Positions 1 to 64,000 of a DNA stretch of 64,000 nucleotides are shown one piece after another. The notes beneath the pieces were generated by a model. It was not told where the DNA came from, made no database searches, and worked only from the letters and a program-made list of their open reading frames with translations. The stretch is taken from contig NOWV01000010.1 of NCBI GenBank assembly GCA_003344405.1, forward strand, positions 806,001 through 870,000. The letters are read 5' to 3'. Every line of letters starts with the position of its first letter. The stretch's first letter is position 1. Source of the stretch: Trichoplax sp. H2 (Eukaryota). The translations under genes and the position numbers were made by a program.

Positions 1-3000
1 GTGACATCTGCAGCGTGAGTGGAATTGTGAAATGGATTTCTTCGATGGTATGATTCTTCGATAAGTTCTAGGATGAGAATAAATACGATTAATTGAAATT
101 GCGCCAATAAAAAGTTCTCGTATAGAATGATAAAAATTTTAAATCACACTTTAAGTAGCCAATTGAACGTAGAATATATAATACCATGTAACATCTAATA
201 TAAATGATTCGATAACGTGCGATTAATTATTGTGTCATATAATACTTACTACATAATCGCATCAATTTAAGAACGTCCAAATCAAGCGTAGCAATTAAGT
301 TATGTTTTTGAAATAGATGCATGGCAAGATTAAATAGCGGATGACCTATTTTAAAAATATTACATTGAGGTATAAAGAGAAAGTTAATTGATATGTACGA
401 TGTTGTAAAGAATAAGTAATTACAAATTATAAAGTAAGTTAGATGAGTACGTAAGATTTAATATTAATACATAATTGTCTACAATTCTTAATATGGCTGT
501 GTAAAGATTTTACTATGTGAGACAGCATAGCCTACCTCATAGCCCTAAATTATAGACAATGATTTTATTAGAAAGGATCGTGTAAAATAATCCCTTATGC
601 AACCCTCATTAGTACATGATAAGAAGAAAATACTCATCGATCGGTTATGTATGCACTAGCTTATCAGAAACTAATTTGCCTACAGTAGGTTTCAACCCAT
701 TAGGTCTATATTTACTATACGGTATATGGTTGCTATCAAGTGTTTCCTAAATAACTGAATCAATGTTATTAAGCCTCCCTATGGGTATAAATATCGATGT
801 AGCGATTAGCTTATACTAATTCACTAAATGGAAAGACTCATTATACCAAGGACCTCAAATATCCAATGAATTATCAAAGATCTCATACCGTACAAGAAAG
901 TCCGAAATTATCAATAAATTATAAACACAGGCATTTCTATATTGCCATATTGTATAAATAACTTTGTTCATGTATGTATATGTACACTTTTAATACTACA
1001 ATTTAATCTCTACCACTAATAATGTTACGGGGTATAATTAACCATGAGATGGTCTAGCAACTAATGAAAGGATATCAATCATTGCACTAATTTGAACTCT
1101 TTCTGAAGTTAATAAAACTAACGCAATACTACAAGAGTATCATAATGTTAAAATATTGGCTAATTATCATAATTACAATCATCAAACAAAAACTAAAGCA
1201 CTGCTTAATGCGTCAACCAAAGATCGAATAATTGAAACAACAAGACTACATTATGAAATAATCACTAAATCATACCTCAGTATATCAAAAGCTATTATGC
1301 CCTAAGGTATATGGGCATAAATTTAAAGTATACGAGTCAGTAAAGCCTATACTATCAAATATTAACGTTATCCGTACAGAACAAAGCCTAAATAGCGAAA
1401 TATCGCATAAAGAGAAAAAGTTTAAATCCATAACTATGAAAAATATTTAAGTTTATGTATATAGGTCTCTAGTATCAAGTCACACTAGTCTATGATAAAA
1501 TAAAAGAAAAATTTTACTGTTTTATTTATTGTTTACAGAAATACTTCTGATCTATTATCAATCGATATAGATATATATATATATATATCATGAAATTTAC
1601 TAGCTATTTATATATTTATAGAGATAATATGTAAAAATGCGTAGAGTACCAGTTTTAGCCTAAGTATATCGTTAAGAAATGAGAAAATTTTGCAGGGTGT
1701 GTGTACCTTGCACAGATGTGAATTAGAATTATAGTAATTTAGAAAACCTTCATTCTTTTACGGTAAACTAAATAAGGAAACGAATTGGTAATATTACCCT
1801 GATTTAGAATAGCATATTTCTTACCTCTTGTTACTAAATCCAGTTTTATTGTATCAAATTCCCATTCGTCGGCATTATCTAATAACATCTGTGAAATATC
1901 AACAATCAGTTTCTATATTGGTGGATATATGAATGTAACATATAAATAGATTATATCATACAAGAATCAATATGTGCCATAATTTAAAGCTAAATCATTA
2001 ACCAAGAAATTATTACCCGAGGACTAAAATCTACAATAACGGGGATAAATATAGGCTCTTTGCCACTGGCCTGAATTGTATAGTATACAGTCGAGCAGAT
2101 CTATATTTTTCCCATTATTTGTATTGTATTGGTAAATGCATTTAACTTGTAACTGACTACAGTATAGTATTATTAGCTTTGTAAATACTTTATACGTTTC
2201 TATTACAATTATATATTTAATAAAGTATAGTATTAATTAATTTTGGCTTGAATTACTATGAATAACAATTTATCGTAACTAATATTGGATTATTAGCAAT
2301 ATTTTCGTTTACATGCCTGATTATAAGCTTACAAGATATTATCACAGTACTATACTATCATTTAGGATGGAATGATAAGATCCCAAGTGACTCTTCGATT
2401 CACCGTTTAACATTGTACATTGTGCACTTATAGGGGATCCGGTAAAGTTTGAGGAGCTACAATGCATTACCGCGATAAACATTCTTTGCAAGGTACAAAA
2501 CAACGAAAATTTTTGTTATAATTTCTATGTGCCGCACAGACAATGTAGTTTACACAGCGGTAAAAAACAACACCAAATATATACTATACGGAGCTGAAGT
2601 AGTTCAAGATGCATATCTCGAGATCTGTGCTAACTACTAAAGCCCCTTTTAAATAGTACAGTCTCTTAAAATATGTACAAGTACAGTATTGTATGGCATC
2701 ATACCGTTGAAATGTATATTGTCTATTGCAATAACGATTATACACTATATAAGGCCAAAGGGAACTTCAAAGGATTAATATAATAGATAAAACGCCAAAA
2801 TGTATACAGTACGTCATAAACAATGACTCGATTAATGATCAGGATGATACGCACACATCTCTATTACAATATACGCGTATATTGTAAATTTAATTAATTT
2901 ATATGCATGCTCGAAGTTACGTGCTTGAGGAGGGAATATTAAAAAAAATAATGTAAATTTAAAAAAAATAAATACCTATAGAATTCAATACAGTATCAAC

Positions 3001-6000
3001 TGCTGATTATCTGAAATTGATAACCCGGTAGCGATCATTATAACTGATAAGGTAGAATTGAAATTGGGTTATGTTAAGTTAATTATGATGCTTCGTCTCC
3101 GACGGCGAGAGGAATCTGCGATTATTAAAATCCTTCTTGAATCTGATTTATGCAACTACCGTATAAGGCAATATTGTCTTGCTATACAAAGCATAATAAT
3201 TTTTTTTGCATATCAACAGTTTTACAGTTTACGTACGTATTTAGCGAAAATCAATGATGCAATATATCAAGCTTTAACAGTAACTATTTAGATCAAGTTA
3301 AATTTATAACCTTACACTCCAACTACCACATTGTGATACAAATGTATATATAATACAATATAAATAATAATCGTATGTTATCCTTTAAAAACATGTAGTT
3401 CATTAATCCATTAAGATCCTGTAGAACCGGATCAATACTAGAACCTTTACGTCATACTGTACATTAACACGAAGTTTCAGGAGTGCAAAGTTATAAAATA
3501 TTTTCTTCCCTTACAACTCTACTCAACGATCTGGTCTATAGCATATCTCGTATGATAGCTATCACTATCGGATGTTAAATTGATTATATCTCGTGGTCAA
3601 TACGTTACGATGTTATGCTTACAAGTTATAAGTGTATAACAACGATCTATAGTTGCTAGTTGTCGATAGAGCAATTATACATTGATACGCGTTTACTATT
3701 GTTTCAAGACTTACTTGCCAATATGTTAGCTATTTATACATTTTAGTAAGCACAATACTGTAGCAACGATTCATAAATATTGTATATAAACGTATTAATT
3801 CACTTAATGACAACACCTGCAAAATGGTCAATTGCAAGAATGAAGTAACGCAATTTAGTCTGCTGCCTGAAGCTATAAAGTACCCTGAAGCATCAAATAT
3901 GAGCTAATTGAATATAAAACTAAACACTGTTAGGATGAGAACATAGTGTCATGATCAACACTATTATTCAATATACTGTACAGTATATATAAAATTCTTG
4001 TGATACGTTTGTGGCTTACAAAGTAATGAAATTGCATGTATTGTTAATACGCTTACTAATCGACTGGTATTCATAAATTACATAAGTACATTTTATGGAT
4101 GTAATGGTATGTAAAAATGCAGCAATTTATACGGCATCGAAAATTATCGTATCGTCTAATGATTTAAAGCAAAATAAAAGAATTAAAGTTTGATTATGCA
4201 TTATTAAAAGCTCAAAGATAGCAATCGATTTTAACGATCAATATAATCTCAAATTAAAATTTCTTCATTTAAAATGATTCAGTCGTTGCAATGACTCACT
4301 AAGGATATGAGAAAATCAGGCAGTATAAAATATGTTCCATGCAAGTAATGACAGGAATCCGCCTATTTATTTTGTAGTATACTTAATTAAAGTTAACAAG
4401 AGTGCTATAAAGACTGCCCGATCAAGATAAAAGTATGCACTGTTATGAACCGCGCCAACAACTATTTTAGCTTCTTGTGTAATCGCTGTCAATGAAAAGT
4501 AGTAATGCCAGCAATATGGCTTTTACGTATGAGACTTTAAAAGCATCGATTAACTTTTTACCGGAAATTGATGAGGAAATAGGTCCTATTAGCTGGATAT
4601 TTCGTTAATGTAGTAAGAATGTCAAGGAGATGAAAGTAGAATTCTATTTGGAAAGTGTCAATTGGTGTACGTAGGTATACCAAGGTAGACATGCTAAATC
4701 ACTTGCGAAAAGATGGTATCTTGCACTGCCAATGAAAGAATGATACAACGTACCATCGCTGCTAGATGATATTACTAGGTAAACTATTGAGTCCCGATTA
4801 GCGTAAAATCACATACATTTAAAATATACCGTACTTCTATGCTCCATTTTCCATTTTTATCTCTCTACTTGTCAGACAAATAAAAAATAATTTTTCACCC
4901 GATGATGATAATAATATTATTAATTAAACAATACGCGTTCAGACGTAACATAGTAACAAGACGCAATATTTATAAAATGTCCACATCTACTGTGCTATAT
5001 ACGGGTGAACAGTACTGTTGTATATGCCTTGTGCTCCATATCAAAACGGCGAAACTAGTCAGTCTGTTGGATCATCATGTAAAGCTATAAGTAGAAGTGA
5101 GTGGTGGGTGATTCAATCTGATACCGTAAAATAGTTATGAAGTACTTTATTGATGGTTATTGACAATGCTTCACTAATATCATTGTCTAACTTTGGTCTA
5201 TGGCAGCACTAAAGAGGATGTTACCGACATCAATGTGAACTGTGCACGTATAATCCGATTTCCAATAAATACAATTTTTAGAAAAACAAGACTTTGGTGT
5301 ATTGCTTAAGTTGAAGTGTACTAGATTGCAATTAGCGTCTTGTTGGTGGACAACAACTAGGCATTATTGTAAGAGCAGGGATAAAATGTTGAAATTATTT
5401 TCAATTTAATTTGACCCATAATAGAAATACTGTAAGCATAGTCATTGAATAGGATGCAATGGTAAGCATATCGTATTTACAGCTAATAGCATGAGAATAG
5501 AATACAGTAACAAAAAACTTATTTACCTGCGTTAGGCCAGGATATTCGGTGTCCAAGACCAGCGTCGGTAAATGAGTGTGCTTGGATGCATTGAAATAGC
5601 TTTTGTTATCACTAAATTTTGTACCAATACTTGATCGTCGTAACAACATGCAATTTCTATAACGCCGCCTTGCAGTACAATTGTCTACGGTAGTTTCGTT
5701 GATTGTAGTTGAAGTATCTAAACGACAAGAGACAATAATGTATAGAAATGTTAACAAATAGACACTGAAAGCAAATTCAAAAAAATAGTAGTATATTACT
5801 AACATAAATTGTTCTAGCGTAACACTATCACCCGATCAACCTAATTTAAATCGCAATTGACGAGCATATTGGTGTATCATGAGTAAACAAACTGGTTTTC
5901 ATTGATCAAATTTATCATTTTAATTACGGCATGATCAAAAAATAAACTAACGCTAGTGTGTGGTATATTTTAGGACTACATGCAATTTCCCATCGAGTAA

Positions 6001-9000
6001 TAACGCACCATAGTATAGTACAGTCTCCATAGTGGCCTATTACTCTCATCAAAGTAGTGATGAGGAAAAGATGACAAAAAAAAAAAAATTACGTCAAAGT
6101 TGCCTTTGTTCCAATCAACAGATACGGCCTATAGGCAGACTGAAATTTGGATCCGATTATCCCTAAAGTGCCTATGACTATTTGTAATAAGGAAATGTCT
6201 AGATTGAAGAAACGTATAGGCAACAGCCTAACTTTACTCTATCTCTAGATACTGTATCATTGAAAACAACAAAGAAAATTATTTTGGTAAAGAAATTCCA
6301 AATTGTGCGATATTCTCATGGCCTCCCTCTCCCAAAATTGCCAGTGCTTGCTTGCAAATACGTTTCAATGACAAACGATCGCTGATTCTAGCGACAGTTG
6401 AAGTATTTTTTTATTGCATCTTGCACAGGGCAATGCCGTATCGTATGCAGTAGCATTGCAATTCATCTTGCATCTATTTACTTACTGTACATTAAAGTGT
6501 CTAGTATGACAGTGCTTTTGCCCTTATTTCTGGATCAATGACAACACATGTAAAAATGGATCTACAATCGTGAGTTATCTTATCTGTGTGAAGAGTGATG
6601 ATTCATAAACTACCTTGTCGTGTAGAGTATTTACTTTTATATTGACAGATTTTATTTTGAAGTGGTTTAGCTTTTTTCTTTTATTCGACAGTATTGGTAG
6701 AACTGTATATAGACCTCGTTGGATGATAGCGTTTATTAGCCGACAAGCGGCATATTTCAATAGCCATCTACTGCCATACTTTACTGCTGTACAAGGTTGT
6801 AGTAGTCTGATAACTGTAGAGTAGACAAGTGATATCAAATACAAGAGTCCATGTTGACTTTTTGTCTATCCTGCTACACACACACACACACACACGCATT
6901 GAATAAGTCTGACAATATTTTTTTACCGTTTTCGTTGATCAATGTTGATGAAGGCAATTGCGGCAATCTAGCCATACTACCAAGTCGATTTGCTTTACGT
7001 GACTTGTCCAAATTTCTTCGTATTCCAATGTCACCTGTACAATATCATGGTGTTCAAGCAAAAGAAAAAACTTTAGCAAACACTCATCGCTGCGGTTTCA
7101 ACGTTTCAACGGTAACTGATGGCCAATGATATTACTGGATGGCATTATATACGGCTAACGACTGCTTCACTTTGGACACGTACCGTGAGTCCAGTACAGT
7201 CGTGTACAGTGTATAGTCGTGTACAGTGTATAGTACTGTACAGTCGTGTACTGTACTGTACAGTGTCCAGTACAGTGTACAGTACAGTACAGTCGTGTAC
7301 AGTGTACAGTACAGTCCTGTACAGGGTGGGACGGACGTGTGACAGACAAAATACCAATTACAGCTTCTGTATGGCAGTACTGTACTCAGTAAGCTTTTGT
7401 CACCAGATACTGGAGATTATCGTATGATGTCAGTGTACACTCACTGCTGACAGAGTTCGCATGCACTGGACAGTACCGTGCCAGACGAGTATCAACAGTT
7501 TCCAAGGAAATCAACACGATTTCAACCGCACTTGCTTGAATATTATTCTACATTGAACGCTTAACTTAAATCTTTCATCATTTCGTTCGGAAATCAATCA
7601 ATGAAAAATTCGACAATGTTATTTAAGGACTGCAAAATGGATATTCCATTGATCAAACTGGACACTGTTATTTAAGGACTGCAAAATGGATATTCCATTC
7701 ATCAAATTGGACACTGTTATTTAAGGACTGCAAAATGGATATTCCATTCATCAAATTGGACACTGTTATTTAAGGACTGCAAAATGGATATTCCATTCAT
7801 CAAATTNNNNNNNNNNNNNNNNNNNNTGTGACAGACAAAATACCAATTACAGCTTCTGTATGGCAGTACTGTACTCAGTAAGCTTTTGTCACCAGATACT
7901 GGAGATTATCGTATGATGTCAGTGTACGCTCACTGCTGACAGAGTTCGCATGCACTGGACAGTACCGTGCCAGACGAGTGTCAACAGTTTCCAAGGAAAT
8001 CAACACGATTTCAACCGCACTTGCTTGAATATTATTCTACATTGAACGCTTAACTTAAATCTTTCATCATTTCGTTCGGAAATCAATCAATGAAAAATTC
8101 GACACTGTTATTTAAGGACTGCAAAATGGATATTCCATTCATCAAATTCGACACTGTTATTTAAGGACTGCAAAATGGATATTCCATTCATCAAATTCGA
8201 CACTGTTATTTAAGGACTGCAAATGAATATTCCACTGATCAAATTGGACACTGTTATTTAAGGACTGCAAATGGATATTCCATTGATCGAATTCGCACAT
8301 ACAGTACTGTACTGTACAGCTAGACCAAACTAAACTCTGCAGACAGCAAGTTGCAATCTCTAATGCCAGCTATCCTACAGTCAACCAAATCAGCTTTAGT
8401 AGCAAATTCATTTTGTTGATTCATTACAAGCCAAAGGGAAATATCGACCAATCAATTCATATTATACGTTTGTTACCTACGTTCTACCTTATGCCTACAG
8501 ACTATACTCTAAAGTGCATCTTAACACGTGCCAATCTACCTCTAGGATTTACGATGCTGCATAAATACATTATACACTCCAAGCTGAAGCGTATTTCCGA
8601 TATGATTTAGAGTTAGTTAACCCACGGTTTTAATCGTAAAGTAATTGAAACTTACCAAGCATTCGAACGTATTGCGCATCAATATCGTTTCGATCGTAGG
8701 AGATACCACCTCGTCTCTATCATTAAATTCAATACAAAAAAAATGAATTGTGGCAACAATATAGTTAGCAGAATACTAATCTTACATAAAACACAATAGA
8801 GATCAACTACTCAATTTTATCTTCTCCTAGTCGATTTAAGAATATCGGCAATTTTAAATTTGGGTTTAAAATCTTTACGGCGCTATGTTATGATTTACTG
8901 CTGTATTCATATGTATAATGTGGCATTGACTCTACTCTGCTGCGGTGTTGCGCATTACCCTTCGATAGATTTACCGAGAAGCTTTAAATAATATACGCTA

Positions 9001-11293
9001 AATGTAATTCTGTGATGAATGTACAATTTTCATCCTGGCTGACCTAGGAGTAAATCCAACACAATCTAGAATACAGTACTCAACTTTCCAACAATACCGT
9101 ATATCACACGATATCATTCACTTTGCCGTGTATCAAACCCCTTCAATATAAATATACTAATTTTATTAATAGACCTATGTTCGCGTATGCATGTAATTAA
9201 CATAACACCAACTACAAATCATCAACCATGAGGTATTTACTGCTATAAATTTTCTATTACCGTCATACAAATAGTCATGCTTGTAGTCACTAAAATGACA
9301 GACTTGATGTATTATACATCTTAAATTACGAATGTACAACTACAGTACCGTATGTAGCCAACGCTAAATACTATATATCAACACATATCATACGAGTACA
9401 TGAAGTACACTTGAGTGTTTTTACAGGAATCCTGGCTGCACTCCCACACCTACTAATAACGATAAATTTGACGTAGATTCATTTTTGATGTTCAGAGCTT
9501 GCTGTATCGATGTTTCAATGAACGATGTACATTACCGTAATATATCAACATGTATTGAATCAGTTTCAGCATGCAGCAATTACATTACTAATTTTGTACA
9601 ATAACACGGAAATATGGCTCATGTAATATTCAACGATGCCACTTAATATCTAGTTTAAAATACCAATGGCTAGGACTAAGGACTATAGATAGTCCACGCA
9701 TATACTCAATATTGGAGTATTGATAAAAGGCAAAAGCCTCAACATCCTTCAGTAAAAACGCAGGAATGACTATGGCAACATCGTGGCTAAGTAAATCATG
9801 AATATCATGAAATTCACACTGGTCGATACGATACAGTCTTGCTGGCTTTGTATTTCATAATGCTTGTTACATGAGAATTTTATGTGGCAAAACAGAAGCC
9901 CTTAGGATTGCCGAAAAAAATGTTGAAACTTGGACAGCAATGACCTCGGTATATTCTACATTTTACCGAAAAGTAGAAGTACCGTCTATATTCAAATTTA
10001 CTCTTCAGTCATTAATGTTACTTCTACATATTCAGCAGGTAAAGCTTTAGCAAGTCTGAATAGGATGGATTCTTCTGCTCATAGGTGATATACTGTCAGT
10101 TTTTACTTTATCAGAACTACAAGTGTACCTTCAATCTTTGATGAAAAGTACGCCAATAATGCCTGTACTAAAATTCGTGACAAAAGTTAAAATGAATTTG
10201 CGTATCGAATGTGAGGGCCATGAATATTATTCACGATGGTAAAAGTAACCAAGTCTGCAATATTTTATGCTAAACGTGGCGGAATTCAATTAGCATTTTA
10301 TTCGTTCAACACTACACCAGTGTAGGACATTGGTACTGTCCAGTTGCAATTGTCTACCGCTCTACCGGTAACCTCAGAAAAGAATTGAGCAGTTGCACAG
10401 TACTCTACTGTATTGTATTGTCCCGTTGTAGCCTATTTACACTAATATGGATCCTAAATTCATGATAGAACGTGCCATTACTTGTAAGTTTAGTTTGGCA
10501 TAATCGTCTGTGCGTATTCTTGCTCATTTATGAGTTCTAGTATTGAAATACTCAGTAACTTTGGTCAGTAAATAAACATACGTGCGTGGGTGAGTACACG
10601 CTTCAAAAGTTGACAATTTACAGTACGTCCAGTAGAGACCCTTTCAAGTCTCTAGTGTAGTCTAGCTTATTGTAGTGTAGTGCGCAGGAACAAAAACTTC
10701 CATAGTGTACAGTACAATATACTGTAGTGTAGTGAAAAGATTTGTACTGTACTGTACGTATATGAACACGTACCGTCGTCATTAATTGAATTACCTAGTA
10801 TCAAATGAGTACAGTATACGTACTACATACAGTACCTGAATGTATGATTTACAAGAACGCTATTGTACAGAAAATGCCAACGATGGAAATCATACTAATC
10901 ACATCGAATAAAATCACCTTCCATGTTAAATTATGACTCTACTATACACTTTCAATTAAAATAAAAAGAAGATTGTATTGACTGCCAAGACAAAAAAGAG
11001 CTTCTTCATCGTTATCATACAGTACAGTATACCCAAACCGAGAAGGCAATCAACACCGTATGAACTGTAAAGGCGCAGTAACGTGTGGTAGATGGAAGCG
11101 GATAGCACATCGCATTAAATAATTATTAATTTAAGTAACTTACTTCTAATCTTGGTAATCCTTCAAAGAGCGATGAACCTGAGCTAAAGCTGATTGCGCC
11201 ACGACGATGAGCTAATACATGCCTAGGTATAGTACGATCCAGTGGTAAATGCGGTAAACTAAAACGGTGCACTTGAACCGCACCGATGTCCAT
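1..11293 (-). CDS. PDE7: PDE7-family high-affinity cAMP-specific 3',5'-cyclic phosphodiesterase, 5' part (gene continues beyond position 1)
   Basis: Minus-strand exons with GT-AG sites and matching phases: 11144-11293 (MDIGAVQVHRFSLPHLPLDRTIPRHVLAHRRGAISFSSGSSLFEGLPRLE), 8656-8716 (RRGGISYDRNDIDAQYVRML), 6927-7034 (GDIGIRRNLDKSR...INEN), 5527-5717 (DTSTT...RRRYRNCMLLRRSS...LVLDTEYPGLTQ), 1825-1888 (MLLDNADEWEFDTIKLDLVTR), 250-345 (GHPLFNLAMHLFQKHNLIATLDLDVLKLMRLC), 1-67 (KLIEESYHRRNPFHNSTHAADV). The last exon has the PDEase metal-binding motif YH..NP[YF]HN..HAADV. The N-terminus matches human PDE7A1 as I recall it (LPVLPLDRPVPQHVLSRRGAISFSSSSALFG...[23 protein letters not shown]). Boundaries of the 6927-7034 and 5527-5717 exons are less certain. 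Confidence 0.93.
7190..7325. repeat. Low-complexity TACAG/TGTAC simple-sequence tract
   Basis: Near-continuous repetition of gtacagt/tacagtgt/cagtcgtgtac units inside a PDE7 intron. It generates three spurious ORFs in the ORF track. Confidence 0.85.
7612..8296. repeat. 49-bp minisatellite (GACACTGTTATTTAAGGACTGCAAAATGGATATTCCATTCATCAAATTG), about 4 copies on each side of the N gap
   Basis: Units start at 7612, 7661, 7710 and 7759 (cut by the gap), then at 8101, 8150, 8199 and 8247. Confidence 0.92.
7807..7826. other. Assembly gap (20 N) with duplicated flanks
   Basis: Run of N. Sequence 7338-7806 is repeated almost exactly from 7827 onward. Confidence 0.97.
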
Positions 11294-14200
11294 TCCAACT
11301 ACAGTCAATTTGAACCTGTAGTGTCGTTGGAAAAGATAAAACCAAATGAAAATAATTGTACTAACAGTAGATAGATTATGAACAAGTTCTACAGTCTACA
11401 AATCGAATTTTTTGCCATCCACTCGCTGAAGTTTCCAGTAGTGTACTATAGTACAGCACAATACGGTTACAGTATGCTCAGTTAATACTGTACACCAGTG
11501 CTACAATGACTGAACAGCCTTGGTCTGCACATACTGTACAACACAGTAGAGTACAGTCCCGACTACAATACATTGTACTGTAATGTACAGTGTACAATGT
11601 ACTGTACCCTCCACTCAGTACAGTAGTGCTACTCACTCAGTAGTCAGTACAGTCCTCTGTAAATATTTGTACAGAACTCTTTGACGCCAAATGGAGTAAA
11701 AAAAATAAAAGAAAAAGCTTCAGTACAGTACAGTATACAGTAGTCCAGTACAGTGTACAGTACAGGGACTTCACAGTATATACACTGTAAGGTTTTCTTT
11801 CAGTACTGTACTGTCAAAAGGAATAACTTTTAAAACTCGACATATAAAAGAATGACCTTGCCAGCATAACCATTCGATCACGAAGGTAGATTTACCTCCA
11901 AATCACGTTTTTGGACTGTAAAAAAAATAGTTTTAGAATCTCCAGGCTACAGAAAATACACCTAAATTTGAGTAGTCCCTTTTATTCTCCGGCTATCTTG
12001 ATTAGTGTGAGTGAGCTCCATCAGTTCTACTGAATGAAAATACGCCTAAAATACAGTACTATAACATATGGCGGAGTCGTCACAGTTCCACGTACTGCGC
12101 GTTATAATGCGAATTTTATAGAAGTATGCAAATTGTAGAATTTCATTCATTTTTTCCCGTCAAATAAAAATAGCTGCGGAGCGCACATACATACGTTCAT
12201 GCATTCGATAGCATAATAGATAAATTAAAAATTTCGAAAAAAACCAATTAATTAAAACAAAAGCGTAAATTGTGTTGTATCCAAGCCACATAAAGTTGTA
12301 TAGTAGATTAAAACTCATTTTTTTTTTTAACTAAATATTGTACATAATTCATATCATCCATATCATTTCTCAATTAATAGTTAATGCTATACAAAAGTAT
12401 ACTTTCAAGAAAAAGAAACTATTAAAATTTATAAAAGGAATTTCACTTATTATTTTACTGATCCCCTAATTATGGCAGCGCGCTCTACTAAGCTCTACTG
12501 TGTACTGACACTACTTTACAACGGTAAAACTCTAGCATGCTCAATTGCTCATGCTTTCAGCGCATTAATTGTTATGAAAATTTGGAGCACAAGTAGCCAA
12601 TCCCATACAATCGAATATCTACATACATATACAACATATATGCCTATGGATACTATTGGTGGGTTTGAGGGCTAACAAAAAATGATAGATAATCCGACAA
12701 AAGCTACACGTTTGTAGGATCGTAATCATTGAATGCTGACGACTTTTACTTTAGTGGACCTTGGTAGGCGGTCTAGAGCTCTGTAGAAAAATTACGGACC
12801 CAAGAAACATCATTGATATTTTATCTCCTATCTAACTAAAGTAATCGGCCCTAATATACACTACACCAATGATTAGCATTCAATGTTTTCAATGTCTTGT
12901 GGAACAAAATCTCATCAAGTTTTCTTGCACTCTATATATTAGCGAGTATTGAGTATGGATTGTATAGCCTAACCCTCGTATACCTAACATTAACACGCTT
13001 AAGCACGAGCTAATAGTAAAATATATTCTATAACTAGATAGTGTACACAGTCTTTCGCAATTGTAAAACTAACTTCAATTTATAGTATTACTAGTTGCAA
13101 TCTCCAACGCACGCCACAAATATCCCAGATGCAGTATATATGTATCTTACATAAACTATGAACACTCGTCGTACAAATTAATTATTTGGATGCAGTATGT
13201 CATACTGAGAACGGTATTAAGTACTTCATAAGTAGAGGAAAGTATCTTCAAGTCTGCAAAAATTTAATGTTTAATAGCCTAATTATCTTGCCAATTTCGT
13301 AATAGATGCTACAAAAATTATAAGGAGAACGCTCAGTTTATCAAATGCTACTGCGAGGTCTAAAAATATCGACGTTACATACCTGTGCACTGCGAAGTAT
13401 ATTTATCAAAAGTAGAAACATAGGCTTCTAGCCTCGTCTTCATGTAATCTAAATCAAGATTTAACGTGCACGTATATAGAAGATTAATATACAATATTCT
13501 GTGAATTTTGCATACGAGAGACCGCATACTAAAGGCCTTCTACAATACTGTATATTGCACGGAGCATGGACTACGATAGCAGAAGGAGAATCCCGAGGCC
13601 CATGTAGAACCCCATGCATCGAGATCTTCGGAGTACACCACACTTTCTAATATTATTTACCGGCCCAATGCAAACTATTACGATATTGTTAGTTTATTGA
13701 AAAATAGTCTACGTAGATCGATACTATAGTATGTCGTAGCCTGATTTCAAGTATAAAATTAGACTCTAAGAATTAAACGATAATAATTATAGTCATTATT
13801 TCAATTAATATTGTAACTATATCAAGAAATTAATGAGTACCATCTAGTTGAAAGTAAACGGAAGCCATGAAACAATTTCTCATTGTTTCCTCAAAACTAC
13901 TGGAATATTTTTTACTGTCAAGTGGAATTAATAAATTATCTACAGTTAATGCATTCTACTGGAGTTATCTGCGTGAAAACCAACGCGATTAGAAAATTAT
14001 AGCAAGTTAATTTACCTCATGGTAAGTACACCCAATGCTCTTTTGTTAAAGGAACGTCAAACAATATTTTATAGCCTATCTATAAATCTAAAATACCTTT
14101 GCAGCATTTCATTTTATTTATGCTACATACGCGTACAAAATCTGAGATAAATCCCTTGTATCCTAACAGGTTTTAGTGAATAACAAGGAAAATTAGATAA

Positions 14201-17200
14201 GATGATAAAATTTGTAAAGTAAGAATACGTGGTTGAAAAATTCAATATGCAGCAAGTATCAAAAAGTATCAGCTCCTATTAAGAAAATTGAGTAAATTAG
14301 TCAGAACGATCGCAACGTTTTTAGCTGTCTTATTTACATTTAAAATTTGTCCCAATACCGTATTGTATTAAAATTATTACCAAGAACAACAAGTACAGCA
14401 CGTATAACATAGCTAAGAATATGGATCTGCAACGCTATTGAATCTAGATATTGATTTAAAAGCTTATTGTTAAAAGTCATACCATAGCCATTATTCTATC
14501 GTCAATTAACCCTACATATTAAAAATTCTATATCAAATTAAATTTAAAGCTAGCAACAACTTTTATAAAAATGTAATTCACCGTGTAGTATGTAATATGT
14601 AAGCTAATTATCTTTCCTTGATTAAAATGTTAACTCATACAATGTATTATGAATAAACCTAGAAATTGAGCCATGTTGCTTATATCTACTTGTCAATATA
14701 GTTTTCTCAAACATAGCAACTACGAGTACAGTAGCATTATCTTGTACAGTTTTAGCAATGAATGAATGATTATTTAACACTTAAAAAATTTCATAATGCA
14801 GTTGTATAATTTTCAAAAGAAAAAACCTTTTATCAAAAAAATTTTACCTCCCACAAATGCTGGCAACATAAAAAAATTATCACTACCACGACAAATAATT
14901 ACAAAATGGTTTGAAGTAAATATTTCAATAATAGCTGATCGAAATCGAATTTTAAATTGTAACTTAATTACTGTGTAGCTTTCATCGTACGTATGTTAGA
15001 TTACGATACATTATTGAAACTAATGCTGCAAGCTAAAACTTCAGACTTCTACCGTAAGCCATTCAATGACATACTTAGATGTAAAAAATAAATATTCGTA
15101 CACAGTGGGATGTAACAGTTACTCGATAGCAAGGTCGAAATTTTTAAAGATACTCGATATTAGAAAGAAAGCTTATAAGCCATAATAACATAAGTCGTAT
15201 TAATTTACCTTTTAAAGTTATGAAAAGCTAACACTAACGCATGTCTTTTTAAGATAAGCGATTGATCTAAATTTAGCCTTTGCTTATATGGTAATACACG
15301 TACACCCCTTTAGTAGGTTATAATAATACTGTAGCTATTAGCTGAAAGTAAGAAGGCCTTAAAAATGTTTGATGAATAAGAACGAGTGAACGATTCATAT
15401 CGATGACAATTAAATTTTAAATGAATATAGATTTTAGGATTTATCCGTAAATCATAAAATATACCCTTTTTCATGTCTGTCATTCGAGCATTAATTTAAG
15501 AATTACTATCAAAGTAGATTTGTAGTATCGTATCGATCAACATAGAGATTCATATATTCCATTTTAAAATAAGTCCAGTTCATTTCCTTAACTCTCACGT
15601 ATGTACAATATGTATCGTTTGTATATTATTAACTATCTATCTGCCAATATAAAGTATTATAGTTTGTTAATGTCATTTTTGTACATACTCAATCGTATTT
15701 CCAGATCACTAACAACAATAACAATTTTTTTCATACGAATATCTTGTTAAATTGATTCTATTTTTTCACCTATTAAAATGTTCTTACTGCATTCAGAGAG
15801 CTTCTTTCTTGATGATCTACCTTGACAGCCAGCAAATAGAATGCTTGTTTATCGCTGTTATTAACGACAATCAATATGGTTACTAAAATGAGACGAAGAA
15901 TGAATTGATTTGGATACTCTTATTCGTACGTAGATTGAAGCTTTTGTATTAAGAGATATCAACGAAATCGTACCAGCCATGTATCGTATTCATATGTCGA
16001 GACTAGTTCTTATACTAACATTATTTGGTATTTCTCACTTATGTACACTTATAAATCTTTGACTAGTTTCTATAGTTATCGAATGTCGTAATTTTAGTTA
16101 CTGTTATACAATAGCGTGGAGATATGGACAGGTGCAAGTTAAAAAGTTATAGCATCCATACACTTTCGTATACTTATCGTTTAACGATATGTTTACATAA
16201 TATATGTAAACTTTAGATCACAATTGCGATGCTCCTACTTCGATAGCGATATGATTTATTGTCTCTTCTATGCCAGACAATGCTCATAATAATATATATT
16301 ATCAATCTCATTATTGCTACTATTATTTTATGCTATTGTTAAATCAAGGATTATGATACTATGTGCTACAGTTTCGAATGCGGTGTACAGTATCAGTACT
16401 ATCATAGACGATTAAATATATTGCAAAATCTATCATGGATGGAATATTGACGGTAGAATAAATAAATTAATCATATAACAAATTAAATTCATGCGACAAT
16501 CTAGACGCTCTCTTTAATTGTGTAGAATTTCATGCAATTATAAAGTACACTACCCCTCCATTTTATTGATCGGTAGACTATAAGCAGAAAGATTCAAAAT
16601 CCGCGTACTACTATATTCTTTTCTTGACTACTAACTAACAATACTGTGCATAGCTAATAGTTAAAAAAGGATGGAAAAAATTTAAACAGAGTAGAATTTA
16701 AGAATAGGAAAAGAAAAAAATGATAAAATTAAGTTGAAAATAATAGCACTAAATTATGTTATATTCAAGCACTCAATATAACAAGTGAAGAGATATTGAT
16801 CCATAAAAAACGTGATCATTGAATTTATGATGATTGATTGCCGACATCAAAAATGTAACAGCTGGTCTTACAATTATCCTTGATAATAATGAAACAATCA
16901 TGACCTTATCAAATGCTACAATACACAATATTATAGATGCATAGCATGAACTCTTTCGTAAACGGCAAGCAAGTAAGAATTAGAATCGGTATTAAAATAA
17001 TGCTTTACTTTTCTAAAGTCAACAATGGCGTAAAATAAATTCTTTTCACCAATTGTTATTCGGTTAGTCCAAATGTAAAGGCTAGAAAAGATAATGACAT
17101 AAAAGCACTTTAGCAGATTATAGCTGTTAGATTAAAATAAAACTTTTTTGATAGATAATATGATAATACAGCACCAAAATAACGTAAACTTCATTTATAT

Positions 17201-20200
17201 CAATCAATTAAACAGCTTTTGTTTGTTTAATTTCATTGGCGATATTACAATCGTTACTTCTAAACGATTATCTTATCGGCATTTTTTAGATCTTACCCAT
17301 TTTGGGCATGATTATTAAAACTAAAGTACCGAAAAAAGAGATTTAAATCAAGTTATAACTAGCTAATTTAAAAGTGTATATGCTGCAAAGCGTAGAAGTT
17401 AATTTCTAAAGTTTTCACCTACCGTATCCTCTGACATGCAGTATGTTATGTTCAATATATACAATATGCTGCATGTGCACCTAGCACGTGTAAGCGCTAC
17501 AACAAGTCCTAGACCACCTTAGCAAAGTATATTATCATAGTACATTATTTTGACAGAATCAATTTTCTCGAGCTGCAGAAGTATTAAAATAGTTAACTGT
17601 TTTCGTAATATACTGTAGTCTTTTTCTCTATTATAAACTATAGAACGTGATCTGCATTAATCATAGATAACTAGATTCTTTGTAAGCTTATATCAAATTA
17701 GCCAACCATGTAAAATTACTTTATACTACGCTATTGTAATTGTAACTTGTAAACTATAACTAAACGGTAAATTGGACATTACAATAACTAAGACGGCGAT
17801 TAGTTATCTATCATTCGGCTGTTCTTTATAGGTCATTTCGTTCTCATTCACCAAACTTGTCCTTTATTACGACAATTATTCATAATCTTAACGAATTAAA
17901 TTTCTCATGTCACGTGCGGTTATATTTTTAACGTAATAGATTTTACTAGCAATCAGTAGGCTTAAATTTGCAGTCATTAATAAGTTCCTGCCTCTAATCC
18001 CAATAGGAATCACTTTTCGATAGTTATTATCGTGGTTACACTCCTGTTGATCGCTACTATCTCCGGATAATTTGCAGACAACACTGAAAAATTATCTTCT
18101 GCATAGGTGAATTTTAGATATTCTCAGGACTGATTTTGTTTCATCCATTTATAGGACGTACATATGTATACTCGAAAGCTGCTTCAAGTAGTATACATTG
18201 TAATTAGTCTTGATCGCCTTTAAAAAGCATAACAACACTTTTATTTTATCGGAATAAATCGAATAGATTCATCAAAGCGAACAGACATCATTAAGCAGTA
18301 AATATTGCATAAAATTTCCCTATAACTAAAATACGATTCATTATTACTGGTCATAAATAGTGCCTTGTTACGACGGTAACAACTGCTGTATATTATTATA
18401 GTGTGTTACTCTTAAACCAGTAATCAAATACTTCATTCATGAAGATATCGTAATCTTGCGAATCATACTCTCTATAAACCAATATAATACTTAAATATTT
18501 CGCTCATTTATCCTTTTAATTGAATAGATATAAACCCTACAAATGATTAATTTATTTTTACAATTATTCGTGATAGATCGTTTTATGACTCTCCAGTTGC
18601 TCTATGAAGCTTAATCTAATCGATAGCATAGTGCTCTTTTAAGATAAAAATAAAATAAAAATATTTCATAGGCTACGATAACATACGTAAAGCCCTGTTA
18701 CTCACTAACATTTACCGTGAAATCAAGTTAAAAGATTGCTGAAGATTGTATGCGATGTAAAAGGTAATTCATCTAAATTATTTCCTATTTATAACTATAA
18801 CTAAAGTTAAAATGTCACGTAGTAGATGTTTGCAACAACGCCATTAGCGGAACTATGTACCTTATTATAAATTTATAGGAATGCATTCCTACTATAGTTT
18901 AGTACAATAGTTCCTTTCTATCTCTGATAAGTAGATCCGTTCAATTTTGAATAGACTAACTAGTAATGAATACCTAGCTAATATATATACGGCAAATACG
19001 TCCTTTATGGAGATTTGTAAACTTCATTTTGTGCGATATAATCTACTGTATTTAATGTATTCTATCAACATAATTGATCAATGATAACTATACTGATGTA
19101 TATAATGTCCTTTTATACAAGATAGTTAACATAACTTAACAATTAGTGTGGATATTTAGCCATAAATACATGAACAATACAGTAGTTAATTTTACGCTTA
19201 CTGTATTGGATAATCCGGTAACAGATAAGCGAATACTTGCTTACCCATGTATATACACGTAGAGTACAAAAATTTATTTACATACTTTTGGAGCTAAGCT
19301 GTTTTGAACCAATGATTATTAGAAATATCCCTAAATTTTCTCCCACTATTTTCATACTGAACGAATGATATAACCCGTGTAAAATGTAAGCAATGAGAAA
19401 ATTAAGCAACAACGTCCGTTAGCAATAGAATCCACAGCTAAATAACTAATGGGGAGATAACTAAAAAATTCACATAAGATTGCTTTATGATAAATTAAAA
19501 TCAGAAATGCTGTTCATTGCTTGCTTGATTGTTAACCTATGCGAATTGATATATGATGACTATACAATGTTCTTACAATAGTAAGAGGCTATTTACAATT
19601 ACAACTAATTAGTGAATTATAATCGAGTGTATATTATAATCCACACGTCAATACTAAGGTTTATTATAATAAGTTTTATGTTTTTTATTTGTTCATCGCT
19701 GATAAAGGCCGGTCATGAACTTTTTAGCCTAGAAATAGCCATAATAAATTATACTTATGAGAATTTATCTCGCAACTTCCCAGTGGGTAGCGGTAAATAT
19801 TAATGCCCTGTTATAAGTAATAGTATAATACAAGCTACAACTTTGATTAATATTTTCTAAACGACTTTGGTAAAAGAAAAATTTACCCTATATCTTACTC
19901 TATATTATAAGAAACATTCATATCTCATATTAAGATATGTTCCATTTTCTCATCAGTTATCGATAATATGCATTATAATAGTAGTTGTCTATACCAGAAA
20001 ACAATTATATGCTTGCAGTAAGTAAAGGGTGAAAATGTGTTGTTCAAGTATTAGCTTAACCTGAGAAAGGACTTTTCATCAGCATCACATTTTATTATTT
20101 ACTGCTTACCTCATGTTATTAATTTTTTTAAATTATTTCCAAAAATGGTCTCGCATTCTATATTCTTAATTTCTTGAAGACTGAAGGGTGTACGCAATCC

Positions 20201-23200
20201 AATGCATTACTTGTAATGTATAATTAATAATTAATAGATTTTTCAGAGATTTTCATTTATGAATATATAAGGTACATTGTGATGATAAACAAATCATACG
20301 TTTGAAAGATAAAATTACATTTAAATCGCTGATAAATTACAATTATTCCCGCATTATTATCATTTCTACCAAATTGACGTATTGAGTTAGGTTATCTGTG
20401 TTCGTATTATATTGGAAATAAGCCTGTTAGTTGCATTTTAAACAATTGATCCAAAATAATTATTGTTGACTGCACTATAAAAAGCGACAAATGCCATCAT
20501 TTGATATGATTTAGTTAAAATAATATGCTATTCCTACAAAGCAATAGCATAGGACCTGTATTTAAATGGATTTTTTGAAGATAGAAAAGCCCTGATAATA
20601 TTTCATTTTTAGGGCGAATAAATATTGAAAGGTTGTATTTACTTTATAAAGAGCAATCTTAAATTTGGAAACGTCCTATTTAAAAATCCTACTTCAATTG
20701 CTGAATTGTCAATTTTTCTGCAACTTTTTCTCATATACAAAATAATTATTCAACAATGTTCTCTAAAATTTCATACTATTATTATTTAATGGTCTCAGTA
20801 TGGCTTACTAGTAAGAAAAAATACATACAGTAATGAACATTAATTTCTTGGAGTCGATATCATATGATTGATCTATTAATATCATTATAACTTTTATTCA
20901 TGATATCCATGATTTTAAAATTTTCCCGGTAACCGAAATATTATATGATAGTTGTAAAGTTAACTGACAATAGCATTTATTTATGCTATAATTTAATATG
21001 ACATATTTGCTATTACTTGCACTTCTTGTTGATACTAAAGATTTTAATAATTTGCGTAATTGTAATTCTGCTAATAATAAACATATCAAGCCTTATCCTT
21101 CTAAATATTACCTTGAAACGTATTTTGATATTTTTTTGTTGCTATACTGATAAAAGTTCTTAAAATTGTTACCGAAGACTTTTAATCCGGTTCTGTGTGA
21201 AATAGATAGAGGATTAAAAGAGGTTCAATAGAATGATCTAATGATTAGTTATAAAGCGGAAATAAAGTCTCATATTCTATTATTCACGGAACATCTAGCC
21301 TAGTAGTATTGTCGTATATCGTATATGTAGATATGATGGTTAATAAATTCAAATCACTGTCTAACTAATAAGCAAACGAAGTCTTTATGTAATAAAAGAA
21401 AATAAACTGATTTCCTCTTCTAAGAAATATAACAAAAAATTATTCCTATACCACATTATATGATCCGAAAAGGATTTATCTTCAGTTACATCACGTGAAC
21501 GAGATCAAACAACAGGGTAAAATAAATATTATCTTGCTATTCTACTAGTTGGCCTTGCGTATTAGGAAATCAACATAAAAGTATAATGCAGTTTTATATA
21601 AGTAATATATGAGTTATTGTTATATAATTTCGATTGTTATTTTCTAATTAAATGTTAATAAAATATCCTGCATAATGCTGAATGTAAATGGGTTAGTCTT
21701 AATCTTTAACCTACACGTATGATCATATTTCATGTTATTTTGCTATCCTACAAAATATCTTACTCGAATATACTGTATTTATGCAAAGCAACAAAAAAAT
21801 TGGTCCACTCTTCGTAAATGAAATATTGTAATCTTGAAATTCATGTAATCGCAAATCGGAATACTTATCCTAGCCAGGAAGTAAGTACATGCTCCATAAG
21901 CCATTTAAATTTACGTAATTACAAACGGAGCCTAGGTCTAATCTTCTTTTTTAATCGAATGATTACATTCAGAAAATATGTTGTCTGTCTTTATTGTATT
22001 TACTTTTAAAATTAGAACTAAAATTCGTCACTTTTATCAATATCTATAATAATTCTTAAAATTTCTACGCGCAAATTTGTTACCTTCTAAGGGACTCTTT
22101 TTAGATTAGAAGAAAATACATATAAGTACAACATACTACATTACCTTCCCGAGCTAATATAGTAACTATCAATGAATACAGTAAATACGGTTAGTAATCA
22201 AACCAAAAACTAAATTATTTAAAACTGAACAGTCTGGACGGCAAATTGTAATAAAATTGTCGGACTTTCGTTGACAGTACTTATAATGAAATTAAGCTAT
22301 TTAATCTATATGCAGTAATAGTATTTACAGTCAATTTATCAGTTTGTTACTACACGGTATCAATACATTTCTCTCAGTTATAGAAGGTATTCCCCTAGTA
22401 TCGATAAGTGAACGAATAAAAAAATTTAATTTACTCCGGATTAGGGCTGTTTGTGGAATTTTTCCACTTTCACATACAATAAGATATAATCCATAATATT
22501 AAATTAGAGATACCTTATGACAACCATTAAAGTTGATTTATCTGGTTAAATTTAAGAAACTTTTATTTGAAAATTTTGAAATTTTAATATATGGTGAAAG
22601 ATTATATTAAAACTGAAAACTAGGTCAATCAATGTAAATTACCTATCCTTTTCTGCGAAATTTGAGGTTACTTATTAAAAATTTTAATTAATTAGATCAA
22701 AATTATGAAAATCTACTATAGCTTCCAACATTCGTAAAAATTGTCATATCGATCGAGTTTCTATAACTATCATATCTTAAATATTCAATCACGTTGTTAC
22801 ATACTATTCATCGCTATCCCTCTTTAGTATTTGTTTTCTACTCTAAACTGTAAATGAGTAAAAAATATTACACCATTTAACCATTCACGGGACTATTACG
22901 AAAAACCAAAAGTGATGGGTCATGCCATATTATATATACTGAACGGCTCTTTTTCTAAAACGAAAGTATTCTCAATCGCTATCCAACACGACTGCATTTG
23001 TAAATAACGAACTATTATTTCTAATATCCCGTTATGTCATGGGATGGCTGTTATTGTAAGAGCTATTTATTCGGGCTGAATAAGTACAGGAAACTTATTT
23101 AATATTGGAGATTCCTTTTACATCGAATAAGTTTAACTGTTAATTGATAAAATTTGATAATGTATCGTAGTTAATTAATAACAGGAACTTTTTAACTTAT

Positions 23201-26200
23201 TATTTCTTTATTACATCCGACGGTATGAAATATGTTTTAGTTTTTACAGTTATACAGCGTATCTGTAGTACACTTATAGGAGATAGATGGAGAATTTTTC
23301 TAGTATCTGAATAAAGAGGATAGAGAATCAACCTGGCTATTTAAATACTGGATAGTGTTATCCTTATTATTTATCTTCGCGTTAGTGGATAAGTACAGTA
23401 TTATCTCATTCACTAGCTTAATGTATTGCACCATAGAATATCATGATTATTTTACTTTAATGTAAAACTATTGAATTGCAGTCTTTTAATAGGAACTTAA
23501 TGGATTTTTCTGAGCCGTTAATAATTCTATAACTAGGTAGAAATACGAATTTTAAAGTCGGCTACATTGAATATAGTACGTAACTAAGATAATATGGGAC
23601 GATTTTGAACCAATAGTGTGCCTCTTCAGCTGACACTCTAGGCTGATTTTAAGTTACGGTACTCAGGTATTCATTTTAACTACTAAGATCGGGAACGAAT
23701 TGAAGTGCTAATTTTGTTATTTTCATAACTAACTTAAAAGTTATTCATATGAGGAAATTACTTTATTTCATTTTAAAGATATTCTGCTATGCTACTAGAG
23801 TCTAATCATTGATAAGATGAATACGTACTTTGAAAGAAATATCTATATTTTTTTACTCTATTTAATAATTTACCATTTATTAGACAATTTTTCTGTTGTG
23901 TTTTCAATCGAAACTATGTCACAATCTTATTACTTAACATTCACTGTTTCGAACTTATCCAGAATATGGCTATATATTCTAATATTAGGAGGTATTTCAA
24001 CTATAGCATCATTATACCTTCTAATATAGTATAAATGTTTAATAATATCATATTTCTTAGCTTAACATGATACTATATCATACGTTGAGAAATTATCGTA
24101 ATCATTTAAATACCTACATTTTGTATTTTAATTCTATTAAGTAATACCTAGTATTACAGCAATTATATAAATACCTTTGATATTAAAGTTGTAATATACG
24201 ATGGTATATAGAAAAGAAATTTGATATTAACATGATAGTCCACTATAACAATTAATTAAAGCTGAAAATATGGTACAATTTTATGGCAACGCTTTAATAA
24301 GACTTAACAATAAACCAAAAGCTTTTATTAGAAACGGAGAATAATAATGAAGTTATCAGAAAGCTAAATTATCGCACTGTATAAAAATAAATATAGGCGA
24401 AAGGAATTCACTCTCAGCGCTAATTTTAGTAATTTTTAGTAATTTTTAATCATGTTAACGTAGTGATATACCTGATGAACGCTAAATAAGAGTACAGATG
24501 GCTTAATGATCTATACATAATGGAGACTGTGAGAATTAGATAAAAGTATTGGAGAAGACAGTTTTAATATCTATTACGTACACAACATTTAATCCCCCTA
24601 GAAATCATCATGATCGTTTGATAGTAAATTACGAAAGCTTTCTGCGCAAACTTTTTACAACATTAACATCTATATAGAATTATACCAAGTATAAACTTAT
24701 AGCTTAATCAATAGAGAGATGCTTCAAGGCTTTATACGTCTATTAATCATTCAGAATCGTTGAAAATCATGATCATTGATGGTTGACCTTGAATAAATAA
24801 CGAATTCGTGGAGAGTTAAATATCAGGACAATATTATTTGATATCTACGATATATAAGACTATAGTTCATATGGATTATGAGATGAAAGAGGGATAAATA
24901 TTTAAAGCATTTATAAAACGTCTAAGATAATTAAGAATTAGGAGTTGACATTGTGCACCGGGTAAATAAAGATGAGAATTGCAAAATATCTGTGCGAGTT
25001 TTTAATGAGAATAAAGATAGTAAATTTATCAAGAATCGAAACCTGTAATAATTTGTTTCGAGTTGGTATATGCTGCAGGTTACGAAGATAATTTAATATT
25101 TCGGTTAAACAGTTGAAAGTTATCTGTTTGAATTTATACGCGATCACGGTAGCGAATCGAGGGCGAATCATTACTCATGATGTTATTTCCTCTCTATATT
25201 AAATCAATTATAAAAATATCTTGATAACTCAGCAGCATGAATTTATTAAATTGTTAAGACAATAGAAATGCTTACATACCGTACAGTATTACAGTATCTG
25301 CGCTGATCTATATACTATCTGCCAATTTAAATAATTCTTGATAATTTTATAAAGGGATCAAGATTTTATTATATACTTACGATTCTTATAGTATAACAGC
25401 TTACGAAAAGTAATAAAATGATCTTTACCTAAACATTCAATAACACCTTTTGGATCGATCCCACCGATAAATTATCACATTTAATTGACTAAGCGCTACT
25501 GTAGGTTTAAGCTACATCTACGGTTAGACTATATCTCGATAAACAAAAATATGAAACGATCATTTAAACGGCTTATGTATTATCTACTGGGTACACTTAA
25601 TTTTAAAAAAATTTTAATGATTGACGACAATTAGTATAATATAATGATATTGGGTAGTTAATCTAGAATAGCCTCGGATTAGGGTCAATCCAATAAGTTA
25701 TAGACTGTAACTGGAGATTATATAGTCTATATAGTACATACAACTATAGAATCTGTATTTGCATACAACAAAAATTAAAACATTAAGATTGATATCCCAA
25801 TAGAAGATATTCAGTCGTTAAGTCGATTTAAAGATCTTGTTGTTACTATCCTGTATGGCTCCATAATAACTGATATTTGCTTGTCTTGTAGAGACGTCAA
25901 ATAATAGACATTTTCGTTGTAATACAATGACACTACTATTTTATAAATATAATATCTCTGAAATTAATAACGCTTTTAACGTAGAATTACTTTTAATCTT
26001 AAAGGAAAAAATAGTAACACAAGCAATATTTATGGCAACATCAACTATTCTATTAGCCATGAATTCTAGCATGAAAGATTAGCATTCTTTGATAATTATT
26101 ACTGAAATGATTTCTGAATCTTTTTCTTGTCTATTAATTTATAATACAGTATTAGCATTACTTATCATTATAAATAACCAATTATTGTTATGTTATATAA

Positions 26201-29200
26201 CTTACTAAGCCAGAATTTTCAATACTACAAGCATATATCATACCGTAGCCATAAAGTGGAATCTACTTGATACTTGCAGCGTCACAAAATCTTAAAATTA
26301 AGTAAAAAGCTTATATTGTTTGTTCACACATGAATGCTTAAAGCAGAATACGTAGATGCCTTCTAGTATTTTCTCTATAAAACAAATTTGTTAAAAACCA
26401 AACGGCGTCTTTATATTACTCATTTAATATTAATTAGTCACAGAATAGATTAAATAATGGATGTATTATTTTGTGCTATAGAATGCAAAATGAAAGACTG
26501 CAATCTATCAGTTCCTAGTATTATTTATTTGAGTATTATTTATCAACAACTGTATAGGGTATAAAATATTTCATGGCTCGCTATCTACAGTAATTTGTAG
26601 GTGCTATATAGTTCAACAAAAGCATTATTGTACAATATTAACTAGAATGTAATTAAATAGGTATTCAATTATAACTGCTGTCATGCAGTTATACAATTGC
26701 TAAAAGAAAGAGTCATAACGTAATTCTTATGCTACTACTCGTTGAAATTGATAATCCGTGCTGTAGGATAAGTTAATTTACCCACCGTTCATTATAAGAG
26801 GATACCAAAATTTTAGGATAAGCGACGTATGGCTTTAACTTGTAGCTAATTAATCTTAAGTAATTTTACGCTTAGCGAAAAGATAATATATTATTCACTT
26901 ACTCAAAGTATCGTATAGTAAGATGTGAAAATACGGCATTTATAACATCAGTGAAATTTATCAATTATCAATCTGGAAGTTGATTTTATATGAGTGATTT
27001 GTATTATTATAACCTTATATTTGTCACAATACGAGTTCTATTTGATAAACAAAGGTATATAAATGGCCAAGAGTACAATCGATTTACTCATAGCGTTAGA
27101 CTTTTTCTGCAAATATTAATCCATGTTATGATGGTGCTTGTTCAGTTTGACGATCATATACATGATATACAAAATATCAAATTTAATAACGCGCTAGTTA
27201 ACCAAATTTTAGCAATTATTATGTATCAGTGAAGTTAGATGAAAGATTTTCCTGCTCAGAATTAAATAATAAATAGATACATCTTACTTGACATTATATT
27301 ATTCTATCGAAATTTTCATTCCTCTTATGACTAAAACTTATCTTGCTCGATCCAAGGAATTAACACTGACCGTAACATATATATCTTTAAAATAAATAAA
27401 CTTTTACTCCCGAACGGGATACCAGAAGTATTTCATTGCATGCTATAAGAAGTGTGGAGTTTTAAGTTTGAATTTTCAACGATATTTTTGCGTAAAATAA
27501 TATTTTATTTCTATAATCGCTAACGTTCTAAATCTATATTTTAAATTGATTACTTTCTGATAGAAATTACGTTTGAGACATGGCAACATGTTACGAAGGT
27601 TCAAGAATACGGGTTAAATCATACGGTATAAATAATTTTATAACAATCAATTTTCTCACGGCCACGAGATATTGTACATCTGCACCTTTTCTATTCTCTG
27701 TTGGTAGTTGTTTACAATCATCGCGATCTGGTAATTCATATTGTAATTTAATAGAAACAATATATAATATAAGATATGTTGTATTGAATAGAAAAGTTGA
27801 CTATTGCGATGGTAATTTTATTCCCAAATTATACCCTTTAATTACTATTCAAGAAAGATATCCATCTATGACCATGTTTGAAAGGCATTTGAAATTGTAA
27901 ACCTTTTGGAAAGATATTCCTTATTCTATGTCTTGTCTCCTAGATGACAGTATGCCATAGTCGATCATATGTGTTAGTAAGATAGAAATAAAGTAATGGA
28001 AGATATCAACTTTTTGTATAGTTATGACCAACCATTGGCTTAATACAGTATTATTGAATCTAGATGTTTTTTTTAATTATTACTCGTAAAATATGCTTAC
28101 AAAGACTTTTCTTACGTTCCCTTTCACAAGTGGTCTTTTATCTATTGCTCCATGATTCTACTGTTGTTATTTCCGCTTCGAAGATATCTTCAATATTTTA
28201 ATTTCACCATAGATATTATTTACAGTACAGCAGTAACTAGTTAAAAATCAGAAGCGCTTATACCAATATGCTGCTTCTATGAAGTAGGATTTTTAATCGC
28301 CAACTATGGCAGTTCCATAGGCAAGTATTGAGAGCAGAATTTTTATTTCATAGTCTCGTGGGAGATACAGTTATTGCATAAAGTAGCGTCAAAATTGATT
28401 GCGTATGAGCATCGTCGCTATGGGTAACATTTTCATGATATAATTCCATTTGAATTTATTGATATTATTATATCTTTAGTTTTAAATTTCAACATACTTC
28501 CGGTTATCGCGTAATAATTCAGTTTGTATTCGTTGCAAAATAATACAAATTGGTAGATATTACTATGCAAGATATGATCATTTCCTTGATTAAGAGAATT
28601 CTAGCATGTTATGGGAATACGCGTATGTTAGGATTTTACTGTATCGCTTGTAAATCCTATACATGTTATCTATTTCCTTGTTGGACATTTGTAACTATGT
28701 TCTGTTTAGCATGAGGGATCGCTGTGAAGTCATTATAACTTTAAAATCGGCAGATTGCTATCCTAGGATATTAAAAAGTTTAGTATACGAATGGAGATCA
28801 CCGGCTAAAGCTTAGTCTGCGCTGTTGAATTAACTACATTTACAGTAATTTAGTCATGGCTAAAAAAATACGCGTCGATATTATCCTTAAGATTAGCTTT
28901 AAAAATGGATATCAGCCGTGATTACAGATATAGGTATAACATGAGTAATAGCTAGCTGATGTAGTATAAAGGAAAAATTATCTAGGACACAAGAATACGA
29001 GAACAATTATTTTAATTAATTAAGGTGTTGCATTATTGTATAACGTATAACATATACAGTAATTGAATATTATACGATATGTATGCTTGGGTGTTCCACT
29101 GGGATGCCATATTGGAGAATGGCAAAGGGCTATAAGTACTTTTTTCTAGTACTTAAAAAAATCGTTCGATTCATATTTTAATTGATATACGAATGGAGTA

Positions 29201-29264
29201 GTATTTCACTCATTCTTTGTAGTCCGTATTATTTTTCACAGATGGTACTATTTCATCCTGTTGT

Positions 29265-29532
29265 GATGGCAAATACTTGTAAATGATTTGATTATTATTA
29301 ATATGACAGGATGACGTTGAAGAATTTTCTTCAGGTTATGAATCTACTGTTCTTGGCTTTCTTTTCTTATTTCATGAGCTTTTTGTACTTGGGATATTTG
29401 ATGGTAAACACTCGTAAATGATTATTAATACGATAGGATGATGTTGAGCTATTTTCTTCATGTTAAGAATCCACACTATTCTTGGCTTTCTTTTCTTTTT
29501 TTTTATAAATTTTTTTTATACTTGGGATGTTT
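29265..29532. repeat. Diverged tandem duplication, ~135-bp unit x2
   Basis: gatggcaaatacttgtaaatga...ttcttggctttcttttctt...tacttgggata at 29265 recurs as gatggtaaacactcgtaaatga...ttcttggctttcttttctt...tacttgggatg at 29400. Confidence 0.8.
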
Positions 29533-29622
29533 ACATCCATGGAGTGTAATATTATATAACATGCGATACAATTATAAACTTCACATTTCAACTTACTACA
29601 TCGAAAGATGATAAGCCAACCA

Positions 29623-30500
29623 ATAGATTCAACATTTATTCATCTTATACTACGTATCAAATAGTTGTATCGTTTCTCTTTCTGTAATTTACACCGATAT
29701 GGCATTGATTTCTTTACCCATGAATTACCTATTTTCTCGCCATGAATTTAAGATCGCAATAACATAAATTGCGCTGGTTATTGAGCAAATAGGTAGATAT
29801 ACAGTTCGTCTATATTACAGTATAATGGAGGGCCTTATGGCCATTTTAGCATATACTAAATCTGGATCAGTTTGTAGCATAGTTAAATGATATGTTAATT
29901 AGTTACCTATACTGGTATTTTACTTCTTGTTAATGTAACTTAATTGCCTAGCAGACTCCATTTTGTAGTCTAAAGTAGACACCCATGTTTATGTATAACG
30001 GGCTTACAAGGATACCGTACTTCTAACTATGAATTGTGTAAAACGAAGGACCACTAGGCGCAAAACCTTGAGGAATCCTTTCTACAGATTCAACATTTGT
30101 TTTTCCTATACAACCAAATGGCTACATCGTTGCCCTTTCTATAGTTTACGCCCGATGTGGCACTGATTTCTTGACCATCAATTACCGATTTTCTCACGCT
30201 GCATAGGGCATTTCAAGTTACAAGACCAACATAAATTGTGTTAAATATTTCGCGATTACCTAGTGATACAGTCTGTCTACATTATATTAGAGGCGCTTGC
30301 GATTATTTTAGAACGTGGTAGATCGATATCGGTTAATGTAACTTGATAGCTTGTAAAGACTAGATAGACAGTAACTCGATAGCTATAGTCTACAATGGTT
30401 TCCCTTGCTTATATCTAATCGGTTAAAAGTATCCTTCTAAATGTAAATCGTATAAAAGTATGGACTACTAGAAGGTAACTTTGAAGTATCCTTCTAACAG
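29623..30500. repeat. Old diverged tandem duplication, ~460-bp unit x2
   Basis: Collinear shared blocks in copies starting near 29623 and 30084: agattcaacattt, ccgatrtggcaytgatttctt, aattaccnattttctc, aacataaattg, gatacagt, cttctaa...ggacyactag. Confidence 0.7.
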
Positions 30501-31720
30501 TCCGTAGTAAAACTGCCAATCCTCAGTTGAACGATGACAATGTAGAGCAATTTTCCAGAAAGTTAAAAAATATGAATCAGTTATAGCAAGGTAATATTGC
30601 TTTAGTGCTTTGGATATAACTATTACCGATGGACACCCAAGTTTACTTCTTAATGTATTCTACCCTGGCAATAATTCCATTTTTGTGGCATTTTCTTTTT
30701 TCTACCTTTTCTCTCACTTACCCATGAGAGAAGATCGTAAACTACAGTATTGTAATATGGAAACTCTAGACTATAATTGCAAAGTCTATTGTTGGCTAAG
30801 GCGATGGCAGTTGAAAATAATATACCATCATTATCATGTAATAACATATGATGATGATGGCCATAATATCCAATTATAAAACCGATTCGAACTGATTGTT
30901 GTTCTAAACAGATCTGCATGTTTTGATCACTGGGTCATTGTTGGAGTATTTTTTTATTTTATTTTTTCATCCTTTGCCGACGTTATACGATCCAGTTGTC
31001 GGTCGATGAGAAAATTTTGCCGCCTATGCCATGAAATGGAGTTGGATATCGATTTAAAAATGGTCCATTGGGATCGTGGAACCAATTTTCTTTTTATGTC
31101 GGATATTGATAGACGCTATGCCATGTCCAGTAGTTGGACCCCCCTTGCACAGTTTCAACAACAGACTGAGAAGTGTTGTTAGAATGATGTAGTGATGATA
31201 AACGATGGATCGCTTGTTTCTAAGCAATAAGAATATTCTTCAGTAATTGTAACTATAATCGACAGCATTGTCTACTCGACTGAGATGCTTTGTAGAGGAG
31301 TGATGGAGAAAGTTAATGCACGCTTGCTTTTCCTTTTACTCTATACTGCTATCGGTCAACAATAGTAAATAGAATCTCTTGCCACAATCAACATTGCTAC
31401 TGTCTATTCAATAATTGTCCTAGTGGATTGCAATATGCCGACTACTATTATAGTCTTTTCTCCATTAGTCCTGGTGTCTGGTCTGGTCTTTTAATGAGGA
31501 GACTATACCTATCAAGTGGGACAAGCATATAGCAATACCGAGAAGGTGATAGCCAAGCATTTAGTAAAACTACGGGGGATAGGACTATAGCAGATTGATC
31601 ATAATTAATTAATTAATCAATCCAAATAGATTCTTTCTACAAGGCTTGATACTCTTAGAATTGAGTAGAAATCATTTTGAACGTTTTGGAACAATTTTAT
31701 ATCCCAAGTTGTTGATAGTG

Positions 31721-34700
31721 ATGGATGGAAAGAAAGCATTAATGCGTTTTACATTTCTTGCTGATGCAGATGAAGGATTTCGACCTCGATGCTCATCGGA
31801 GCCAGTGCCAAAAACTTACTCGACTCCGTTGTCAGCGTCGTTAAATTCCAATTATTTACGTCAAAATAGCACCGAATGTAATTCAAGTTCAACAGATAGT
31901 GAGCACGTTTTTGATATTTCAAGTAGCCACGAGAATAGCAACAGTCAACGTGTTAACGGTTTGGATTTATCGAGCACTGGCCGAACCGTGTACGCGGTTG
32001 CATCGCCATCAGTGGTACGCCGATCCAATCGTTTTATCACCGACGCTTTTACTAATTTTAGCAAATGGATTAAACCATGGAAATGGAAAGCCAGGAAAAC
32101 CAGTCAATTTCTACAAGAGAAATCCATTCGTAAGTTATTTTAATCCTAGTCGGTTGGATGACGATTTTATTCTTGAGCAAATTGGATTATTTTATTTTCA
32201 TTTCCAATCTTTTTTTTGGAACCTTTCCAATTATCTCTGAAAATGTTGACATAAAAAATGTTGTTGATCAAATTGAAACGGTCCTTTCTTGATTGAACTT
32301 CAGATTCTACCGTGTGGTATATCATATCATTTTTACTCTACTAGTTCAAATGAGTTAGTTGTTGACGATGATTCTATCCAATGATGGATTTTCCTTGAAG
32401 TCCATGAATTTGGGATACCTTAGTCAACTGTAACTACGATAGATTGCTATTTTTTTTCCCCTTTCAAATAAAATGGTCATCCCTTCATTCCTTCATATCA
32501 TTCGATATTGATCTACTGTGTCGACATAATCGACATGGAAATTATTATCAATACTTTTTGTTGATTCTTTCTTCAAATAACTAAGTTATCAAAAGGGTTT
32601 TGTTGTCTTTGGCCATTTTTCCTCTTTTTCTTTTTTTATTTTATTTTTGATACCATAGATTATTATTTGATATCATTTGAACTCATTTTTCACTGTTAAC
32701 TCGTGGCACATGTAATAGAAGTGATTAGGCCCTACCAAAATTAGCGTCTACGTTCGGAGTATCCTTACATTAGGCAAGTTATGACGTGGCATTTAAAAAA
32801 GCTCCAAGTTTATTTGTCAAGGAGGCAGTAATCGACAGCAATTATGACATGGATAATTCCAACTAATAATGCTCTCATTTACTGTAACAAAGTCAATCGA
32901 TTCTTCATTTTTACTTTTTATTGGCATCAATTTTTTCCTATTTTCAAAGACGAAGATGATTGAACGTTGAGTCTAGAGTAATTTCCTTCAATCCTAAGTG
33001 ATTGATTCTACTTGGCTTGCTATTAATTAATTAAGAGACAACCTTTGTAAGCTACATGGTGGATACTCTCCTTGAACTTACCATGACGAATGGTAGATCA
33101 TGATGGAAAATCGATCCATTTTATTCCTACTGAACAGTAAATACCTACTGCAGAATACAACGTAATGATGATGATGATGATGATGTAATTTATGATCATA
33201 ACATGAACAATTTAGCGTAAATGAGTCTATCGTGGAAGTCGATGAAGCTGAAAAAGAGTTGAAAAAAAAAATAAAAAATTGTTACAGTTTATTCTTGTTA
33301 GATTGAAAATGGAATAATCAATTAATGAGCTACTATGGATTGCGATTAGCTTGGAGCAACTTTTCTTTCTTGCCAAGTTGTAATTGTGCTCTGACTGTAT
33401 CCGTATAATATCGATTTATCATCGTACTTTTGTTTTGTAAGGTTAGTTGTTCATTATATGTTTTATTAATGTATCCAAGCTTATCATAATGATGTACTGT
33501 TGTACATGCCATTGAATAGTTTATTTGCGATAGCCATTTTCAAGATATTTTCTCCAATCTTACTGTTGACAAACATTTGATCAAGCTCAGTTTCAACGAT
33601 GGCGGTAGAGGAATATTAACTTAGGCTGAGTATTTGTTTCTATTGACGACGATATCTTTGGCGGTAATGATCGAAGTATCGGAAATGGACTCCCAGTTTA
33701 TTTTCCTTTCTATTGACGACGATATCTTTGGCTGTAATGATCAAAGTATCGGAATTGGACTCCCATTTTATATTCGAATTTATTGACGACGATATCTTTG
33801 GCTGTCATGATCAAAGTATCGGAAATGGACTCCCAGTTTATATTCGTTTTTATTGACGACGATATCTTTGGCTCGAACGATCAAACTATCGGCCGTATTA
33901 ATGTTGGCGTATGATATTTTCTACTTTACCTCTGTCCTCCTTTTGATTATTATTTTGTTATTGAAAACTCGTATCTGGCTTCAGTATACGCTTCTTATGT
34001 TGGATAGTGATATTATATTTTTGTCAATTTTTTACAGCAGAAAGCATGGCGTTTTATTGCCATGGTAATGTTAATGAATGTTACTGTGGGCTGGTGTAGG
34101 ATACATAAACATGCCGTGTTTTCAAAGGAGTAGAAATAAATACAAGCTGGGACAGACTGCATAACATGGAGTCTATTTCAGTTGGGTAGAAATGGATAGA
34201 TCCAGTGGCTAACATGTACACAGTAGATTATTCAGTCGGCTCGATATGGACACTTGGACAGTTGTAATCGTTGTGATCAAGTTTACTGGTTACCATTTCA
34301 TTTAGTCAAACGAAAGACGTATGGATCAAATGAAATAGGCGGTCAGTGCATTGAAAATCGATGGCTGACATAAATTAGCAAACTACCTCGCAAAGATACT
34401 CGTTTAGTTTACCATTAGTAGTGCTCTAAGTTAGACAGGATCGTAAAATGGATATTGATAGTGTACTATCTAGCGATTGCACCCGGCTATTTTAATTTTA
34501 CAACTATCCTCTCTCGATCCAGTCGGCTTGATCTGAAAACGTCGATTGCCATTGAAGTACCGTACTCGTACTAAGATTGAGGGATAAACTAGTGGAATAC
34601 CTCGTAGTTAATGTGAGAAAAGGATGGAAATTGTGGCTTGCATACGCTTAAGAAGATCGTCTATTGAGCTTAATTGAATCCTTTCTACAGTAGGCAGCTT

Positions 34701-37700
34701 TAGTCGACGTAGATACCAGAAGCAAGGGTTAGCAGTCAACGAGATAAATGGATCGCCGCCACTGACAGTAGGATAAGACTTATACCTATGCAATCAAATT
34801 CAATTTTACCTCTCCTGCTATACCCAGCCTAATTCAATCCTTGTTCTGAGCAGTATACAGCAGTTCCTTTTCCCTCTATTTGATCGTGATATCCAATATA
34901 CGGGTAAAAGTCTTACCTCGATGCTTTACAATGACACAATCTAGCAGTTTTACTTTTTATTCTCTTTTATTTATTCAAGTCTTTTGGGACAATTCATCCA
35001 AGTAAACATAAATAAATTGTAGTAGGTCTATGACGATCGAATTTCTCCTATAGAGTCCTATGGGGGTGGTGGTAGAACTTGATCTCTTTGGATAGAAGAA
35101 ATCAAGTTTGGTTATCAGATAAATAGATGATGAGATGATGAAGAATCTTTTGGAAAATTGGGCCGTTTCAACTGATCTACTGTCATGGCGAGGAACCGTG
35201 ATCATAAGAGTACTGTTGTTTGTCATGTATCTAATTTTAATCACTACTCCAAACTACTTTCGGGTTGGATCTTGTTGTGATGATAATCGCTTGGTAATGA
35301 ACGACATCATTAAGAGTAGAATCAGGGACTGAATAATACTGTATTCGGATATGGGATAAAGAATGAGACGGTGATGAAGAACCTTTTAAAAAATGGAGAA
35401 GTTTCAACTGATCCAGTGTTCTATCATCTGTCATGTATCACATTAATCACTATTCCATACTAATGTCTGGTTTGATCTTGTTGTGGTAATCATTACTCGT
35501 TAACAACATCATTTATTAAGGGTAGGACCAGGGACTGAATAATGTTCAAATATCAGATAGATAATGAGACGATGATGAAGAATCTTGAGGAATATTGGAC
35601 TATTCCAATAGATCTGTCATTTGTCATGTATCGCATTGATCACCACTACTCTCTGCTTTACTTTTGTTGTGATGATAATCAATCACTCGTTAGTTACATC
35701 CTAAGAGTACGGCCAGGAACTGAATAATTTCACGAATAATGTTGGGATATGGGGTAAATACTAGGAGGTTATAAAACGATGATGAAGAGACTCTTCCAAA
35801 ATTGCGCTGCTTCAATTGATTTAGTATTCTGCTATCTATTCTGCATCGCATTAATACTCTAGTTTGGTCTTATTAGGATGATAATTTGAAAACACAGGTT
35901 AACAATATCGTAAAGAGTAAGACTAGAGACTGAATAATGTTCGAATATTGGATATAGTATGAGGCAATGATGAAGAATCTTTTAAAAAATGGATGAGTTT
36001 CAACTGATTGAGTGTTCTTCCATCTATCACGTATATTACATTGATCATCATCGCTACTCCAGACTACTCTCTGATTTTGTCTTGTTGTGATGATAATTAA
36101 TCGCTCGTTAATGACATCACCAGAGTAAGAGCAGGAAGTAGGAAGAGGATTTTTCTTCCCTGGTAGGACTAGCCTACAACACATCGCAGAGTTTATCGGA
36201 TAATACTGCACAGTAAAAAGAAAAATGAAGAGTTGCTGTTGTCCATCACGATCTTTAAAGAGCTAGCCACTATTTTTGATTAGTATTGGATACATAGTCA
36301 AAGTCAAATGGAAGAACGACTATGTAAAATCGGACTACTTGTACTCCTGGCTACTTGAATAACTTAAACCTTTGAAAAACCATCACTTTGATACGTGCAT
36401 TGCCTATAATTTTCAATATAGTTTATACAGTAGGATTGTACTACTGCAAAAATGGGGCCACAAATCTGCACGGGTAGTATATCATGGATTACTAGAAAGA
36501 AAACCTAAACAAGCCACTCATATCTCATCTTTAAGCTATCAGTCTGATAGCAAAATTATCGAAAAATACAACTCTTCTATCTTTCGGTTGTTATAGAATT
36601 GTTTTATTTTCTGTAGCAAAATTTGTAATTTCAACTATAGATACTCTGCTCAGCTATAGCTGTGCCATAACTGTACTGAGATATTGTTGACAACGAGAGC
36701 ATATACGAATACGAGTTATAGGACCCTTCTATCTTCTACTTGTAAAATTATTTTCTCTGGCAAATCGGTAGTTTCAGTAGATATTCTGCTCAGCTACAGT
36801 TATACTGAGATATTTTGACAACTAGAGAATGGAAATACAATCTTTCTGTCTTTTATTTCTTAAATTTACAATTTCAATAGATATTCTGCTCAGCTATACA
36901 GTACATGTGCTGAGATATTTTTGACAACCAGAGAAACATTATCAAGCTATAACTTTAATCATGTTTTGACAACCAGAGGAAAAATATCAAGCTATAACTT
37001 TAATCGTGCAGTGCAGCCCCAAATAAGCTGAAGACTAAGTTTATATCGTCTACAGATAGTCCTTGGTCGTTGTAAAACGAACCTAATCGTATGTAATAAA
37101 GTGAAATTTACAAGAAACTGTAGTTCTGGTTATATTTTTGGAGAAGACACTTTATTATCAATCGTATCAAGGATTCCGTACTGACGCTGTAACTTTAAAA
37201 TTAGTCCATCAACGATCGATGATCATTATGAAATATCGCTAGTCTAGGTCACAAAAATCGAAGTTAATTAAAATAAAACGAGTATTTGGATATTTTAATT
37301 TGTGACCTTTTCATGCGTCATAAGCTATTTATAATGGTGTAGGTGAAAAAAAAAAATAGAGTAAAACTAGTTTTCACGTACGCAAGAGATTCCTAGTGGA
37401 AACAGTATAAAAAATAGACCTACGTAGGTAACATCAAATAAGCGCAGTTTCTGTAGTATCTGGTCCAAGTTTCCTGATATATCTACTCTCTTACCATGAG
37501 TCAAGACTACAGAAATAAAGTCGAAATGCAATGATTTTTTTACTCAATATAATAGGGCAGAACTAATCATGATATTGGTTGCGATGGAAATGAAAATCAG
37601 ATTGGTATACGCCTATTCACTCGCCTAATGATATTGCACAAGGGTTCCAATCTTATCCTATACAGTACAACAAGAAGATAAAATATGAATTCCTTACTGT

Positions 37701-40700
37701 GATATACGATAGTAATGATTGAAAGGAACTATTTAAAAAATTGATAAATTAAAATAGAGCTTCATAAAGAATCATCAATGTAAATAGGGACAAGTAAAAT
37801 GAAAATGTGTTTACTGAAATTTTCCGAATTTCAATAGAGTTAAGAAAATAAAATTATAGTGCTGTTGTTTCTATTCGTATAATAGCATGGGAACTTTTTC
37901 GAAGGGAAGAAAGGAGGCAAGAGTTTGCTACAGGGTATTAGTATGATCTTTGCATCTGTTTCTGCTGATCATTTTCTATTTTAGAGTAAAATTCGTATCT
38001 CCACGCTAAACTTACAGGGATGTTTGCTACGTCTGCGTATGTTTGAAGATCGCAGGCAAAATTTGTTGAACATTTATTTAACTGCTGTATTACATAGTTT
38101 ACTCTGTTACATATAATACTACTAGGAGACTAATACAAGTAGTCTAGGTACTAACTGACTGCTTTTATTGACTCCTATATTATTTACACACCATTTATGG
38201 ATAAAATTGGATCAGGTCATGGTGGATTAGGCAATTGTTACTCAATCATTTAAACCGCTTTTATTATACCCACTAATGATTGAAGAAGAATACCGCAGTT
38301 GTATACTATGATTTCATCGGATCATATCAGAATACGAGTGCGTCTGCAAACTACTATTCGTTGTAGCTACTGTCATTAATTTAATTTATCATGGGATATA
38401 TAGGCATTATTTTATCCAAGTTATAGCCTAAATAGAGTATCTTGAGCCGAGTCCAATCTAGTCATCTGATTATCCTGTATAGAGGATCGGTAATTTTTTT
38501 CGGCGGGGGGGGGCAGTTATTTATACTTGTTTAATTAATAATGAAAATAGCCTTTCATTGTCCTGACTACCGACTTTTAGTAGTGAATAATCGCTTTCCG
38601 CCCTTTTCTTCCTTTCCTTTTAGTAAGCCCTGTATATACATCATGATTTCATGGTATACCGTGAGCGTATATAATATTGTCAAAATACGAGCGCAACTAC
38701 AAACTGTTATTCGATATGGTTATTAAGTTGATCACGGGATACAAGCACTATTTTACCCAAGTAATAGCCCTAGTAGAGTATCTCGAGCTGAGACTAACCT
38801 AGTTATAGGGATAAATTATACGAGTATAGTGGATTAGACAATTTTTAGGTAGTCATCTATACTCCTTTAATGGAAATAGCTTTTACTGAATCGATTCACG
38901 ATTCATGAAGAATAACGTAGTTATTCATGCTAGTAATTTATCATTTCATCATACTGTATAACATTGAAATTGGAGTGCAACTACAAACTGTTATTCGATG
39001 CGGTAGTTAACTTTATCACGGGATAAACATAGACTATTTTACCCAAGTATTGGCCTTAATACAGGATGTTGATTTACTGAAGTTACACGTATAGTAGATT
39101 CAGCAATTTCTAGGCAGTCATTGATACGCATACTTCTTGAATGAACATAGCCTTTTAGCGTGTGGACTAACATTCAAGAAGAATAATGTTGTTATATGTA
39201 CTAGTATAGTATGACTTCATCATACAATATCAAATACTGGGGTATAAACTGTTATTGGACATAATAATTTACCCAAGCAGCGACTACTAGTTATTTTCGA
39301 ACAGTCCTTAACCCAAGTAATGACTTCATCATACAATATCAAATACTTGGGTATAAACTGTTATTGGATGTAATGAAGTTTACTCGTATAATAATTTACC
39401 TAAGCAGCGATTACTAGTTGTCTTCGAACAGTCCTTGACCCAAGTAATGACTTCATCATACAATATCAAATACTGGGGTATAAACTGTTATTGGATATAA
39501 TGAAGTTTACTCATATAATAATTTACCCAAGCGGCGACTACTAGTTATCTTCGAACAGTCCTTAACCCAAGTAATGACCTTTATAGAATATCTTAAACCT
39601 AGTCTAACCTAACTCGACCCCAAGTCACCTTGCCTTTAAAAGTAAACAACAAGAGAAATGTCGTAATAATATCTCTTTGACAATCTAAAATTTAGATAAT
39701 GGTATTGTTATTAAATCAATGGCTATTTTCCTTTTGTCATTACTTTTGTTAATTGATAAGATCTTAACGGAATTCTATTGTCAATCATCAATTCAAGTAT
39801 TCAGCCAGACAATAATAGACTATGTGAAAATGTCAAAAGTCACAGCTAAACTTCAATACTTTCTATTATGGGCTATCTATGGCTGTATTTCTATTGTTAT
39901 TTTATCAAATGCTTGGTTTTCTTGCTGGTATACCGGATTTTTTTTATCTTTCTATATTGAATACGGGTAGAAAATTAATTATAACCAGCAAAATCATACG
40001 ATATGTTTATAAGTTAAGATTATAGACATGTATTGTGCTATGACATGTTGCTCGTAATACCTAGGATAAATAAATACTCCGAAACATGAATTGGATTTCA
40101 ATACTACCGCAGTGACTGTCACATTAAAAACTAAAGATTGAGATGTTGGATTTCTTGCTTAATTTTTACCTAGCAACAATTGCAAAGAGTTGACTGTGTA
40201 ATCAATGAACTTTTAGAAAGATATTTCTCTCCATTTCTAATAGTAATTCTTTCAATATGACAGATCTGGAACGTAAGCTATCGAATCGAGCATCGCGTGA
40301 TGTATTAATTAGGAGAGGCATACTAAAAACTGGTAAGAAATGCACCTATGCTTACGGACGATAGTGCTGATAGCGATAACCTACAATTTCTGATGCTGGC
40401 AACTTATTAGACTTTCATAGTGTGATAATTATTCTTTCTATCTTGATGATAACATCGGTAATTCTTGTAAGGCAGCTATTTGAATTATATTTTATAAAAG
40501 TAATCTCCGAGTTTTTAGTAATTTAGGATAGCTATAGTGTATACTCGTCAATTTGTAGTTTCAATCAATTTCATTTTTGTAAATTGCTACAATATGAGAT
40601 ATTACATAAGAGATAAAATGATCTAAAAATGAAGTTTAATTAATTCTGAGTAAGCTATATCTACTGTCTTGACATAGATATACTACAGATAACATGTACT

Positions 40701-43700
40701 TTGTTTATGAGTAGGAATTATACAATTCTCTCCAATCAAAATTCATTTTTAATAGGCGATGAGGAAACTATTTCACACTTTAAATATTTCATAGTAGTAG
40801 CATCTTGATTTCTCATCGTTTTAAACTATATTTCGTGTAGTATCTATATAGCTTATGCTATATCTTAGCCAATATCCTGCAATCTTGGGCTGATTACTTT
40901 TGTTCTTCTTTATCTCAAGTATTCGTTATAAGATCTCATCCCTAAAGCAGCCTCTATCTTTAGTATCAAAGCGACACAAATCATAAAATTATATTACTGT
41001 AGTATACTACGATATTATAAATGAACCTTTGATTAGGTCGCACTGATTAAATTTCACCAGGCTGTAGCGTTACACTCTTACCCGTACAGCATAGACTACT
41101 GTGCGATGTTTTGACTTTAACTCACTTTAAACCTGATTTTCAATTTATCTATCGTTACTTGTATTTGATAATCTGAAGGTATCTACAGTAACATAAGCAT
41201 TTTATCATTGTTTTCTGAAATAACCGTAGATATACCAAATATATTTTAGAATCTATATTCAAATTTTGTAAGTTGTCGCATAGCTTTTCGCTCTTCAAAT
41301 TCTACAGTATTTATTCTATCGCATGATTTATGTTTGCGTCATAATCTGTACCGATTCGTTATTTCTTTACTAAAAAATTGTATTTTGGTATCAGATATTT
41401 GTCTTCCACTTAATACATTCTCTATTTGTATTTTTACTATCGATCTTGGTTGCTGGGGCTATATCTACACCGAAAAATTTAAAAATGTAGCTTCAACTGA
41501 TTCGCCACAAATGAGTCAATCGAACAAGGGTAGAATTAGGCGACGTGAAAATGAAATTAGTAAAAACAATATTGATCAACCAAAACAAAAATTTATTTTT
41601 GTCGCATCTATCAACAATGCAGACAAGTTAGTTTAATGATATATTTATGATGTTATAACTTGTTAACTCAGCTACAATCTACTATAACATCATTGAGCGT
41701 ACATATGGTGCGTTTAAATACTATACTTATTTCCAAATTATATGCAAAGTACTTTGTCTATCATCGTTGTAACTATGCTATTCACTTTTATTACTATAAA
41801 CAAGAATAATGCCAGTATAACTTATATTAATGTCTTGATAATATTAATCTCTATTTTTCAATTGCTTAATATTTAATTATTCTATTTTCAAATAATTACT
41901 TTTTTATGGATTGTTACCAAACTTAATAGTATAAACAGCGATTCTGATCGGAGCTCATCGGATGAGAGTGGCTATGAAGATGAAGAAATGCTCGGTAATA
42001 TGATACAGTAATTAGTATAACTAGACAACATTCTCAAACTCTGACATTAGTAGGTAATAATTTACGTAATGTAGTGCAATATGAAAATACGATATACTTA
42101 TTTCTGTAACTAATTATTCTTGCTTGTGAAGATTAATTAATATCCTTCCTTATCGTATATCTATATTCGAATGCAATGCTGTATAACAGATATATTAGGG
42201 TACTAACAATTATAATAATAATGATAGGTTTATAGTATCCACTTATACGAGTACATAAAAATGATGCCATCAAACTATATCATTAATTTCGTATCCATAT
42301 AGTTGTTAAGAGCTGATATCTATTTAATCGTATAGATAGTATACTGTTCTCTAGTTGCATTACGTAGAGCGACCAACACATTCGATACAACTAGATTTAA
42401 TAGAGATAAAAAGAATACCATCAAGGTATTTAAAAAATGATTAGCAACTTCTCTAAAAGTATACTGTACCGTAGTATACTTTTAATATGTTAGGAGCAGT
42501 CCTCATACAGTTCAGTTATGCTAGCCAAATTTAAAACTTAATACTATATTCCTGTATTATAACGCGAATTTTTTTATTTATTACGTATAGTTTTGTAGCT
42601 GGTAAGCAATATATTTGTTAAAGATTATTTAATATATATATATATGTCCTATACCGTTATCATTTGTACGCTTACATCTACGTTAAATTACAATGACACC
42701 TTGACATTATGATGACATAGTTGCAGTAGCTGGATATGACCTGAAACAAAAGCGACAATCAATAGCTGAAGTTGGCACCGTCTTGACAAGGTAAATAACG
42801 TATTTATCAAGTAAAATTCAGTTTATAAATTTTCATTATGTATATATAAAAGAATTGCTTATAATACGATTAGCAAGAATGAATTGTTAGCACCTACATT
42901 TAGCAGTATTATTAACATGAAGTAATTATTTCTTTATTAGGAGACTTAGTTTACGTCCTAGTCGTGAAGAACTGGAAGACCGTCATATCTTATTAAGTAA
43001 GTTTATACTGTATAGCAACGAGAGATTATTCTACTGAAATATTACGTGGAGCTTGTAATTAATAATGATCATATAGTTAAATGAAAATATATAGATAGTT
43101 AACTGTATAATCGATTTTTCTGCAGATTGTTCTAGCAAAGAAAAGAAGCAAGAGATTGAAGAAACAAAGCAAGTATTAACGAGGAGGGTATGTAATTAAT
43201 ACTAAGAATAATTTAATTTATAGCGGGTTTAATAAACGTTTCTTTTTCATCAGTAACAAGATTTATTATTTTTCTAAGTAAACTTTCATAATTCATAGTT
43301 AAGCAATAGACCGTCTATAACGGAATTAAAAGCTCGAAAAATTATTCAATTCAGTGATTACGTCCATCTGCTAGATGTCGATGAATACGATCGGAGGTTA
43401 GATTGTAAAAATTAATTTCAACCTAATGCTATAACAAAAGCGTTACAACATAGTTCGGTATATAATTTTATTATGGTATTTTTTATGCTTGGCTTGATCA
43501 ACAAGTACTGTTTTATGAGCCCAATCTATCTTGTTGCAATAGTTTAACTTTCTTTGCTAATTACTACGTATAGACTTACTATACTAAAAATAGCAATTAC
43601 TGGAAAATTTTAATAATAGAGAGTATTAAAAGATACGTTTTAAGGATTAGTTCTGGCTAATCTCAACTTATTATTACTTAACTTAAAGATCTGATAAACC

Positions 43701-44299
43701 ATGGACAAGACTGACGTCAAAGCAAAAGGTATGTGATAAGATATATCATACTTGAATGTTTCATGTGCTCATAATATCGGTTGGTTGCACCCATGATAGG
43801 ATTTAATTGTATTATAAGCAATTTGTTCATTTTTTATCAGCGATATTAATGTGTTACTTAATTTAAAAATATAGGCTGCTATTAGAAAGGAGTTAAATGA
43901 GTATAAAAGTACTGAAATGCTTGTTCATGAGGACAGTCGCCACTTAACCAGGTAAGGTCTCCAAAGTGATATGGACAGAAAATACATGCTACACAATTGT
44001 TTTAATAATAAGCAATTTTTCCGTATTATTGTTTTTACGAAAATATTGATGTCGGCAGGATATTTTAGTGTTTACGTACGTAATCCAATGATTAATATGA
44101 GATGATGTGATAAATAAAGTTGATCACTTTATATTTCATATTCGGATTTGCCGACTGAGCTTAATGTGTAGATATATGCAGTATTTTACTTTATGTTATC
44201 GGAGAGCAATATCGACATGTCAATGATTTATAAAAATTTTAATAACGTATTGCTGTTTATATTTTGAATTACTCATTTCTTCACTCTAGATACCACTGA
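31721..44299 (+). CDS. PHACTR: Phosphatase and actin regulator (PHACTR/scapinin family; RPEL G-actin-binding repeats and C-terminal PP1-binding domain), ~383 aa model
   Basis: Exons: 31721-32129 (ends FSKWIKPWKWKARKTSQFLQEKSI, the family KPWKW motif), 40264-40332 (RPEL: LERKLSNRASRDVLIRRGIL), 41491-41626, 41939-41994 (acidic), 42368-42425, 42591-42601, 42721-42790 (EVGTVLTR), 42941-42996 (RLSLRPSREELEDRHIL), 43126-43187, 43299-43396 (LSNRPSITELKARKIIQFSDYV...EYDRR), 43689-43728 (SDKPWTRLT), 43875-43951 (AAIRKELNEYKSTEMLVHEDSRHLT), 44290-44299 (RYH*). Lengths sum to 1152 nt, in frame. Middle exons 41491-42601 and the start codon are less certain. Confidence 0.92.
33638..33893. repeat. 70-bp tandem repeat, ~3.6 copies (PHACTR intron 1)
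   Basis: tattgacgacgatatctttggc starts at 33641, 33711, 33781 and 33851. Confidence 0.93.
35113..36135. repeat. Diverged ~190-225-bp tandem repeat, ~5 copies (PHACTR intron 1)
   Basis: Ordered blocks gatgatgaagaatctt, tttcaactgat, tgtcatgtatc, cactactc, tcttgttgtgatgataat, aagagta and gactgaataat recur five times with variation. Confidence 0.85.
36600..37006. repeat. Compound tandem repeats (~100-140-bp unit x3, then ~45-bp unit x2)
   Basis: tagatayctgctcagcta-like block followed by tgagatatt..tgacaac occurs three times. ttttgacaaccagag...atcaagctataactttaatc occurs twice. Confidence 0.8.
38400..39610. repeat. Compound repeat: diverged ~290-340-bp units followed by near-identical 109-128-bp units
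   Basis: acccaagt-like/agagtatc and caactacaaactgttattcgat blocks recur near 38410, 38690-38790 and 38975-39060. atgacttcatcatacaatatcaaatact recurs at 39211, 39320 and 39448. Confidence 0.8.
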
Positions 44300-46002
44300 A
44301 ACCACTGAGTAGTGCAAGATGTTATTTTTAGCGATGGCGTCTCCAAATCGAAACGATTGATTGTATTATCTATTGTTTACGAATAAGTTACATAATAATC
44401 CGCCATAATCATTACTGTCTTTTTAAAATTCTGTATGGGGAACTGTTTGTCTCATTGAGCATTTTTGGTCTCGACTTTATTAATTAAATGTGTACATATT
44501 ATGTATAAAACCGTTAAAATGTGAGCCTATAAATTGGTGCCTCAGCAATTGCATGACTAATACGAAGTGTTTGTATCATTTACAAGTCGGCAGTAATTGG
44601 AATAAGAGCATACATTGTACCAGTGTAGTGATGTATAGAATTGTAACTTGTTGGTGGATGCAGCTTCTATTAACATCCAGATGGAACACGTTATCTACAT
44701 ACGCGTAAGATATGTTGAATGCATTATTGTATTATCTAATTTAAAGGATATGGCTCTCTTCTTAAAATCTCTTATATTTCCTTTGCTATCATGTAACCAT
44801 ATTATAATTATTGTTGAAGTATCTTTTAATTATTTGGAACATATTGTAAGTAATCTCTACGTTATATCGCTAATTCCTGTTTTTTCCAACAATGATATTG
44901 TTACTTTAAATTATTTTGGAAAATGCATATACGAATCATTTATTAACCTAATGACAAGGAGCCTTTTTAAAGTATGTATCTTATTTTATGATACACAGTA
45001 TGCATGTTGCATTTAAGGTCTTATTAAACTCGATGGCAACTACGATAATAAATCATTATTATGTAAAAAAATGTTTGCATAGCAAGCTGCTATCTAGGTT
45101 GTACAGTATTTAGATATGAATATAAGGAACTGGAAGTAGATTGTTGCTTGACTTAGAAATGGCATAATTAATTTCCTTAATTCCTATTATATACGTTATT
45201 GTTCGGCATACGTAAAGTCGGTTACAGCTTCTTCTATTTACAATAATTTAGATATAGCTTTACCACAGATGCATAGTACTACTTACTGTCAAAAAGGGAT
45301 GATAAGACGATAAGATTAGCACTAAAAGTATCTATCATATTTGTATGCTTTTAAACACCTAAAGGTACATCACCTGCTATTACACAGTACTACAACAAAA
45401 AATACGTCAATGTACCGGATATTTCCCTTTTTAAATATAATACCAGCTAACTTTTAATCAATCAATTACATAACATTGTTAGATAATGGTAAAAGCGACA
45501 TACTTAGTTACGAAAGGTAGAGCAATGCACAGCTTAATATGCATGCGTAATGCGTGATATCATTTTAAATTAAAATAGCTCAGTTTCAACTATATTTAAA
45601 TTTGATAATCATGATTAAACAAAGTAATTGATATGCGGCATTTTTAACCTTTTAACAAACCATGAAAACGAAACATGCTTGTTTGTACGTATTTATGTTT
45701 ATACATAAATATTCCTACATAAATTAAAATTACTAAATCTAGATAACTTACAGTTAAAAACAATTTTTCTGAAAGAATACTTTTTTAATGAGCGTAAAAC
45801 ACATCCTTCTGTACAATTACGGAATAGTGGTTTTTAAATGCCAACACATATCAGTGGTTGCAACGATAAATCACTGTTCAACAAGTCTACTGTAAATTAA
45901 AGGTAATGCTTTAAACGAGCAGTACGTGATATTTTGGGCACTAAAAAGTTGCATATAGATATATTCTCAAGCAGAATGGATACGTGTCTAAATTCAAAGT
46001 TG

Positions 46003-49000
46003 TTAGTATTCCTCAATTTCTTCTCCTCCGGCTTCTACTTCATCTTCTGGAGCAGCAAATCCATCCTGTAAACAAAAATTTGAAGGATTTGACTGTACTG
46101 CTATAGAATAAATCCGATTTGCTATCAATTATATATTAATTATGCACAATTTGTGTCTAAGAGCTAGTATTGCATGTATAGAGCTTTACCTCGGTAGCGT
46201 ACATAATCTCTAGGATTTGTGCTATTATTGGAGAATCGTGAGCAGTATCCTGTTGACATAATACCTCAATATCTCGTAATTTATTGAAGTAAAAGTCTCG
46301 TTCTTTCTCGAGTCCTTCCACGGTTAGCTTTAGTTCAGTAATCTATATTTTAATATGGATCATTAATATGGTTATTTCTGTAATAGTGAAAATTCAGGCC
46401 ACTGCTCGAAAAAAGTTAATAGTATTAAACTCACACCTAGGTGTAAGAGTTAGAATTTTATCAAAGCTTTTGACTACGTTGTAGATCAGCTACAACACTT
46501 ACTTGTGCATTGAGTTCATTCACTTGATTGCTATTATTACTAGCGGGTGCTCGCTTTGTAGTTCTACCTGCAGGTGCCATCGTGCGAGGTTTCTCTGCTG
46601 GTTTAGATTTGACTAAAATGATGAATGGATGTGCTATTATTGCATTGCCTCAAATTGTTTACTGTCTTTTAACATCATACAGTAAAATAAAGACCATAAA
46701 GTAATGTTGCATATAAGAGCTAACGCTGTGTAAAACTACAAACCTCCCGTAGTTCTAACGCCTGCAGTCGTTCTCTTAGTAGCTGCACCAGTATTGGCAC
46801 TCCTCGAGGCAGTACCACCTCGAGCATTGACGGGGTCATAGTCAACACTATCATTACAATTTGCGTCGAAGAATCTTTTAAACCATTGAAGGAATTCGAA
46901 GTTATCCTGAAATCTACCTTTGATCAACCTTTCAATGGGAACAGTCTAAAATGTGCATAAAATCATCATGTGTTAATTAACAGAATCAATAGGATGTTAC
47001 TCAGCTATATTGAAGTAGGAGTTAGTATATAGCAGACGTTATACTGTACAACAGGAGAACGATTAGGCAAAACTGCTGTATACTTAAAAATATACTAAAT
47101 TAGAAAAAAGTATCATTGATTACGACACCAATAGAATAGTTGGCATACCTTGTCTACACCTGCCTTTTTAAAGGCTATTTGTAATATCTTGAAATTTTGA
47201 ATGTATTCGTGTTCCAGTTGAGTATTGAATTTCACCTTGCTTAGATTTGCTGTTCCTAGTTGTAATAGTTTAGCAATAGCTTTTGTAATGAGTGTATTGG
47301 ATTGATAAATAATAGATTGCAGTATATCTTGGTGTTAGCTTGAATAGTCCATCGTATGCCGTATGATCTCTCTTATAATTTGCAATACTATACTTCATGC
47401 AAACAGAATGGTGACAACGACAATCATATCATATAGAGTTTTGGCCTAGCTATTATTTTTGGCTACTGAATACTATACGCATTATAAAATTGACGATAAC
47501 AGTGTGATTGAGCAATTTTTCGGATATCTATGTACAGTAGTATCTATATTTGACTTTTCAATACTGTATTATAGAAATCCGACTATAATCTATCTTAAGC
47601 TGTTAATTATCGATACGAGCTCGTATGTAGGATAAAAATATTGATATTCTAGGCTTAATTGATTCTTTATGGACAAGGTTATGTACAGGTCCATAATGGT
47701 AGTTATTTTTCCATTAGTCAAGTTGTTCTCTCCGTACTGATTTATACAGCTGAACAGTCATCCAAACCCGGTAGTAAATAAGTGCAGTACTGCATTAGAT
47801 GCAAGATACTATTGTAAAGGGATATGAATAGAGATTGATTGAAAATTAAAAGTAGTAGTATAGGGAATGCAAATATCTAACAATGTAATAGCAGAAACTT
47901 AGTAATAATCAGCAAGATATACAAATCAAGTTAATTTAAAATACTGCATTGCATGTAGCACTCAATACCATATACTAACGATGGTTACGGATCCCAGTTG
48001 ATTTACATAATTGTAGACAATTTGCATACTAGACGAGCTAACTTGACTGCAATCTGGTACGATATTATATGTTAAACTAGTTCAAAACTATTTCCTGTTT
48101 GTCATATTGTAATTAATGCTCTTTGACTGAAGGAGATTGAAAGTGTATCTGAATCTCCTAGGTTATCTTTATCATGCTAGATTAATTTAAGGTGGAAGTC
48201 TTTTTTATTTAACATTATACTACTGTATTTTCGCCTTGTCTTTTAATACTCTACAACTAATACATTACCGCTATAGGATAATGACAGAGAGAGTTGTTGA
48301 CTATTATATTAATGCTGTGCTATCGTCTATGTTGATTTTAATAAACTCCTCCCAAAGTATGTTGTCTCAACGCTAAAAACGACTAATGCTAAACCATAAT
48401 AATATTAGGCCGATAAGAATGAATTTCGAGAATGCCTCAGGTCGATCAGTGTTCTACACGGAAGTACGATAATGCTTTTACTACAACTTTTAGGTAGGTA
48501 ACTATTCCAAAGGACGTTGCCTAAGGGTAGGTTTACTTTTTGGCGTCCATATTGTCCTGTATTGTATGGTGTAAAAAACATATTTTACTGGCAATATCTT
48601 CTCAGCCTACTCGCAAAGTTATAAAATTGGATCTGGTGCTAATATCAATTACTCGTATGGGATTATTCTTGATCTGTGCAAGTATCTATAAGAAAAGTTT
48701 TCGTCATGTATGCCACAAGCCCATCCATATCCGACATATCAGGCATGGACAGTCGGAGATTTCTAAGAGAAATGCATTTCTCTTAGCAATTTCTGATGCA
48801 GTATGTTTATTTCAAGGCACAGAATGGAATAATAGTGCCATTACTACATTATATACTCGGTATACAGCATGTAAGCAGTGATTGTATACGAATCAAATCT
48901 ATAATAATCTTATGCGAGTATGCAGTCTTTACGAGAACTAGGCGTGTTTGATGACAATAGTAGTTACCCTAAAAAGGATAATGACTTCGCTTTATTTTCC

Positions 49001-51283
49001 ATTCTACTAGAATTCCCGGTAAAGCGACGTGATATTGATTTAAAGCTTGTAATATCGCATCAATAAGGTACTAAAGTCGATCTGTTATCTTTGGTTAGCA
49101 TATCCGATCCGATGGCAGGAATTTTATATTTTTTAATTTTAGAGCAGTTTATATTTTTTCGATAACAATAGATAAATTATAAAAAAAAATATGCCATGGA
49201 TAGTTAAACAATGTCGTCGATGTGTTTCTCAGGCTTTGCTTTTGACATATTGAATTGTGGAATATGTTGATGAATCGTTAATATAATGGATATATTGATT
49301 ATTTGGTTGGCTGCATGTATCAAAGGGTGACGATGGACGAGTATGCATAGACAATCTATAAATAGTGTAGTACTTTAGCAGCTAGCATTTTAGAAGATGA
49401 TCTCAATTTCATCATGGCTATGTCTATCAATTTTAACAACTACAGTACAATATTGGAATGTTTTCATAAGCTAAGATCAATGATAACTGCAGCATAGTTG
49501 TATATCTTGTTCTATTGGTATAGCTTAATGGTGACTGGATGAAAAATTTTCAAATTTAATCTAATCTGTTGCGGGCAAATGATGGTGGTCATTCTTGATA
49601 ATGACACTGACTTTGAGTTGTTAGGAAATGGAACAAGATGGTGATTTAGATCAACGATGAGTAAATTCTACTATACTGGTACTCTGGTAGTAATTCTTCT
49701 CGATGTCTACCACTGTCTCAATAGCAGTATCGACTGTGTGAATGGGGGAAATATTGTAATGCGATGTGATACTAGGGTGGTTGATCTAGGAAAGGTGAAA
49801 GAGGGTGATTTCGATTAGATTTAGGATGCGGAAATCATATAAAACGTGCGGTAGAGACAGTATCGTAACTTCAATATTCTACTAATCAAATTCATGATAG
49901 TCTGTAAATCCGTTGGATTTTACAGGGCAGTATCTTCAAGATATATCTATTTTGATTTAGTTGGTTGAAGAAGACCAATTTTATTATTTTTCTGTCCATA
50001 ACGACGTATAGTCAAGATGAAACAAGATTGATGAAGAGTATTGTATAGTATTAGGAATTTTTTTTTGCAGACGTTAAGCTCTGGTTGATAATGTCTGCCT
50101 AGCGTTCAGATAGCAACTTGGACGTTATTTTATTGACCAGAAATATCTGCTGATGATTGCTTTTTACGTGTTGAGCAGTAATTAAGTTTGCAATATTTAA
50201 CTTGATCGATGAGTTCCACGAGGCAAGTATAGTACAGTACTTCCATCCAATATTTGTTTAGGAATCGACGTCAATATCGACTTGATAACCCAATTTGATG
50301 AAAGTGAACGATTTTGCAATAGGATGATGATGATACATTGAATAAGGTAACTTTATCTTTAGCATGGACTATCAGTAACATACCAGTGATGTGTAGCTTA
50401 GGTTATTGAATTGCAGTCATTGATTTGGTGAGTATTTGAATGGAACACTTTTGATTATACTCGTATCAAGACAGTTGTGAACGTTTCCATTTGCGTCTTA
50501 CTGTACTACTGTATGTATGGAGGGAAGCAGGTAAGAAATGTGTGATTGATTGAAAATTGCCCCTCCAAAACAACATTGACTGTGCCAATTGGCTACATAA
50601 TATCAATTGATATGACTATCCAAATCGTGCTAGCTATGTAAAGCAAGTTTAATTGTCGGTACAAACCTGGAAAAAGCATATCCATAAATTGGCAATAAGC
50701 AGCTCCTGTCAAAATAGTGTGAAGATAGAAGAACGACGTTAGTGCAATTCAAGTAAAAAAAGGACGGAGATATTGGAGGGTAGATTACAAGATTGAAGGC
50801 AATCGACAGTAGAGTAAATACTATCAGTGATGATGCTAAAATTCAAACTAGATTGGTTTATTAACTTGATAAGAGTTGTTAATTGATGATTTGAGATCGT
50901 AATTAGAATGATACTATGTGCAAAAGAGGGAGTGGAGGGATCGTATTCTACTGTCGTATCGATCAAGCAAGGGTTGCACTATTCAAGCCAATATGCAGCT
51001 TGTTGAGTGACAATGATGAAAGCTATACTCGACTGATGTATTACAAGTTGGAAGGAAAAAAAGGCTACAACGCATTTCCTCGAGCATAACATGATGAAAA
51101 AGTAGAATAGATTGATGTCGATGGAAAGCAAATAGACCAGTTTATCGCTAAAAACCACATGCCTGAACATAGTTGCTCGACTTTAGTATAACTGAGTTGT
51201 AATTGATCGTTGACCCAAGCGATCATATCATGACGGCTTAAGTTATCCAGCGATGCTGATGTTGCATGTACGTTAATAGCCAT
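46003..51283 (-). CDS. MAPRE: Microtubule-associated protein RP/EB family (EB1-like plus-end tracking protein), complete, 264 aa
   Basis: Exons: 51163-51283 ([40 protein letters not shown]), 50667-50705 ([13 protein letters not shown]), 47149-47255 ([20 protein letters not shown]...VDK), 46744-46945 ([28 protein letters not shown]), 46503-46612, 46190-46342 ([21 protein letters not shown] domain), 46003-46065 ([23 protein letters not shown] tail). Total 795 nt, in frame. Confidence 0.97.
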
Positions 51284-51299
51284 GTCTATGCTTGTTCTT

Positions 51300-51650
51300 T
51301 CTCTCTCCTTCTTCTCACAAATGGATTTACAATCGGTGAGACGGAAATCACCAGGGAAGTTGCGATGAAAAGACGGCAAAAAAAGATTTGAATTCTGATA
51401 CTAATTGAAGGCGGGACTAGTCTATTTGGGTAACGTCCTAATAGCCGCTCGGGTAGTATAGTGTCTATGTCAAGTCATTATTTTGCATACTGTAGAAGGC
51501 AAATCGCTGCCTCTTATTTGATACAATTTCTCTTTGTTCTCCAGGTTGTAACCAGTCCTCTAGCTAGCCGTCTCCTTTGAACACTAGCCGCCCTCATCGT
51601 GGTTACAGTACCACCACTATAGACGGCTAGGATTTGCAACATGGTTGCCG
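51300..51650. promoter_or_regulatory. Probable (bidirectional) promoter region between MAPRE and TAF2
   Basis: Lies directly upstream of the MAPRE ATG, is locally GC-richer and has four TAGCCGYC motifs. The TAF2 start is not fixed, so bidirectionality is inferred. Confidence 0.4.
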
Positions 51651-53046
51651 TAGTTGCTTTCTACTCGTCCATTTTATGTTGCAAATATCCCACTAAGAAT
51701 AGACGAATGGGGTTGAGAAAGTAAGCAGAGAGTCTATTTTGGCAATGGGGTTAGTCATCAAGACGATTGATCTTTTCCTAGGCAACTTGCGACTCGCCAA
51801 CAATTGTCTATGCCTAACCCTTACTCTACTCTCTATTACCTATACAATACTATGCAATAACGAGTATTGAGTCAGATGTGAAATTCTCCACTCTTTGCTT
51901 TCTTACTACCACACATACGATCGTTATTCTACGTTTTAGGTTGATTCTATCAATATACAATTATAGAAGATACAGTAGATAGGCGTATAGGTTGTATATT
52001 ATCCGTTTCCCATCGATTGAACCCATTCAACCGATGGGAAATACCCCGCAATCATACAAGTAATGATAGCAATAGTCTGACTTGAATATCTCTATGGATC
52101 AATTTATCCCCTACTGATATTTGCCTTCATCCATTTCAATTTTGCATTTTTTTCTCTCTCTCTCCTCACTCAATCTTCTCCAACGCATTTTAAAGCGCGA
52201 TAATTGAAAGAATTGTGTCGTAGGCTACAGTACTATTATCATGGACATCGATCTCGGACGGTATGGAATGACAACAGAATAATGCTCAGGAAGGCAAGGA
52301 AGAATCGAGTTTTACTGAGTGCAAGATATACGGCTGGAAAAAAAGGAAAAAAAGGGAGCACTAAAAAAAAAAAAAAAGAAAGCACTGCTGTAGTACTCTC
52401 GATTTTACTGACAATGAAGTTGGTTTGGATTGATTATGATTCAAAATCGATCTAAAAGTGCAAAGGACATTGAAGACATTTTGAGGCAGCAGTCGAAGAC
52501 AAGGACTGACAGAAGGAAAAATTCACTTCAAAACAGTACACAGTTGATTCAGTATGAACGTATACTGTAGACTGCCAGATTACCACAGTAGTACTGTAGT
52601 TTGTGACTGCACTGAGTGAAAGCTGAGCTAGCAGCGATGATTGAGTTTGCGACTCACTGAATTGAAAACTACTACGGAATTTTCCTACTGTAGACTGCTT
52701 TCTAACTGGTATGAGCACAGCCATAGACATGGACTACTACATGCACCATCATGATGTAATTGAGTAGTCCATGGCAGAGCACACTAGGCAAAACTGTTCC
52801 AAAGTCCTTGGGTCGAATAAAAGAGTAGAGCATGATTGCATCAGTGCAAGAGTTCCACGGTACTGTACAATAAGGAAAAGTCTTCCTGAAAGAGTAGACA
52901 TTGTTCCCTGATACGTGATTCAGGGAATCGAATGATTGATCGTACATTACGTTATTTTGTAGCAAAGCTGTTTTCCAACAGCAATCTTGATCATCTTCTA
53001 CACGACTACTAACTTGGATATGGCCAATCTAACGTTGGCACTTGTA

Positions 53047-53185
53047 TACAGGGTGTCCACAAATTATCCCCGCGCACAAATTTAAAATTACTATTGCCAA
53101 ATCGAGCAGTAATTTGCCAAAAAAATGTACCGAAATGGAGAGTAATAAATAACCTATCATAATCTGAAAACTTTAAAGCTATAAC
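53047..53185 (+). mobile_element. Possible truncated Tc1/mariner-type non-autonomous element end
   Basis: TA followed by CAGGGTGTCC, a common Tc1/mariner terminal-inverted-repeat start. No partner end or transposase seen in the window. Confidence 0.3.
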
Positions 53186-53795
53186 ATTAGATACAGTATG
53201 CAGTCATCGTATTGATCAAAAATAAAAAGTACAAGTACTATTTAGAATTATACCAGGCAAAACTGTTCAAAAGTCCTTGGTGAAACAAGAGTAGAGCATG
53301 ATTGCATGAGTGCAGGAGCTCCACAGTACTTCTTCTACTGTACAATGTACTGTATAGTCTGTACAGTAAATCAGTAATTATTGAATTGACAGTGAATTGA
53401 ATTGGAATTTTTCATGACAGTCATCATAATCATAATATTCAGCGATTATACTGTGCTGTATAACATTAGATACAGTATGCAGTCATCGTATTGATCAAAA
53501 ATAAAAAGTACAAGTACTATCTAGAATTATACCAGGCAAAACTGTTCAAAAGTCCTTGGTGAAACAAGAGTAGAGCATGATTGCATGAGTGCAGGAGCTC
53601 CACAGTACTTCTTCTACTGTACAATGTACTGTACACTTTGTACAGTAAATTATTGAATAGAATTAAATTGGATTTTTTTCATGTCAGTCATCATAATCAT
53701 AATATTCAGCGATTATACTGTACTGTATAATATTATATACAGTATACAGTCATCGCATTGATCAAAAATAAAAAGTACAAGTACTGTCTAGAACT
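53181..53795. repeat. 279-bp tandem duplication (2 full copies and a partial third); related partial copy at ~52785-52870
   Basis: ataacattagatacagtatgcagtcatcgtattgatcaaaaataaaaagtacaagtac starts at 53181 and 53460, with a diverged start near 53727. Confidence 0.92.
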
Positions 53796-54054
53796 GTACG
53801 CCAAGTAGAACGAGTAAGGAAGGGATCGACGTAACTTTGAAGCCTTTCACCATTTGCCTAACCATCAACACTGTCCACTGTACTGTACAGTGTACAGTAC
53901 TGTAGGCTGTAGCACAGATATTGAATCTGCGCAGCCGCTATCGCAGTTGCTCTTCGATTTCTAATTGCCGTATGGAAACAAGAAAGTTTCTACGATAAGC
54001 ATTGAAGGCTAAATAAATGCAGGCCCAAAATCGAACAGTTTAGGCTCGATGGAT

Positions 54055-54225
54055 GCTTAAAAGGTTCAGAAAAATGTTTGAGTAACTACTGCAGTTATAC
54101 TGGACTGTACAGTACACTCAGTGCATGTTCAAGGGCTAACTAAAAGCTTCTTAAAGGGTTCAGAAAAATGTTCCAGTAACTACTGCAGTTATACTGGACT
54201 GTACAGTGTACAATACACTCAGTAC
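54055..54225. repeat. ~95-bp tandem duplication
   Basis: ggttcagaaaaatgtt..agtaactactgcagttatactggactgtacagt occurs twice. Confidence 0.85.
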
Positions 54226-54587
54226 AGTATAGTACTTTATATCGAGCAGCACTATACTCTACTGTACAAAGGGGAATTAGCTCAAACCTTGAATGCCTCC
54301 ATTTCCATCACCCCTCCGGTGCTGGCCTCAAAATTAAATTTCATTCACATCATACTGGAAAGAAACAACTTATCCTGCCATAATGAAAGATTTACCTAAA
54401 GTTGATAAACTATTTAGGATTAAGGTAGAATGACAATGAGAAATTCGTACTGTATCTACTCAATCCATTGGTCAATTGGATCAGCAATATCGTAGTTGGA
54501 ATCACTCACCTTTACAAATTCTTAGCTAGGCAGTAGAAATAGTATTGACTTGTTGATCAGACTTTCATCAGGATTGGATTGGTAGAC

Positions 54588-55151
54588 TGACTCATCAACA
54601 TAATCATTACACTTCTATTTCCTATAAATGAACAGTGTATAGTTATATCAACATGTAAATCGATTGCTTATACGTTCGATGATACAAGTATACAGCCAGC
54701 TATCTTATTTTGTGAGCGTAGATGGATGTGACTTATCAACATAATCATTACACTTCTATTTCCTATAGATGAACAGTGTATAGTTATATCAACATGTAAA
54801 TCGATTGCTTATACGTTCGATGATACAAGCATACAGCCAGCTATCTTATTTTGCGAGCGCAGATGGATGCGACTCATCAACATAATCATTACAGTTCTAT
54901 TTCCTATAGATGAACAGTGTATAGTTATATCAACATGTAAATCGATTGCTTATACGTTCGATGATACAAGTATACAGCCAGCTATCTTATTTTGTGAGCG
55001 TAGATGGATGTGACTCATCAACATAATCATTACACTTCTATTTCCTATAAATGAACGGTGTATAGTTATATCAACATGTGAATCAATTGCTTATACGTTC
55101 GATGATACAAGTATACAGCCAGCTATCTTATTTTGCGAGCGTAGATGGATG
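54588..55151. repeat. 141-bp tandem repeat, 4 near-identical copies
   Basis: Units start at 54588, 54729, 54870 and 55011 (tgactcatcaacataatcattacac...gcgtagatggatg). Confidence 0.95.
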
Positions 55152-55243
55152 GAGCTAATTGTTGTTTGTTTGTTTGTTGCCATTTCTGGTCTACAAGAGT
55201 AAAAGAATGAATCCAATTTTTCAATCATCATTTTATTCTATAG

Positions 55244-58200
55244 AATCAGAATCTACATGTCAGTCATCTTGACTTTGCTACCAAATCAATCAAGGTTAGT
55301 ACTAACTCTCCTCAATGATAATGAATCCAAACGTCTACTCGATCGTGCTTACCGGTAAACATGATGATGATACCAACGTATTGCAATAAATGGATAGCAG
55401 CATAACAATAAAAGTAAAATGAATGCCAGACAGTGAACGATAAATACTATCTCTACAGTGACTGTAGTACTGAAATCAAGTATCAACCAATTAATTATCT
55501 TTCAATTAAACCTACTTTATCAAATGGATCATCACCTTATGACAGTACGAGAAGTGAGATATACAACCAAACAGTCCAGCATCGACGTTCTCTGTACATA
55601 CTTGCATACCTTAGACAATGAGCCATGTTCAACTTTTTGCAACAACGCCATTGCAGCTTAGTGTAGCGGTTGAAAATTTGCACTCTATTTGGAGCGATCA
55701 TATCAACAAATACAAATAAAATACTAATATTGTTAGTACTAATACAGATCGATGCCTTCACTCAATGGTCAATACTGTAATATAGGCGCTCGTGCTACGT
55801 TTTTCCTGAATTTTTATCCTGTAAATAGAGCATATACTATATAACGACTAGTAAAAAGGAATGATATTGGTAAACGATCCATTTGGAAGACAGTAACACA
55901 CAAAATCTACTTATCCTTATGTTATCTATTACAATAAATATTAAATAAAAAGTAGATTGCAGTATGGACAAGTTAGTATCTTTCCAGTAGCCTATTCGTT
56001 CTTAATAATATTATCCTACTTACAAAAAGGCAGTAATCATTCCTTAAGTGGTCAAAAAATATCATCTATTATAACTAGAAGCGTAAATACTAAAATAACA
56101 AGTATACTGCAAAGAAGACAATTTGATATCTTTCATTAGTTTATTTCGCTTGAATGCTACTGTATCTGTAAGCAGACATGCAGTAATCATTTCTAAAGTC
56201 GTTCAATAAAAAGTATCAAGATTTTTGGTTGTACACAAGAATACCTTAACTTCAATGAAATCGATAAAGTAATACGCAATATCAACATAGCAATGTCAGT
56301 CTTGCTGTTTTACTTACAGTATATTCAATATTGTATGCTGCAACAAGTATACATTACTAATTCTCAATGCTTGTAAACATTAACTCCAATTTTGTAGTTC
56401 ATAGTCTCTAAAAGTTCTCACTATTTCTGGAATGAATTGACTCAAAGAGTACAAGCCATGATCATGCATGCAATTCATACGTACCAAATGTAACTGTATT
56501 AACTATTAACTAAAAGATTTGTTTGCTTTGATAGGCTCGAACACGAATGACAGTGATCCCTATCGACCCAAATCTAACAACTTTGGCCTTAAATTGTGAT
56601 CGAAAGCAAATTGATATCCTTAAAATGACAATGAATGACTTGATAACATCGTACACACTTACTGTACATGCATACTAATAGTTACAATCAATCTTACTAT
56701 CGACTTGGTAAACTACCTACAACATGGATGCGTTCAAATGAATAAATGATCGTCTGATAATGTAGCTTATTTTGTTAACTGATACCAACGTATTTTGCAC
56801 GAGCTTTTAATTCAATTCTAATTTTTAAAAACTTTGTTAATGATAATTAATTCATATACATGGATATTACGTTCCAACCACTGCTTTCGTTACAGTAGTC
56901 CTTAACCGTGTTATAAATATTACTTCTATAGAAATTAACAACTATAAAGCCGAATTTTCCTTTAATGATATTCCTGATGAACCTCCTGAAAGCCTTAGGT
57001 AAGTCGTTTTAATGATAAAGGTATCTATTTTACAACCTTCAAACCTTTACTATGAAAAAATAATCTGAACCCCTTTAATATTAATTTCTTTCTGTTTGCA
57101 CATTTTATACGCTAACTTATAAGAATTGGAACACTTTTATATATATCTAAAATTTTTGATTAAAAAATGTTAACCTTTAAGCCCGAGCATGCATCACTTT
57201 ACCCATTGGTATTATTCTCATTACCGGAACATTTACATTCATGGAGGGGAATTATCAATTAAAATACCAACTGAAGTATCAACCGGTAATACTTGTGACA
57301 TCATCCTTATTATCACAAAGTCAAAAAGATACATAGTATTATAGTATAGTAAGAAGTAAATGTACAGCTCTAAATTGATAGTGCTGGAAAAACGTTGAAA
57401 GTCAATAGTTGCAATAGTTCTATTAGTAATTTGTAATTATTTCATCAGATGTATTTAATGATACAAATAGCACTATATTTCTACTCTTATTTTGCAGATT
57501 GCAAATCTTTTTCATTGTCCATCGAATATCAAATAATTAATCCCAAAAGTGGGATACAGTTTGTTGTACCTAGTACAGATAACGAACATATTAAGGTAAC
57601 GTTAACTATTGAAAGAATAAAATTTTTTCTTGTACTTTTTTTAGTATTACCTATAGAAATGATTTATTACTTATCTTATTTGAATATAGAAATCTTTCCA
57701 TGCGTTTACTTGCGGACATTACAATTCTTCCCGGTTAGTAGTTCAATCGAATAAAAAATATACAGTGAGATAAAACATGCAGTCACTATGTTTATTAGAT
57801 ATAATTCTATCACTCATTATCTTCTAGATTATGGTTTCCTTGTATGGATAATTACTGGAACCTTTGTACTTGGAGCCTATCGTTTAATGTTGATGCGACA
57901 ATGATCGCAATTAGCAATGGAGAATTAGTAAAAAAGGTTTATCAATTGTATTTTGATGATAATTTAACAGTAGCTTGCAGTCAGACTTGCCTAATTTTTA
58001 GCACCCTTGTACCTAAAACATCTATAATTTTCAGATCATTGACGATGATGGAAAAAACGTCACGTTTCATTATAAACTTGATGTGCCAACCGCTGCACCA
58101 AATATTGGCTTCGCTATCGGGTAAATACCAATCATTCTATATCCTTAGTTAATCTTTTATGGCTAATTTTTTTACGGCATCATTAGACTGTTTCTTAAAT

Positions 58201-61200
58201 ATATTTCATTTTCAAATCCAATATGATGCAAATTTAAATGCCTCAATTTATAAATGCAGATATTTTGAAATATTCGTTGATCCGAAAATTCCTACAGTAA
58301 CACATTTTTGCTTGCCTGGATTATTGCCAGTGCTGAAACATTCCGTTTCTTTATTTCATAAAGTATAGAACTATTTATTCTGTAATACTATTAATAAAAA
58401 TTTCAATACTTGTTCATTCAATATTCATCTTTTCTTTTTGTACAAGGCATATGACCTATATCAAAGCATTCTTAGTGCTCGCTTTCCTTTTAAATCTTAT
58501 AAGCAAGTATTTGTTAACGAAAGCTACAACAACTGCAGTACTTATTCATCGCTGTCAATTTTAAAGTAAGTTGATCGCAGCTTGAAGTAATCAGTATTAG
58601 TGATTACATATAATTATTACTTCAAGGAAAAATTTACCTTTTTATGGTACCTTTTCTATTTTTAGTACTGGCTTACTTCATTCCGCGCGTATAATTGAAC
58701 AACATCATCTGTCTCAGCACGTAATGGCCATTGCATTAGCTCAACAGTATTTTGGTTGTTTTGTAGGAATTGAAACATGGTACGATCTTAACACCAGCAT
58801 TCTCCTTAAAATTGATTATTATACGAAAGCTATTAACTATAACTTTTCGTCATAGGAATGATTGGTGGCTTACGGCTGGAATCTCTGGTTATCTATCTGC
58901 AATCTTTATCAAGCGTAGATTTGGAACTAGTGAATACAAACACTATATTCATAAAGTAAATTTGGATTGTATTCCCCGAAATAGATAAATAATATTTGTA
59001 ATAAATGAGGCATTACAGTATACTGTAATGTATAAGAATGAATATGTTGCATTTTTATATCACGAAATAGGAAATGGAGGCTCTCTCGGAATACGAATTT
59101 GCTGGACCGCCTCTACCACCTCTTCATGTTGACGAAACTTTAACCCAAGTTCATACGGATATTTCGGTTGCTTATACTAACCAGCAGGATCGTATTCCAA
59201 TCAATTACCATCCTTGCTTTACTTTCCCGACTCAATTAGAAATGTTTGAACGACGATCACAATTAATTATGAGAATGATAGAAATTAGAATTGGTCAGGA
59301 ATCGTTATTACAGGTCACTAAGCTCAATCATTATAAGTATCTTTAAAATGTCATACAAAATGAAAAATTTAATAAATTTTTTCGCTAATCAATTCAGTCT
59401 CATTATTTATCGCATTCGTAGGCATTCAATAAATTGCTTACTCTAGCCAATACTGGTGCAAAGCATCATTCGCATTCTAGTCAATGGGGAAATCTCTTAA
59501 TTTCTACCAAACATGTGAGTAACTTATATTGTTGATGAAAATAATAAATAAAACATGGCAATAAAACAAATATTAAACTTATTTCTGCAGTTCCTGAAAA
59601 CGATACACTTAGTATCCGGAAAAGACATCAAAGAATTTATCAATCAATGGGTGTATCCAGTTTTAAAATTATATATGTATATACAGTATATACAGTACAC
59701 TATTGTGTGAGCTCTTAATCAAAGTACTACCTAATACAGTTCAAAATTTTTAATTAAGAAGATAAATCAATCCAGTATGATCTTTAATAAATACACTTCC
59801 AGATGTCGCTCAGGTTTACCGCACTTTAAGGGATCCTTCAGCTTTAACAGAAAAAGAAATACACTTGAATTGGAGCTAACAGAAAAGCAGGATAAAAGCC
59901 AGTTTGGCTTTTATGTGGTAAACTTAAATTACGTTGTTTGGATAAATACGCTAAAATTTTGTATTTTGATTAAGAAGGGAAAGGAATTCAGTATAACTAT
60001 CTTTTATTAATGAATTTTTGTTAAGGGGCCGTTAACTATTTGTGTTCAAGAAGTAGATGGGTCTTATACTCATACCCTTCAAATTGAAGAATCTACATAT
60101 CATTATGATATTTCTTGTCATTCCAAAAGCAAAAAGTTCGTAGCCAAATCCATGATTTCGTATCGTTGATATTGTAGGATTTAATCCTATGGATAGCTTT
60201 AATGCAACGTAGTTATTATACCATTTACTAAGTGAATTATACACAATGTACTTTGTTATATCATTAAAACAATTTAGAAATAAAAAGAAGAAGATACCTT
60301 TAAGCAATGGAGACGAGACTGAAATTAACTTTAGTAGTGCAGAGTAAGTCTGCGTCCTAACTTTGAAAGTAGCATTTTTTTAATGTTTGTTCTCTATTTA
60401 TTCATCATATTTTTGTTGCAGTTCCGATTCTCCAGTACTATGGGTTCGCATCGACCCAGATATGCATTGGCTAAGAAAAGTAACATTTGATCAGCCCGAT
60501 TATATGTGGCAGTATCAAATGAAATACGAGCGTGATTCTCTTGCCCAATATTTGGTATGTCTTAATGTTTCTTACTTTCTCTTTTACCAGTTTATCATAC
60601 ACTGTAATGCTGAAATTAATACTGTGCTATTCGAACTTTAGGCAGTAAAAGCATTGACAAAGTATGTGTCCGCTGATTCCGTCTGCTGTTTAACTGAAAT
60701 AATAAACGATAGACATATTTATTATCGCATACGAGTAGCTGCAATAAAGGCGTTGGCCAAGGTCAGTCAGTACATTATTTATATTACTACTATATCGGAA
60801 TGCCAAGATACTTTTTTTAATGGCTGTAATTTTAATGTTCATTTACAATAATTTATATTTTCTGTTAGTGCGCAACTGAAACAGCTGGAGAATGGGCTTT
60901 ACAACGTTGCTCTATTGCTACAAGTCTCTTTAATATCTATAGAAAAATGTTTGGATCACGCTCCTGTCAGACTATCCCTCGATACAATGATTTCTCATAT
61001 ATGATCGGTTATTTTATTCAGAAAGTAAGAAAGATTATACTTCTTATTGTTACGATTTTCATGGCACTTGATAGTTAAAAACGAATTTTGGGAATTATTG
61101 CAGGCTATACCTAAAGCGTTAGGTTCTATTCGCAACTCACACGGTAATTGCCCACGAGAAATACTGGACTTTATAATTGATTTAATTAAGTACAATGATA

Positions 61201-63322
61201 ACTCTCAAAATGAGGTGAGATTAATTGGTTTCAACATATGTGTATTATAAAATTCTAAGTTGATATTGGATGCTCCAGGATACATGGAGATGATTAAAAC
61301 GATTACGATATCTTACCTTTTAGTACTCAGACAACTACTATATGAGTAGTCTAATTGATGCCTTGACCAGCGCTATCAGTCCAGCTACAACCATAACTGG
61401 AATCAGGTAAAGATTACATACGCGTATATCTATTTGAATTACTTCGTAAGACGCTAATGAGTTATGATCGTACTTTTGCTTTATAGTGAATCTAATTATA
61501 CATTATCGGAAGAATCAAAGGTATTTGTCCTGCACTATTTTAGATCAGTTACCGTGCGGTAATAGCAAATATTCCATAACTGATAAATAATATGTTTTCT
61601 ATTTGACCTACTTAAAGATCATATTACAAGAGGTAACTCATGCTTTGAATTACGAGAAAATTCTGGCTTCACATCGGAATTGTATAAGCGTGAGGTAAAT
61701 AGAGTTTACGTACGCTAAACGTATACGCATACATTTTATCGTACGAGTTAGATCATATTTGATAAAGTCCTTGCTATAAAATTTTTTTAGTTGCATCAAA
61801 AATATTAGAATGTTACAAAAAAAAGGACACATCCCTCCAAGAGCGGATGTCTTCAGAATGTATGCCAGGTACAGCAAAATTATACCATGCCAGATTTTGT
61901 ACTTTAATGTATATTTTATGATTATCGAAATTTCCAAACCTATTTTTAAAACACGAACTTAGATATGGCTTCTTTCAAGATATTAGAGAAGCTGCCATTG
62001 ATCAACTGGCTGATTTTATCAAAGGTCGTTATTTTGTGTGTTGTACCATGAGCGGACTTGTGTAAAATTATACACCTTGAGTAATATATTTTTTCTTTGA
62101 AATATAGTGGAATCTAGTGTCGCTGATTTACGATGGATTTTTAGTTTAATTGAAAAAGATCCCGTTCCGTTTATGAGGTATATTGCTCTGTTACTGTATT
62201 TGTTATATTTTGTATACCAGTTCTCTCAATGTATGAGTTATCCGTACCATTACAGGCATTATGCATTGCAAGCCATCATCAGGAGTGCACCATTTTCAAA
62301 TTTGAAAAGGACTACCTCTGCTTTAAATAATATTGAATTAGTAGAGCGATTATGGACTCTTATTGGGTAAAGTGACTACCTGTACCTTTTCTTCAACTTA
62401 CACTTTTCCTTTTTCGTTGCTGATATTCATGGTATCTGAAATAAAGTGCATTTGTACTGAAATATTAAATTGTTCTATTTTTCTTCAAGCTTTGATACCA
62501 AACATGACTGCAGGCTGCGATGTGATGCTATGGAGCTCTATACTGAATTATATGGTAGATCGACCCCAGATTGTATACCACCTATACTAAATAGTGTAAG
62601 TTTAAGACAATTCGAATCCTTACAATAATATAATCCATCTCATTCGTGAACTTGTTCTATTATTGCAGCCTGGTGTCGTTATTGATTTGCAGAGAAGAAC
62701 ATCTCGTCCTAGTATATCTCCATCCATGGTATAATACTGTACTATAGCTGTAATATATATTAAGTAATGGTGTAGATATAAAAGTGCACCTGCATAGGCG
62801 TAAAATGTATCCGATTTGCTATAATCATGGAATGTTAACATTTTTTCTTCGATAGTCGTTTGATGACATATCATTTAAAGTATCTAAGCCATCAACACCG
62901 CAAGCTGTAGCAAGTACGTCTCTGCTTAGACGATTACCATGGTTACTTTGACCAGCTACTGAATTTAATATTTTACTCTTCTATACCTATAGCACCAATA
63001 GGTCTTAACAGCGATGATGACGGAAGTAGTGTCGTATCCGGACAAGATGCATTGAAAGTAACAATTAAGGTAGGAATGATGCTTCTGGGTAATCACTACA
63101 TTAAAGTTTACTCTACTGATTTAGCATGACAAAGTCGATAACATATACTTCTATACCTAGCTGGGAGATAACACTTTTTCCGGAACAAGCATTGCGACCG
63201 AAAATATTAATCCTATTGGTAAACGACCAAGTTCGGATGATGTTAAAAGCCATAAGAAACATAAGCATAAACACAAAAAAAGTAGCAAACAATCGTCGCC
63301 ATTTTCCAATCCACAACACTGA
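55244..63322 (+). CDS. TAF2: Transcription initiation factor TFIID subunit 2 (TAF2/TAFII150); first coding exon lies further upstream and is unresolved
   Basis: 34 exons traced in frame (3276 nt): 55244-55294, 56535-56613, 56917-56998, 57182-57285, 57498-57595, 57690-57733, 57828-57936, 58035-58120, 58260-58362, 58447-58565, 58666-58779, 58856-58955, 59071-59313, 59422-59514, 59591-59652, 59803-59917, 60026-60135, 60278-60343, 60422-60554, 60642-60761, 60869-61024, 61104-61214, 61324-61406, 61487-61520, 61618-61694, 61791-61868, 61963-62024, 62108-62177, 62256-62366, 62490-62595, 62669-62728, 62856-62913, 62993-63069, 63161-63322. TAF2 motifs: [92 protein letters not shown], and a C-terminal [10 protein letters not shown] tract. 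Confidence 0.96.
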
Positions 63323-64000
63323 AAATGGAGTACGAAATTTTTATTTTGTATATTCAAACGAAGCCATGACTTTTTGACTAGAATATTGTCATTAAGTAGG
63401 CAATCGTAAACATCGATTTAAGAACAAGATTAATTAATGTACAATTATTGATATACAGAATCTACATCACCGAAATTTGTTGATATTAAATAAATAAATT
63501 ATAAATATGTACTAATATTATCCTTGAAATCAGCTGTATGCCAGATTTTAAATGTGAATTGTATTGAGATAGGATAAGCAAGTATGGTCACGAGAATAGT
63601 ATCTTTGTTCCGCGTTGTAGAACCTGTTATTCTAATAATATATATTATACAATATGTGAATTTAATAAAGTGAAAATCCGAACAAGAACTTAAATGTAGC
63701 TATATCTGATGACATAGTTTGTGCACTTCGGTAAACAAAGTGATAGATCGTCATACGAGAGTAAGAATAACACTGCCGGATTTTGCATAAGTATGCTTTC
63801 GATATTTATATTTTAATAACGTAATGGGGAACAATAACTCATCAAGTACAGGAATACATATAAATTCAATAGGAATGATTACACATTTATCAATTTTAAT
63901 TGCCTATCTGCGGAAGTATTCCTGTTATAGCAATATGATATTGTAGGATTCTAGAAATAGAATTACGTGGGTGGCAGGTGCAAATCGGATACTGATATAA

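Follow-up and report, generated by a model that had tools for sequence, protein, structure and literature searches.

The Trichoplax sp. H2 gene described here is, judged by sequence and fold comparisons, the placozoan orthologue of PDE7, and we consider it fairly probable that its product joins a cAMP hydrolase to an N-terminal two-motif module that captures the catalytic subunit of PKA (PKA-C), a combination that would be ancestral to sponges, placozoans and bilaterians. The gene lies on the minus strand of the window (the whole stretch of 64,000 nt analysed) and continues past its edge; it has 14 exons, all GT-AG, and an open frame of 485 aa, and the matching database protein carries the name Trichoplax sp. 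H2 PDE7A. As the initial annotation had noticed, one pseudosubstrate motif, RRGAIS, lies in exon 1 and a second, RRGGIS, opens exon 2. The features, in window coordinates, are:

11294..11791, minus strand: 5' untranslated part of exon 1 (minimum length), from one contig of run X5 that spans 11144-11791 and is joined to exon 2
11144..11293, minus strand: coding exon 1 (150 nt, read 11293-11144 from ATG to GT donor, aa 1-50), containing LPHLPLDRTIPRHVLAHRRGAISFSSGSSLF, with the conserved LPxLPLD..IP..VL segment and repeat 1; from sequence, RNA and alignment
11189..11206, minus strand: repeat 1, RRGAIS, aa 30-35; from the motif, and in the PKA-C cleft in the complex model
8717..11143, minus strand: intron 1, phase 0, GT-AG, 2427 nt, immediately before repeat 2; joint in three of four RNA runs
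10582..10659, minus strand: possible alternative non-coding first exon, a weak lead from one contig of run X10
8656..8716, minus strand: coding exon 2 (61 nt, AG/GT, aa 51-70), beginning RRGGISYD, with repeat 2 (RRGGIS, 8716-8699) and the conserved D..A.Y.R.LG segment; from sequence and RNA
6927..7034, minus strand: coding exon 3, linker; start matched by the loose ends of three RNA contigs, and gene model
5527..5717, minus strand: coding exon 4, linker with the PKA consensus site RRSSI (5640-5626); from sequence and gene model
1825..1888, minus strand: coding exon 5, start of the catalytic domain; from homology and gene model
250..345, minus strand: coding exon 6, catalytic domain; from homology and gene model
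1..67, minus strand: coding exon 7 (HNSTHAADV), continuing off the window edge; from the gene model
Within 1.6 kb past the window, minus strand: coding exons 8-14, ending at G000:C2:804406; from the gene model

RNA bore out the splicing proposed earlier for the first exons in three of the four runs, which carry three different study codes. Specifically, contigs of these runs contain the joint 8716/11144 (CT..AC, skipping 2427 nt), and their letters below 8654 are those of the start of exon 3; the contigs of the fourth run (X10) do not contain the exon 1-2 joint. The check covered the joints up to exon 3; two of the contigs extend approximately 2450 nt further, against 1247 nt of remaining coding sequence. 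One X10 contig (166 nt, depth 2.8) links 10583 to exon 2, just 19 nt of it lying on the 10583 side; the putative alternative first exon has a GTATGT donor at 10581, in-frame stops and no ATG.

The database model of this protein is 511 aa long, the surplus being 26 residues placed between exons 4 and 5. Because this insert is found in 0 of 26 orthologues, and because without it RRSSI lies 46 aa before the conserved Trp, a spacing like that of RRxS in the sponge clade (41-48), we prefer a length of 485 aa. One shark record has a different insert at the same place. RRSSI itself, previously noted as a potential PKA site, aligns with the conserved RRGS of sponge-clade orthologues.

The assignment to PDE7 holds up by several routes. 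The closest solved relative is human PDE7A (326 bits, compared with at most 214 for PDE4, 180 for PDE1 and 170 for PDE8), PDE7A is also the best match in the fold comparison (rmsd 0.7), and in the reciprocal search frog PDE7A returns the Trichoplax locus as the top match in the genome. The catalytic domain matches PF00233 (E 2e-75), the sole Pfam domain above cut-off (PDEase_I), with no GAF, PAS or UCR domain, and the protein is closer to PDE7A/B than to PDE4, 8, 1 or 9. Residues H263, H267, H303, D304, H307, E333, D413 and Q464 (P0003 numbering), taken here as the His/Asp metal ligands and invariant Gln that characterise class I PDE catalytic domains, are invariant in 27 of 27 sequences. In a FastTree phylogeny (69 sequences, 311 columns, twelve partial matches being left out of the first tree), the clade containing PDE7A/B has a support of 0.974 and the grouping of the placozoan protein with bilaterians 0.946, given an outgroup of mostly unnamed sequences that holds one recognisable PDE4 (with UCR) and no PDE8. 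This is the placement that the initial annotation had anticipated.

The conserved N-terminal module spans residues 13-72, reaching well past the motifs, and belongs to no Pfam family. Averaged over 26 orthologues, identity to the Trichoplax protein is 0.58 for aa 13-72 and 0.44 for the catalytic domain, against 0.09 for the linker. The Arg pairs of the two repeats are invariant (27/27), and all 41 proteins chosen carry Ala or Gly at the P-site of repeat 2, a position that the search pattern left free. At P-1 of repeat 1 molluscs and sponges vary (D, S, N, F, H). A six-frame translation of the window contains RRG[AG]I twice, compared with a mean of 0.075 and a maximum of 1 in 40 codon shuffles, and RRx[AG][IV]S occurs in 0 of 60 other PDE matches. 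An Atlas search with aa 8-80 and a PDB search with exon 1 gave no match.

Alignments show the whole N-terminus to be homologous to that of vertebrate PDE7A1, and the module is present in sponges (Oscarella, and Halichondria with the repeat RRNAI), echinoderms, amphioxus, molluscs, a nemertean, a bryozoan and vertebrate PDE7A; in a Geodia record repeat 1 is not clearly recognisable. It is absent from the closest unicellular PDE and from the PDE7B, arthropod and flatworm records examined, with a relic in one wasp. In the proposed survey of N-termini, no named cnidarian, ctenophore or choanoflagellate appeared in the best 120 of 1172 matches, many of them unnamed, or among 30 proteins looked up by name. 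By these comparisons the common ancestor that sponges share with placozoans and bilaterians already had the module, which has since disappeared or decayed in PDE7B, arthropods and flatworms. The suspicion that the design far predates vertebrates is borne out, and since sponges have it too, it is older than earlier evidence indicated; the double role of PDE7, cAMP removal and probably PKA silencing, looks to date to the origin of animals.

As a proxy for PKA-C in placing the module on its presumed target we took L016, which is 78-82% identical to four PKA-C exon matches of the Trichoplax genome, whose PKA-C exons retain the docking motifs. In the complex model repeat 1 and the conserved upstream segment are docked (interface aa 10-36), with repeat 1 in the kinase cleft and the upstream segment contacting the C-lobe. 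The score is 0.88 (runs 0.88, 0.87 and 0.88; best of three controls 0.55), for a model that was built without alignments and whose score may have been raised by memory of solved PKA-inhibitor complexes. In the calibration, outside which peptides and disordered partners lie, 51 of 78 solved complexes attained this mark, as did 2 of 108 mismatched pairs (71/105 and 2/126 for eukaryotes). The runs share at least 53% of contacts, with a partner pLDDT of at least 49. Repeat 2 was not docked in the best run, so the PKI-like spacing there draws its support from sequence alone; repeat 2 as the main PKI-like site was not upheld by this model of one kinase, which picked repeat 1.

The module might instead tether PKA-C locally, for phosphorylation of the linker RRxS or in a PDE-PKA complex, while being too scarce or weak for general inhibition. 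Linker RRx[ST] occurs in 20 of the 29 orthologues scored against approximately 4 expected from shuffles (related sequences, hence non-independent), and a passage of one review lists PDE7A1 among C-kinase anchoring proteins (PMC6143667). However, the P-site of repeat 2 is never Ser or Thr, and with repeat 1 in the modelled cleft a bound kinase would be blocked; we regard tethering of this kind as unlikely. Less likely still is that conservation of the module serves some other contact, with its own catalytic domain, a dimer partner or a scaffold, its likeness to PKA inhibitors being secondary. Such a contact could explain why approximately 60 residues are conserved, far past the motifs, why the P+2 Ser and the A.Y.R.LG segment are near-invariant among orthologues, and why a trace of A.Y.R.LG persists in PDE7B despite the loss of both repeats. 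Yet in the monomer model the N-terminus is not placed with confidence against the catalytic domain (pLDDT 40-64, from a shallow alignment of 27 sequences), and the complex model accounts for the upstream segment as a C-lobe contact; the low confidence suggests that the N-terminus is probably exposed. That the motifs reflect chance, convergence or exons wrongly joined to a PDE is largely refuted already and hardly credible: Arg-rich short motifs arise easily and the RNA did not show the joints of exons 3 to 7, which lie outside the stretch examined, but against this stand the spliced joints in three of four runs, 79% identity over 38 aa with echinoderm PDE7 N-termini, and the attachment of the module to a PDE7 catalytic domain all the way from sponges to vertebrates.

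We favour capture of the kinase. The C-terminal domain would hydrolyse cAMP, as its family does with high affinity, cAMP specificity and insensitivity to rolipram, while the two RR-x-(A/G)-(I/V) motifs of a flexible N-terminal module would enter the active-site cleft of free PKA-C without being phosphorylated. Affinity would come at repeat 1 from the upstream LPxLPLD..IP..VL segment and at repeat 2 from Arg P-6 and an aromatic P-11 in PKI-like spacing. Because both parts sit in one protein, it would both lower cAMP and capture released PKA-C, and we infer PKA inhibition from mammalian PDE7A1, for which the same is reported. The linker RRxS would be a true PKA site, probably for feedback phosphorylation. 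More doubtfully, PDE7 may have arisen at the animal root as a PDE and two-site PKA inhibitor, repeat 1 using its own non-PKI C-lobe segment and repeat 2 PKI-type P-6/P-11 anchors, with the choice of first exon at a single conserved junction setting the inhibitory dose; if true, PDE7 would predate PKI as a cAMP-independent brake on PKA and would be the principal such brake where an animal has no PKI.

A passage of a 2025 review states that no N-terminal regulatory domain is known for PDE7 (PMC13095499), and we found little published support for PKA inhibition by PDE7A1. A module of 60 residues that has changed less than the catalytic domain between sponges and mammals speaks for this non-catalytic role as a function at the core of PDE7 and under selection, with L16, L18, D19, I22, V26 and L27 as well as R48 and F43 as candidate key residues. 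It is implied that PDE7 drugs aimed at the active site would spare the N-terminal function.

Among known systems, the inhibitor site of PKA RI shares the Ala or Gly at the P-site (a passage of PMC6143667), but placozoan PDE7 lacks the dimerisation/docking and cyclic-nucleotide-binding domains (Pfam), and without cAMP-binding domains its release of PKA-C would not be cAMP-driven. The initial annotation had called one repeat RI-alpha-like and the other RI-beta-like. We reject this mosaic: Ala and Gly interchange freely among orthologues (repeat 2 P-site 13 Gly and 11 Ala in 24 non-vertebrates, Gly also in one fish), so the label is meaningless, and the RI-type subunit of the same genome reads RRGGV.

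PKI shares the RR-x-A/G-I core, and repeat 2 of non-vertebrates has Arg at P-6 in 21/24 and Phe/Tyr at P-11 in 15/24, as in PKI(5-24) (PMC6514771); we found no passage on PKI Phe10 in the literature, and one preprint names P-7 and P+1 instead. Placozoan PDE7 differs in being a 485-aa enzyme with two repeats and no PF02827 match, and in the preference of the model for repeat 1, which is preceded by a segment that does not resemble PKI. It is not a member of the PKI family (PF02827, a small free-standing protein) and at most works like PKI. A PKI search of the Trichoplax genome gave no match, but the control query matched nowhere either, so the negative carries no weight as evidence that PKI is absent.

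In PDE7A2-type isoforms of vertebrates and in short isoforms of invertebrates, repeat 2 is retained and whatever precedes the same exon junction is exchanged (P0224, P0294). The phase-0 junction between exons 1 and 2 is, as suggested earlier, the joining point of alternative N-termini, in fish PDE7A isoforms and in invertebrates, where isoform pairs share it in Antedon, amphioxus, scallop, abalone and Tubulanus; the alternative first exon of Trichoplax, a weak lead, would code for neither repeat.

Mammalian PDE7A1, reportedly the subject of Han et al. 2006, which we know through reviews, is the counterpart with the same architecture. Passages in two reviews state that it binds and inhibits PKA-C through two N-terminal pseudosubstrate sequences (PMC6143667, PMC12174393). 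Both proteins have a PDE7 catalytic domain, two N-terminal RRG(A/G)IS repeats with homologous flanks and an exon junction immediately before repeat 2. Ahead of repeat 1 the placozoan protein is longer by one residue; its second P-site is Gly, its repeats are spaced by 21 aa against 24 in vertebrates, and its repeat 2 anchors are Arg P-6 and Phe P-11, whereas 17 of 17 vertebrates have them at P-8 and P-14. Inhibition by mammalian PDE7A1 is reported in these reviews, whereas placozoan PDE7 is known from sequence and model; its N-terminus is a new, very old member of a design known from mammals.

The N-terminal peptides proposed in the initial annotation were both found where they had been placed, on the minus strand, in two coding exons joined in phase 0, the first carrying repeat 1 (RRGAIS) and the second opening on repeat 2 (RRGGIS):

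11293-11144, minus strand: coding exon 1, 150 nt, the first coding exon
8716-8656, minus strand: exon 2, 61 nt, phase-0 junction with exon 1

Completed using 10 kb past the left edge of the window, the PDE7 gene encodes 485 aa in 14 exons, GT-AG throughout. The database PDE7A of Trichoplax sp. H2 equals this model apart from a 26-aa insert, and the N-terminus of a Trichoplax adhaerens record differs by one residue, which marks the window as placozoan DNA. RRG[AG]I is seen twice in the window, against 0.075 occurrences expected.

Low-complexity repeats rich in GTACA/CTGTA lie at 11400-11800 (long 5' UTR) and 7190-7320 (intron 2); one run shows 5-nt indels in them. Near-identical blocks of ~425 bp, each with a 49-bp x4 tandem array, flank a 20-N gap at 7340-7800 and 7860-8300 and are probably an assembly duplication. 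Elsewhere, an open stretch at 51068-51400 (minus) looks like the beginning of a microtubule end-binding protein of the EB1/MAPRE type.

Contigs of four sequencing runs that contain the catalytic exons were compared with window positions 8330-13000. The exon 1-2 junction is borne out by an exact skip of 8717-11143 in three of the four (one recorded as RNA, two presumed RNA; three study codes), where loose contig ends past exon 2 match the first letters of exon 3. Two contigs extend ~2450 nt beyond exon 2, long enough to take both a 3' UTR and the 1247 coding bases still to come; the region compared ended at 8330, before the later joints. In run X10 exon 1 was not seen, and one shallow contig joins 10582-10659 to exon 2. 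This segment may be an alternative first exon; if real, the protein would start at Met69 and lack both repeats, like the annotated short isoforms of scallop. Separately, an 806-nt contig of run X5 (9785-10634, in intron 1) leaves out 87 nt that are bounded by GT..AG on the plus strand; either it is a spliced antisense transcript or the strain has a deletion here.

The proposed match of the exon 1-2 junction to the vertebrate PDE7A first-exon join is supported by isoforms that swap N-termini exactly before repeat 2. These are two fish PDE7A records whose first exon is hydrophobic, and the isoform sets of Antedon, amphioxus, scallop, abalone and Tubulanus. Four short gene calls of the sponge group run through both repeats and stop aligning just past the following LG, an indirect sign that in them the intron between the repeats is missing and the one after exon 2 is shared.

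Assignment to PDE7 holds by several routes. Among solved structures, human PDE7A matches best both in sequence (326 bits, against 214 for the next PDE family) and in fold, and a frog PDE7A query ranks this locus first among the PDE loci of the genome. Catalytic-domain trees, with an outgroup mostly of proteins without names, place the Trichoplax protein inside the clade of all named PDE7A/B (support 0.974). That clade divides into a sponge group and a placozoan-plus-bilaterian group; its sister branch, a Chromosphaera PDE and one further protein, has no repeats.

The module (residues 13-72, both repeats with flanks) is indeed far older than vertebrates, as had been proposed. It occurs in named proteins of the sponges Oscarella and Halichondria, of Amphiura, Diadema, Antedon and Branchiostoma, of Mizuhopecten, Haliotis, Aplysia, Nucella, Biomphalaria, Tubulanus and Watersipora, and in lamprey, sharks, fish and tetrapods; a Geodia record has repeat 2, with repeat 1 not seen. 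Repeat 1 lies within 32 residues in 74 of 113 collected proteins bearing repeat 2, isoforms and near-copies included. None of the PDE7B, flatworm or arthropod N-termini inspected carries the pair, and no cnidarian or ctenophore is among the proteins named in the match lists, which do not prove absence. One wasp PDE7 (Trichogramma, P0075) keeps a relic of repeat 1 and the upstream segment; the other arthropod PDE7s inspected are without the module. In a 27-sequence alignment of members picked for having the module, conservation is 0.58 for residues 13-72, 0.44 for the catalytic domain and 0.09 for the linker between them. No Pfam family covers residues 13-72.

The genome encodes both a PKA-C that has the docking motifs and an RI-type subunit that reads RRGGV. 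The P-site of repeat 2 is Ala or Gly in 41/41 chosen proteins, and with that RRGGV the proposed division into an RI-alpha-like and an RI-beta-like repeat falls away. In 8/8 demosponge-group sequences scored, a counterpart occupies the position of RRSSI; an RRx[ST] site of some kind is present in 20/29 linkers. Three RIIa dimerisation/docking-domain matches (loci L008, L010, L011) within 19 kb on another contig (G000:C530:51841-70355) may represent RII-like genes arranged in tandem; two PKG-like kinase genes (L005, L006) lie ~63 kb apart on G000:C352, a short duplicated exon of L005 adjoining an N gap.

The monomer model left the N-terminus unplaced. A model of PDE7 aa 8-78 in complex with ATP, Mg and a stand-in for PKA-C reached a score of 0.88 (best control 0.55), passing a mark reached by 51/78 solved and 2/108 mismatched pairs; contact agreement across runs was at least 53%, and pLDDT of the partner was 49 or more. 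Since PKA-inhibitor complexes have been solved, this pass may stem from likeness to them. Residues 10-36 are docked, with repeat 1 along the kinase cleft in a putative register. L18/I22/V26/L27 sit against the C-lobe at its YPPFF patch, the pocket used by the PKI helix. Such docking is a candidate reason for the conserved segment before repeat 1, and is itself testable.

Reviews describe mammalian PDE7A1 as binding and inhibiting PKA-C via tandem N-terminal pseudosubstrate motifs (PMC6143667, PMC12174393, PMC7504236, PMC13095499); a further paper mentions a sponge pde7a transcript, its N-terminus not given (PMC7743902). In the paper listings searched, which take in few subscription journals, no paper was found on module conservation outside vertebrates. 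The Trichoplax module is almost certainly homologous to the PDE7A design and, judging from the complex model and by analogy, would quite likely inhibit PKA-C. The repeat-bearing N-terminus is real, an old member of an already known design that reaches sponges.

The spacing before repeat 2 offers a further testable addition. Of 24 hand-picked non-vertebrate orthologues, 21 have Arg at P-6 and 15 have Phe/Tyr at P-11, counted upstream from the P-site; in 17 vertebrates the corresponding residues are at P-8 and P-14. The Phe at P-11 has a role in PKI. For the affinity of PKI, the salt bridge made by the Arg at P-6 is reported to be essential (bioRxiv 2024.10.31.621410, PMC12184650). P-6/P-11 is the spacing of PKI(5-24), from which the vertebrate positions differ.
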